In this document: positions 1 to 64,000 of the stretch, piece by piece
How the letters are laid out: every line of letters starts with the position of its first letter
Position numbering within the stretch: the first letter of the stretch is position 1
From: Massalongia carnosa
Taxonomy: Eukaryota
Assembly (NCBI GenBank): GCA_965645245.1
Contig: OZ287072.1
Location: 434,001 to 498,000, forward strand
Length of the DNA stretch: 64,000 bases
Direction of reading: 5' to 3'
Made by a program: the position numbers and the translations under genes
The notes under the pieces: generated by a model
Database searches by the model: none
What the model saw: only the letters and a program-made list of their open reading frames with translations
What the model was told of the DNA's origin: nothing

Positions 1-3
1 TTC

Positions 4-46
4 TAATCCTAAGTCCTACTAACCCTAAGTCCTAACCCTAAGTCCC
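4..46. repeat. Three copies of a 13-bp telomere-like unit (TAACCCTAAGTCC)
   Basis: taatcctaagtcc at 4-16 and taaccctaagtcc at 20-32 and 33-45. The unit contains the CCCTAA telomeric hexamer. The array may continue beyond the window edge. Confidence 0.6.
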
Positions 47-970
47 ACCGGTGGATTCTTCGGCCTTACTCTAATTTCATGCAGTAGTCCGCATGAATCG
101 AACATCATGGGACATTGAAAGCGTTTCCTCCATGGAATGCATACCGAGTAGTCAGCACTCTTTCATTTGTCCACCATTTGTCCACCTGGCGGCTAATCCA
201 TAGGCTGTCCGCCCCTGCTCCTGCTCCACTTCCCGCTTGCCAGCAAGTTGCAACTTCTTCTGTGTCATCGAAACCTGAACACCGCCTTTTTTACATTTCT
301 TTTTCATCGACAGGGGTATTGATTGCAAGGTGGATGACAAAGCTCTGGCAAACCATTCCTGCACCTTTCGTCCGTCTTGCCTTTTCCCTGTCGATATAAC
401 ATTTGAACACCAAGCACTTCCTCTGTATGGTGGGCTTTGCAGGGCTTCAAATTCCGCCGTCAGCCCCCCAACAGCTCTTGCACATCAGCTCTTGCAGATA
501 TGTGCAACGTCGGCGGTCCGTCGCCTGAACTTGTATCACCTCTCACATAGGTAGTCCAGCATGACAATCCTACCCACAGCGTACTCTGTACAAGGCATCC
601 CATAGAGATACTCGGTAAACGAACTGTGTCCTACTCAGTACATGATACCCGTCCCTCTTATGTTCACGTCGAGTATCCCATGCAAATGCAAATGCAAATC
701 CGTGCCCGCGTGCGTCTGATACCACGAAGCTAGTTAGTGCGGCAACAACTGTCGCCATAACGAAGAGTTTCTCAATCGTACAGTTCCAGGCACGGAGTGC
801 TCCAAGTCGGGTTACCAAATACTTGTTCCTTCAGACGAGTTCTTGCTCAAGTTTTGAAGGAGTACTCGATAGAGTAGATAAAGCATTTACAGGGCAAAAC
901 TAGGTGTGGCGCTATCGTATCCCACCGCGAGATCTCCACCTATCTCAAATCCTGCAATAACGAAGATGGC

Positions 971-2374
971 TTATTTGTTGAAATATTTTGTGATCCTCTG
1001 ACTTCCCTCACCCAGTTTGGTAGGGCTTTCCTTGGTGCCGTTACTGGTCGAACTTCGTTGTCGATGCTTCCTCCCATGCGGCTTTTCAGCCGATGCCGTT
1101 GATGCGTACGCTTCTCTTTTCGCCAACTGGTTCAGTAATATGTTGCTTTCGTCGTCAGCCTCGCGTCTTCGTTTTGACCCTGTGATCTGTGCAGCTAAGG
1201 ACGCAGGGACTGGCAATGGAGCATTATCTTCGGTACTGCCTTGCTCTACCGTAGTTCGCTTTTCTCCATCAGTATGCACAATTCCGGATCCGCTCTTCTT
1301 TACTTGAACTTCATCAGCCGTTATCATGTCTTTTGTTTCACTACCTGAGGCCACCTTCTTAGCGTGGGAGAAGAAGTTTGCAATGTTGTTCTTATTTTCT
1401 GTGCTTGCTACAGGAATAATGAAGGTGGGTGAGTTATTCCCAACCTTCCCGACTTCCTTGCTGACGGCATAGCATTCCAATTCTCCAATATATGGTTTCA
1501 ATAATGATTGTAGTTCCTTTGACCACTCTGAGCGACTGGGATCGAGCCAAGTGCGAATCTGATCAGAGCCATTTTCCAAGATCACTGGCATCCGGTCATG
1601 CAAGAACGAAAGTTGCTTATTCGAATCTGTCGTGATGATTGTATAGGTGTAGTTTTTATCCTCCGAGCCTTGAAACCATCAAAACAGCACTCACACTAGC
1701 TTGGGGGCTGCCTTACCTTCATACTGAACGCAGTCCCACAAACCAGCAAAACACATCAGTTTACCATCTTTTCGCTTGGTGTAGTAAGGGGTCTTTTCTT
1801 TGCCTCCGTTCTTCTTGAGCCATTCGTAAAAACCTTGTGCAACTACAATGCACCGCTTGCCCTTCTTCATAGTATTCCACATCCCCCCGGTTCCTGCCAA
1901 AGAATCATCCCGAGCGTTGATTGTCTTCATCACCGAGCTGTAGCCTGGATTACGTTTTGTCCAGAAGGGGACCAGTCCTGCCTTCTGATCTTAACTGCTG
2001 ATATTGACACAACTTGATTGAGATAGAGGAGCTACACGCACCCCAATTCATAGCCTGGAGCTTGTATCTCGTCTCCTTTACGCCTTCAACCTGAGCCGTA
2101 TGATTTTCGCCAACGCTGGCCATGCCCTGGGTAGATTGGTGTCGAATGCTATCCCCATGATCTGGGACATCGGCTCGATAGACGAGTCCATGACTACCGG
2201 GAGCAAAATTGTATGTTTGCCGGATCTCATCGTCTTCTGGGGCATCCGCTACTGGCATGTCTTGTTGTTCAAGCTGATGGCGAACAAATGATGCCCGCTG
2301 TGTGAAATTAGCGGGCATGTAGGATACGGATTCTTCGTGGCACTTACGATACCCAAGGCATATCGTCCACACAT
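971..2374 (-). CDS. SRAP-domain abasic-site processing protein (HMCES/YedK/DUF159 family), 4 exons
   Basis: Spliced N-terminus MCGRYALGI (ATG at 2374, GTAAGT donor at 2347) carries the catalytic Cys2. Family motifs: YNFAPG, WGLVPFW, TINARDD, RCIVVAQGFYEW, FAGLWD, HDRMPVIL. PIP-like C-terminus QRITKYF. Confidence 0.95.
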
Positions 2375-2659
2375 TTTCCCAGCAAAATCTGATGATAGAC
2401 AAAAGAGGTCGAGTTTAGGGTGGCAAAGCAGAGATCTTTTAGCGAGTAAACGCTAAGTAGGGATTTGCTGTAATCAACTTCATAGTCTCACCAACACAGT
2501 ATAGCATACATAGTTAGATACTCGGCTTGAATCGTGGAATTTGTCCTCGCATTGCGTACTCTTGAACCCTCTTCCCTCCTCCATCTTAGCTACCATGCCT
2601 TCCTGACCCCTTTATATAACTGAAAGCCTAACTTGCGCTCCGTCTCACATCAGTCAGTC

Positions 2660-4115
2660 ATGTTCAGTAGATTGTTCCTCCGCGCTCAGATTTCAACCAG
2701 AGTGTTTCCAGCATGTCGATGTCACGCCATATCAGCAGTACCGTATCCAACGATACCTTCAAGCACAAACCAATCATGGCCTCGATCACGACGAATTACG
2801 ACCCGCGCCGCGGCCAGAAAGGTCTTCAAAGAGAACCCCTTCTCCGTAACTCTAGCCATGATATTGTAATGAGCACCAACCCTCCCTTCGTTTCTCCCCC
2901 TCTTTTTCGCAATGCCCCCCAACGACTGATACTCTCACTACGATCCCAGCATCTTCTCCGGCGCCGGCACGCTCCTCTACGCCAACTACATCTACCGCTC
3001 CTACATCATCGGCGAATTCAAAGCGTACCCGGAACCCGTCGCGGCCAAGCTGCGTCGCGCGCTCTTCTACTCCAACATTGACCTGCAGCCCAACAACGCG
3101 GTGAAGTACTACCGGCAAGCGCTCTCCATCGCCGACGAGCTGGGCATGGACCCCTTCAGTGATGAGATCCTGGGCGTCAAGATCCAGCTGGCCTTCCTGA
3201 TGGAGAAGATCAAGCAGTACGAGAAAGCCATCTTCGTGCTGGAGACGGTGCACGCGGACTGCATCCGGTGGATCGAGCAGCTTGGCGGGAAGCCCGGCAA
3301 CGAGGGGAAGCGGTCGAGGGTGCTGGGAAAGACGGTCGGGATCAGCGCTAAGCTCGGGGAGCTGTACGCGAGCGAGGATATCGACGACCTGGAGGCTGCG
3401 GAGGAGAAGCTGATGTATTCGGTGACGGCCGTGTTGAAGGAGAGGAAGAGAAGGCAGGACGAGGGGGTCAGGGAAGGGGAAGGGCCGTGGATGAGCGACG
3501 AGGAGCAAGGCGCCGCTCTGGAAAGTGAGGCATTCTTTTATGCTCCGTTTTTTGATCGCTCCAAATCTGACCAAACTCCCCTCCATCAGCGCTAGGGAAC
3601 CATTACGAAAAACGCAATCAACACTACCTCGCCGCCCCTCTCTACCTCCAAGCCCTTAGCCTAATCCCCCACACGAACTGCCACGCCGTTGTCCTAAGTA
3701 ACCAATTCCCCTTCCCCCACGCTGTTTTGCCCTGAGCAACTCATCTAACATGAACCCCCCCCCCCCCCCTTTTCTAGTGAACAACCTCTCCATCTCCCTT
3801 GCGCTCCAAAACCCCCCCCCTACCGCCTCCGCCCCGCCTGCAAGCTCGTCCGCCCTGGTCGCCAATGCAGCCGCTTGGGCCCGAAAAGCGATCGCGCTCG
3901 CCGCGACTATCAAGCCGCCCGATCGGACTCCGGAATGTGATGAAGGGTGCGCGGTGGCGATGATTAACCTGGGGGAGTTTGCCCGGTTGGGGGGGGATAC
4001 CGAGGAGGCTAGGAAGCGATATGAGGAGGGGAGGGGGATGAGTCGAAAAGTTGGGTTTGAGGAAGGGGTGGGGAGGGCTGAGGAAGGGCTAAGGGGGTTG
4101 GAGGTGCGGGTTTGA
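2660..4115 (+). CDS. Mitochondrial inner-membrane TPR protein, Mgr3-like (i-AAA protease adaptor family), 4 exons
   Basis: Arg-rich presequence, one TM segment, then YPEPVAAKLRRAL and helical TPR-like repeats (EGPWMSDEEQGAALE, CHAVVLMNNL). GT-AG introns join ORFs 2633, 3101 and 3750. Confidence 0.8.
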
Positions 4116-4322
4116 GGGGGAGCATACTCTGTACATAAGCGTTGGAGTATGTCGAAATTTACGTGGCGACAATTCTTAACGTTAGTGTATGTTCCTTATG
4201 TATCGTTTTCCTCTGAGGGGTACGGCACTAGGTCCTATTTGAGGATTTTTGGCATAGCTAGCATTGAATTTACTAGTAACACGCCCATTCCATATCCCTT
4301 CATATTCACCCACTCCCTTTAC

Positions 4323-5586
4323 CTATTGCCGTGACATGACACCCCACGCCCGAATTAAATTGTCTGTGTACCCCGCAAATAAGGTCTGACCATCGGCGCT
4401 CCATGCCAAGCTGACACACTCTGGCTCGCGGCTCTTCTTGCCGACAGCTGTGTACTCGGGCTTAAGCTCGTCGACCTTACTCTGCTTCTCGAGGTCAAAG
4501 ATAATAATGGAGCTGGCGGTCGCGGCGCATAGCCAGTAGCGATTAGGCGAGAAGGCGAGCGCGTGCATCTCGTCGCCAGCGTGTAGTGAGTAGAGGTGCT
4601 TAGACTCGTTAAGGTCCCACAGCATCGTTGTGCCGTCCTTGCCGCCGGATGCGCACAGGGACCCATCAGGCGAAATAGTTACGGTGTTGATATAGCCCGT
4701 GTGGCCGATATGGTCAGTTTGAATTCGGCATGAGGCGAGGTCCCAGACCTGTTTGGGGTGACAACATGATTAGCACTGAAGAGGGGTTGATGGAGACGTA
4801 AGGCTTTAAAAAGAAGAGCTTAGGAAATGTCATCAGTGCATTGGTGATTGGTTGTCTCATCTCCCTTGGGGGACTCTGAAGTAGCAAATACTTTATTGGT
4901 TGCAAAAGCATCTTTTGACAAGGTATGAGATGTATCGGAAAAAACCAAACCATACCTTTACTAATTTATCCCATCCTGCGCTAACTATGACGGGAGCCTG
5001 AGGGTTGGGGCTGAATCGGACACAAGATACCCATTCTGTATGACCTTTTTCGGTGATGGTGAACTTGCAGTCTCCGAGGGTATTCCATAGCTTGATTGTT
5101 CGATCACGAGAACCTGAGACGATTTGGCGGTTGTCGGCGGAGAAGGAAACGGAAAGGACATCGTTGCTATGGCCAACGAAACGACGAGTCGTAACGCCTG
5201 TAGCTAGTTCCCAAAGACGAAGAGTTTTGTCCCAGGAAGCAGAGAGCGCATATGCTCCATCCGACGAAATAACCTAATTATCTCATTATCAACCCACCTA
5301 TTTCTTTTTGTTGCGGCGAAACATACGCAATCTGAAACAATGTGGGAGTGGCCGTGAAGACTTCGTTTTGGATATCCATAGTTTTGTTCGTCGCGGGTGA
5401 GATTCCAGATGATGAGAGTTTTGTCACGGCTGCCGGAAAGAAGCATATCTGGACTTCATTTACTGTCAGTAACTGAGCGATAAAGTGCTCAAAGAGGTTT
5501 ACAGACTTCTCCAGCGAAGTTGCCAAGCTGGTCACCCATCCGCTATGGCCTTCAAGTGTACCGCGCATCACCAGTTGCTCCTCCAT
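4323..5586 (-). CDS. cpcB: RACK1 / Gbeta-like WD40 ribosomal protein (Asc1/CpcB/cpc-2), 4 exons
   Basis: [86 protein letters not shown]. Three GT-AG introns. Confidence 0.98.
4828..4920 (-). ncRNA. Box C/D snoRNA U24 (snR24 homologue) in RACK1 intron 3
   Basis: Minus strand reads TGTCA-AAAGATG...TATTTGCTACTT-CAGA(D')...ATGAGA(C')...ATCACCAATGCA-CTGA(D)-TGACA. It has a 5-bp terminal stem. The D' guide is complementary to LSU rRNA AGUAGCAAAUA. Yeast U24 is likewise hosted in the ASC1 intron. Confidence 0.9.
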
Positions 5587-7121
5587 GCTGGGCAGAGTCT
5601 CTGGGCGCACTAGAAGGCTATTGGAAGGGTAAGCTGCAGACTCTCAAGCGATTTGATCAAGTCTTACAGAGAAGGTATTCAGCTCTACGGTGAGTTGTGT
5701 GGATTGGAAACCAAATTTCAGGCGTGAAGGTAATATTCGCCCAAAATCCTTCTGTGCGCGATGCTAAGGTTTGCTAAGCGAACAATTACACTGTGGATGT
5801 CTTCATCCTTTTAAATCATGATTGATAAATTTGCCCACGTACTATAAAGTAATTAAGATCAACCAATTATAAGAAAAAAATTCTCTTGGTTTCCAATAAA
5901 CGCCAATTTCCCCCTTATTTGAGTCCCAGCCATACTAACAGTAATCACACAATCGAAATAGAAGATTTACGGAATTATATGTGCAGTGCGCGAGGTAGCA
6001 CAATATGGGTGCAACAGCTGTGGCATGCAATAATGGCACTCCAATGGAGCAGGTTCGGAGAATACAACGGTTCTGGAAATGCCAAACGAAGGGGAGAGGA
6101 AAACAAGAAAGGTTGTGAGAGGCGAAAACACGATACATCGATGCTGCACATGGCAATGTTCCTTCTCTGCACTCACGCCTTTTATATTGCCTGGATTGAG
6201 ATGTTTAAAAGAGGCACTCTGCAGAAAGCGTACCAACCCCCCAATTCTTCCAATTACTAGAAATCCACATGAACCAGTCCCGGACTCCTGATCTCAAGAC
6301 GGCGAGTTTCTCCAGCTTGTTCCACCACGGCCCGATGCTTCTATCGAACTATGATTGGTCCAACCTCCGCTCTTCTAACTTCGCATAGAACTGATCGCGC
6401 TTCCGGACAGCCGGGATGTGGTAGCCTAGGAGACATCAGCATCAATCCTCACTTCCCAGCTTCCTTCTATCACTCAACCGTTAACGTACCATACCAGTAG
6501 AGATACCCAAATGTTGTACCCAAGCCTGTAGGAAACAGAGCTTAGCTTTGCCCGTAGCATCCAGGCCTCAAGAGCTGGTGTTTACTCCCAAATCCCCGGT
6601 CATTAGACTTTCCGTATGGAATGCATACCAAAAGAGACACTGAGATCAAGTACCAACCCTCTCCGAAGCATCTAGGCAGTGTTGTTAGCAACTCTCATAG
6701 CAAACCACATAAATGAACAAGGAGATGAGACGTGATGATAGCTTTTTCCTGGCGTTAAACGGAAATAGCGTTACTCACACCAGTTATTGGTTTGACAGGC
6801 ATCTTCAAGATGGTTGATATGCTTCTCTGAAGCTTCTAGGAAACAACGCGTTTAGGTGGAAGTGGATGAAGTGGTGGGTTCTGATCAAGCTCTGGTAAGT
6901 TGCTGCAAGGGTAGAGTTGATCAATCGCCCGCAAGAGCCAGCCTTATCGGATAGACTTCGGATCTTTGTGCTAAGAGAGTTTCTCAACTTCTTGGATCCT
7001 CAAGCTCCAACCTACATCCAAGAATCTGGCAAGGCTGCTACTCCCAGCAACATTTTCTAAAACAATAGTGATAGTGGTGAAATAGCTACGTTAAGCATAA
7101 TCCTTAAGGTGGAAGTTTTGA

Positions 7122-8501
7122 ACGCTGGAGGATCTACATAATGCAAGGCCGACAACCTCCGCCTCCCCAATTTCATTTCAATGGACGAATAACCTCCACT
7201 CCCCAGAATGGATTGAGGAGAACAAATCCCGCTACTGGGCTAAAGACCCGTCAATCCTACAGACTTTCTCGTTTCCCGGGACGTTCATAACCGGTACCGG
7301 CGCCGGTCTTTACAGCTCAAGTATCCTCCCAGCTCTGGAGCAAGCAGAACACGAAATCATCTTTGTAACCTGCTTCTGGTCCCGTCCAGCCGCCATCGTA
7401 CACACCCTCCTTGCTCTTTCCCAGAAATTTCTCAGTAATCGCCAATCCGGAGCCCGCAAGCTTCGCGTTCGCCTTTGCCTCTCCTCTCGCTCCTTTTTCC
7501 AAAAACTATTCCACACTTCGTCGCCGGCCGGCTACATCTACCCTCCATGTCAATGGGCCCCCAAACTCGGCCTACCGTCCCCGGAAGCCCTCCAGGGGCT
7601 CGACTTGGAGGTCAAAAGCGTCTTCATCCTCCCCTTTAGCGTGATGCACCCTAAGTTCGTCATCATCGACCGCCAGCGTGCCCTGCTGCCAAGCTGCAAT
7701 CTGACTTACGGGTCATGGTTTGAATGCTGCATCTCATTCACCGGTCCGATCGTCTCTTCGCTTTTTCAATTCTGGCGCTCTTTTTGGGGCGTCGACGGTT
7801 TCACCCCCGCCGAATTTGCTCAACCCGCTCAACCACCTTCAACGTGGTCTTTCCCGATAACCCTCCTCCCCTCCCCCCACCACCGATTTCCCTCATTCAG
7901 ACCTTTCCTCTCCCCGCCAACCCCCCCTCCAACTCCCCTCAACACCATGCTGCTCCACCTCATCTCCACAGCCACTATCTCACTCACCTTTCTCACCCCC
8001 AACCTTACCTCTCCGCCCCTCTTGTCCGCCTTGCTCGCCGCTCTTAAACGCGGTGTCTCAGTGACCATAATCACGAACCGCTGCATGATGATCGTAGAAC
8101 AGCTCGTCACGGCAGGCACAGTCTCGGAGCTTTCCATCTGGCGCCTCGTCCGCCGGTATAAAGCCCTTCTCAGATCGGCTCAAGCGCGAGGAACGAATGC
8201 CAGCCGTGCCACCGGTCTCGATGGAGAAGCGGAAGCAGGCCTAGCGCCAACACCACCAGGAAACCTCCGAGTGCGCTACTTCACCTCGGGCCGAGCCCCT
8301 GGCGGCTGCAAAAAAACCCACGTCAAATGTACCGTCGTCGATGACGCGGTCGTAGTGCTTGGAAGCGGCAACATGGATCGCGCGAGCTGGTTCACGAGTC
8401 AGGAGCTGGGGGTGGCGATCGAGGGACGAGAGGTGGTGAGGGCGATTTGGGCGGAGTTGGAGATGGCGCTTGAGGGAAGGTTGCAGCGGTTTTTTGGATA
8501 G
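7122..8501 (+). CDS. Phospholipase D/nuclease superfamily protein with two HKD motifs; start codon unresolved
   Basis: HPKFVIID...SCN and HVKCTVVD...GSGNMD motifs. The frame is open from 7122 (after TGA at 7119) and encodes a family-like N-terminal part (GTGAGLY...AEHEIIFVTCFW), but the first in-frame ATG lies only at the first HKD motif. Confidence 0.85.
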   Translation, partial: TLEDLHNARPTTSASPISFQWTNNLHSPEWIEENKSRYWAKDPSILQTFSFPGTFITGTGAGLYSSSILPALEQAEHEIIFVTCFWSRPAAIVHTLLALSQKFLSNRQSGARKLRVRLCLSSRSFFQKLFHTSSPAGYIYPPCQWAPKLGLPSPEALQGLDLEVKSVFILPFSVMHPKFVIIDRQRALLPSCNLTYGSWFECCISFTGPIVSSLFQFWRSFWGVDGFTPAEFAQPAQPPSTWSFPITLLPSPHHRFPSFRPFLSPPTPPPTPLNTMLLHLISTATISLTFLTPNLTSPPLLSALLAALKRGVSVTIITNRCMMIVEQLVTAGTVSELSIWRLVRRYKALLRSAQARGTNASRATGLDGEAEAGLAPTPPGNLRVRYFTSGRAPGGCKKTHVKCTVVDDAVVVLGSGNMDRASWFTSQELGVAIEGREVVRAIWAELEMALEGRLQRFFG

Positions 8502-9166
8502 GTGGGTTGAGACCTTAAAAACAATAGGCCAAAAGTTTTTATATCAAATAGTTGGGTTTCCCCAAACGTATATCTCTAATCCATCTGCTATCTTATCCAC
8601 CCCTCCATGTACCCATGTATATATCCTCCCCTCCCCCTCAAGCTCCCGTCAGCCAGTCATCTATCTATCAATTTGCCACTCAAATCCTCCACGCTGTTGA
8701 AGAAGTGGTTTCCCCCTTGATTTTTCCATGCATCCAGTAAACGTTTACTTTTTTGGTTTTTTTTATATTTTTTTATTTTAGGAAAACCCCCCTCCCCCTC
8801 ATTGAAAAAACCCATGAAGAAACCAAGCTACCTCCCCACCCACCCACCCATCACACGAAATAGGCCATCTCCCTAGAGCGAAGACCCTTCCCCCCCTCCC
8901 CCAACCTCAACACCCCCCCGTCTCCGTCTCCGCCTCCTTCTCCGCCTTCGCCTTCCCCCTCCCCGCGCCTCCTGCTCCCCCCGCAAAAGGCGGGCGCACC
9001 AGTTCGCCCGCGGCCGCCTTGGCAGGATTGCAGACGTGGCACCAGGCGAGCCCGAAGCCGCAACCGTTGCAGATGAAGCATGGACGTACTCTTCAAAAAT
9101 TCGGTTCCGAGAGACGTGGAGTCATGTTAGCAAAAAAAAAAACCACGAACTATGGATTTTTCCTCA

Positions 9167-9231
9167 TCTCTCTCTCTCTCTCTCGCTCTCTCTCGCTCTC
9201 TCTCGCTCTCTCTCGCTCTCTCTCGCTCTCT
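9167..9231. repeat. CT-rich microsatellite with 5 x TCTCGCTCTC
   Basis: Read directly: (TC)n followed by five 10-bp units at 9181-9230. Confidence 0.95.
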
Positions 9232-11674
9232 GTGGATGGATGGATGGTTGTTGAGAAGAGGGAAAAGGAGAGGGGGATAAGATATATGGGATGGGGTGGG
9301 GAAGCAAAGGGGGAAAGGGATTAAACGGACCGCTTGAAACTCCCTGCGCAATCGGGGCAGGGGATGGGCGTGAGGCCGGCGAGGCAGCTGTGATGCTGAG
9401 CTGGATATAGGGATATGAAAGAGCATGCGTTGGCGCCGTCGGAGAGAGGGGGCCGTTGGGACATGTTGGTGTTATTGGTGAGTTTTAGGGGCGTGAGAGC
9501 GTCCAGAATTAGGTTAAAAGATTGTGGTTGGGAGGGGTGTTAATATATGATAGGCTGAAGGCGAAAGCGGTCTGTACGCGTCGAGCTTGGTATCAAGAGA
9601 TGGTTGGTGTTGATTTTGTTGGTCGTTGTTGTTCGGAGGGTGGTGATGTGAGCCCTTTTATAATTCCTTCTGATTTGGTCTGAACGAGGAGTAGGGTGAT
9701 ACTGGGTGCTTCGTAATGCCTGCCGACCTTCCAACCACATCTCCCAGCGCCTAGTCCTCTCATAATCCAGTCTTTTTCTTGGGAATGATCCAGCGCCGTG
9801 TGACGGTGTACCTCACGGAGGCAATGACATGTCTAAGGTCATGAGTTCCCACGAGACCCTTCGTCTTCCTACAATAATCCACATGACAGCGTGGTGGTTT
9901 TCTTTGAATGCTGCTAACTAGTGGCGAGCTCGAACGAACTGTTTCTGCCCCTCGCTGCTCTGTTAGTTCTTACGGCAGTGCGACCAAAAAATGGGGATGC
10001 CTACAATGCAGTCAGCCAAGCAATGTACATATCGTTTGGGAGATTCACCTGCAGCACTTACTGATAGAAGAGAGAGAACGAGAGAAGACTTGAATGATAT
10101 CATCCAAACGAAAACGACACCGGTAAGGTACTTAAAGCTATTGCCAAGCTTTCTACTTTGTGGAGCGCCAAAACATAATGCAGAGTGTGGGCATTCACAC
10201 AGAGCAATATACACCAATGGCGAAGCGGCTATTACCAGATCATTATCAGAATCCGAGGATTAAAGTCATGCAACGTAAGACCAAAAGCATCAGATAAAGC
10301 TCTTTCGTCTCGTCCCCAAGCTTGTTATTGATGTTGCACTATATATCGGCGAGCAGGAGAGTGTGACCACATGCGAACAACATCATGGGAAAGCCAGCCA
10401 GCCACAGCCAAAGCACGAGAATTAACTTAGCGCTTGTCTTCGACCAATCGAAGCAACTGATATTATGTTACCATGCCAATGCCACGCTGAAGTCGGAGTC
10501 GTTCCTGCGTCGTGTAATGTCTTACGTGACACCGCATTCTTGACAGGTTTAAGATGGGACAGACTGGCCCAGGGCCACGGCAGAGAAAGTGCGAGCGCTG
10601 AATTTTCGATAAAACCAAAAGGCGATCTGACAAAGGGAACTCGATCTCTGCAGATGTCCTCGTGAAAGCGTAGTCGCGTGAAAGCCGACAAGAGTTTCAA
10701 CAGTCCGTCCGCTTCACAGAGTGCACAAAGTGGCGGGACTGTGCATAACAGGTTGGTAGGATATCCGTCGAACCTCCCGTAAGAGGGCGAGGGCGAGGAA
10801 GGGACTGTACCGCAGGATAACACTGCCAAATTCGAATTTCAGCTACATACTGAGGTCCGAAACCTTAACAAGAACTCACATGGGGTTCCAGCAAAATGAG
10901 ATCAACAGGTGTTGGAAGAGATCTGGCAGGCATCCGTCAAGCGTTTGTGCTCATTCAACATACCCGTTTCGTGCAACACCAATAGCTACATCATAAAGGC
11001 GGTCTGGGGGCGGCATCTATGTATAAGGATGCAGCGTCGAGATCCCACCTTGGCTACCAAGCTGGTCTCGCTTTTCTCATCTTCTTGAGGCAAACTGCAT
11101 GGCTAAGACTGTTGATTGCGACTATCATGAACGGCAGAAAGCTTTGTCAGTATGTCGGAAGTTCAAGACATGACAACCAGCTCTTGCCTGTCGTTAGCCG
11201 ACATTAGTACTAACAATACACCAAAAATAAATTCGCTTTGGCAATATAAATATTGCACGAGCTTTCACAGGATAACATGAAACTGGGGGAATCGGTCATC
11301 ATGCAAGATTGGTGTAGAGTTAGAGTCAGGACTATAATCTGTAAACAAGCCATAGGGCAACCTGAAATTTTTGGATAGGTAAAACGGCCGTAATCGTAGA
11401 GTAGAGTGACATTGACACTGCATGTGCATGAAAGGTCTTTCTCTGAAGCCACAAGTAACTACTTCCCACCGTAAACCATGAGATAGCTACGAAACCCGTA
11501 GAGACATTCCCAACCTATGTGCCACGCCTGAGCAAGTGAAAAATCATCCCGTGTCTCCCCAAACTACCAACCGGATAATCTTGTAAAGAGCCAACGCCAG
11601 ATCAGCATGATCAGAATATTAGTTTAAATGAAGCAAGATGATTGTCGCCTGTTGAATAAGTACGAGTCTGCGAC

Positions 11675-14427
11675 CTAAGTGGCTCTTGCAATCTCCTGTA
11701 ATGCCTCTTCCTGGACACTCATGGGAATCGTGGCAATGAAGGCTGCAAAGGCTCCTACAACACCAACGACGACACCTGAAACAAATTTTCCGATACCGAT
11801 CGATGACACGCTGGACATCTTTTGCCTTTTCTGTGCAGGAGCAATAAATTCTAGGCTCGAACCGGTCTCGGCTCTAAGGGATTCCATGGAATCGGCAAAT
11901 GAAAATTGACCCAGCTGAGCCTCACCGTTCTCAGCATTGTCTTGGTACTGTGCATCATTGAGATGGACTTCTTGGCTTACAGCTTTCAATGAGGTCGTTT
12001 GCTGAGGTGGCTTCACAACTTCCTCAACGCAATGATTCTCAATTCTGCTGGAACTCATATGATCTACTTTTCTTTTCAAACTTCGCGAGTTATCCCCTAG
12101 AGGATTCACAATATCCGAGATATTGAGCCGTGAGACATGAACTTCGTTGCCTCTATGATGATTATCAGGTTCTTCTGAATTGCTGAAACCAGCCTTGTCG
12201 CTGCCGACGGGTGGGCGAGGGCTTCCTGGATGGCTCATATAACTGGTGGCATCGGTTGATGGTTGAGGGGCAACACTAGAAAAGCTCTGAGCAGTTGACT
12301 CTAATGACAGTGAAGTGGGTTGTGGCTGGAATGAATACGTTGGCAATGTATTATGCTGGGTCTGATTAGCGAATGGACCGTCATCGTAACGTGGCCATGG
12401 AGGTTCCGGAGCATCAAACAGTGAGCCTTCGCGAGCATGATAAGATGAAGCAGAAAAACCTAGCCACGGGTGACTAGCCTTGTGGCTCGGCTCCCTCAAA
12501 TATGAAAAATCATTACACAGAGGTGGCAGTCCGTCCTTAACTGAAGCCCAATGATCATGGAACGAAGTGGCGCTAGCATTTTTGGCTAACGCTGCATCGG
12601 ATGGACTTGGTGTTCGTTGGGTTGCTTTAAGTGCATCACCCTGAGAATCTTTGCTAATATCAATGATATCGTTGGAGCTGACACGGTTAGGCCAGGTGGT
12701 TCGGTGTGAACAATTGGCCATTACGCTGTTACCAACGGGATTTCCCTCCAGATCGAATGAACCGCAAGGCTTGGAGGAAGTATGTGGTGGTTGAGTAGAT
12801 CCACTGGTATACGAATGCTCAGGGTAATTTTTGTGCCTTGTGAAATAGTATTCGTTTCTCTCAAAACCGTCCTCCTCAATTTCATCGAAGTCATCCGCCG
12901 CGTTGCTAAATGATTTCACACGCGGACTATCAGTTGTTGAACTTGCAATGCCTCTTGTGTGGGCATGATCTTTATCTCCTAAATTATCGCCTTCGGCATT
13001 GTTCATGTAAGGGCTGTCCATGGATGCCTGAAATGTCTTATTTTGCTCAGCTTGACGTGGTATGTTCGAAGAAGAATACGAAGTAGAGTTGAAGTTTAGC
13101 CGTGGTCCCAAAGCCGGTGCAACTTTGACATGTTCAACTTCTGGCTGCTTTTCTTTTGTTGAGAGAACTTCCGGGCCATCGTCGTCAGTGTCGCTATCAA
13201 GGATGGTTTTTCTATTCGTCGATCCAGTTCCAAGCTCTATGGAATTGAAATATGATGCCCCAATTTTTTCGAACTTGCCAAAGCGGCTGCAAGTCCCTGT
13301 CTTATTAGAGCTAACAAACTTCAAATCCTCAGCCGGCGTGCGCTCCGTCCAAACATCTATAGAATGCTCTGGTGTAGTCCCGGCAAGATTTTTGGCAACT
13401 TGGTGTTGAATTACTACTGGTGTAGAAGGGTTCTCAACCACAGTGAGTTGCGGGGTAGACGAAGAAATTTCCTCGTTGTGTTCGTCTTCATCCGACTCAA
13501 ACTCATCATCTGAAGATGGAACAGAGTAGGCGCGAACATGAGAATCGAGCACCTGTACCGAGTCCTCACGAGATTGGTCAGACAGCGACTCGATCTCTTC
13601 ATCCGGGACGCAGAATCTCAAACTCCCAGAACTTGTGTGACTCGACGGATTAAGGTGAGCCTTAGACCTGAAAATCAGATCAGCTATTGATCTTAATAGG
13701 CTTGGATGCATACGAACCCCGATTCCTGCCACAGAATATTTATCCGAAACTCCTTCGCAGGATACGAGACTACATCTGAAGTCAGCTCCACTACCGAAAA
13801 ACCATCTGTGATGAAATATGTTCCAACTCCAAATGCAGGCGCAGCAATGTGAGAAGATCAATAAGAGCACTCGAGCTTACGTTCTCCACTTGTCACTTTG
13901 ACACCGAAGGTGATGACGCTGTTATTGCCCACCTTGTACTCTACCTGGGGTTGAAGGCGAACATTGTCCAGGAAAGTTCCATGGGTAGATCCGTTGTCGC
14001 ATATACAGAGTCCCTATGTTCTCTTCTTAGAAGGAGCAGATTTTTTAATAGTGAGTTGAAGTATCCCACAAACCTGACGAGCAGTGGACACAGTAAACCG
14101 CGCATGCTGTCGTGACATGATAGGACTGTCGAACCATGCATTGTCGTGGGCGGCAATCAAACCTTTGTTTTCGTTCTTCGAGGCTCGACCGATGTCGATG
14201 TGCTCGGTGGTTGGATTCACGACAAACGTTCTATGTTGTTCAATCGAATCTCCCAACGGCGTGAGCGTAACAAGAGCTGCGGTAATGTTATTAGCACTCC
14301 ACCGTTTAGCATTTATAGCACGGGTGGAATTTGAAGCCAGAGTGAAAGCATTAGTAACGCTTGGACAAGAGCCAGGCCTGCGCTTCGTCAAGAATGACTA
14401 CTTACCCTCCAAAACTGGAGAAGCCAT
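11675..14427 (-). CDS. FHA-domain protein with long disordered region and C-terminal transmembrane anchor, about 5 exons
   Basis: ATG at 14427 (MASPVLE then GTAAGT donor). FHA motifs IDIGRAS, FDSPIMSRQHA, DNGSTHGTF, ITFG. Hydrophobic tail FVSGVVVGVVGAFAAFIA. Confidence 0.85.
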
Positions 14428-15201
14428 CTTAAGTCTCCGCCTTGAGTAGACGGAGGACACCAAGACGATTGTTGGAGGGGCCCAAGTCCTGCTCGTGGGT
14501 TGAAGCAAGTTAACTAAACTGAAGGTATGCGGCCTCGAGAAGTTACAAAGCAGGAGGAGGCAGGTTGGGTAGATGGAGTAACATGTAACACGGGAGAAGG
14601 AGAAGGAAGGCGGGATTAGGGGGTGAGAGTGGGTGGGTTGGTGGGCATATGGTTAGGTAACGTGGGCAGGCTTGCAGGTAGGCAGGTGAGGTACTTTGTA
14701 TGTACTCTGTACGGAGGACTTCACAAGTAAAGTGGGAGTGAGTGGTAATGTGGTAGGCAGAAGGCCGCCTAACGCTTTCTTAGTGGGGTAGTCTAGCCAG
14801 GAGTGTTATCGATAAGCCGTTCTCACGGCTGCGATGCTGAGCCTCATCAAAAACTCATACTACAACAACACTGGTGCGCTTGCCTTCCTCTTGAGCCTGG
14901 GGGAAACGTTTTCTTGTACACTCGATAGCATATTTACTACAAGATGATCACAAGAAAATATTCAGGCGACGCTATGTCGGGCAGGTGATCAACCTAAAAC
15001 GCGCTTGACTACCTTATACCTACTTGTGGACTTCACAAGCGTCAAAGGGGCTGCTATATCACCTACCGGCAACCCACAATCATGATCAAAGTTGATTCAA
15101 AACATTAAAGCCAGCTTTGTGTCCCAATTTGATCCCCCATCCGAAAAGAAATCGCTTGGTGAATTCAACCCTACTCTTTCTGTTTTCCACAAGACTGCCA
15201 C

Positions 15202-16698
<1,497 letters not shown>

Positions 16699-17302
16699 GG
16701 TGAGCCAATTGTTGACTCCCCACTGAAAAGTCCACGATCGCTGATCAAAGCGAGAGGAGTATGTAGATGTAGTATGTAGCAACAGAATAGGGTGAAGAGG
16801 AAAGGAGCGATAGCTGCCTTAAACTTGGGTTGGGGGCGAGCTGACGTAGCGCTGGCACTTCGGGGACCGGTGGTCTGTCGTAAAGAGGATTTGCCTCAGG
16901 TAATGTTGAATGCGAGAGGTTTTGATTGGAGGTAGCCGCGGAGAAAACACGGAGACTATATCACGTTTTCATTGAATATCCAACGAGACAGAAAGGAAGG
17001 CATCAAGTGCTGTGGCTTTGGAGGTGGGATGGTGGGAGGGGATGATCCCCGCAGACGACGCGGCTGATAGGAAAGCCTTCCGAAAGCTTAGCAATCGTCC
17101 GCTTCTTGAACAAAACCGTGAGGCTGAGTTGACCGGGTCCTCCTCTTCTAAACTCCCACATTAACTTTCCTCAACCAGCATCACAGTAAAACACAGCTGG
17201 TTTTCCTTCAGCCGCAATAGACAGATTCAAGACGGGAACGGGGTTGGAGGGAGAAAGGGATCATATTATGTATTGTTTCAGTGTTTCTAATTGACTAGAT
17301 TC

Positions 17303-18137
17303 CCCCGGGAGAGCTGAAACACATCTGGGCCAAAAGCCTACTGATCGACTCAAAAATCGTTCAACCACCAAAGACACACCCACCATGGTTCGAAGTCTAC
17401 CCGGCGTGGCACTGCGAAGCTATCGTTGCGGCAACGGCCCGACATAAGCAGATGTAAACAATCAAAGCACGACAAATGAAGGTCTGGAACGACTCGTGGT
17501 GCGCATATCAAAATCGCGTCATCGAACCCTCCATAGCACAATCAGTCCCACTGAGCAAAAAACGGCTGAAAATACACACGCAGCTAAAAAAGGCAGAAAG
17601 CGCTCTAATAACACAAATCCGCACTGGCAAGATCGGGTTAGCTGACTTCCTCTACAAGCGACGGGTGCCCTCCGTCACCTCACCGGCCTGCTCATGTGGC
17701 TGGCACAGATAAACTCCAGAACATGTAATCATGTTCTGCAGACTTATTGACAATAGAGAACAGATGTTTCGCGCCGCCGGCACGAGCGACTATCATCAGC
17801 TGACCAAATTATCAAAAACTCTGAAGATACTAACTGCTTGGCTAATGAAAACAGGCTTATTGAATCAATTCTCACTAGCATCAACATTATTGTAAAATCA
17901 ACAATAATTGAACCTTTCTTTCTTTCTTCTCTTTTCACAAGGCATTACAGTTCCCACACGTCTTTTGCACTGCGTCTCCCGCCCGACGTCGACCCGTAGT
18001 CACATCGGACGGGTATCAAGGGACATGGTTTTTACACCTGTGAAAGGTTTTCCATGTAACATAACTTAGATAGCTTTGCCCGCATGGGCCGGCCTACGGC
18101 CGGTGTCATATCGGAGTATGAATACATTATCATCATC
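17303..18137 (+). mobile_element. 5'-truncated non-LTR retrotransposon (Tad-like LINE): end of ORF2 plus 3' UTR
   Basis: Flanked by the exact 14-bp direct repeat AATTGACTAGATTC (17289-17302 and 18138-18151). Encodes KAESALITQIRTGKIGLADFL...CSCG...TPEHVIMFC (CCHC finger) with in-frame TAA at 17455 and 17710. Ends in a short (ATC)n tail. Confidence 0.92.
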
Positions 18138-19021
18138 AATTGACTAGATTCGTCCCTTTACTTGCATCAAGCAACGGGGACATAAGAGGATAAACGGATC
18201 CTCCAATGAAGGGAATTTGGACTTTGAAATCAAGTTCCCATCGCAATGAAGTAGGAAAAGCTGGACTGATCCTACAGTAAACTCAAGGTGGTGAGAATGG
18301 CAAGGCGAGGGTCCAGGAAAAAATGACATGACGGTAGATGATAGATGACGGATGGGCAAGTCCAATGATGCACGTGAATAGCGTGTACATATAGATCTAC
18401 CTGATCGGGCGTTCTAGGGCGGCTGACGGCTAGGATGCCCATCTTCATATCGATCGATGCTGAAGATGCATGTGGTATGAGACTTTGTTATAGTTAAGGT
18501 TCAAAGGATGAATGAATGCAGCTGAACCTTGGATTTCCAAAATTTGCCCCCCTCAAAAATTATATTTTCGGGTTTCACCCAAGTATGGGTGATGTAATTA
18601 TTAGGTCGCCGACAGAGGGAGAGATACGATTCTTTTAATACTGTAAACCGACAGACCAAGAAATGGGGCAGACAAAACTTAAGGGCATTACGGGTCATGA
18701 TGAATCTCTCCCATTTTCCGTTTCCGTTCCCCCTTTCTTCCAACCAGACCCCTCCCCCTTCCCACCTCCTTGTTTCTTCCCTTACCCAATCGTCCCCTTC
18801 TTTGTCTGCCTTGTCGGATATTTCAATTATTCTTTCTAGCTGCAAAATACCGGATTACTCCAAGAAAGATGACCTGCATACGATCTACCATAGATCCGCA
18901 CAGATAAGAAAAGGTGAGGGGAAATAACGCTTGCACACCGCAACTCCAAACACGCTTTTAACATTACAGAAACATCTTAGCAAGAGCTCACAAACACTGA
19001 GAACCTCAATCCCAGACTCAT

Positions 19022-22000
19022 CTAGAAGGCGTCTTCCGTAGGTGATCCGACGTGATTTGGCGATCCTCGATAGCGGTTAGGCTTGATGCCATTTTGAGCT
19101 TTCTCGAGGTTGAAGCTGCCGGAACTAGTAATGGGCCGAGGGCCGGTGGGTTTGCGCTGAGGAACAGAATTGGAAGCTGAACGAGGAGAACCGTTTGCCT
19201 ATTCAACTAGGGTTAACGCCGATTTCACTATTGTCCTGGACCTTTGGGCTGAGATCAAACGAGAGAAAGTTATTAGCGTACCTGTTCGGATCCTAAAGAG
19301 CCGTTACTGTACCGCTGCTCGGGCGCTAAGTGCTCCGAGCTTATGGGGGACGCGAATGTCGGCCTAGTATCTTTACCTGAAGATTTTATAGGCCGTACTG
19401 GTATCAGGGGACCGTCGTCTCGCACTTTTGGTGGTCTAGGCGGTGCCGTTGATGTTTGATTAGCAGCCGAGATATCAGAATACCCAGCATCTGAAATAGG
19501 AGAAAGATTGCCGGCACCACCGCTATGTCGGTTGCCTGGACCAGGTGCGAAGCGAGCAAGACTTGGGTTAGAGCCCCATTGGTCGGAGGTGGGAGAGATC
19601 GGAGACCCAAAATTGTGCGCCTGAGATTCGAGCTGATGGTGATAGCGCTGTGTAGGACCTATTCTTGGTTGAGGATGCTGAAGGTTTAGAGAATCACGTT
19701 GGGCTTGATATTTAGGTCGCTCAGACACTTGCGAAGGGATTAGAGGCGAAGAAGGTCTATTCTCTTGATTGACAGCGTCATTGTCAAGCGAGTTGTTGGA
19801 CCGGAGACGATCATCTGCTCGGGGATCATAATTTTCGTTTGTGTTGTATTGTCCTTCGGATCCTGATCGGGACGCTTCAGAAACAGGTCGTTCCTTTCGA
19901 GCGGTGCCCCTAAAGTTATCACCCACAGACGAAGCTGTTGTCTTGGACCATCTTGAGATTTTTGGTAAGAAAGATGAGCTACTCGATTTATGTTTTCGAC
20001 TCCTGTCCGTTCCAGTCATGGGTGTATGCTCGTTACTTTGAGCTCCTGTGGGTATGTGCACTTGTGGAGGGGTGTCCAGTGGAACAGATCCACCTCTCGG
20101 AAACTCTCGGGTGGGCGTAAGATGGTTCCCATCATTGGCAAATTGATGGTCGAGCACGTTCTGCTCATGGTCTTCAAGATCTTCATCCCCTTCAAGGACA
20201 GTGCTAATCCGATTTTGTGATCCTCGACGACCTTCGTTACCTCTCATACCACTGGGCTGTTTCGAAGGAGGGTTTGAAAAATATCCCGAGTGATTCCCGG
20301 TTGAGGAGGTGCCAGCTTGACCTTCGGGTTCGTAGCCGTCTGGTCCAGCAGCTCTTAGATTATCATAGGAACTTAGGCTTCCCGGATGAGTTCCGTTGGC
20401 GCTTGGTCGGATGTCTTGACCAGCCTTCAAAGCTTCCATTTCTCCCAGGAGCTGGAGGAACATGTCTTCGATTTTCCCTAGGTCATTTGAATTTCGGCCA
20501 CCTAAGCCTTTGAGCGCACGCTTGAAAACATTTCGTCGCTTTGCAGGCATATCATCCATGTAATCATCATCAGCCGAAGCACGGCGTGGCGCTCGCGGCG
20601 TACCGATTGGTTGAGGTCGTGGGCCTCCAATGACCTTTTGGATTGTGCGATCGTGCTGCTTATTTCCCGTATCAATCAACATTTCATCTTGGTCAGCAAT
20701 AAATCTTTTCATATCCTCAAACGAGTTGCGCATCTCGGCAGCACTTCTAACCAATGTAACCAGGATTTCCGTATCACGAGCGTTTCGCTGTGCATCCCGC
20801 ACAGTAAGCTGTACGAGTATCAGTATACTATACTTTAGCTAGGAAGGTATCGACTTACGTGGTCCATGAGAGCGACAATATCTTTCGATTGTATTCTATC
20901 AATGCCTCCGCCAGTGGCACTGTCATAAAGCGGGGAAGGCATCCCGTGAGAGTTTGCGCTCAGATGTCTTGCGCGATTGTTGGAATTCACAAATGGATCA
21001 TCCTTCATCAAATCATCGATGCCATCTATGCCTCTGTCATATGCACCAGCGTTCCTAAGTTTCGGCTCTGGACTTAAACCAGGGTTATTAGCGGAGATAT
21101 AACCCTCGTCTCTAGTCATTGGAGGGGTAGGAATGGTTTGATGGTTCATATACGCATCGTGAACAGGCTCAAAGTTATGGTTCGCCCCATTGTATTCCCG
21201 TGAACGAATATCTTCCTTGAGAGACATTTCACGGGACCTGTTTCCACTCTCTCGTAGTTCCTTTTCTTGCTGTGCGAGGGCAGCTGCACTCAACATACCC
21301 ACAGCAGCAGCTTTGAGGCTCTCATGAGTGCTGCGCTCGTTGGTTCGCACCGGATCATTTTTCGATTGGGGCGGTGTAGGATGGCCAGGCCAGTTGTCCC
21401 GACTGTCATGATGCACACCACCGATGGGCCCTCGAATGTATGATGGGTTCGTGGTAAGATCCGAGTCGGATCCTAGGCCATTGCCGATTTCCGGCATAGG
21501 ATCATCCAGGATGGGCAAAGCGCTTGCTCCCAAATCAATGCGCTCGTCACGATCATCTAAAGATCGAGTCACGCTTTGGCGTGGAGAGTTCGCTTCCACA
21601 TGTTTTCTGTACTCCTTCAAATCCTCAAATGATTCTACATGGTGAGCTTGATGGGCGTGTTCATTGGCCTCGGTGTGAACGTCTTCATTCATTTCCCTAT
21701 AGTTTCCGTGTTCTTCTCTTTGGAGGTCCTCCAGAGACTCCGCGCGAGACTTGCGTTCGACCTTTGATTGTTCAGAAAGGATTGAAGGATCGAGGAGAGA
21801 AGCAACTGTCGACTCGACCGCAACAGGAGTACGTATGTATTCTGCATGCGCTCCTGCTCCCGGTACTTTCCTTGCTGCAGTGGCCTTTCCAATGAATGGT
21901 GCATCCAAGCTGTCCTCTGTAGAATTAGTCATATGTTTGATGTCAACGATTGTGTCTCTGAAATTGCTACTGTCGTAAGATTCGCGATATCGATCGTTTT

Positions 22001-24386
22001 TTTCATGTTGCCGTTCATACCAGTCGTCCATGGCCGGGTCATTGGCAGAATAACCATCTTCAATAAGTTCAGCGTGCTGATCGAGTACATCCTGTTCGTT
22101 TTCAAGGTTGATGCCTTTAGGGCGATTGGAGCGGGCAATCTTCGTGCTGGCAGCCGAGGAGAGGGAGTTAATGGATAATCTTGATGCCTTTCCATGTTGT
22201 TGCTCCAAAGATGAGATAGAACCAGAGCTATACGTTTGTCGCAACGAGTCTCTGTTAGGGAGATCGCTTTCTTCTTTGTAGCTTGCAACACTCTGTATAG
22301 GACTTAATCCACGATTACGAGCCCGATGGGCATAAGTGTGGTCCCCATGGGCATCTAGATGGTCTTGTTGCCCGGAAAGGTGATCTGCATCAAGGGTACC
22401 TGCAGCAGCCGTACCCCTGAAATAGTCAACTTCAGCAGTCATTGAGCGACGGTTCTGGTTTCGGATGCTGTCATCGCTATGAGTACTATGAATACTAAGG
22501 TCTCCCCGAGAAAGGTTACTATGGTGGGTGCCTAAGCCTTTTCGTAAGTTTACGGGAGTTCTGGTAGGTGTCCTAGATGCAGGCGACAGCACCTCTCGAG
22601 GGGAGCCCCGCGAGACTTGCCGAATTTCAGCCCTCCGTCGCTCGGAGGGCGATGATGGTTCCTCAGTGCGCTCAGACAAGATAGAGTCCCTCGTCACGTC
22701 TGAACCGTATATCTCGCTTCGCATTGGCATGGGAGGAATATCGTGCTTGTTAAAAATCTCGTCAGTGCTCTCAGCAATGCTTGCACTTCTGCTATGGCTC
22801 TTGCTCCTCCTGCGTCTGCGTTCTCGCTTATCAATGCTTGAATTGGAGTCATAATGGTTTAATGCTGCGCTTGTAATAATTGCACCCGTAATCCCCCCAG
22901 CTGCGGCGTCCTTGACCCGATGTCCTTCTTTGCTCTTTCGCCTCGAGTCTTTCTCTTCATTATGGATGACAGTCTCTTCAGACATGTCTCTCTCAAAGCT
23001 GCGGTCCGAAGGGGACTCGATAGTTTGGTCATATTTGCTCTCTTTTCTGCCCTTGATGGAGTTTCCGGATAGCACCAACCCTACATTGTTTTCATCACGG
23101 TTCAGGACGACCTGGGGCCTGATCGATACATCTGGGGCACTTGCATGCTTAGATACACGACGAACAAACTCTCCTCTCGGAGAAATAGAAGCAGAAGCAA
23201 CTGGGTCTCTATTGTTCCGCTCAAAATCGTTGCGGTTTTTTTGCATTTTCTGCTCATGTCTCAACGTGGTGAGCTCTGGAAGTATTAAGCGGCGAATAGC
23301 GTCCTCAACTGTATCAAGTAATTTTGGATTGTTGAGCGATGATTTGGAGGTGCCAGATCGAAACGAATACTGATCACCAGATGTCCGCCTAGGAGAGAGT
23401 TGTGAGTTGGTAAGTATACTGGAATCCACACCGCTAACTAGCTCTTCATCGTGTTTGTGCCTGCTAGATCTGCGCTTGGGGGATTTGATTGAGTCAACTA
23501 GTTGTTCTGCGCTAACGCTTCGACTCCTGTTCTTGCTCCTGTGCGTTCGCTTTCCGCTGCTAGTATTTCTTGATTGGCCCTCAAGTTTCTCAACGACCTT
23601 CTGCGCTAGCCTCTCCCTGCTAAGGCTGCGGCTCCTCCTTCGCGATGGTGTCTTCAGGGTATCCTTTGAGTTTACAAGAGCACCCCTACTTAGGCTCCGA
23701 CTTCGGTTTCTACGCGGAGTTGAGTTTCCTAAATTTCCTTCGAGCATGCTGTCTGGTGGCATGGACGAGATTTCCGAGGGATTCTGCTGGACATACCGCT
23801 GATTTCTTGTCGTACTAGCGACAGATATATCGCTTCCCTGGTCTCGATGCATGACCTCAATATCGACTGGGTATCTGCCCGCTAGCGAAGAATCTTCCGC
23901 GGCAGATGTATACGAACTTATACTTCTATCATCAGTATACTCAGTGATCAGCTTATCCTCTGTGCTCTTTGGTCTCAATGAGATCCGTCTGGTATATGAT
24001 GGCTTCCGACCACTTCCAGCCGCAGTTATCTGAATGTGCTCGTTCGTCTCTTTAGCTTTGCGAGCAGATGAAGGTGTTACCTTGACCCGGACACTTGGCC
24101 TCGAATGCACGTTGGAGCCTTTTCCACCCTCGAAGTACTCTATCAACAACGACGTCTGCGATTGATGAGCTGCCCTTGTTAACGTTTTCTCGTGTTCTCT
24201 CTCACGCTTGTCCTTCCTCTTCTTCGTAGATATGATGACGGGGCTGCCGTCCTCGGGAATCGAATACGACGTCCGGTCTGTGCGACGTGACAAGTCTGTA
24301 GCAAGATCGGTCCCTGTCACGCTGCCTCCCGAGGTTTGTAGAGTAGATGATTCAGTGAGCGCAGGTAATAGAGGTTTAATGCCCAT
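19022..24386 (-). CDS. Large Ser/Arg-rich conserved fungal hypothetical protein, 3 exons
   Basis: The 1183-aa and 509-aa ORFs are joined by a GTAAGT...CAG intron (DIVALMDH|LTVRDAQRNARDTEILVTLVRSAAEMRNSFE). Conserved-looking blocks QTSLLIEYFEGGKG and VEDAIRRLILPEL. The last exon ends with TAG at 19022. Confidence 0.85.
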
Positions 24387-25110
24387 TGCGACGATGAGAA
24401 GATAGCGTTTTTATCTAGCGACAACGAATATGTAGAATGATCTGAGCATCTGTACTCCTCACACCCTTGAAGGTTTGTGATCAAGGTATTTCCAAGTCGT
24501 ACAGCCTCATAGGAATCGAGAGCACAGACGACCGGGTAGACGCAGATACTAAGAAAAAATTGAGGCCGGTCGTGACGGCTGCGAAAGAAATGGTTGTTGT
24601 AGGATAATGCTTGGCCTGACGGTCGAAGACGATGATGAGGCAGATATTGCTCCGAGTGAATACCAACGCCGGTGGCAGATGATGATCTTTGTAACTTGGT
24701 GATGACACCGCTTGAAGTCGAGCTGAGTTGTCGTTGAACCAATCAAGGAGAGGGCAAGCTGCGTGTTGCTGCGATATTCACTGCAATTTGGCGGACGAAA
24801 CCTTTTCTCCGTACGTTGAATAACTGGGGGGCATCCAGCGTTTCAATTGCAATCTTACCAATGTAAAATCCTCATGGATCATTCATGTTATTCTGTACCT
24901 GATGAGGTTGGGGGGAAAAAGGTGAAGCAGCAAGGTTTCGGTTTCTCTAGAAACAAGCTGAAAGGCTGCATCTGCATCCTTGGGGCTGCGGCGATTGATT
25001 ATAGGACAGAAGACCCGAACCAGGGTACGGCACACAAACAAACAGCAAACTAGTCGAAGGTACACAGTAAGTTACAGCCTATACTGCAACTTGTCCCTCG
25101 TATCACACAA

Positions 25111-25275
25111 AGTACAGAGTACCCATGCTTAGGTACACTGTATGGAGTACTCTGTAGAGAACTCCATACCTACCAGAGAACAGGGTATACCGTAACGACC
25201 TCTGTACAGAGTACTCCGTGCTCTGTGTGATACTCAATTACGAGGTATTCTACGTTTCCAAGCGCTTGGCTATCG
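25111..25275. repeat. Cluster of GTAC-containing motifs (GTACAGAGTAC / GGAGTACTC)
   Basis: agtacagagtac, ggagtactctgtag, ctgtacagagtactccg and gagtaccgagta lie within about 160 bp of intergenic DNA. Confidence 0.6.
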
Positions 25276-26074
25276 GTCGAGAGTACCGAGTAGCTAAGGA
25301 GCAGAACTTATGGAGTACAAACTCGAACAGCTCGCCCCGTATCCATATATATCTCAGGTACCTTGTAAAGTATTTAGATCACGACAGTTATCACCCATCA
25401 CATCACAATACAATCACTTGCATCTGTCTGTTTGAGCACTTTTAATGCCTTCGGAACGGTCTGATTTCTATTTGCTCTGCGTGCTTGTTACCGCCTAGGA
25501 ACTAAAATGCCCAGGTTGACAGTTGACCTGACGACAAAATTATCCTTCCCCCCCTCCTCCCCTAACATCCCACAAATACGCCCAGAGCCACCAAGAACCA
25601 GTGTTTAGGCCTCGCGCTTGACAGCTCATCAAAATCCCAAAAGTAGCGCTCTCACCTGCGGTTCGCCGGACAATGGTTTTGGTGCCGTTCTTGTGCTGCA
25701 GAAGCGCTTTAAATTAACTAGCGAATAATAACGGCGCGCGACCCGAGGTTGAAATGCTGAAGAGCCTTGTTGAGCACAATCATCGTTTTAAGGCAAATAG
25801 TTGTCTGGTACTCGTAGTTGGAATACACGTGCCAGGTACATAGCATGCCTTTAGTATCAAAAGGGACTACCGGCTCCAAAGAGTGACTTGAATGATTATG
25901 AAGCTTTTCCATCCCTTTTGTAGGCTCTTGTCTACGTAAGGAGATGTGATCCTTAGCAGGGATGCGCCCATACACCTATGAGCCCTTGAAGTACGCAGCG
26001 CAATCTTACCACCAACACCATGCTAATCTTCAAGAACACTACTAATCCCACATTTCTCATTATTATCCCCTTCC

Positions 26075-28050
26075 TTACCCATCAACACGTTTCCTTGAAA
26101 ACCTTTGCCCTTGTTTTGGCTGGCTTCCGTACGGTCTTCGATCCCATTTCTTTTTGTCACGACTCATGCTCGCACCCAAAGCAATGTCTACGCGGGGGGG
26201 CGTCTGAAACCCGAAGCTCTTGGCAATTTTGACAAGGTCGAGCTTGTGGACATCGAACACCGACCGCAGGCTGTGGGAAGCATAAGCTTGAAGATACGAG
26301 CGGTAGCCATCTTTTGCCGACTGCGATCATGGCCAGGTTAGCTCCCCAACAACACATAAAGGGAGGGGGCTTCCCACCTTGTTAAGATAATAATTATGCC
26401 CTATTAGCTTTTCGAGCTGCGACTGGATGTTGAAGATGCGCTTGCTTGGGAATTCGAACTCTACCAAAGGCACTCGAGCGTCTTTCAGGTGCTTCAGGAA
26501 GCCTACCTCTGACGGTTGTAAGAACATCAAACTTTTGCCTTTGCCATTCGAGCCTCTTGCTGTTCGCCCAACCCGATGAATGTAATCCCGAGGATCATCA
26601 GGAGGATCGAACTGAATGATCCAGTCCACAGCAGGAATCTAGGTAGGTTTTAGCTGTAATAAGGAGTAGTTCAGAGGAGTTATCTCACATCAAGCCCTCG
26701 TGCAGCTACGTCTGTGCATATTAAAGTGCCTTGCTTTGCATTGCAAAACTCGAAGAAGGTGTTTGTTCGCTTTTGCTGCTTCTGCTTACCATGCAAGTCC
26801 AGCACCGGTAGATCGATATAGTTGAGCAGCTCAGAATGATACTTAACACAATTGCAGCTAGAGAAAAAGACAATAACTTTCTTCTTGAGGTTCCGCTTAA
26901 GAAAAGAAAAGAGGAGCAAAAAACGCTCATCGGAATCGCAGACGACATAGCCCTGTTCTAAACCCTCAACGGTGCTATACTCCTTAGTATGGTCTACGTT
27001 GATATAGAGAGGGCCTGGGCGAAGCGAAATCCGCGCTAGGTCTTCAACTTTTGTAGTTTGCGTCGCAGAGAATAGCATCGTTTGTCGTTCGTCTTTGGGT
27101 AAAATCTTGACGATCTGTCGCATCTCATCCTCGAAACCTACCTCGAGTATCCGATCGGCTTCGTCAATGACAAGTGCCTTGATATTCTTGTAGATGAATC
27201 CTTGGGTGTTCTGCAAATGATCAAGAAGGCGGCCAGGAGTGGCGATGATCAGGTTGACACCCTTAACAAGCTTCTCTGCCTCTGCTCGTCTGTTGGCGCC
27301 TCCAATTACGATACCATAGGTCTGAGATTGATGGGCCATTAATTCTCGGGCAACACCAAATATTTGTAGCGCAAGCTCTCGTGTCGGCGACACAATGATT
27401 ACCCCAGTACCTGCAGATGATTAGCAGTGCCCCGTAGGGAGACTACTCCTTGTATTCAGCCTACCATTTCTCGGCTTAAATCGCAAAGCGCTCAGCATCT
27501 CCACCGCGGGTATAAGAAACGCTAACGTTTTTCCAGAACCAGTCTTTGCTGCTCCTAGCACATCCTTTCCAGCTAGCAGTGGTGGGATACCTCGTTGCTG
27601 TATTTCCGTCATAGTCTCGAATTTCATATCTTCGATCGCCTGCATTGTCTTGCTGGATAAATTGAGATCGCTAAAGCGCGTGGGATCTTTTTCTGTGGTG
27701 GGTAGGGAGAGGCCTGATACTGAAGGTATGTCTAGTTGTGCGGTATTTTCGCTGGCAACCTTGAAGCTCTCTGCCTCCTCTTCATGCCCAATTGCCTGCA
27801 GACTTTCTGAGGCCCTTTGCTCTGATTTTCTTTGACTGATCGCAGGCGCTGCATCAGGCTCACTGGCGTCATTCTGTCTTTTCTTGACTTTCTTAGCTTT
27901 CCTTTGGTGTTTGGACTCTGATTCTAGGGCGCCTGGAGTTGAGACGTCATCGACAAGTCGAAGCGTAGACGTAGATAATGATGCGTGCTCTTCTGGAGAT
28001 ACCTGCTGTTTTCGTTTCCGCTTCTTCGAGGTTGATTCAAGTTCTCCCAT
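26075..28050 (-). CDS. HAS1: ATP-dependent DEAD-box RNA helicase Has1 (DDX18), 4 exons
   Basis: [70 protein letters not shown]. Confidence 0.97.
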
Positions 28051-30951
28051 GGTTGTTGCTTCCTTTGCTGTGAAATTTTAGTTTGGCAGCAAAGTATTTT
28101 GTGCATCTAACCCAAGTAACTTTAGCGGGAAATTATTCCTAAGCGAACTAGCATACTACTGACCGTAGAAAAAAAGCTCACAACGCATCAGATTTATTTT
28201 TCAATATCATCAAGGAGTCGGAATTGCAGCATTTCCATGTTAATCAACTGAGCATCAAGCTTGTTACTTTAAGCTGAAGATTTATGGTTTAATATAAGTT
28301 TGAATAGAACATTATATCAAAAGCTCTGACTAACTGGGTGCCTCAAGGCCTACAGAGTATCTTCACATGTGATGCTGAAGATCATAAAGAATTCCAGGTC
28401 CAGCAATCTGTCCAAACAAGTCACTTAGCCCTCACAGCTCGCTAACGAATGTCCTGGGCTATAATAACTACAGAGTATAGGGGACGGTTCCTAAATCAAG
28501 AGACACAATCACGCAGCCGCCACCACTACTGAAAGAAATCATGCGAAATTCCTTAAGCCGAGAACAGACGTTCGATTCCTTTTGTGACTAAGGTTGGCTG
28601 GCAAGCAAGGAGAAGGCCGAAGCTAAAGGAACTAACACAAGTTGCTAGATCCAGCTTTCAGGAGAAACTTCAGGTTGAGATACTTCTGTGAGCGTAAGTA
28701 AAACATCCTATCCAAAAAGGATACGCGGGCGTTAATAGACTTACTCTTAAAAATATCAAGGATGACGGAGAGCACATTTAAAAGTAGATTCAGAGAACCT
28801 TCATACTTGTTAAGCGTCACGCGAAAAACATGTTTAACAGATCCATGGTGATCAATATCACGGCACAATGATGGATTTATAACAGCCAGTTGTTCGCTAC
28901 TTTTAACAAAGCAGCTCCAAATATTATACGGATACCGTTTCAAAGTAAAGAGCAGCAGAAAAATATTCCGTACAAAGATAGTGTAACTAGACTAAAAAGC
29001 CTTATGTAACCCTTCCATCGTATCTTCCTAATTTAGGTGTCTGCCTTTGGGTCTACAATGCTAACTGTGTATGCGCTGGGATATACAGCTCTCAGACCAT
29101 GCTAGTCTTGACGCTTTCCCAGTAGGCTATTCTTATATTCCACAAACAGATCCCTCGCATGCTCCATACTTTTAGGATCTTGCTATCATTACACCCCTTT
29201 GTTATGCTGCTACACCCTGTAATTGATGCTGCTACCAACCCCCCCCCTCCCCCCTTTGAGAAAGATTGAACTCCGCGAAAGCAATCAGTTTTCCAAATTT
29301 AAACTGCGAATTCGGCGTTTTGTGATCTATCTTTCGAACGATTATCATTTTTGACATTTTTTCATTCATAAAACATAAAGATTGTTGTATTAACTAAGTG
29401 TAACGTCGAAACCATGTACCGGAGAACCCTTTCACCTTCACCGGAGCCTTTCATGATGACTCTTTCCAACCTCCTGTACCTCCTCGCCCTCCTTCGCCCC
29501 TCTCGTCATTACTGTTTTCTCGACATGTTTATTGAGCGCAATAAACAAATGATCGAAACAATAATGAGTACGGGCTACACTAAGTCAAATTCTGAAGCTA
29601 TGTGGTAAACCTAGGGGTTGGTTGACTAAATCACTAGATCTGTGTCGTGGGCACATCCGATAAATTGATCGGATTCAAGAGCCGTCGATTTTGGTTGTAG
29701 CTCTGGATACACAAGTAAGCCTTCGCCCCATCGTTGCTTGATATAAGTGACCAATGTATCGTCCCATTACTATTGTATGAGCAAAAACAGGGAAGCTTAG
29801 CTTGCACCATTCTGGCTTCGGTGAGAGATCTTTCTACCCTTCGCTGAAAGTATGTGGAACAGGTCGTACTCCCGAAATAAGTTTATTATTATAATATAGT
29901 TTTAATATCATCTACGTTTCTGGACCAAATATCATGGGTGATGAAGATTTATTGCCTTGCTAGCTCATTCCTGAACTGAGATTAGAGGCACTGCAGTCTA
30001 GGTGCTCATGATGGATCGCGTGGTAGTTGATAAACCTTTACTCTGTATACTGCTGAGAGAATCTATGGAGATTGTCTGCAGTCGAAAAGGTCGGGCACTC
30101 TACCCTTACATATTGCTGGGTTTATCTGCGTGGCTATGAAGGTGAAAATGATCCGAAAACCGTCTTATCGAGGCTTGGTGAATCACTTCTTCAGTGCAAC
30201 GTCAAATTCTAGAGAGGAGGTTAAACCGCAAAGGTTTCCATTGATGCCTATGTTCTGAGTCTAAGGCTGTTTCTGGAAACTAAACTTTGAATTAGCTTGA
30301 GGACCCTTTAACTCTGTCGTTTCTTTGCCTACTCATGAGGGCTGGTCCATTCAAAGACATCTTATTTTTGAGTATCCAAGCCTATATGGGTCAAGTTAAA
30401 ACACTAGGCCGGTTCCAAGATAGGATATCATCAACTGAACGGTTGGGGCTGTAAAAATGCCTCGTTGATGATCAACAGCTTTGCACCTAGTAGTTTGTTG
30501 CAAAGGCTCCATCGTATCAAAGGACGATTTATGCACCTCTCTTGAGGTCGTCCTTGATGCTTTTCATCGAAAAAACCCATCGAGGTCACTGTTATCAACT
30601 GGTTTTTATATTCACTTTTTTGTTTTACTTTCGGCATTTGGAACTAGTGGGAATCATTATAGTATAGCTACCTAAAGTAAAAAAGAGATTATAACTAATC
30701 ATACGATGAGAGATGAGCCGAGTAGAGCGAAATGACGGGCAGGAAAATGCCAGGATAATATACGATCCACATATTAAATAACATCCCATAGCATAAAAGC
30801 TTTCTTTCAATTTAGTTTTTCTACAGGTAACATTCTCTGCCGACCTCAATCATGTCTTCTACTTCGCGATTTGGTTATGGCGATGAAGGAAGTATTTAAC
30901 TAAGGGAGTACCAATGTGTTAAGATAACCTTTACTGAATCTTGTACAACTA

Positions 30952-32944
30952 CAGTCAGATCGGGTTATAAGAAACTCCAAAATCGTAGCACCTAGGTTTC
31001 TTATTAAGCGAGGTTTCTAATATCAAAATTCTTGACATATTTTCAAGACTATACCTATCGACTACCTAATGGCAAAGAAATCCGTCATTACAACTTGCCT
31101 AGAACTAATCGCCATTGAGGTCTTGATATCCCACTCTTTACGATTCAGACGACGTATCAAATCATCGTCACCGACCTCTCGTTGCTCCTCATATAACCGT
31201 AACGTTTCAAGAGCTCGTAGAGCGTTCTTGTTTTGAACACGTGATACAATGACCTCCTCCTCCTCCGTCTCGTATTCTCTTTCATGGCCATCATATATAG
31301 CAACGATATGATCCTCCAAATCCTCTTCGGTATCCTCTACCACCTCTTCAACAGGGTTCAGAAATTCGTCAATACGCATGACGCTTTGTATATGATCACG
31401 GTCTTTCAAACGCCGTATTGTAGCTTGTATCTGTAGTCGTTGCTCCGTTTCTTGCTCTTGCGTCCGAGTCTCATTGAGATAGTCATATTTCTCTGCCTCT
31501 TCTCGAGTCACTGGCCCATGTTTTGTCCCGATTACACGAGATTTCAGTCAACAATTAGAGATAGTTAACTGAGTAACACCGTAATTCCAGGCGGCTACGC
31601 ATCAACGTATTGCCATCAGTACGTTGATTGTTTTTAACGGCTCCCTATCTGCGTCGTATTCGGAGGTCATGTATTCTAGTCAGCGTTGTCTGTAATGAGC
31701 CTTGAAAGCGCCTATAATACCCTGATCAGGCGGCTGGCATAAGCTGATAGCATTGACTGACAGAAATATAACGCTAACATGGGATAAACCACCTTCAGCA
31801 ACTATGATATCCCAGCCGCTTTTGCTGAGCTGAAAAATTGTCAATTAACAATACAACCTTACGACTTACGTTGCCATTAAATCAGCGTAAATACTCCCGA
31901 AATATATCGCCCGACATCCAAGCTCTACTGTTACTGCGCCATATCATATGCAGGTTACAAGCGTGAACACCCTGTGAACCAAAAGCACGCGGATTTTTGA
32001 CCGTCCCAATGAACCATATGAGAAGCTTGTAAGTTCCAGTAGCATTGCAACAGAAATTGCAGTAATTCTCGCTTTTTCCACCTTGCCGCCTGGGAGCTGT
32101 TCCGTAGCCAATGTAGTACTGAGTGTAGCCTTTCAAAATAACGCAGTTTCATCCATGTTGTAGATATCTTCCTGCTCGTATGATAATAGCTGTACCCGTA
32201 TTACTTCTAACTCTTCTTCAACCTCCACACGCTTGACGGAATCGAGCTCGCCGTGTTGTTTATGTTTTGTAATCTTGTAATCTTCTTTTGAAAGAATTCA
32301 GCCATCCAATAGAGAACCTGAAAGAGGATTGATTACGGTACAGAGGCAATCGTTTCCAAAATTTCAAGGCCATTTCTCTTAACAAATCGCCCGACAAAGG
32401 CGCTCTTTTGCGTTGCATGCGCTGTTGCCACTCAAATAAGGCCTTTTCTAATTCAGACCAATGTGCAGTTCGAATTTTCTTCAGATTCGGGCGTAGCAAT
32501 GCGTGAGATGTATCCAGATGAGCCCATTTATGTGAGAGGATTTTGGAAACTTGTCCTTTGTCAATTTTATGACGGTAAAGATTGTCAAACCAAACGACCA
32601 GTTTTTCGTATTTCTTGTCATCTCCGGATACAGCAGGATCTTGGTAACGCTGTCGTAATGCTCGTCGTTGGTCATCGATAAAGGCGTCACGCTTTTTTCT
32701 GCTTCTCTCTGGGAGAAAGCGGGGATGTAGAACGTTTTCGAGGATTTCGAGATAGAGTCTCCGGATTTTGACTATTATATCTCAAAGAAGTCGAAGGTTA
32801 AGTCATATTTACTATAAGAAACCACCGCAAAATTAATAGAGCGAGGTTTCTTATCCCTCACCAGAAAAAAACCGGTCTTTTCGTCCGAGTTTCTTACTAG
32901 CCGAGGTTTCTTAATCAGCAGTTTCTTATAACCCGATCTGACTG
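30952..32944 (-). mobile_element. pogo/Tigger-like (Tc1-mariner superfamily) DNA transposon, full length, inactivated
   Basis: Perfect 25-bp TIR CAGTCAGATCGGGTTATAAGAAACT at both ends. TA duplication at 30950-51 and 32945-46. Subterminal GAGGTTTCTTA repeats. Confidence 0.95.
31062..32730 (-). pseudogene. CENP-B/DDE_1-type transposase with stops and frameshifts
   Basis: HTH ELEKALFEW...FSIGWL, IYNMDET, CCNATG, LLIDNFSA, CQPPDQGII and a C-terminal PCNA-binding box QVVMTDFF. TGA stops at 31882, 31680 and 31602. The 5' limit is approximate. Confidence 0.9.
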
Positions 32945-33598
32945 TACTCGTAGGCGGTGTTTGCGTAGCGCTTTCCGAGGAATTATGATTGGCTGGTAAC
33001 TAACTTTGTTTGAGGCACGCTTACGCGGCCAACTTCCTATTCTTACTCAGCTGCACCCGAGCGAAGCAGAATGTGGAAAGGGGCATTTTACACTATGGGC
33101 CAACGGACTCCGGAGTACTCCACGCCAAGCGTCCCCCCTATCCACATTTCTCAGCTTTGCCAAGGTCAAGATTTCATCCACGATACATCAGCCAGACTCT
33201 TCATCGTGACTCTTTACAATCGTTACATTATAGACATAAGCCAGGCAAACATTCGCAGAGACAGTCATTATCACATCACATCACATCATCATTTTAATCA
33301 TTAGATATTTACCAAGTGCCAGCTTTACCGCTTGCTCCGTTCCTTGATTTTCATTTGCCCTTGTCCAGTCGTCGCAGCGACCACTAATTCACTTCTACCT
33401 TGAACAAACGCATCACCCACCTTCTTGTCCACAAACCGCTAATTATGTTTCAATGACTCTGGAAACTCAAAGAAGACATCGATTGTCAGTCTCCCTGGAA
33501 AGTACACGGTCTAAGCGCGCTGTCACGGCGATTTGATACTTAGGATCGTCCTCAATCGCCTAAAGAACTCTTGGTTCCTGCTGTCCACAGCCTGCAAA

Positions 33599-36051
33599 AT
33601 GCGTCTACCGATTTCATCAAGTCGATTTTGGCTTCTCATTGCAATCGTATACACTCTCACACCTATAGTATCGGCCATACGATTTATTGAGTCAAAATCG
33701 TTGAACCCTTGTCAATCGAACTCAAGCTTTACCGCTACTCTTTTTAATGTGATCTTTACGCCAAACAATGGGAGCTTAGCTTTTGATATCGTTGGGGTAT
33801 CCTCCATATCGGGCTTCGTGGCGGCAGATATCGAAGTGATTGCGTATGGCCTGAATGTGTTGAAAAGGCCGTTGGATCCATGTGCGAGCAATCTTCAGGG
33901 CATGTGCCCGATGAACACCGGCCAGATCAATATACAGTCGAACATCATCGTTCCTCCTGACATCGTCAAGAAGCTTCCGGCCATTGCGTATTTGTTTCCT
34001 GACTTGGACGGAGTAGTCAGGATTCACATTAATAATACAAAGACAAATGAAAGCGTAGCTTGTGTTGAAGCGGATTTATCAAACGGCAAGACGGTGTATC
34101 ATAAAGCTGTCGGGTGGGTCTTAGCGGTTATCGCTGGTCTGGCTTTGCTTGCCTCTGCGGTCGCTTCGGGGTTGGGTCACTCTAACACGGCGGCACATGT
34201 CGCTGCAAACACACTTTCACTATTCGGTTTCTTCCAGGTGCAGGCTATCGTAGGGATGACTTCAGTTTCCTTGCCACCTATGGTTGCTTCCTGGACTCAA
34301 AACTTCCAATGGAGCATGGGTATCATCAGAGTCACATTCCTGCAAGACATTTGTACGTGGTATCAACGATCTACAGGGGGTTCACCATCAACGCTGCTGT
34401 CAACATTGGCGACTGCCTCGGTTCAAGTTCAAAAAAGATCCGTTGAAGTTGTGCATGCTCTTTTCCTGAGAGCTTACGATCAGATGGTAAAACGAGCTAC
34501 AACGAACACCCCAGAGACTGAGAAAGTGGTGATTGTTAAGGGCATTACACGCGTCGGGTTTCGCGCCAAGATTGAACCAACCAATATTTTCCTGACGGGG
34601 CTCATATTTTTCATGATCTCCGTTGTTCTTACAGCAATCATCGTGGCTCTGTTTAAGGCCTTCTGCGAAGTTGCTGTGAAGGCGGGTTGGTTCAAGGGAG
34701 ACAAATTTGAAGACTTCAGAAGTGGCTGGAAGCTAGTCTTGAAGGGTATCTTGTTCCGCTTGGTACATTGTCTTAATCCCTTTTGGAAATCCGTCATCTA
34801 ATCCATCTGTAGGTACTTATCGGATATCCACAGATGTGTGTACTTTGCCTATGGGAATTGACTGTGAGGGACTCTGCCGCCGAAGTGGTGCTCGCCCTCT
34901 TCTTCTTTATATCAATGACAGTGGCCTTGGGATGGGCTGCTCTGAAGGTTTTCCGGATCGCCAAACGCTCCGTCAGCATGCACAAAAATCCTGCGTTTAT
35001 TCTCTACTCAGATCCTTCCGCGCTTAATAAATGGGGCTTTCTATACGTACAATTCCGTGCCACAGCGTACTATTTCATCACCCCTGTGTTGCTCTATATT
35101 CTTGTCAAATCGTTGTTCATCGCGTTTGCGCAGAAGAACGGAACCGTTCAGGCTATTGGACTGGTTATTATCGAAGCCCTTTTTCTTATTGGCATTAGTA
35201 TTCTCCAGCCATGGATGGATAAAAGAACGAATGGATTCAACATCGCGATCGCTGCTATTAATTTCCTCAACGCCATTTTCCTTCTCGTCTTCACCGCCAT
35301 CTTTGGGCAACGAGTAAGTAGAAATTCAACCGGCATCATTCTAGTCAGCACTGATTATTAATAGGGTATTGTCACTGGCGCCATGGGGCTGATCTTTGTT
35401 GCCATAAATGTTCTCTTCACGATAGCACTCCTTCTTATGGTCTTATTCTCTTCGTGTTATGCCATGTTTGTTAAGAATCCCGATACTCGGTATCAGCCTA
35501 TGCGAGACGATCGCGGTTCCTTCATCAAATCCGCAACACAGCTCAACACGGAGCTGGATGCATTAGGCGCCACCGCGCGTGGAGATATGGTACAAACAGC
35601 TTATCACAAAAGCCGAGATCTTGATGACGATGACGAGTCCTTCTCCTCTGGCTCAGGAAGGCACCAACACGGTGCCTCCGGGGTACCTTTACCACCATCG
35701 ACCGCAACTTCAAATCGACCTCCCTCCCATCGCCGAGATTCTAGAGAACCCCCACGATCTCCCACTGAGCCAGCCATGCCTTTCTTTCCCAGCGATGGAG
35801 GGCCCCGGCACGGCACCCCAGCGCAATCTACAGATAATCCTCACGGAATGTACAATGGATATAATGATAGCAGTCGGCCAGGTGCTGACTTACCTTTGTT
35901 AAACTCGTGGTCCAACACTAGCACCCCGCCTCCTCGAGTACCAGAACAGCAGATGATGTTCAATCGAACAGGATCATCGCATTCCAGCAGCGCCTACAGG
36001 CAGCAGAATAATACTAGTCCCTGGCAACGTGGCGCAGGCTATGATCATTGA
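33599..36051 (+). CDS. Flc/Pkd2-like TRP-family membrane protein (flavin carrier / putative Ca2+ channel), 3 exons
   Basis: Signal peptide, ML-like N-domain (LDPC...CPM), GHSNTAAHVA, WTQNFQWSMGII, WYQRSTGG, WGFLYVQFRA, PWMDK, NPDTRYQPMRDDRGSFIKS. Confidence 0.93.
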
Positions 36052-36420
36052 ATGTCAAATCACGGGAGGTGGACCTTTGTTTCAAGGCATTAGCGTATGT
36101 ACTTGTGTTTAGATTCTATCTCACGCCTTAGGAGGCCATTGAGCTTTCGCATTTCTTTCCGGCGATGGTCAGATTCGGCGGGTCATAGGTGCCGATCTTG
36201 CTCTGCAGGAGGCCTGCGTGGCTTGCTAGGTGTTACGGTCTTTGGTGTTTGGGAGAGTAGCATATAGTCCAGGCCTGTACATAGCAAATTATCTAGGCTG
36301 ACCTCGTTTTCCCCGAATCTTGTTACTGAGTGAAAACAATTGCATGTTGAAATCTCATGGTGTAAAGAAGTTTTAATATAGATAGCATCCCATTGTCTGG
36401 GGGTTTCCACTTTCAATACC

Positions 36421-37168
36421 TTATTTATTCGGACCTCTAGGCACCCAAGCCACCGGTTGCCATACCTCGCCTGGATTCCCTTTTTTCGCCTTCCATGGAT
36501 TCTCCGCCCGTTCCCCCCCAAGTGTCTTCCCCCCCGCCGCTATCTCCTCATTTTCTTCCTTCTTCCCCCCAACCCCAAACCCCCGTCCAATATCCACATC
36601 CCCGTCTCCCACACCTAGCTCTAAAATTTCCCTCCTCGGCTTATCCAGCATCGAAGGTTTCGCCGCCCAGCGCTCATCGGCAGCCTGCGCCAAGGCCCTG
36701 AGCTCCCGTTGCCGAACAACGTCCGCTTGCTGCTCTGATATTGAGGGCGGAGTGGGTCTAGTGTAACGAAGCCATTGATGCCATTGTGCTGATATAAAAA
36801 AACAAGCGATGAGTCAGTGTCAGTGGTTGGTTTTCCTCCCGCGGGGCCGGCGAAGCAGTCAGTGGGCGAAGGGGCAGGGGGATGCTTGGAGAGACGTACG
36901 TGAAATTTCAATGTCGGAGTAGGCGATTCTGGGGTTGGATTGAAGGATACGGCGAGCGCGTGGGGAGGAGAGCACGGGTTTGAAGTACCAAAATGTATTA
37001 CCCACAAGGTCGGTGCCTAGAATTTAGAACTGGAGGGTTACTAGGCGCGAGGTAGTTTGAAATGGAGACGAGAATGTTACCGGCAAGCCATCTCTTCCTC
37101 CATGGAAGCTTCAAAGACTTCCATTTGAGCCATAAAGTTCTTAAATGGGACGCCGAGGGCGAAGGCAT
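36421..37168 (-). CDS. Complex I assembly factor NDUFAF2/B17.2L-like (NDUFA12 family), 3 exons
   Basis: Spliced product MPSPSASHLRTLWLKWKSLKLPWRKRWLAG|TDLVGNTFWYF...|QWHQWLRYTRPTPPSISEQ...ADERW...WQPVAW. Confidence 0.85.
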
Positions 37169-37439
37169 AGGTGTGATGATTGTTTGAGCTGTCTTTTACT
37201 TATCGATACGAGTAGGAGCCGAGGTTCTACCAGTCTAACAACTATAGCGTGGAATGCTAATCGGTTGACCTACTTCTATATTTTCATTCATAAGAAAAGT
37301 ATCAAAGCAGAGGTATTCCTTTCTAACTATGCATCTTTGCTGGCTAGCGTTAGATATATTGGGAGTGAACTGAACACGGCTAGAAAAGCGTAATTCAGTC
37401 ACTAGGCTCAATCATACTTATTAAAGAACCTAGGGGAAC

Positions 37440-39518
37440 ATGGCATCTGTTTCTTCTCTTGACAAAGAATTGCGTAACTCACGCTTGGGAAAGTATACAC
37501 CTCAAGCTGCGGCAGAGGTGAGAGGATGGATTGAGGGAGCTTTGGGGGATCGGATAGCTGCGGGTGACCTCCTTGGGGCCTTGAAAGATGGCGTGGCTCT
37601 TTGCAAGTATGTATGTGATGTTTCAGGGCGTGTGGGTATTATTATAAATAACCATGGCTTACGGAAAGCATTTAGGCTCGTCAATCTTGCATCCAGTGGG
37701 CCGGGCGTACGGTACAAGGAGTCGAAAATGCCATTCGTTCAGATGGAAAACATCTCCCATTTCCTCCGCGCCTGTCAATCACCTCCGCTTAGTCTTCAAC
37801 CGCATGACATCTTCCAAACAGTCGATCTTTACGAGGCCAAGGATCCAGCCCAAGTGTTGCAATGTATTGTGGCATTCAGTAGAAGAGCCTGTGCACTCCA
37901 GCCCAGCCGATTCTCAAGCGTAATTGGAGCCAAAAATAAGGCCGGACCTATGAGCCCTCAAAGCACAGGCGGCTACTCTGCTAGTGGCGGAAATTACTCC
38001 AGAGCTAGGGGCACCAGTATCATCAATGACACCCCGACAACCTCAAATTTACTGCCACGTTTGATACGAGGAAGGGATAGCCCCGCAAGTGCTTCCGACT
38101 CAAATACACCAATTTCTAGGAAGTCTGGGGTGACAACCTCTCCCTCTGGCGGTGTGAGTAGCTGGAGCAAGAAAACCGACGAAGGGGCCACAACCCCTGC
38201 ATGGAACATACACCAGTATGGTTATATGGGAGGCGCTAGCCAAGGCAATCAAGGTATCACTTTTGGAGGACGAAGGCAGATTACTGCGCCCACCCCCATA
38301 GTCCCTAGTCTAGCCGAAAAGGAGCGCAAAAGCCGGGAGGAGACTGCCGAAGTAGAGAGGTTACAAATCCAAACCGAAGAAGCGGTTCACAACCGAAGAG
38401 TACAGCAAGAGCTTGAAGAGGAAAGGGATAGGGTGTCCGAGGAATCAAAGTGGGAGGAAGAGCGCAGGCAGCAGAATGCCCAAGCCCAAGCCCAAGCCCA
38501 AGCCCAAGCCCAAGCCCAAGCCCAAGCCCAAGCCGAGGAGGAAGAACGGCGCTGGAGCGCATCGGAGCGCAAGCAGATAGAGGACGAGGAAGCAGAGGCA
38601 CTGTTAGCAGAGCAGGAAGTTGAGGCCCGGGCGGATAAAGAAAGGCAAAACAAGCGAGCAACTAGCGACGCTCGCCTGAAAGGCCAGTATCTAAGTCAGT
38701 ATCACGCCGAGCAGCGTCACTTCCCGTCGTCCCTTGACTACGACCGATCTACCGACCAGGCCCGCATTAAAGAGCTCGAGCGCAAGCTCGACGAAGCCCG
38801 CGAACGCGAACAGCAGTATCAGCGCGAGCATCAAGAGCGTCCCCCCGCCAATACCGATCTCCAAGACCAGAACCAAAACAAAAATTCTACTTTGCAGCTC
38901 CTTCAGCCCCTTAATCCCTTCCTTGTAACAGTAGCGCGCCCTCTTCCCACCGCGCCTTCCGAATCTCCGGACAGCAGCATCGAGTTCGGGCGCTTAGACG
39001 CCGAGCGAGCCTTCCTGCGCCGCGAGTGGAACTCCCACACCAACAGCAGCAACGAAAACCCGCGCCCTCCGAACAGTTCCTCGCTGCCCCCACTACCTCA
39101 AGCTCCTCGCCCGCTTCCAACTCCTCAGTTCTCCAATTCTCCTACTTGCTCCTCTCTCCCCATCCGCCCTTTGCCGAATCCAAAAACATATGTCCCTCCT
39201 TCCCCGCGAAAACCGGCCGCAACCTCTTTCCCAGCTCCCACCTCCTCTCTCCTAGCCCGGGAGATGGAGCTTGATCGGCTACGTCAGCGAGAATGGGAGG
39301 AGGCACAAGAGGCAACAAGGGCTACTGCTTCTGCTGGTGGTGGTGGTTTGATTAAACCTGGGAACCCCATAGGTACGCAGCCTGGGGAGCGCGCGTGGGA
39401 TGTGCACCAATACGGCTATTTGGGGGGAGATAGTCAGAACCGTGGGGGGGCGGGGCTGGGGGTTGGGATGGCAGGAAGGAGGCAGATTGCAGGGCCGAGG
39501 GAGGAGATCAGGCGGTGA
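37440..39518 (+). CDS. Calponin-homology/transgelin-like actin-binding protein with coiled-coil and Pro-rich extension
   Basis: MASVSSLD, LKDGVALCK, PFVQMENISHFL, FQTVDLYE. Two calponin-type repeats (QYGYMGGASQ, QYGYLGGDSQ). Probable intron at 37607-37675. Confidence 0.92.
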   Translation: MASVSSLDKELRNSRLGKYTPQAAAEVRGWIEGALGDRIAAGDLLGALKDGVALCKYVCDVSGRVGIIINNHGLRKAFRLVNLASSGPGVRYKESKMPFVQMENISHFLRACQSPPLSLQPHDIFQTVDLYEAKDPAQVLQCIVAFSRRACALQPSRFSSVIGAKNKAGPMSPQSTGGYSASGGNYSRARGTSIINDTPTTSNLLPRLIRGRDSPASASDSNTPISRKSGVTTSPSGGVSSWSKKTDEGATTPAWNIHQYGYMGGASQGNQGITFGGRRQITAPTPIVPSLAEKERKSREETAEVERLQIQTEEAVHNRRVQQELEEERDRVSEESKWEEERRQQNAQAQAQAQAQAQAQAQAQAEEEERRWSASERKQIEDEEAEALLAEQEVEARADKERQNKRATSDARLKGQYLSQYHAEQRHFPSSLDYDRSTDQARIKELERKLDEAREREQQYQREHQERPPANTDLQDQNQNKNSTLQLLQPLNPFLVTVARPLPTAPSESPDSSIEFGRLDAERAFLRREWNSHTNSSNENPRPPNSSSLPPLPQAPRPLPTPQFSNSPTCSSLPIRPLPNPKTYVPPSPRKPAATSFPAPTSSLLAREMELDRLRQREWEEAQEATRATASAGGGGLIKPGNPIGTQPGERAWDVHQYGYLGGDSQNRGGAGLGVGMAGRRQIAGPREEIRR
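38478..38534 (+). repeat. Perfect coding hexanucleotide repeat (GCCCAA)9 encoding (AQ)9
   Basis: Read directly inside the calponin-like CDS. Confidence 0.95.
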
Positions 39519-39858
39519 TGGAGAAGGAAGACTTCGAGGATGGAATGGGAGCCAGAGTGAGAGAATTGATATGGTATTAACCAAGGACGTTTCTCGAAAG
39601 TCAAATGTTCCACCGCTATTTGTTAATTCTTGCGATCGGAGCTTTGCGCAGTGGCGGTTTCGTTAGGTGGTATAGGAGCATCGCTAGCGTAAAACTTTAC
39701 GGGAGTTTCTCTCCCAGGAATCCTCCATCCCATCCCCCAATCATCTAACCGCGCCTCTCCATTTCGACGCCCCTTGAAGGTGAATACATACTAGCAAGAA
39801 GTAGAAAAGACTTTCCAGCTCAAACAGTCACCCCCAATTCTTCGCTACTAAAAAATCC

Positions 39859-40901
39859 TTATCTTCTCTCCCCTCCCCCTCCCCCTTGACCTCCAAATGG
39901 ACCCCCCATCCCCATGGGAACCCCCATCCCCAAACCCATCCCCCCAGGTGGTGCGAACGGCCCCCCTGGCTGCGGAGGACCCATCCCTTGCCCTTGTGGG
40001 GGTGGCGGGAACCCTCCTGGTGGCATACGAAAATCGGCGGGAGGGAAGGGAAGCGGGGGCATGCTACCGTTTGCGGGGGGGAATGGGGGAAATGGCATGC
40101 CGCGGCCGGGAAGGGGTGCTATGGTGGGAAGGTGGTATTAGCGTGTGATAAGAATCCAGGTATAGAGAAGTCATCCATAAGGGACATAATGGACAAGGTG
40201 TGCATGGGAAAGGTAAAGAGGAAGCTTAGCCTACGAGGGAGAAAGCCGCCAGGACCTGGGTTTGGGGGACCGCCTGGTAGGCCGAAGGGAGGTGGGGGGA
40301 GGCCGCCTAGGTTAGAGATGAGATCAACATTCATTTGGGTCATCTTGAGTTGACAGGCACAATCACAAGCTTAAGGTTAGGATCATGGTATGAAGGAGCA
40401 AAAAACGTACCCGGAAAGCCAAACGGCGGAGGGGGAAACGGCTGTCCACCGCTGCCGCCGCCATGGGGGGCAAGCATAGGGTTTGCGCCAGGTTGACCTT
40501 CGGCTGCATATGAAGAGGTGATAGAATCGATGACAGACTGGGCTTTTTCGTGACCGATTTCTATGTGGAGAAATCCGTGCAGAAGCTATCAGTTATCTCG
40601 TTCCTTAAAGAAACCCACAGAGAGTTTTTGGTGGAAAAGACGTAGGGGATTGCGGACTTTGATAGTAATCGAGGACATTTCGCTCGTGATTCCGGCCGCT
40701 ATTGTGAGCTTTACGGACACTCATGGAGTCATGCGTGAGGTAGACATCACAGTAATCGCCTTTCAAGAAGGGAAAGAAGCGGAGGGCATTAGCGTTTAGG
40801 CTTGCTTGTGTGAGTAACAGGGCGGGACCTACAGAAGAGTGCTGGTCGGTCAGTCTGATGAGCGCGAGTTTTGTGAGGTGGGAAGACTTATATTTGGGCA
40901 T
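39859..40901 (-). CDS. YHC1: U1 small nuclear ribonucleoprotein C (U1-C; SNRPC/Yhc1), 6 exons including a 6-nt microexon
   Basis: Matrin-type zinc finger [25 protein letters not shown], then [21 protein letters not shown] and a Pro/Gly/Met-rich tail. First exons: 40901-40892, 40838-40833, 40759-40658, then from 40560. Confidence 0.95.
40839..40891 (-). other. 53-nt AT-AC spliceosomal intron (intron 1 of U1-C) with U2-type signals
   Basis: Minus strand ATGCCCAAAT|ataagt...actgac...cagcac|TCTTCT|gtaggt. Removing it restores the family N-terminus MPKFFCDYCD exactly. Confidence 0.8.
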
Positions 40902-41202
40902 CTTGTCGGAGCTCCCAAGAGCTCCTACTGTACGTGTCTAGGCAGGCAATTCTGAGTTGATTTGTTTCGAAGCAAGAGCAGAAATATTCTTTACACGATA
41001 CAGATACTCTATAGTAGGTAACTAACCCTATTCTACGCTAAGAGTGCAAGCGAGTATCTACTCCGTAGCGTGGATTTCAGTTTACTTCTTAGAATCGTAT
41101 TTATGGAGCTCATGAGTATCTATTTTCACCTAACGCGATTAAAAGGACAGCGCCCCTACACCAGGATTCCTACAAGTGGACGACAACGTATTGAATCTAT
41201 AC

Positions 41203-43116
41203 TCAACTTCTGTGCCTACTCCAAGCCTTCTGGGCAGCGCTAGACATCGGCCGGTAAGGTTCAATACCATATTCCCTATTCCTCGGGGGTCGTTCATGGG
41301 GCAGAGGGGGTTCGTAGTTACTGGATTTCCCATATGTCCCTCGAAAGGGGTAATGTGGCGAGACGGATCGGCGATCGCTCAGTCGATAGCCATATTGGCC
41401 CTGATCACGAATACTTGAGTATTCCCTACCCCGGCGGGCATCCCAGTATCCCTCTTCCTGAGACCCTCTTTTGCCCTCATCTTGATGTGGTTCGTTGATT
41501 GGTGTCAACAAGCCCGGCTGGTTTTTGCGCAAGTTTTGGTCGGCTATTCGAATTTGACCTTTGCGCAATTGCCTAGAAATTTTGGGACGGAAGAAGTTGG
41601 CCTTGTCATTATCACTATCGTCTGGCTCAACCGGCCTTTGCCGTTGAGCTCGACCTTTGATCATAATTCCACGTGGCGATTCGGTGGTAGATTCATAGTT
41701 GCCAGACAAGGACCATGTGCTGGTGCCCATCGGTTTTCCGGGCCTTCGAGTCGAGCAATCGTTACCTAGATGACCAGTTTTACCACATTCATAGCATCCC
41801 AGTTGAATAGCTTTCGCAAGCAAGCAGGACAACCAAGGGCGTCCAGACGTCCGCCATAAAATTTCGCAGTCGTCTTCAACATGACCAACGCGTTGACACC
41901 AATCGCACGTTATTTCTGACGTTGTAACAACGAGCTTATGAGGACAATCTAATGATTGATGGCCAAGCTCTCGGCATCGCCTGCACCTTTTGGCTTGCGC
42001 ACATTGACGGGTGAAATGATCGTTGTGTTTTCCACAGGTAGCGCAGTTTAAGCTCTCACACGTATCCGCAAGATGGCCCTCTCCAGCACACACCAAACAT
42101 TTAACTAGTTTATTGCGGTCCAGATTTTCAATACCAGTTGTCGGATAAAAATATCTTAGCTGAAGATTGAGCTCATCAGCATTGAGATCAGCTAAAACTC
42201 GTTGCTGATGCTCTCGAGAATTAAGATCCATGCCAAATGCCCCGGTGCTATCTACAGCTTGGGCTGGTTGACCTGATCGGGAGTATCTCATCATGGCATC
42301 CTCGTCTTCTGAATTACTTCGAGTTATTATGATGATTGATCCTCTATCCGTATCGGAATCCTGAACATTAGCTTCGGTAATTTCACCACTCTCTTGCCCG
42401 CTGCTTTGCAGATTTAGCACAACACCACCATCACTCTCAGAGTCCCCTTCGAACGGCGAACCATTTTTATTTAAGCTAGAGACCAATTCTGCTTGAACGA
42501 ATTTGGTTTCCGAGTTGAAGGCCGATATGCTGCTTTGAATTACATTTTCCGACTTGGCTACAACTGTTTCTGAACCATGAACTATAGATTCTTTGTTCTC
42601 AAGAGCTGAATCCAAAGTACCAGATAGTGTCAACGGAGGTTCTTCGAGCTGTAGAGGTTGATTAGATCGATGGTTCTGCGCTGCCGCCTGTATACTGGCT
42701 TGATCCAAAACTGATTCATCACTATTGGCCCGTCTCGGACCTCTTCCCAATGAAATTCGAATCTTTGCCTTGCTTCCAGAGTTCCAGTTGATGGATGGTG
42801 CTGCCCCTGCTTCATCTCTGTTGCAGGAATGTTCCGTGGGAATTGTCTCTTCCTGTTGGCCGGTGCAAGTGGAGTCCTTCTCGGTTTCCTTTATGTGACT
42901 CTGGCTTGATGTTACCAGGACTGGTTCAGTGACGTTAAACAAAACAGGGACTGGACTGTTGTCACGACCAGCTTCCCCATGTCTGATGCGCTTGCGCGAT
43001 GCTAAGTTGAATGGGTCGAGGTGGCCATTGCCACCAGGGGAGATAATTTCAGGTTCTCGTTTGCGGCCCCTAGATGCTATAGGGGAGCCGGGTTCCTCCT
43101 GCATATTAACATTCAT
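41203..43116 (-). CDS. Zinc-knuckle protein Air1/Air2-like (TRAMP complex, ZCCHC7 family)
   Basis: QLRYF followed by five CCHC knuckles (CLVC..GH...C, CATC..H....C, CRRC..GH...C, CDWC..GH...C, CYEC..GH...C), with the ILWR linker between knuckles 4 and 5. Confidence 0.88.
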   Translation of the reverse strand: MNVNMQEEPGSPIASRGRKREPEIISPGGNGHLDPFNLASRKRIRHGEAGRDNSPVPVLFNVTEPVLVTSSQSHIKETEKDSTCTGQQEETIPTEHSCNRDEAGAAPSINWNSGSKAKIRISLGRGPRRANSDESVLDQASIQAAAQNHRSNQPLQLEEPPLTLSGTLDSALENKESIVHGSETVVAKSENVIQSSISAFNSETKFVQAELVSSLNKNGSPFEGDSESDGGVVLNLQSSGQESGEITEANVQDSDTDRGSIIIITRSNSEDEDAMMRYSRSGQPAQAVDSTGAFGMDLNSREHQQRVLADLNADELNLQLRYFYPTTGIENLDRNKLVKCLVCAGEGHLADTCESLNCATCGKHNDHFTRQCAQAKRCRRCRELGHQSLDCPHKLVVTTSEITCDWCQRVGHVEDDCEILWRTSGRPWLSCLLAKAIQLGCYECGKTGHLGNDCSTRRPGKPMGTSTWSLSGNYESTTESPRGIMIKGRAQRQRPVEPDDSDNDKANFFRPKISRQLRKGQIRIADQNLRKNQPGLLTPINEPHQDEGKRGSQEEGYWDARRGREYSSIRDQGQYGYRLSDRRSVSPHYPFRGTYGKSSNYEPPLPHERPPRNREYGIEPYRPMSSAAQKAWSRHRS

Positions 43117-43328
43117 GCTACAGTAGGTCTAACTAGCTAACAGGATACTCCGTAGATAACATTCCAAGGTAACCGGGCTTTAGGGAAGGAGATTATGAGT
43201 TTGAACCAACTTAGTTAGGTAATCAACCAAGATGAAAGAGATGAACGCGGGTCCTCCGCGGTTAACGGTAACTTCTCTTACGAGTGGCGAGCGGAGAGGG
43301 TACGTATGCACGGGATGAACCCAGCTCT

Positions 43329-43397
43329 GTACTCTGTACGAAGTACTCTGTACGAAGTACTCTGTACGAAGTACTCCGTACTCTGTACCGGGTACTC
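43329..43397. repeat. 14-bp tandem repeat (GTACTCTGTACGAA)x3 plus degenerate copies in the Air1/Orm1 divergent promoter
   Basis: Units at 43329, 43343 and 43357, followed by gtactccgtactctgtac. Confidence 0.9.
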
Positions 43398-44180
43398 TAT
43401 ACTTTAGCGCTATTGAATAGTGTGATACTCTGTAAACACCCCGAGTACCCAGTGTGCTCTGTATCATTAATACTAGTATCATTGTATGGGTACCCTGTAC
43501 CCTGTACTTAGGTACCGTAGCTTAGTTACCTATTCTTGGCATCTTTTCTCGGTGTCTTCGGTCATATATCAACTATCTGTCTTACTCGCAGAAAATCGAA
43601 ACATCCCTTCACTTTTGATATCTCGTATTATGTATCTTCATACACTGACGTTGCCACTGGAATTTTTCTCAGCTCTCTCCTTCCAGGCGCTCTGAACTAT
43701 TATCTTTATCTGTCTATCTGGCTACATTCTGCTCAAAAGGTTAGAGAACATCTTCCCCACTTGTTTTCCTATTCTCAGACCGCATTCGGCCACATTCCAG
43801 CAACCTGGCCCATACCTGTAGCACCCGTCAATGTCACAATAAGGTAGCACAAGCCCTCAGGAAGATAATTCGTGCAAACCGGTGTGTCCAGAAGCTTCCG
43901 AAGATCTCATAGTCAAAGAGATAGCCTCGTCGTGCACATCCTTCTCCATTCTGATGCTTGAACAGCTTACTCCTCATCAGCTTGGAAACTCATTGGAGTC
44001 CAGGGACGCTATTCTATACACCTACTACTGCCTTGGCCCACTTGCCACGACCACATCGCTCATCGTGTATAACGACCGACCAATACCGCCAATCTGTCTT
44101 CCCTGCTTCTTCCCCGCACTTTATCTTTCGCCGCCAACACCAACTCCGCTCCACCCCAAAACTCATCGGGGAAATCCGCA

Positions 44181-44982
44181 ATGAGTGACGGAAAGAAAGG
44201 GCGAAGGCGGCGCTCTAGCAGTTTGATATATCAAGAACCGCCAGAGTCGATCGAGCATATGAGCGATCAGTCAGCTCTACCTAACCTCAACGCTAATTGG
44301 GTCAACGCAAAGGGTACGTCTAGGTTCAGATTGCAGGTTGTTTACGGCGCCGAGCCTCAGGTGGACTTATATGTTTCAAGCACGGATGTGAAATTCTGTC
44401 TAAGTTGCATCATAATACTATAATAACCCAGTGTGGCATTTATTCGTTACTTCGCTCAGGTTCTCTAAACTTCAGAACATATGCTGATGGTGTTTCTCTT
44501 GGTTAAGGTGCATGGACTATCCATGTCGTGCTTATAATAGCCCTCAAAATTCTATTCGACATCATCCCCGGTGTCTCTCAAGAGACATCCTGGACTCTCA
44601 CCAACATCTCCTACATGTTCGGTTCCTATCTCATGTTTCACTACGTCCGTGGTGTCCCGTTTGAGTTCAACGCCGGCGCATACGACAACTTGAATATGTG
44701 GGAGCAAATTGACAACGGGGATCAATACACACCCACAAAGAAGTTTCTCCTCAGCGTTCCGATAGTGCTGTTCCTGCTGAGCACTCATTATACCCATTAT
44801 GAAACGTCGTATTTCACGATCAATTTTCTCGCTGTCTTAGGAGTTGTTATTCCCAAATTACCTTCAGTATGTCCATCCAAGTACTTTCAATATGACCAGC
44901 GTTTACAAGGTGGCTAATACTATGTTCATAGAGCCATCGAATGCGTGTTGGGTTGTTTTCAGGGAGTCCGGAGGATCGATAG
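44181..44982 (+). CDS. ORM1: ORMDL/Orm1 serine palmitoyltransferase regulator, 3 exons
   Basis: RRRRSSS, DQSALPNLNANWVNAKG|AWTIH, FHYVRGVPF, WEQIDNGDQYTPTKKFL, PKLP|SHRMR. Stop TAG at 44980. Confidence 0.96.
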
Positions 44983-45726
44983 CGATGGAGCTTTCTTTGT
45001 TTGGTTGGTTTCGGTTCGGCTTGCGGGTGGGGAGGGGAAAAACTGTCCACAGAAGACACTGGTAGGATGTTCGGAAGGAATCGGTGAACAGAGCTGCCTT
45101 TCGTTGATATAGCACTAAGTTTGGTCCAGAAAGGATCAAATGGTGCTGAACATATCCTTTTCTACTATTTGTTACCTTAAAGACTCCGTGGCAGTCCATT
45201 GAAGCCAAAAGCTGTCGTGTCTCTTGATTTTCGTGTGTTCGCTCTCGTCCCGCCTTTTTACTTCCTCCCTAGAATCATTTCCTGTCAAACCTATCATTTT
45301 ATTTCCTACCTAGATATCTTGGCACTTTCAATCTCATTCCTACTCGTCGCTATTTATTTTACGCTCATCGCCTCATCTATTCTCATACCATTCCTTCTCA
45401 TCCTTTTCTCATCCTTTGCCCCCCTTTCCTGGCTCTGATGATCCGCAGCTCACCCCCTTCTCAGGTCAAGTCCAGCCTTGTCCTACTCCCATCATGCTAA
45501 TATTACTGATATAGGAAAATATGTTCTTGGAGCACTAGGATGGAAATGTAAGTCAGAGCTGTAAGCCAAATTAATCTGTAGTTTTCTTCTTCCAGTTCTC
45601 GAGAAGAAAGGGAGGAATGACCAAATATGAGAGAAAGGGGGGGGGTTGAGAAGCAAGGGATATAGGGATATAGGGATATAGAACTTTACCGTGGGCACAC
45701 GTAGAGGTAAAATCAAGTTACTCCAA

Positions 45727-45758
45727 GAGATCACGAGATCACGAGATCACGAGATCAC
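45727..45758. repeat. (GAGATCAC)4 tandem repeat
   Basis: Read directly. Confidence 0.9.
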
Positions 45759-47569
45759 GTTGCGAGACTGCCTGAATTTCTATTTGCAGATCTCAAACAT
45801 GACGTTAACATTGGAAGGAGAAGGGGGTGAAGAAGAAGAGTTATTCAAGAGATATATTGCTAAATAAAAAGACCAGAGAAAGAATCATAAGATCCAGATG
45901 ACTCAACAAGGGGGGGTGACAAGATGACCGGAGAGAAACCGCAACGCAGAAATAAATAATAATAATAACCCCCCAAAAGCCAATGGAATTGGAAAGAGAG
46001 CATGAGAAGTTTAATTCTACAGAGTAATTCACGACGAAAAAACCGCTTCGGTAATGCGAGTATATCGACAAGGTACCTCGCTATATACTTCCTATTTACC
46101 TATTTCTGCGCTGAATGAAAGGATTATTTTGATACTACCCCGCAAAACTTCCAAACTGATTTTCCCACAAGCATGCCCCCCGTTCGGAAAGTGATCCGTT
46201 AACAATTAACGAATGAATGAATGAATGAAATGACCTGATGATTTCCCCTACTGACCAAACCCATCCATCCACACCGACTCCCCTCTCCTCCATCCGTCAG
46301 GCATTCTCTCCTCCCGTCCTCCCAACCCCCCGTTCTTTTCTCTCTGTCTAATCCCCGCCACAAGAAGAAAACAGAAAAATAACCTGAAGCAATCGAGGAG
46401 GGGGGTATTTTTGTACAAAAAAGTCAAATCAAATCAGGAAAGCGGGAAAGAAAAGGAAAGGAGAAAAAACAGTAGCAGAGGTAAATCAAGGAGCTTTGAG
46501 AATAAATAGGAGGGGGTTAACTTGTCAGCTTCGGGCAATTCTTCTCGCTTTCTCCGTCTCTCTATATTGTCTCCTTTCCCTGTGTTTCCCCCGCACAACT
46601 AGAACTTCAAAATCGCTGAAAGTTAGTTCCCCCCCCCCGGGGAGGTAGATAGAGGAACTTGAAGGGTAGTTTTTCGTAAAGGACTGAGGCTGAGAATCAT
46701 TAGCGACGCGAAAGACTAGATGTCTATTGTGATATATGGAAGTTGTTTGTATCTTCATTCGATTCTCCCAATTCCCGAAAACTTCCACCCTCCTCTTGGA
46801 TCTTACCAACGTGAGCGATGCTTCAATAATATATCGCCGCCTTTTCTTCAACCCCTTTCCCGCTTTTCATGTAGATGTGCCATCTCCGGCAGCTAATCTT
46901 TCCGCCTTCTCCATGCCTGTGTTTCCCCTTTTCATTTATCGTGTTTGTTTTGGAAATATGAATGGTTGACCGTTAACTGGGGAAAAAACATTGAAATCTA
47001 TTGGCCACGAATCAAAGAGATTAGAAATGATAAATTCTATTTTCCGGTTTTATGAGGTTGTCAGAAATTCATTCCATGCTTTCAAGTGAAATCCCCATTT
47101 TCGCGATGACCTTAATAAGGTCGAAGATTAAGTATTCTATACAAGCCTGCTCGCAATTAATCCCAACTCTACATAGAATCTTTCTTTCCTATGCGCTCCT
47201 TCATCCTTACCTCCCTCTTCTTCCCAGGGCTTACTATTTAAAAAGCATCAGTTGAACGAAGCAGAGTAAAAACCTGTGAAAAGTCCATTGGGCATGGCTT
47301 AAGGATAGAAGGAATAAAAAATCCCCAAATGAGCTTTTCCCACTTCGCTGGGCCAATGATTATCCCTTCATCGGCCAGATAATAATCCTACTTCCTGTCG
47401 ACAACAAAAATTCCCCTCAAACCCTCTTGCAGGTGAGGGCCACAATAATGTTAGTGACGTAGCGCGTGAATCTTCCAACCGAGCCTCTCTGCAAATGAGC
47501 GATCCACTCAGTCTTCAGGTTTTCTTCTTCGTACCTTCTGTACACACATCGATCCATTCTTAAGTATCC

Positions 47570-48050
47570 GTTAACATCCTTGAGAAAAGCAAAGCCTGAG
47601 ACCTCAAGCTGATCACTCTCCATCATCCTTGAGACCGAAGTTTGCATCCTCGAAGCCGTCCTTCTCCACCACCAGCTGAGCTTCTGTAAAGGAAAGATCA
47701 ACCTAGGCATCAATCTTTCTCATCTAGCCATTCTCGAACACTCATTGTCATCTTCGAGATGAGCAAGGCCTGAATCCTCGGCCTCATCACTTTACACCAT
47801 CCTTGAGACAAAAGTTTGCATCCTGGAACCTGTTTCTCTTCACTATCCTTGAGAAGCCAGAGCTTGCTTATCAAGTTTCGTACTCTTCACCATTCTTCAT
47901 AAAGTCAAAACTTTTCATCCTTGGTTTTGTCCTTCCTCGCTATCCTTGACAAGGCTGAGTGGTGCATCCGCAAACCTGTCCCTCCTCAACATCTTTGGAG
48001 AGATCGAACCTTGTAACCTTGATCGTATCATTCTTTGACATTCTTTAAGA
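47570..48050 (-). repeat. Degenerate tandem repeat of about 45 bp, probably a decayed 15-aa coding repeat
   Basis: Recurring CATCCTTGA...TTTGCATCC. Minus-strand fragments VEKDGFEDANFGLKDDGE, LKDSEEKQ and VKDSEEGQ are broken by stops and frameshifts. Confidence 0.55.
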
Positions 48051-49400
48051 TGCTAAATAATTGCCTTCTTGCCATTATTAATCTTCATCATCCTTGCCAC
48101 AATAATACAGAGTGAAAGCTTCCAACTTTAAATATCTAGGTTGAAGATCAAAAATGGCAATCAACTATTGGACTTTTCTTGTGCGCGAGAAAAAAATCGG
48201 TAGATCAAAGGAGGAGACAAATGGCAATGGTAATATAGAATATGAGATTCAATTACTAGGCCTTCTGCCAGGTTGGTTTCTTTCAGTCCTTGAATTCTGC
48301 TTTTTCTCTAGTAACCATTTCTTGTAGGAACTAATGTTATGGAGCCTCCAATTTGGAATGCCGTAGACTACGAGCTCATTGGCCTGTGCGTTATGAGCGT
48401 CAACTTTGGGGCATAAACTGTGACATCGCGGTCATGGAATCTATGGACCCAGACCCAATTCTGAGAGTGGAGATTGTCGCGTTACTATTAGGGGCAGCTA
48501 AGGATTTCTCTGTGTCAAAAGGGCTGCGCCATTTTTTCCTGCGACGACAAGAAGAATCAGTTGAAGGAATTTTCAGATTAGCTGGCTTTGATGACTATAA
48601 ATGTGGTGTTAGTGGAAACGGTGGAGGCCTATGTGGTGATGCTTTGAGATGGACAGAGAGTGATGATGAGGTATTAGGAACGAGGAAAATCCGGACCACA
48701 TCGTAACAGCTCCCATCTCATCGCCGACATGGGTTGCGAACTTACCCTACCGCCCAGCCGCATCGAAATCTAACGCTGACCATCACATATCGGTAATTGC
48801 GTTGGAATTCATTCAGACAGAAACTGCAGATCGAAACCTTGCATCAACAGCTGTAAACTTGCCTTATTGTTTAGACACATCGAAAGGCAACCAAGACCGT
48901 CAATCCTCAAAAACAAGCCCAAAAGCTAAGACAGAGGTCAAAAATTGGCGTACTGCTGCAACAGGAATTCTACACTTACCTTATCGCCCAGCGCTACTAC
49001 AGCACAAGGCAGAGCGCCCCGCTTCAGCAGTTACATCTAAACCCGGTCAAACAGAACTCGCAAATCGGCACCTTACATCACCAATAATAAGAGCAACCAA
49101 AGCTCCGAATGAATTCGCCAATAAGGAAATGGAGCAGGAAAGAAAACTCGCAAAGCAAAAACTCTCGGATGATATTGATGGACTGCTGGAGAAAGAAAGA
49201 GCTAAGGCTGAAATGTCCCTATTTGTCGCGAAAAGAAAGCAAGCCATGACCAATTCGAAGGCAGACTCTCAAGGGTTTTAGAAGCCAAAGCGTAGACAGA
49301 ATGATAGTTCTTCGCTGGGCGAAGAGGCAAATGTTAAGACAAGGGCTAGAACTCCTACTTAACGCGGAACACGGGAACGGGGCAACCGACGAAACATCGG

Positions 49401-49448
49401 AATGAGGAGAGCTAGGCTAATGACAATGAGGAGAGCTAGGCTAATGAC
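49401..49448. repeat. Exact 24-bp tandem duplication AATGAGGAGAGCTAGGCTAATGAC
   Basis: Two adjacent identical copies. Confidence 0.9.
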
Positions 49449-49946
49449 AATGAAAGATCCAAGAACAGGTTTGGTCCAATGAATGGCAACTAGAAGCAAC
49501 CAGCTGGTCGGATCTCAAGAAAAGGAAAAGTAGACGGCCGCCAGCCAAAATGTTCGTTTTAGATCTCCTAGTTGACATTGCCAACTAGGATTGTGCCCGC
49601 CAGGGGGATCGAGGAAGGAGTGCTCATGTATAATAGGGTACCCAACAGCGACAATGAATAATATAGTGGTACTGCTTTTTCCGCCTTTTGCATTGTAGAA
49701 AATATGAATACGATACGCCAATGGATCGAGTTTACGTGTGGGTATGAGCGAAAATGGCAATCAGAAAATTGGGAAAGTAGATATCGAAGTGAATCAGTAC
49801 CTGATATGCAACCTAACTTTTCTGGTTTAGAGATTGACCGCATGAACCATTGTATTTCATGCTAAAGGTTGCGGCGCCCGCATCAAAACATCTTAAGCAG
49901 CGTCCCCAATGGACTTATTGGGTCAGCAACAAAGTTGTAGGCCAGC

Positions 49947-50636
49947 TCACATCTGCATCATATTCCTCGTAAATTCTGTTTTCGAGTGTACGCACAACGC
50001 AATGCCTCCCAGGACGAACGCCATCCCAATCCAGGTATCTAAGTCCATGTTTTCGATTAGCATCTAGCATTTCTTTCTTTACCGGTAAGAGAGAATGCTA
50101 AGTGATAGGTACCTCTTGAAATCGCCTTTCCCTCCGCACACCACTCTCCCAAGACCGTGAATATAAAAGCTAGTGAGTTCGTGATTGGCACAGCTAGGCT
50201 CAACTCTGTGAGACTGTCAACAGATGTCCCTTCTCATGTGATCCCCCCTTTCCGTTCCGCAACATTCTAATGCTTTCATAGAAACAACGAGTTCAAAATA
50301 TTTTGTGTTTGAGCTATCACAACAAGAAAGCTTACCAGCTTTGCCCACTAGTAAGAAGAACCATATACTCCCGGTCAAATTTATTAGCAAGGGTAGGGCA
50401 TAGGCTGGAGTTCTTAGTAGATCCAGCACCATGAAAGTCGCTTTCAAGATCTGGTTCTTTAGCCAGCTATTGGCAGGGTTGTTGAGTGAGGTATGTGGTT
50501 TAGTAGAGAATTTGACAGCGGCTCGGCGGATGAATGGTGTAGTAAGGCCCCAGGCTGAACCAACCAGGACGAACCCCAGGGTGGATTGAAACAGACAGGG
50601 AGGGACAGCTGGCTGAGCAAGGGTGGAGGAGTCCAT
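49947..50636 (-). CDS. TMEM234-family small membrane protein (DMT superfamily), 3 exons
   Basis: LVGSAWGLTTPFIRRA, YALPLLINLTGSIWFFLLVG, ELSLAVPITNSLAFIFTVLGEW, TWIGMAFVLGGIALC. Confidence 0.88.
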
Positions 50637-51306
50637 GAGGTTTCCGTTAGAAGCGGGAAAAAATGTTGGGGTCTCCGAGGAAGCAAGTAGTTAACAATCA
50701 AGTGAAGTCGTGGTTTGCGAAGGAATCATCAAAAGTCCTTGCCCATTCTATCGCTAAATCTGATTTGACCAAGGGGCACAGACTTCTGGAGGGTAAATTA
50801 GGTACTGTAGGTAACTGCGTGTTTGTCATTGAACAGCTTCGATTCTTCAGAATATCCGTCTTGGATGGACAAGGCCCGTCACTTCATCTTCTTTGAGATC
50901 ACCCAGAACAATTATTCTACGCACCATACTCCGTGAAGTCACCGGCCCCTTGTTCTTCTTCGACTCACAGGCAACCACTACACACCCTTTGCTTAGCAGC
51001 AACGTTCCAAGGCACTGGCAGATCGACCTTGGGGGCCTAAGTTTTGGGGTCGGATCGACGTTTACATTGTGACGTATCCAATGGAAGAGACATCCACTCA
51101 TTAGGGAACTGACAGATGTGCACCTTGCTGCAACCTGAATGCTATTCAAGGTCCTGTCGATCATAGCAAACACCTAACATACAAAGCCCCATTTTGCTAG
51201 CAATCGCTTGGAGGGGTCAGAGCTCACGTCTTGCTGTCCTATTTCTTATCTCCCATTGCCATTCATTCGTGCCATTTGATCAGAATTCAGGTCACCTTGT
51301 CGCAAA

Positions 51307-54300
51307 ATGGACATCAATTCACTTCTTTCCCCTCAAGAGCTGCCCCGCAAATCACCATTACTATCAACCAAAGCACCTGCAAAGAAGCCCAGAAAGTCAC
51401 GGACTCCCAGACAAAGTAGCACGATACGTTCGGCGACGCTCTCTACTCCCACTCTGCCTCCGTCCTCACTCCCATTCAATGCTTCCGTCCATATTCAACA
51501 CACAATAACCTCGCCGCTTATAGCAAGTCCCTCATCTGCGCTTGGAGCGGGTACAAGTGATACACCACCTGCCGAGGGGCTCCGAGCAACGAGGCAACCG
51601 TCAACGCCAGGCATGGACACGCTGGCAGACCTTGCCTCGATGCAGCATCATCAGCAAACGGCACGGACAAACGCAGGCGGGTTACGGAGTGCTGAGATCT
51701 ACGAGCATCAGAATTCATCGGCTTCAGTATTGTCCAACGCTCCCGCCCTGTCCAGACCCCAACCCGCGGTGCGAGGCGCGGTAGATCTTAGTATGGCTGA
51801 CGCTCCAAACCGGACACCTCCACCTCGCCGTTACTCGGCGAACTCGCTGTCTGAAGCGGAGATTAAAAAGGTAGCGGAACTAATCACCTATCTCGCGACT
51901 AATCCGTTCGCCTACGAATCTCATGTTCAGCTGGTGAAGCTCCTCCATCAAGGTCTTGTTTCACATATGCATGCACATTCATCTTCTACAAGTCCCGGTG
52001 ACCCCCATGACTATGATTTGCTTCAGGATCTCCAAAGTGCACGGGAAGCCATGAATACGACATTTGCGATGGGCGAAGATTTGTGGGTGGAATGGATAGA
52101 GGACCAGAAAATACTTGCAGTTACTCTGGAAGACAAAATCTCCGTGATTGAGTCATGTGAGAAAGCCGTCCAAGAAGAAACAGGGAGCATAAGGTTGTGG
52201 ACGTTGTATGCGGAGTGGATGTTATCACTGTACAAAACTGCGAATCCAGACGATAAGAGGTTTCAGGGTGTCGGGGAACCCTTGAATGAAGCCCAAGGAT
52301 GGTCAGAGGATGATAAAGTAGTAGCACGGGAAGTATGTAGTAAGCAGCAGATGTTGGAGGTCTGGAGACGCGGGGCGCAGGATACTAAATGGCGGATCAA
52401 TGATAGCCATATATTGTGGGATCAATACGCCCAGCTCTTGATAGAAGATCTTACGAATCTTCTGATTGAAAGTGGCATCGGCGTCGTCAGATCCCACTTC
52501 ATGGATCGGCTCCGGATACCACATGCAACATGGGATCAGACCTTTCAAAACTTTTCTAGTTTTATCTCGCGGTTTTGTAATATATCGTATGAAGATATGA
52601 TGGTCACTGCAAATAGGCAAGGTTTGGTTGCGAGGAGTCAGTATAGCCTGCGTGAGAGCTTGGAATCTGATTTGCAGCGCGCACGGGATAGCGATGACAA
52701 GGGAACTGAATGGAGATTGTTCAATGAATACATTGATTGGGAGATGTCTCAAAGTCGGAAAAAAAACGCATTCAGCTTCGAGCTTGTTCATACCCTCTAC
52801 CAGAGAGCTACACTCCGCTTCCCAACCGACACAAACTTCTGGGAGGGCTTTGTCATGTTTCTTATTGACGAAACTGCTATCTATGGACGGAATGACGTCT
52901 CGGTGCTGGCGGTTTTAGAACGAGCAACGGGTCATTGTCCTTGGTCAGGAACACTCTGGTCGCAACACATACTAGCTGCAGAAAGAGACAGTCGACCGTC
53001 TCCCGATATTCACCACATCAAACATAAAGCCACGAGTACTGGTCTTCTTGATGCTGGAGACATGGCCGAAATCTTAAAAGTACACACTGCATGGTGTGGT
53101 TTCTTGAGACGTCGAGCGTTCGATCACAATTCTACGGACGAGGATATAGATGTGGCAGAAGTGGGGATTCGTTCCGCGATTGAAGACATGGAGACAGTTG
53201 GACGTTCAAAGTACGGCGATGATTATCAAGGAGATGCAGAATATCGTCTGGAGCGAATCTATATCAAATATCTAAGCCAAAGCGGGAAACTGCAAGATGC
53301 AAGAGATGCCTGGAAAGCCTTGATTACAAAGCGAGGGGACAGTTATGATTTTTGGATTTGCTATTATCTCTGGGAAATGGGTGTTTGGGGCAATTCAGGC
53401 TACGGCGAAAGCAATCTTAATGGTTCGCAAGGGTCGAAGCCGATGGAATCCACAAGAGTCCTTCGGCTAGCGATGAATAGACCAAAGCTGGATTGGCCTG
53501 AGAAGATCATTGAGGTATTTCAATATCACTGTGAAGATCATGAAAGCGTTGAAGAGCTTCAGTCTGCAGTTCTTCAAATATGGAAGACGAAACACATTGT
53601 AAAAAGAAGGAGAGAGAAGGAGGCACTCGAAGCATACACGTTAAGTCAGGCGCAAGGGTTACAGCAGCAACAAATTTTGCAAGGAGCACTCACATCCGAG
53701 AAGGCTAAAAATATTGGCAAACGTAAGCGGGAAGACGAGGGCGATAGGCCACAAACTGCGACTAAGAAAAGTCGACCACACGACAATGGTATAGATCCCG
53801 ACCCGGCTCAACAGTCTCTCTTGGCTCCTACTTCCCTCAAGCGCGACCGTGAAAACTCGACAGTAATTGTCAAGAATTTACCTTTTGAGGCCACGGAAAT
53901 TCGCGTGAGGCAATATTTTAGAGATGTAAGCCCTCCTCTTTTCAAGCTGCTGAGGCAGCGATCTGATTGTTCGATAGTGCGGCACTATCAATACCTTGAA
54001 ACTTCTGCCTAGCGACGACGGAGACTCTACGACTGCAACCATCGAGTTTGACTCAAAGGAAGATGTTCTTACTGCATTGACGAAAGATTTGAAGATCTTT
54101 GATGGAAGACCAATCGAGGTTCAGGTCGAGTCGGGATCAACGCTGTTTGTCACAAACTTCCCTCCCACAGCTGACGCCGAGTTTCTTCGTGAGAAATTTG
54201 TAAAGGTTGGCAACTCATACCTTACTTGCTTTTCCGTCCCTGACGGTTTCATAGTTTGGGGAAGTCATAGACATACGCTTTCCTTCCCTTAAGAAGAACA

Positions 54301-55434
54301 CTCACCGACGGTTCTGTTATGTTCAGTTCAAGTCTTCAAGCCAAGCGCAAGCTGCAATTGCTCTAGACGGGGAAATACTGGAGGATCTCAAACTTTCCGT
54401 CAAAATATCAAACCCAGCACAAAAGCAACATAGAACTGGGGCCATATACGAAGGTCGTGAAATTTATCTTGCCAACCTTGCCTGGAGCATCACTGAAGAT
54501 GAGCTCAGCCAGATTTTTTCTAAATATGGCAAGGTTGAAAAGGTTCGCATACCGATAGATGCTGGTGGGAAGAGTAAAGGGTTTGGGTATGTTGTATTTT
54601 CAAACGAAGTAAGCTGCCGCTCTTGAAAGTAGTTGTCCGCCTTAATATTAACTGGTAATCTAGGGAGATGCAACAGCCGCGCTCGACATGAATCTGACAA
54701 AGGTGAAAAATCGCCTTTTGAATGTTTCTCTTGCAGCCAGCAGTACTGCAAAACGCCAAACCACAACTATCATTACGGCCGCGCCGCGTCTCTCCCACTC
54801 CCCAACACCCAAGGTCCCCAGCACAAATGGAGATGCTGATCAGACCGGCTCACCGACATACCCAACCTATACCGCTCACCGACTATCCTCAGACGAGATT
54901 CATTCTCGCACAATCGCCCTTCTCCACATCCCCGATACTGTGAACGACACGCGAATAAGAGCTCTCGCCGAACCTTACGGCGCCCTCGTCAAGGTTGTGC
55001 TTCGTCATGACCATCAAGGCGCCATTATTGAATACAAAGATGTAGCAAGCGCAGGTAGGGCTGCCCTGGGAATAGATGGTCACGAGATAATTCCTGGTCG
55101 CAAGCTCACGGTTGGGAGTGTGAGAGAAATGCTGTTGCACAGGGAAGAGATGAGAAGTGATAAGATCGGTGCTCGAAGCTCGAATGCTCAAAAAGAGAGT
55201 AACAAGACTTTTCAAGGTAGCGCGCCCATTAAAAGACCTGTCCAGCCTGGTGCTGGTGGGAGACGAGGCGGACGGGGTGGTTTGGGGGTAAAAAGGGCGG
55301 GAGCGGGATTGACCGGACTGAGAGGCCCTACGGACAGAGCGGGAAAAGTAGTGGAAACGGGTGACAGCAATGCTACTGATGGAAAAGCAAAAAGCAACGC
55401 TGATTTCAAAGCCATGTTCTTGAAGAAATCATAG
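51307..55434 (+). CDS. PRP24: U4/U6 snRNP recycling factor Prp24/SART3 (HAT repeats, RRMs, Lsm-interaction motif), 4 exons
   Basis: HAT-repeat region (RATGHCPWSGTLW), RRMs (TVIVKNLP, TLFVTNFPP, RRFCYVQF, IYLANL...KGFGYV) and C-terminal KSNADFKAMFL. Confidence 0.95.
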
Positions 55435-56605
55435 GCTTCAAATTTTCACCTCAGCTAGTTCCCAAACATGGACTCCTTATTTCCCAACATCCGTTTCGAA
55501 TATGTATACTCATACACGCAACATTCCTGGACATTAGGCATCCATTCCCTTTCTCCAGCATCACCGTTTCGACAATAAAGCAGCTTCATAAATACACACA
55601 GTACTTTACGAATACAGCATTAGAGTCGCGGATTTTGCTACCCAGGGGTTGCCATTTTTTTTAAAATTTTAATTTATAGATTGTGGGATTTGGGGGGAGG
55701 GGAGGGGAAGGGGGGTTCGTGGAAACGTTTTTCAAAACGCGAAAAAGGACTGCATCCTGAGCTGGATGCTTTTCTTTCCCTTTTCCTCATGGCTCTGACG
55801 ATCGAGGTGTGTGCTCACGTTGGCATTACACCTTGTGTATTGTATCTATGTGTATATGTATTAGCTTGGGCGGTTAGGTTTTCGAATACTCTCTGCCTGC
55901 CTGCCTGCCTGCCTGCCTACTTTCCTTGCCCGCCCGGTCCTCTCTGTTGGTTAGGTAATTACCGTACCTAAAGGTAGAAGAGTTGCGGGAAGGAGGGAGG
56001 GGGAAAGGGGGAAGGGGAAAGGGGAAACATTAAAAAAAAAAAGATTAAAAAAAAAGATTGGATGAACAAACGAGTGGAAGACTGGGCTGGCTGGCTGGCT
56101 ACTGATGTACGTGATATGACATACCTTCTCTCAAAGCAGAACGAGCAAGCAACGATGTTCCTTCCTGAACAGACAATAGCTTGGACGGTTTCTCCCTTCT
56201 CGAGCTACGGCGTCGTCTAGTTATGTAGATGTATATAATACATTACCTCCCTAGGTAGATAGTTATTAGGTGGTAGTCATATCTCCATTTTCGTTTTCTT
56301 GCTGGCTTGGTTGTATTGTATTGTACCAACTGGCTGAATAACTGATTGATTTGGTTGGTTGGTTAATTGGCTGTCTGACCGGTAAAAAAGAAAAACACTA
56401 TGAGAGACAGACAGAACGACAAACGAACAGATAAGTCGGTAGAATACATACATACGAGATGCCTAAATATGGCTGAGTGGGAGAAGGGAAAACCCCCCCC
56501 TCCCCTTCCTTCCCCTCCCCTCCCGCCCCCTCCCTTCCCGCATACCGCCATGCCCACCATAAGGATCATTCACAGTTCCCACCCCGCTATAAACGCAGCC
56601 CCCAA

Positions 56606-57549
56606 CTAAGCCCTCCACCCTGGAACACCGTCCCCCCCCTCCGTACCTTTCATCTCCGGCCCCGGTCCCGGACAGTTCGGATCCTCGAGCCCGCTGGCGC
56701 GACAGTCGGTCGCGTAGCCCTCGACTTCATCGTCGCGGCAGCACCACGTACAGCATTGGCCGCGGCTGGGGAAGCAAAGGATGCGAGCTGTGGAGTTGAG
56801 GAGGAAGGGGTTGGTTAGAATCGAAATAGGCGGTTTCGTGTTTTGGGGGGTGGGATGGTTGAGAGATAGGAGAAATGGAAGAGGGGAACTGGAAAGGGGG
56901 AAACGAGGGAGACGAGACTTACATAGCCGAATCCATCTCCAAACTGGCACGTTCCCTAATCACATTATCTCAGTCCCTTCTAAACCCTTAAACCACCCAT
57001 TCTCCTCGCATCTCCCCGCTCATGCGTTTAACAACGAGGCTCCGAGAACTTTCTCAGTGAAAGCCCAATAAGAATTTTCGTCAACCCAACGAGTAGCACA
57101 GATCAACGAAAATTGAAGAAATAAAGACCGTGGGACATACCATATACCCCCCCTCTACTAAACTGCCGCAAGCGCAATAATTGTCCGAGCGTTTGCTATC
57201 CGGGTATGGTTCTTCGAGGGAGGAATCTGTGTCTGTAGGGCTGAGGGTTGGGGGAAGGAAGGTTGGTTCGGTTGAAGTGGATGTTACAGAGAGAATTTGG
57301 CAGGTTAGGGCCAGAGTGATGGTAGAGGCGGGGAGGATTGAAGCAGTTGTTGCAGTAGCTGAGAGTGGTGAAGCAGTTATTGCAGTGATGGGCGAGGAGA
57401 TTGTGTCGTTTTCTGGGATATCTCTTCTTAAGATGTATGGCGGGACGGGGGGGAGAGGGACAGGAGAGGTCGAGAAGGAGAGTTTCAGCGCTGAGGCGCG
57501 AAGGAGAGAAAGAAGGAAAAGGAGGAAGAAAGAGTGGTGTGGATGACAT
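56606..57549 (-). pseudogene. Probable decayed gene for a secreted Ser/Thr-rich, Cys-rich protein
   Basis: One frame reads SFFLLFLLSLLRASA (signal-like), an S/T/P-rich stalk and YCACG, then a GTATGT donor. The last exon reads CFPSRGQCCTWCC...DC...NC. The ATG at 57549 is one base out of frame and the exon phases do not join cleanly. Confidence 0.45.
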
Positions 57550-58679
57550 GGTTTTACAAGGTTTGAGGTGCTTTAGGGGTGATGATTGGAGAAGAATAGA
57601 CATGGGGATTACCTGTGGATTCTTTTATATAATCCCAGGGGGGGTTGTTCCTTGCTGGCGGAAGGTTTCCTCCTATATACCCGGACGGATTGGAGCCCTG
57701 CCTCTGTCTCTCTAGTCGGCGGAAAAGGAAAGAAAATGGGTTGCATAAACGAGATTGTTTCCTGCTGTTTAGTCGTGCCGTATCATCATCTCTACATAAA
57801 ATTCTGTCAATACGAACCCACTCGGTAAGGAGTTTCGAGGACGTAATATCATGATTTATGCGTTGGCTTCTGCAGTTACAGAGTACTAGTTACCCATCTA
57901 GCATGTACCCAGCTATCTTTTATTCAGTCACTCGCTCAGCTCTCCAGTAACTGTAAGATAAAGCTGGAGGAACGTTGATCGTGAAATTTGGATTGCGCTG
58001 GACTGATCGTGAAATAGTTGGTTGAGCAAGTAATTAAATAATTTAGTGGCTGGAAAGTGGGATAACCTGAGTAATAACCGAAGAGGCAGTAAGATAGAGA
58101 ACAGGTTGTGCTTGAAAGAAAATAGGATATGCTAGTTAAGCAGTAGAGACAACAGCGTCTAAGCTCACATCTCCTAGTCAAGTTTGTTTATTTTTTCTTC
58201 TTCTCTTATCAATCGTTCACTGATCCTTTGTTGATCATACTTTGTAGTTGTATTTAATTGAGCATCTTAGAAAGGTGAACTGTGCTCAAGAAAAGACACG
58301 ACTTCAAGAAGTGCTTCCTATAGCTGCACCCGAATGGGAGGATGCCTCTATTACTTTGGTGAGGTTACCCAATCAAGAAGGCGCATAACTAGGTCAGTTT
58401 AGCGGAAATGCAGCACAAAAAACCAACTCCTGTCCTGTATTAATGAAGGCGAAGACGAAATTCTTTCCCCGATCTTGACTATTAATATCCATGCCCTCAA
58501 TTCTTCACAACACGCGACCATCCTCAAAAATTCTCATGCAGACCTGTTCAGGGCATAGTTATCGCCAGCTCGACCAACTACTAGGTAGAATCAGCTGGGG
58601 GCGAAGACTTGCCGTAACTGGATAGATACAGGCACTCATTGCGGCATAAGGGACCTGAAATTGGATTAATAGCGATGTT

Positions 58680-59482
58680 TTGCTTCGATAAGGAGGAGAA
58701 ACTCATGGCATTCAATTAACTTACCAAGAGGCCAACAACGTGTATGCTCCAGACACGTTGAAGGAGAGCATTGAGCGGTTCTATGTGATCGACAAAGAAC
58801 CTAGTGTCGGCACTGGAAATAGCGCCGTCTATGACTGCCGGATTGAAGAGAGTACCATACGGTTTAGCACCATTGATGTACTTAATAAGGGACGCTTTCA
58901 TGATTGCCTTCGCGTGATCCCGGATCAACTCGAGCTGAATGCCTTGGGCATCTCCTAGTGCAGTCAAGCCTGATTCATAATACCTATGTGATAATGCACT
59001 TACTTCCACTCGATCTTGCAGCAGGCTGCGGGATGAGAGCTCATGACTCCAAAGATATTGTCATATTTTCGTCGAAGCGATCTCAAAAGATCAATTGCAA
59101 GCCCACGTTCTCGATGGTTACGATCGACGACCAACTGGGTGATCCAAAAAACCATTCTCTCGCTTTACTTCCAACGACAGGCAAAAGCATTCCCAGCTAA
59201 ATGGCCATCGACAACGACGCTCACGTAAAAGCAGTTTGCACTAAGTGGAAGGCACTATGCACGAAGGCGCTCCATACTTAGTCTCACACAATTCCCTAAA
59301 CCTATTACTAGGTGTTATGCAGACTGTAGGAATCACTAACCTTGCTTGGCGAAAGGCCCGACCACCTTTGCACCCTCCTTACCCCAGATGCCATAGTTGT
59401 TGCTGAAGAGCTGGGCTGCTTCCTGTAAGATCTCATCCGTTATGTAATCCCTTTCGTACGTTCGGAATTCTTGCACTTGCAT
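58680..59482 (-). pseudogene. GNAT-like acetyltransferase pseudogene
   Basis: AAQLFSNNYGIWG, LAGNAFACRW, WITQLVVDRNHRERGLA (acetyl-CoA-binding motif A), SSHPAAC, FFVDH. In-frame TAG at 59255 and TAA at 59165, plus a 3' frameshift. Confidence 0.75.
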
Positions 59483-60888
59483 CTCTAGATGGGTTCTTCC
59501 AAGGAAATAGTGCTTCAAAGTGCCTTCTTTCGGAACGTGGTGAGAAAGAGATGGCTTCGGTGCAGTTTTGCTTTAAGGGAGAATTTTGGAAGTTGATGCT
59601 AGTCAACGTTGAAATAGCTCTGAATGCGTTTTCTTTATCGAACCGTGACTCACTCCGATTTACGGTTGGAACCTTAGATAACAAGCCTTCACCCTAAAAA
59701 CCAAGCGTCTAACCTTCTTGCCATGAAGAAGAGTGAGGCTATAGACAGAAATAAAAAGAGAGAATTTGATTCTGAGAGTGAAGAATGAAGCTGATTAGGT
59801 TTTGCTTTAGTGATCTTCCACAAGCCCAGCCATTGCGCTGCTGTTCAACAACCAGTTTACTAAAGTAAACTGGAGAAACAATGGAGAAATGTAATCGTCT
59901 TAGAAAATTCATATTGTAAAGTTAACATGAATTTTTTCCCCCCTGTAGAGTTGACTCAATTACAGCTTTTAAAGGCTCTTCTCTTCATATTATTCATATT
60001 TCTGATATAGAGTTACCTATTAGGGCGAAATTTGGGAGGCTTAACTAGGCAAGCGTTAAGTTAAGATATCTAACCACATTTAGCCCCTGTAGACATCCAG
60101 TTATGATGAACAGCAATCCAACGAGGTTTGAGTTGACAAATTAAGAGTATTATCACTACGAAGACATTACTAAAAGTCCAGCGCTATAATTGGAGAATCT
60201 TGCCAAGGATGATGTATCCAGAGGTGGGAATTCTAGATTGGGGAGTTTTCTCCAAAAAAAAGGGGGGGTGGTGGGGAGGTTGGTGAGAATCAATGGGTAA
60301 CATTATCTAAGAGTTTAAGTTAAATGAATGTTGAGATGATAACTACCCCTAGCCTTAGTAGCGAATAGACAGGATGAGGTGAAGTAGAAGGAGGTCCTCA
60401 TCCCAAAAAAAGAGACAAATAAATAAACGCTATATGAGCGTTGATTGGTACGAAAACGAGCGATGGTTGTTGCTGCCGTGTAACCAGTTCACTCATTAAG
60501 AATTTAGGATTCGGCCGCCTTGCCTTGCGGCCGATTGCATATGTATGGAAGCTACTAACGCATAATGCATACAAAGAGCGGATGGTATTTTCAACATCTC
60601 TCCTACACGAAAAGGCTCTATTTGGGGTCTGCAGGGCTGCAGCCTTCGAAGACGGTAGTACCTTTGGTATTTCCCGTTGACGGTACTGACTCCTACATTA
60701 CACCAGGTGTTAGGATTAGCAGGAATCGAGCCAAAAAACGAACTGAAACAATAGCAAACTCCAGAGCAGGATAAATGAGGAGTCCTTACAACTCCAAGGC
60801 AACACAAGGCAAGCGGGTGACCGGGATCTGTGCAGCTTCCCTCAGAGCTGGCAGGACCGGCTATGTCATGGTCAGCGCCATTGCGATT

Positions 60889-61182
60889 TCACCCCTCGCG
60901 CGACTTGCCATCTAGGCACGTGCTGGACGGAGTACCAGCCGCACCGACTCCACCGTCCTGGGGTTTGCAGCAAATGAGAGATTCGTTGGTTCTAGTGTCC
61001 GTGCCGCCGACAGATACAGGTGGAGCATTGACGATGCCGAGGCCGGTGGCGGTTGGGGTATTGGCTGAGTTAACAGCGACGGCTGGACGGCATGTGTAGG
61101 TTGCAGGCGAAGCGGCAGGGCTTGGGGCACCAAAAGCCAAGATGGCGGTATCGATGAGGAGGACGAGAGTGGAGGGCCGCAT
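60889..61182 (-). CDS. Small secreted cysteine-containing protein (97 aa), or a relic of one
   Basis: MRPSTLVLLIDTAILAFGAP signal-like start, four Cys (C...CC...C), and a TATAAAA about 135 bp upstream on the minus strand. Confidence 0.5.
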   Translation of the reverse strand: MRPSTLVLLIDTAILAFGAPSPAASPATYTCRPAVAVNSANTPTATGLGIVNAPPVSVGGTDTRTNESLICCKPQDGGVGAAGTPSSTCLDGKSREG

Positions 61183-61852
61183 TTGGAAGATTGGTGATTG
61201 GTTACGATCGGAAAGATAATGGAGATACAAGCTGCGCTGGGTCTGATATTGTACCTTGGATTCGAGATGAGCTTCAGATCCGGATTGCTGGCGATGAGAT
61301 GGAAAGGTCCCGGATTTTATAGGGAATATGTCTAGAGAACAGGCTGTGCCCTCCGGAGCAGGAATTTCACATCTCAGTAGCAAGACGGAATCTCTCGTCG
61401 AATCGACAAGTCCCATTACCGACTCCGGCATTGTCTCAATGCCTCGACCGCGATTTAGACTGTGTCTTCCTACCACACCTTCCTCGCCACAGCGCCATGG
61501 GGGTAGTCAGGCGATGTTCGGATTACCACCTGAAAGGGTTGATAATATTAGATCTATGTAATGTCTGTCGCCGGCGCCTTTAGGCTGTGCACCAATGTGG
61601 GATTCCTGCAAACTTCGTTCCCATCATGACGTTAAGATGTCTAGCCCTGATCTCGGGCTCGCTTAGATATAATCAATCAAAACACTATCGCTGCCAAGAG
61701 CTGTAGATATTGCGAACTTTTTATGTTTGATAGTAGATAATCATAGAGAGGCTCTATGGGAGGCGTGGAGAAATATGCAAAGGTTACATGGGGATGTATG
61801 CCAACTCTATAAGAAGATGTACGCAATGATTATCTGGAAGCGTGGAGAAATA

Positions 61853-63881
61853 CCGTATAATTTCCCATATAAGCCTCGGGGCGTATAGCTAAGATGACTG
61901 AACCGAGGTGATTTTGAACGGGGGTTTATAGCCAAAAGGGGTTAATAGCCAAATCATTTTTATAGTCAAATAGGGGCTTATAACAACGGGTGAAAAAAAA
62001 ATTTTCCCGCCACCCCCCAATACATTTTCTCTTTTTTTGATCATTGCCCTTCCTATACATTGCCCTTCCTATACATCTCAATATGGCCCCCCCACATATA
62101 TCTCCTAAAAAGACTCGTACCGGTCCTCGTACAAAATCAGTTGTTTCCAGAAGCTTATGGGCATCAAGTGTCAAAAAATCAGGCTATTCACAGTCATCTC
62201 AGACATCTTTCGGAGACAATACTCAGATAACTGAACAGTTTCGTTTGATACGTGAATCGGCTGATGACGTGTCTAATAGAAATTCGGATGATGAAATCAC
62301 TCGTCGAAGAAAACCCTACACACGAGAGAATAAGTTAGCTGCTATCAACTATGCTACAACAACTTGGAAGACTCAAAAAGACGGAACTCTTAAGCTTATT
62401 AGTAAATACGAAGCTGCAAAAAATCTAGGAATTGATCTAGCTATGCTTCGTAGATGGTTAAAAACAAGCTCCGTAATCGAAAACATGAGTACTGGAATCA
62501 GAAAAAACAGACCTCTCAATACTGGCTGTCAGGAACCGGAGTTGGAAAGACAGCTGATTGAGCTGTTTAAAGACAAAAGAGAAGCTGGAATGAAGGTTGA
62601 TAAACGATGGATTATACGTCAGGCAAAACATATATATGCCGAGTTGTATCCACATCGAATTATTCGAAAAGCGGGGAAAAGAGATGAGTATCTAGGCTTC
62701 AAATTCTCTGTTGGGTGGTTTAATAACTTCAGGAATCGAGTCGGTATTTCTCCACGAGCAGTTACCAAAAAATCACAGATAGTTTCCGAGAATTTGCGGT
62801 CCACTATTGAAAGTTGGCTGCAATTCAATCGACGTAATTCTCAGCCCTTAATAGGTCAAATTCCACAGCACGGAGGGGGAAGATATCGTCTTTGTGATAT
62901 TGGTAACATGGATCAACCCCCAATTGCGTACGAATTTCTGGACGGACATACCTACGACTTCAAGGGGGCTAAAACGATATGGGCCAAGACGCATAGATCG
63001 GGATGGGATAAGAGACAAGCTACACTAATGATATACGTCTCTGCTGATGGGATAAATCGTTGCAAACCGCTTCTTATCTTCAGGGGAAAAGACGGAATCA
63101 AAAACAGTCGTATAAAGAAGGAGATAAGTCAGTATCATACAGGGGTGTCGGTCCAATGGAATGATACTGCATGGAGCAATACCACGGTCATGATTCGATG
63201 GCTAAAACATCAATATAAGTACGCTACCGCCGGATTCGTCAATCGAGATGCTCGAGATGCTACACCTCGATTGTTGACTTTAGACGTATTCAGGGAAAAT
63301 ACACTGTGGGGGATCGTCGAATCATGCTTACTCAATGGGTTGGACAAGCTTGGAAGGAATTTCATGAAGAAAGCTCCGATGTAATTCGTCGAGCGTTTAG
63401 AAAATTAGGACTTTCTCTGGCCATAGATGGATCGGAAGATGACGAATTGCATGTAGAAGATCTTCCGGGCATTGAGGTGGGAAATTGGAGACGAAATAAC
63501 GAGGAAGAAATAGAGACAGCTGAGAGAATAGATGAGAGGGCAGATGAGGGGACAAATGACGAGACAAATAAGGTAGTTATGGATGAGAATATTAGGGGGG
63601 GATACGAGTATGTTTTAAGAGATGAAATAGGGTCGAATATTGAGGAAAACGATGGCGGGGAAGATAATAGCGGCGACAGCGAGATGGATGAAGAATAATA
63701 GGAAGGTACTTCAAATTCAGTGAGAATTACTAGGAAAATTAAGTACCTCTATATCTTCTTAAGAATTAGGAGCTTATAGCCCAATACCCCCCCTCGGTCT
63801 GAAAATTCAATTTTAGAACACAGGCTTATAGCCGAAAAGGGGTTAATAGTTAAGTCCAGGCTTATATGGGAAATTATACGG
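61853..63881 (+). mobile_element. pogo/Fot1-like DNA transposon, internally deleted
   Basis: Perfect 24-bp TIR CCGTATAATTTCCCATATAAGCCT (61853-61876 and 63858-63881). TA duplication at 61851-52 and 63882-83. Subterminal TTATAGCC...GGGGTTAATAG repeats. Confidence 0.96.
62083..63698 (+). pseudogene. CENP-B/DDE_1 transposase lacking the distal catalytic segment
   Basis: HTH (EPELERQL, FKFSVGWFNNFRNR), IGNMDQ, SGWDKRQAT, KPLLIFRG, RLLTLDVF, then an out-of-frame jump to GDRRIMLTQWVGQAW...FRKLGL and an acidic tail. Confidence 0.88.
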
Positions 63882-64000
63882 TATGCAAAGGCTACATGGG
63901 GGGGTGTATGCCAACTCTATAAGGAGATGTACGCAATGATTATCTGGAGGCGTTTGCAAGGCCCTAGGGACGCCTCTGTAAAGAATATCATCATATGATG

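Follow-up and report, generated by a model that had tools for sequence, protein, structure and literature searches.

A deeply conserved AT-AC intron, probably of the U2 type, at the start of the fungal U1-C gene

Introduction

In a 64,000-nucleotide stretch of DNA from Massalongia carnosa, referred to here as the window, the gene for the spliceosomal protein U1-C appears to be interrupted within its fourth codon by an intron that begins with AT and ends with AC. This arrangement raises the questions of whether such an intron is real, which spliceosome would remove it, and why it would have been kept in a core spliceosomal gene. AT-AC introns make up 0.03% of introns in fungal models, according to the available text of PMC4084796. 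The class processed by the major (U2-type) spliceosome is very rare, with 15 human, 6 mouse and 3 fly cases, and in fungi only xylanase genes are "hypothesised" to carry such introns, as stated in the accessible portions of PMC1557818 and PMC5029451. Searches of openly accessible article texts yielded no account of such an intron in the U1-C gene of any fungus. The comparison of the window with related loci, described below, makes it very probable that the first intron of this gene is a genuine AT-AC intron, constitutively removed by the major spliceosome in this organism, and thus represents a new, deeply conserved case within the known U2-type AT-AC class.

Structure of the U1-C Gene in the Window

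The U1-C gene lies on the minus strand and comprises the start codon plus 7 nt, a 53-nt AT...AC intron, a 6-nt exon, a 73-nt GT-AG intron and the zinc-finger exon, followed by three further exons. The exon-intron boundaries at its 5' end and the resulting start MPKFFCDYCD had been described in an earlier note on this DNA, and were reproduced exactly in the sequence. Exon 1 (40892..40901; ATGCCCAAAT) ends with T in phase 1, and its ATG is the first ATG located 3' of an in-frame stop; the pattern ATGCCNAAR with T next to it recurs in 79 of 80 related loci, in most cases after a CAAG or CAAC context. Intron 1 (40839..40891) opens with the donor ATAAGT at 40891-40886, of which AT occupies 40891-40890, and its 3' end reads CAGCAC, with the acceptor CAC at 40841-40839 and the terminal AC at 40840-40839. 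A branch-site motif read from the sequence, ACTGAC (40849..40854), would place the branch A at 40850, 11 nt upstream of the 3' junction.

The microexon TCTTCT, exon 2 (40833..40838), contributes the last two bases of Phe4, the whole of Phe5 and the first base of Cys6. Intron 2 (40760..40832) has the donor GTAGGT (40832-40827), a 3' end reading AAG and a candidate branch motif GCTAAT at 40793-40788. Exon 3 (40658..40759) encodes the U1-C zinc finger in a stretch of 33 residues. In the remaining 3' part of the gene (39859..40657), introns at 40657-40561 (donor GTCCGC), 40410-40307 and 40234-40119 separate the exons at 40560-40411, 40306-40235 and 40118-39859, the last including the stop codon. 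The four introns other than intron 1 are all GT-AG, and the six-exon model encodes a protein of 199 aa that ends in GGERR.

The product is identified as the U1-C (Yhc1) protein by an N-terminal C2H2-type zinc finger and by a start of the form MPK(F/Y)(F/Y)CDYC, in which splicing would restore Cys6. The peptide encoded by exon 3 matches lecanoromycete U1-C proteins with up to 100% identity, PF06220 (zf-U1) is annotated on all matches listed, and exon 4 encodes a conserved 17-residue motif that is also present in relatives.

Bases 40891 (A) and 40839 (C) were checked against assembly error. Contigs from four public runs, representing three samples and two studies, cover 40769-41100 with no differing letters and no gaps. 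The window may itself derive from three of these runs; the fourth carries a different organism label, comes from a different study and has a depth of 8.2. The possibility that the AT-AC ends reflect a sequencing or assembly error, or that the gene is a decaying pseudogene, is favored only by the rarity of AT-AC introns and has a negligible probability, as it is contradicted by the identity of the four runs, by the intact gene and by the occurrence of the same state in 36 distinct relatives.

Conservation of Intron 1 among Related Loci

The comparison set consisted of 79 parsed related metagenome loci together with the window. Among all 80 sequences, 49 have an AT-AC intron at this position, 21 a GT-AG intron, nine no intron and one intron 2 only; counted as distinct sequences, these states number 36, 15, 4 and 1, respectively. 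The AT-AC intron with its microexon is thus present in 48 of the 79 relatives, while GT-AG occurs at the identical position in 21, and this recurrence of the whole architecture is evidently more than chance. Mixed ends, either AT-AG or GT-AC, are absent from all 70 sequences with an intron here. The matched G-to-A change at the donor and G-to-C change at the acceptor, noticed earlier in the window alone, are therefore present and covary in relatives, where AT-AC alternates with GT-AG.

Apart from its first base, the donor is strongly constrained across the 36 distinct AT-AC sequences. Position +3 is A in 35 and G in one, position +4 is A in 31, G in three and T in two, and positions +5 and +6 are G and T in all; TAAGT accordingly spans +2 to +6 in 31 of 36. 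The synonymous Lys codon preceding the donor is AAA in every case, which gives the consensus A at -2. Intron length ranges from 49 to 56 nt. An RCTRAY motif (ACTGAC, GCTAAC or ACTAAC) with its A 11-13 nt upstream of the junction is found in all 36 distinct introns, and the same geometry, at 11-14 nt, in 10 of the 15 distinct GT-AG orthologues.

The microexon reads TCTTCT, TCTTTT, TTTTTT or TTTTCT in relatives, with changes confined to the synonymous third positions of both Phe codons, and is evidently coding, since it varies only synonymously. None of the 49 AT-AC sequences lacks either intron or the microexon. The donor of intron 2 is GTAG(G/A) in 36 of 36 distinct AT-AC sequences, compared with none of the 12 distinct GT-AG relatives having intron 2.

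Probable Assignment to the U2-Type AT-AC Class

The earlier note had assigned intron 1 to the U2 type rather than the U12 type, and the wider comparison bears this out. The intron has AT...AC ends, a donor that conforms to the major-spliceosome consensus apart from +1 (/ATAAGT), and an ordinary fungal branch motif at an ordinary distance, 11-13 nt before AC. Its resemblance to U12-type AT-AC introns is limited to the terminal dinucleotides: the donor differs from the U12 consensus /ATATCCTT, with AGT in place of TCC at +4 to +6 (+4 is A in 31 of 36, and +5/+6 are GT in 36 of 36). The U12 branch site has a TCCTTAAC-like consensus, to which the CTRAY-type branch motif found here does not conform. 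U12 splicing is, moreover, reported absent from Ascomycota/Pezizomycotina in the available part of PMC2846911. An Rfam scan covering the 64-kb window alone returned no hits. A U12-type intron, which likewise has only the rarity of the AT-AC class in its favor, can be given the same negligible probability as an assembly error.

The closest known systems are the U2-type AT-AC introns of vertebrate SCN4A/SCN5A and TAF2, which, as presented in the accessible sections of PMC1557818 and PMC5029451, similarly combine AT and AC ends with an otherwise ordinary major-spliceosome intron, have a strong /ATAAGT donor and keep the state between distant orthologues; /ATAAGT is also given as the donor consensus of metazoan U2-type AT-AC introns in the consulted text of PMC5029451. 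The U1-C intron differs from these in being fungal, 49-56 nt long and located in a core spliceosomal gene, in lying only 6 nt upstream of the next intron, and in having GT-AG at the identical site in a sister clade. The identical pair of end changes was engineered in the yeast actin intron by Parker and Siliciano in 1993, where a first-base G-to-A and a last-base G-to-C change suppress each other at the second catalytic step (as related in passages of PMC5029451 and PMC1557818), and PMC1557818 summarises the rescue of G1-to-A by the last-base change for both yeast and human. In the U1-C gene, by comparison with the engineered intron, the pair is natural, fixed and retained in at least three fungal classes. 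It provides a naturally occurring and long-lived parallel to the classic suppression experiment on first and last intron bases, among the rarest of intron forms, with the ancestral-type GT-AG kept at the same site in sister classes.

Canonical Splicing as an Alternative

An apparent AT-AC intron could also be an artefact of forced homology, if the gene were spliced canonically in some other way, through another first exon, through the CAG that stands 3 nt before the AC in the window, or to give a start such as MPKYKC. In favor of this reading, the unspliced frame through intron 1 is open in the window, and a canonical solution giving MPKY(K/M)C is possible in eight of 36 distinct AT-AC sequences. 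All one- and two-intron solutions of the form GT/GC...AG were scanned in these 36 sequences. No canonical solution is common to all of them; 14 have none that preserves Cys6, two of which have no in-frame canonical solution at all, whereas the AT-AC plus GT-AG solution yields MPKFFC in 36 of 36. The claim that the nearby GT provides no in-frame join thus holds in substance. The choice of AC as the acceptor over the CAG three bases upstream is likewise upheld, as a YAG occurs there in only six of the 36, and the pairing of an AT donor with an AG acceptor is described as failing at the second step in the part of PMC1557818 available. Canonical splicing is accordingly considered very improbable.

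Three further routes were examined and rejected. A hand check of a nested-intron (stwintron-like) route gave no order of canonical excision that makes a GT donor or preserves the frame. The GT at +5/+6, if used as a donor, is out of frame, and the bases after it are unconserved. A single AT...AG intron skipping the 6 nt would remove two aromatic residues that are conserved universally, and these 6 nt vary only synonymously.

Some records are suggestive of the spliced product itself. A gene model of A. pullulans (P0211) reads MPKFFCDYCD, and a sequence of 187 aa identical to it is recorded for Logan assemblies as well; a near-identical spliced protein for any AT-AC locus was not found among the proteins compared. 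In an Aureobasidium-like record, L056, AAAT is joined exactly to TCTTCT, and this record may be either a partly spliced transcript or genomic DNA of a lineage that has lost intron 1.

Proposed Mechanism and Persistence of the AT-AC State

According to the proposed mechanism, U1 and U6 would recognise the donor AAT/ATAAGT through its otherwise perfect match at +2 to +6, and the branch A of ACTGAC, 11 nt from the 3' end, would be used. At the second step, the first-position A would pair with the last-position C, replacing the usual G-G pair. An ordinary GT-AG intron would start six bases further on, leaving exon 2 as a 6-nt microexon, and removal of both introns would give the universal U1-C N-terminus MPKFFC. 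Epistasis would be the simplest reason for the persistence of this state: the double change would be trapped, because a single reversion at either end, giving GT-AC or AT-AG, would stop splicing at its second step, and compensatory tuning would have shaped the remaining donor positions. Such a two-mutation trap, if acting alone, would leave unexplained the GTAG(G/A) donor that follows in every AT-AC sequence.

One proposal, compatible with the trap, is that the AT-AC ends are kept by selection because incompatible ends force the 6-nt exon, with its two Phe codons, into the product; this is possible, although rather unlikely. A 6-nt exon is too small for its own definition and is easily skipped. 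The logic, to be taken just as tentatively, is that the A-first donor 1 could be completed only with a C-final acceptor, while the G-first donor 2 needs a G-final one, so that skipping of the microexon (donor 1 to acceptor 2) would be blocked because it would be AT-AG. Consistent with this, both introns and the microexon are retained without exception in the 49 AT-AC sequences, the skip would preserve the reading frame in all 36 distinct AT-AC and all 12 distinct GT-AG sequences, leaving MPK-CDYCD, and gene predictors indeed make that skip in GT-AG lineages, as seen from MPKCDYCD in models of Rutstroemia, Golovinomyces, Colletotrichum, Trichoderma and Parascedosporium. The uniform GTAG(G/A) donor of intron 2 also points in this direction. 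Against it, the microexon is maintained equally in the 12 distinct GT-AG relatives, which have no AT-AC ends, and the association may go back to one ancestral event, in which case the counts are non-independent.

As a corollary, TCTTYT-GTAG, that is, the microexon with the first four bases of intron 2, resembles a pyrimidine tract followed by YAG and may serve as an early 3'-site signal for intron 1, which itself lacks a terminal AG; if L056 is a transcript, it would have intron 1 removed and intron 2 still in place, which fits a role for an intact GTAG. The combined proposal, that the alternation of AT-AC and GT-AG is a selected safeguard and that microexon plus GTAG form a surrogate 3' signal, would require the AT-AC intron to leave first and could overlie a dependence on U1-C level; as a whole it is regarded as doubtful. 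No precedent for a surrogate AG was found, and we know of none. Incompatibility between U2- and U12-type splice sites can enforce mutually exclusive exons, which offers a parallel in that incompatible site classes limit donor-acceptor pairing. The arrangement proposed here differs in using one spliceosome, with the incompatibility confined to the terminal bases of the introns, and if correct, it would be a new way in which terminal dinucleotides control exon choice within a single spliceosome.

Does Intron 1 Act as a Sensor of U1-C?

The earlier note had further proposed that A at +1 makes the donor suboptimal and turns intron 1 into a sensor of U1-C or U1 snRNP level, through which U1-C would feed back on its own splicing. 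Several observations are in line with this idea. The donor has mismatches to U1 at -1 and +1, within the -2 to +3 stretch contacted by U1-C, and U1-C increases the affinity for sites mismatched at either position, as described in the available text of PMC4383343; in 35 of the 36 distinct sequences, translation through a retained intron 1 would meet a premature stop, making an unproductive isoform possible; and the AT-AC state is deeply conserved. In human cells, cross-regulation between U1C and U1-70K within the U1 snRNP is reported in the accessible part of PMC3798272, which similarly links expression of a U1 snRNP protein to splicing; there, U1C controls an alternative U1-70K exon.

The proposal nevertheless appears improbable. 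The donor is compensated rather than weak, with all of its free positions optimised (TAAGT, the invariant G and T at +5/+6 and the AAA codon). The loop would also have a positive sign, as U1-C stabilises donors with mismatches at -1 and +1 according to the binding data in the portions of PMC4383343 available; more U1-C would therefore mean more productive splicing, a positive loop and not a homeostatic one. Among the 36 distinct AT-AC sequences, no conserved intron 1 element beyond ordinary splice signals was found; autoregulation would be expected to involve such an element or a deliberately weak site. Sordariomycetes, Leotiomycetes and Exophiala-like lineages cope with GT-AG or no intron, almost any short intron would be expected to introduce a premature stop when retained, and the two-mutation trap would account for the conservation of the AT-AC state.

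Taxonomic Distribution and Consequences for Gene Models

The distribution among classes was mapped from named protein models read back to codons, together with metagenome contigs. On the basis of named gene models, the AT-AC form occurs in Lecanoromycetes, Eurotiomycetes and Dothideomycetes, while Sordariomycetes and Leotiomycetes have GT-AG at the same position or no intron, as do Exophiala-like lineages at this site. Models that read through the intron are informative in this respect, as MPKY at the start indicates A at intron position 1 and H or Y before SSVG indicates a last intron base other than G; read-through AT-AC models of this kind were found for Lambiella, Rhizodiscina, Saccharata, Aureobasidium spp., Aspergillus terreus, Penicillium sp. 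and Polytolypa. The GT-AG signature MPKCK...VFCDYCD is seen in a Chaetomium tenue model, and models of Lachnellula, Fusarium and Epichloe lack intron 1 (MPKFFCK/E).

Being common to Lecanoromycetes, Eurotiomycetes and Dothideomycetes, the AT-AC state is evidently old. A tree was built from 162 coding columns and 50 rows, after 11 loci without a recognisable exon 4 had been left out and duplicates merged. The AT label requires eight changes on the free tree, of which well-supported branches force only one, and the number of origins is not given by this tree because it is poorly supported; a single origin, which we infer, is allowed by it. Placement of the 80 loci by tblastn with named U1-C proteins was uninformative, as proline-rich tails make summed scores meaningless.

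The AT-AC form is present in genetically tractable fungi, including Aspergillus, Penicillium and Aureobasidium, in which the intron ends can readily be exchanged. It also explains many wrong U1-C gene models: at least 31 named models from the AT-AC classes have a wrong N-terminus or are fused to the upstream gene and at least 10 are correct, with MPKFFC, the two lists having been ranked by queries that favor one kind, so that their ratio is not a rate. Examples of such faulty models include those of Lecanora helva (934 aa), Lepraria neglecta (1361 aa) and several Penicillium species (approximately 625 aa).

Structure of the U1-C gene and its neighbourhood

The U1-C gene starts at 40901 on the minus strand with an exon composed of the start codon and seven further bases, the last being T, followed by a 53-nt intron 1 (40891-40839) that starts with ATAAGT and ends with CAGCAC, a six-base microexon, TCTTCT (40838-40833), a 73-nt intron 2 (40832-40760) that starts with GTAGGT and ends with AAG, and the adjoining zinc-finger exon from 40759. 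Joining of these three coding pieces yields MPKFFCDYCD, the universal U1-C start, and the gene model comprises 199 residues once three further GT-AG introns are included. Re-reading of the minus strand from 40901 to 40759 reproduced the sequence in the earlier note exactly, and the two bases on which that note depended, A at 40891 and C at 40839, are real, since the region 40769-41100 is present with zero differences and zero gaps in contigs of four DNA runs. Three of these runs come from a single study and may be the source of the window itself, and the fourth (depth 8.2 over this region) belongs to a different study and is labelled as another organism; an assembly error at the ends of intron 1 is thus ruled out by four runs from two studies. 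The intron 3 donor, GTCCGC (40652-40657, minus strand), fits the usual fungal donor poorly. Upstream lies an AIR1/2-like zinc-knuckle gene, also on the minus strand (41203-41400 and upstream), with its TGA at 41205-41203, 301 nt ahead of the U1-C start codon.

Intron states among related loci

A search with the zinc-finger exon recovered U1-C proteins (Pfam PF06220), the closest of which, at 100% identity over this exon, belong to lichen-forming Lecanoromycetes, which makes this class the probable home of the fungus behind the window. Many database U1-C proteins are plain open reading frame calls on unspliced contigs, with the pattern MPKYK[SY]...[QILMV]HSSVG...GDYCD, and arise because the unspliced frame stays open into the zinc-finger exon; in the window, this frame runs from the start codon across both introns (40659-40901, minus strand, 81 codons) and carries Gly in place of Cys6, a zinc ligand. 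In such read-through proteins, Tyr at residue 4 implies that the first intron base is A, and His or Tyr before SS implies that the last is C or T, never G.

Metagenome contigs were scanned with an alignment of the read-through proteins, and the best 80 of 310 confirmed matches were used, of which 79 were parsed (L060 lacks the start region), giving 80 sequences with the window. Among these, whose intron states are to be counted as non-independent events, an AT-AC intron 1 with microexon and intron 2 was found in 49 (36 distinct), a GT-AG intron 1 in 21 (15 distinct; 18 of the 21 with microexon and intron 2, three without intron 2), no intron at the intron 1 position in nine (four distinct), and intron 2 only in one. 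The unspliced frame is open in only three of the 36 distinct AT-AC sequences. Two metagenome loci, L068 and L071, each consist of a whole U1-C coding sequence free of introns behind a short leader, with a Sordariomycete-like protein; they look like cDNA, which suggests that transcript assemblies are also present in the metagenome collection.

Class and probable mechanism of intron 1

In the donors of the 36 distinct AT-AC sequences, AT is followed at +3 by A (35) or G (1), at +4 by A (31), G (3) or T (2), and at +5 and +6 by G and T throughout; these donors agree with /ATAAGT, given in part of PMC5029451 as the consensus of metazoan U2-type AT-AC introns, and not with the U12-type /ATATCCTT. 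These introns are 49-56 nt long, and in each of them an RCTRAY branch motif places its A 11-13 nt ahead of the 3' junction; the same geometry (11-14 nt) was observed in 10 of the 15 distinct GT-AG orthologues, the branch of the other five being possibly mis-assigned by the simple rule used. A pyrimidine directly precedes the terminal AC in 36/36 (C in 23, T in 13), as it does before AG. The microexon varies (TCTTCT, TCTTTT, TTTTTT, TTTTCT) only at synonymous third positions of its two Phe codons.

An exhaustive scan with one or two introns found no canonical GT/GC...AG solution common to the 36 distinct sequences; 14 have no canonical solution that keeps Cys6, and two of these have none in frame at all. 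The CAG three bases upstream of AC in the window was also considered as an acceptor and rejected as not conserved, because YAG occurs there in only 6/36. At position -4 of intron 1, directly ahead of YAC, 25/36 distinct AT-AC sequences have G (GCAC or GTAC), and the prevailing base in GT-AG orthologues is A (9/12). An Rfam search of the 64,000-nt window gave no match, and a passage of PMC2846911 describes U12-type splicing as missing from Ascomycota and Pezizomycotina. Judged by its splice signals, U1-C intron 1 agrees in every testable feature with the U2-type (type II) AT-AC class and departs from the U12-type.

The best supported reading is that intron 1 would be removed by the ordinary major spliceosome, with A at +1 partnering C at the last intron position in the second step; mutual suppression between first-base and last-base changes is described for yeast and human constructs in part of PMC1557818. 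The U2-type assignment of the earlier note is borne out by the ATAAGT-like donors and branch geometry, and the covariation it had raised is present, AT-AG or GT-AC ends occurring in none of the 80 sequences (best 80 of 310 matches, window included). Its description of the donor as suboptimal was not supported: all freely variable donor positions are optimal in the AT-AC sequences, and the synonymous Lys codon, which supplies the consensus A at -2, is AAA in 36/36, with AAG in 3/12 distinct GT-AG sequences. The same kind of compensation is known for further non-GT donors, GC-AG among them, as noted in PMC1557818. No function is needed to explain why the AT-AC intron persists: reverting only one of its two ends would create a pair unable to complete the second step, and the double change would thereby be trapped.

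Hints of splicing in relatives

Correct MPKFFCDYCD models exist in the AT-AC classes (Aspergillus luchuensis, A. novofumigatus, Penicillium coprophilum, Aureobasidium pullulans and others), and the exact 187-aa A. pullulans sequence also occurs in Logan assemblies, where it is hard to derive from intron-bearing genomic DNA. Furthermore, L056, a complete 1030-nt metagenome record whose protein matches Aureobasidium, begins 12 nt ahead of the start codon, runs from AAAT straight into TCTTCT, so that intron 1 is missing exactly between the AT-AC junctions, keeps the 56-nt intron 2, and is then uninterrupted to the stop except for one frameshift. Intron 1 is present in several Aureobasidium species, and Aureobasidium models starting at Met18 are uninterrupted to the stop, so this genus seemingly has no later introns. 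L056 is either a partly spliced transcript, in which the AT-AC intron was the first to be excised, or genomic DNA from a relative in which intron 1 has been lost. Together, the correct models, the Logan sequence and L056 provide hints, from relatives, of the predicted splicing of intron 1.

Taxonomic spread

Among named protein models with looked-up lineages, the AT-AC signature occurs in Lambiella (Lecanoromycetes), Rhizodiscina and Saccharata (Dothideomycetes), and Polytolypa (Eurotiomycetes, Onygenales); it also occurs in models of Aureobasidium melanogenum, A. namibiae, Aureobasidium sp., Aspergillus terreus and a Penicillium species. A Penicillium-like locus, L077 (91% identity to the protein model P0258 over exon 4), carries AT-AC ends in its DNA sequence. 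In Chaetomium tenue (Sordariomycetes), the protein model, MPKCK...VFCDYCD, bears the GT-AG signature; intron 1 is absent from Lachnellula (Leotiomycetes), Fusarium, Epichloe and Metarhizium, since MPKFFC runs directly into intron 2, and introns 1-3 have all been lost from an Exophiala-like locus. Dothideomycetes, Eurotiomycetes and Lecanoromycetes are related classes, and a single G>A plus G>C change in their ancestor, followed by retention, is the most economical history; a tree built from 162 coding columns lacks resolution, allowing a single switch without demonstrating it.

Possible functions of the intron

The proposal in the earlier note that intron 1 is a regulatory sensor feeding back on U1-C appears improbable. 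The donor mismatches at -1 and +1 do lie inside the stretch contacted by U1-C, which, according to part of PMC4383343, raises the affinity of sites mismatched at these positions, and retention of intron 1 would introduce a premature stop in 35/36 distinct AT-AC sequences. However, the implied loop would be positive rather than homeostatic, the donor is optimised rather than weakened, only the splice signals are conserved in the intron, with no extra element, and entire classes manage without it.

Alternatively, the order of AT-AC then GT-AG may serve to block skipping of the microexon, because the skipping join would pair AT with AG and be expected to fail. An exon of only 6 nt is vulnerable to skipping, the skipped product is always in frame, and gene predictors do skip the microexon in GT-AG lineages, producing MPKCDYCD models. 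The intron 2 donor (40827-40832, minus strand) is GTAG(G/A) in 36/36 distinct AT-AC sequences, and GTAG in none of 12 distinct GT-AG sequences, where the donor reads GTAAG, GTGAG, GTATG, GTCCG or GTAAT. The resulting TCTTYTGTAG resembles a pyrimidine tract plus YAG, that is, a 3' splice-site signal, and, as pure speculation, it might take the place of the absent AG when intron 1 is first recognised. Both this idea and the block to skipping are, however, confounded by shared ancestry.

Comparison with known introns and gene annotation

U2-type AT-AC introns are very rare: passages of PMC1557818 report 15 in human, six in mouse and three in fly and present fungal ones only as "hypothesised", for xylanase genes; AT-AC introns of any kind are put at 0.03% of fungal introns in part of PMC4084796. 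Compared with this class, the U1-C intron is unusual in its depth of conservation, its location in a core spliceosomal gene, its adjacency to a 6-nt exon and its intact GT-AG counterpart in sister classes. Full-text literature searches found no description of an AT-AC intron in a fungal U1-C gene, and some deposited gene models implicitly include it. In others, AIR1/2-like and U1-C proteins are fused (Lecanora helva, 934 aa; Lepraria neglecta, 1361 aa; likewise Wetmoreana and a Lecanoromycetidae species), probably because predictors miss the AT-AC intron and microexon. In six Penicillium protein models of about 590-635 aa (P0073, P0110, P0113, P0115, P0143 and P0153), the U1-C zinc finger is attached at ...GDYCD to an upstream protein with no relation to it, so this type of annotation failure also affects Eurotiales.
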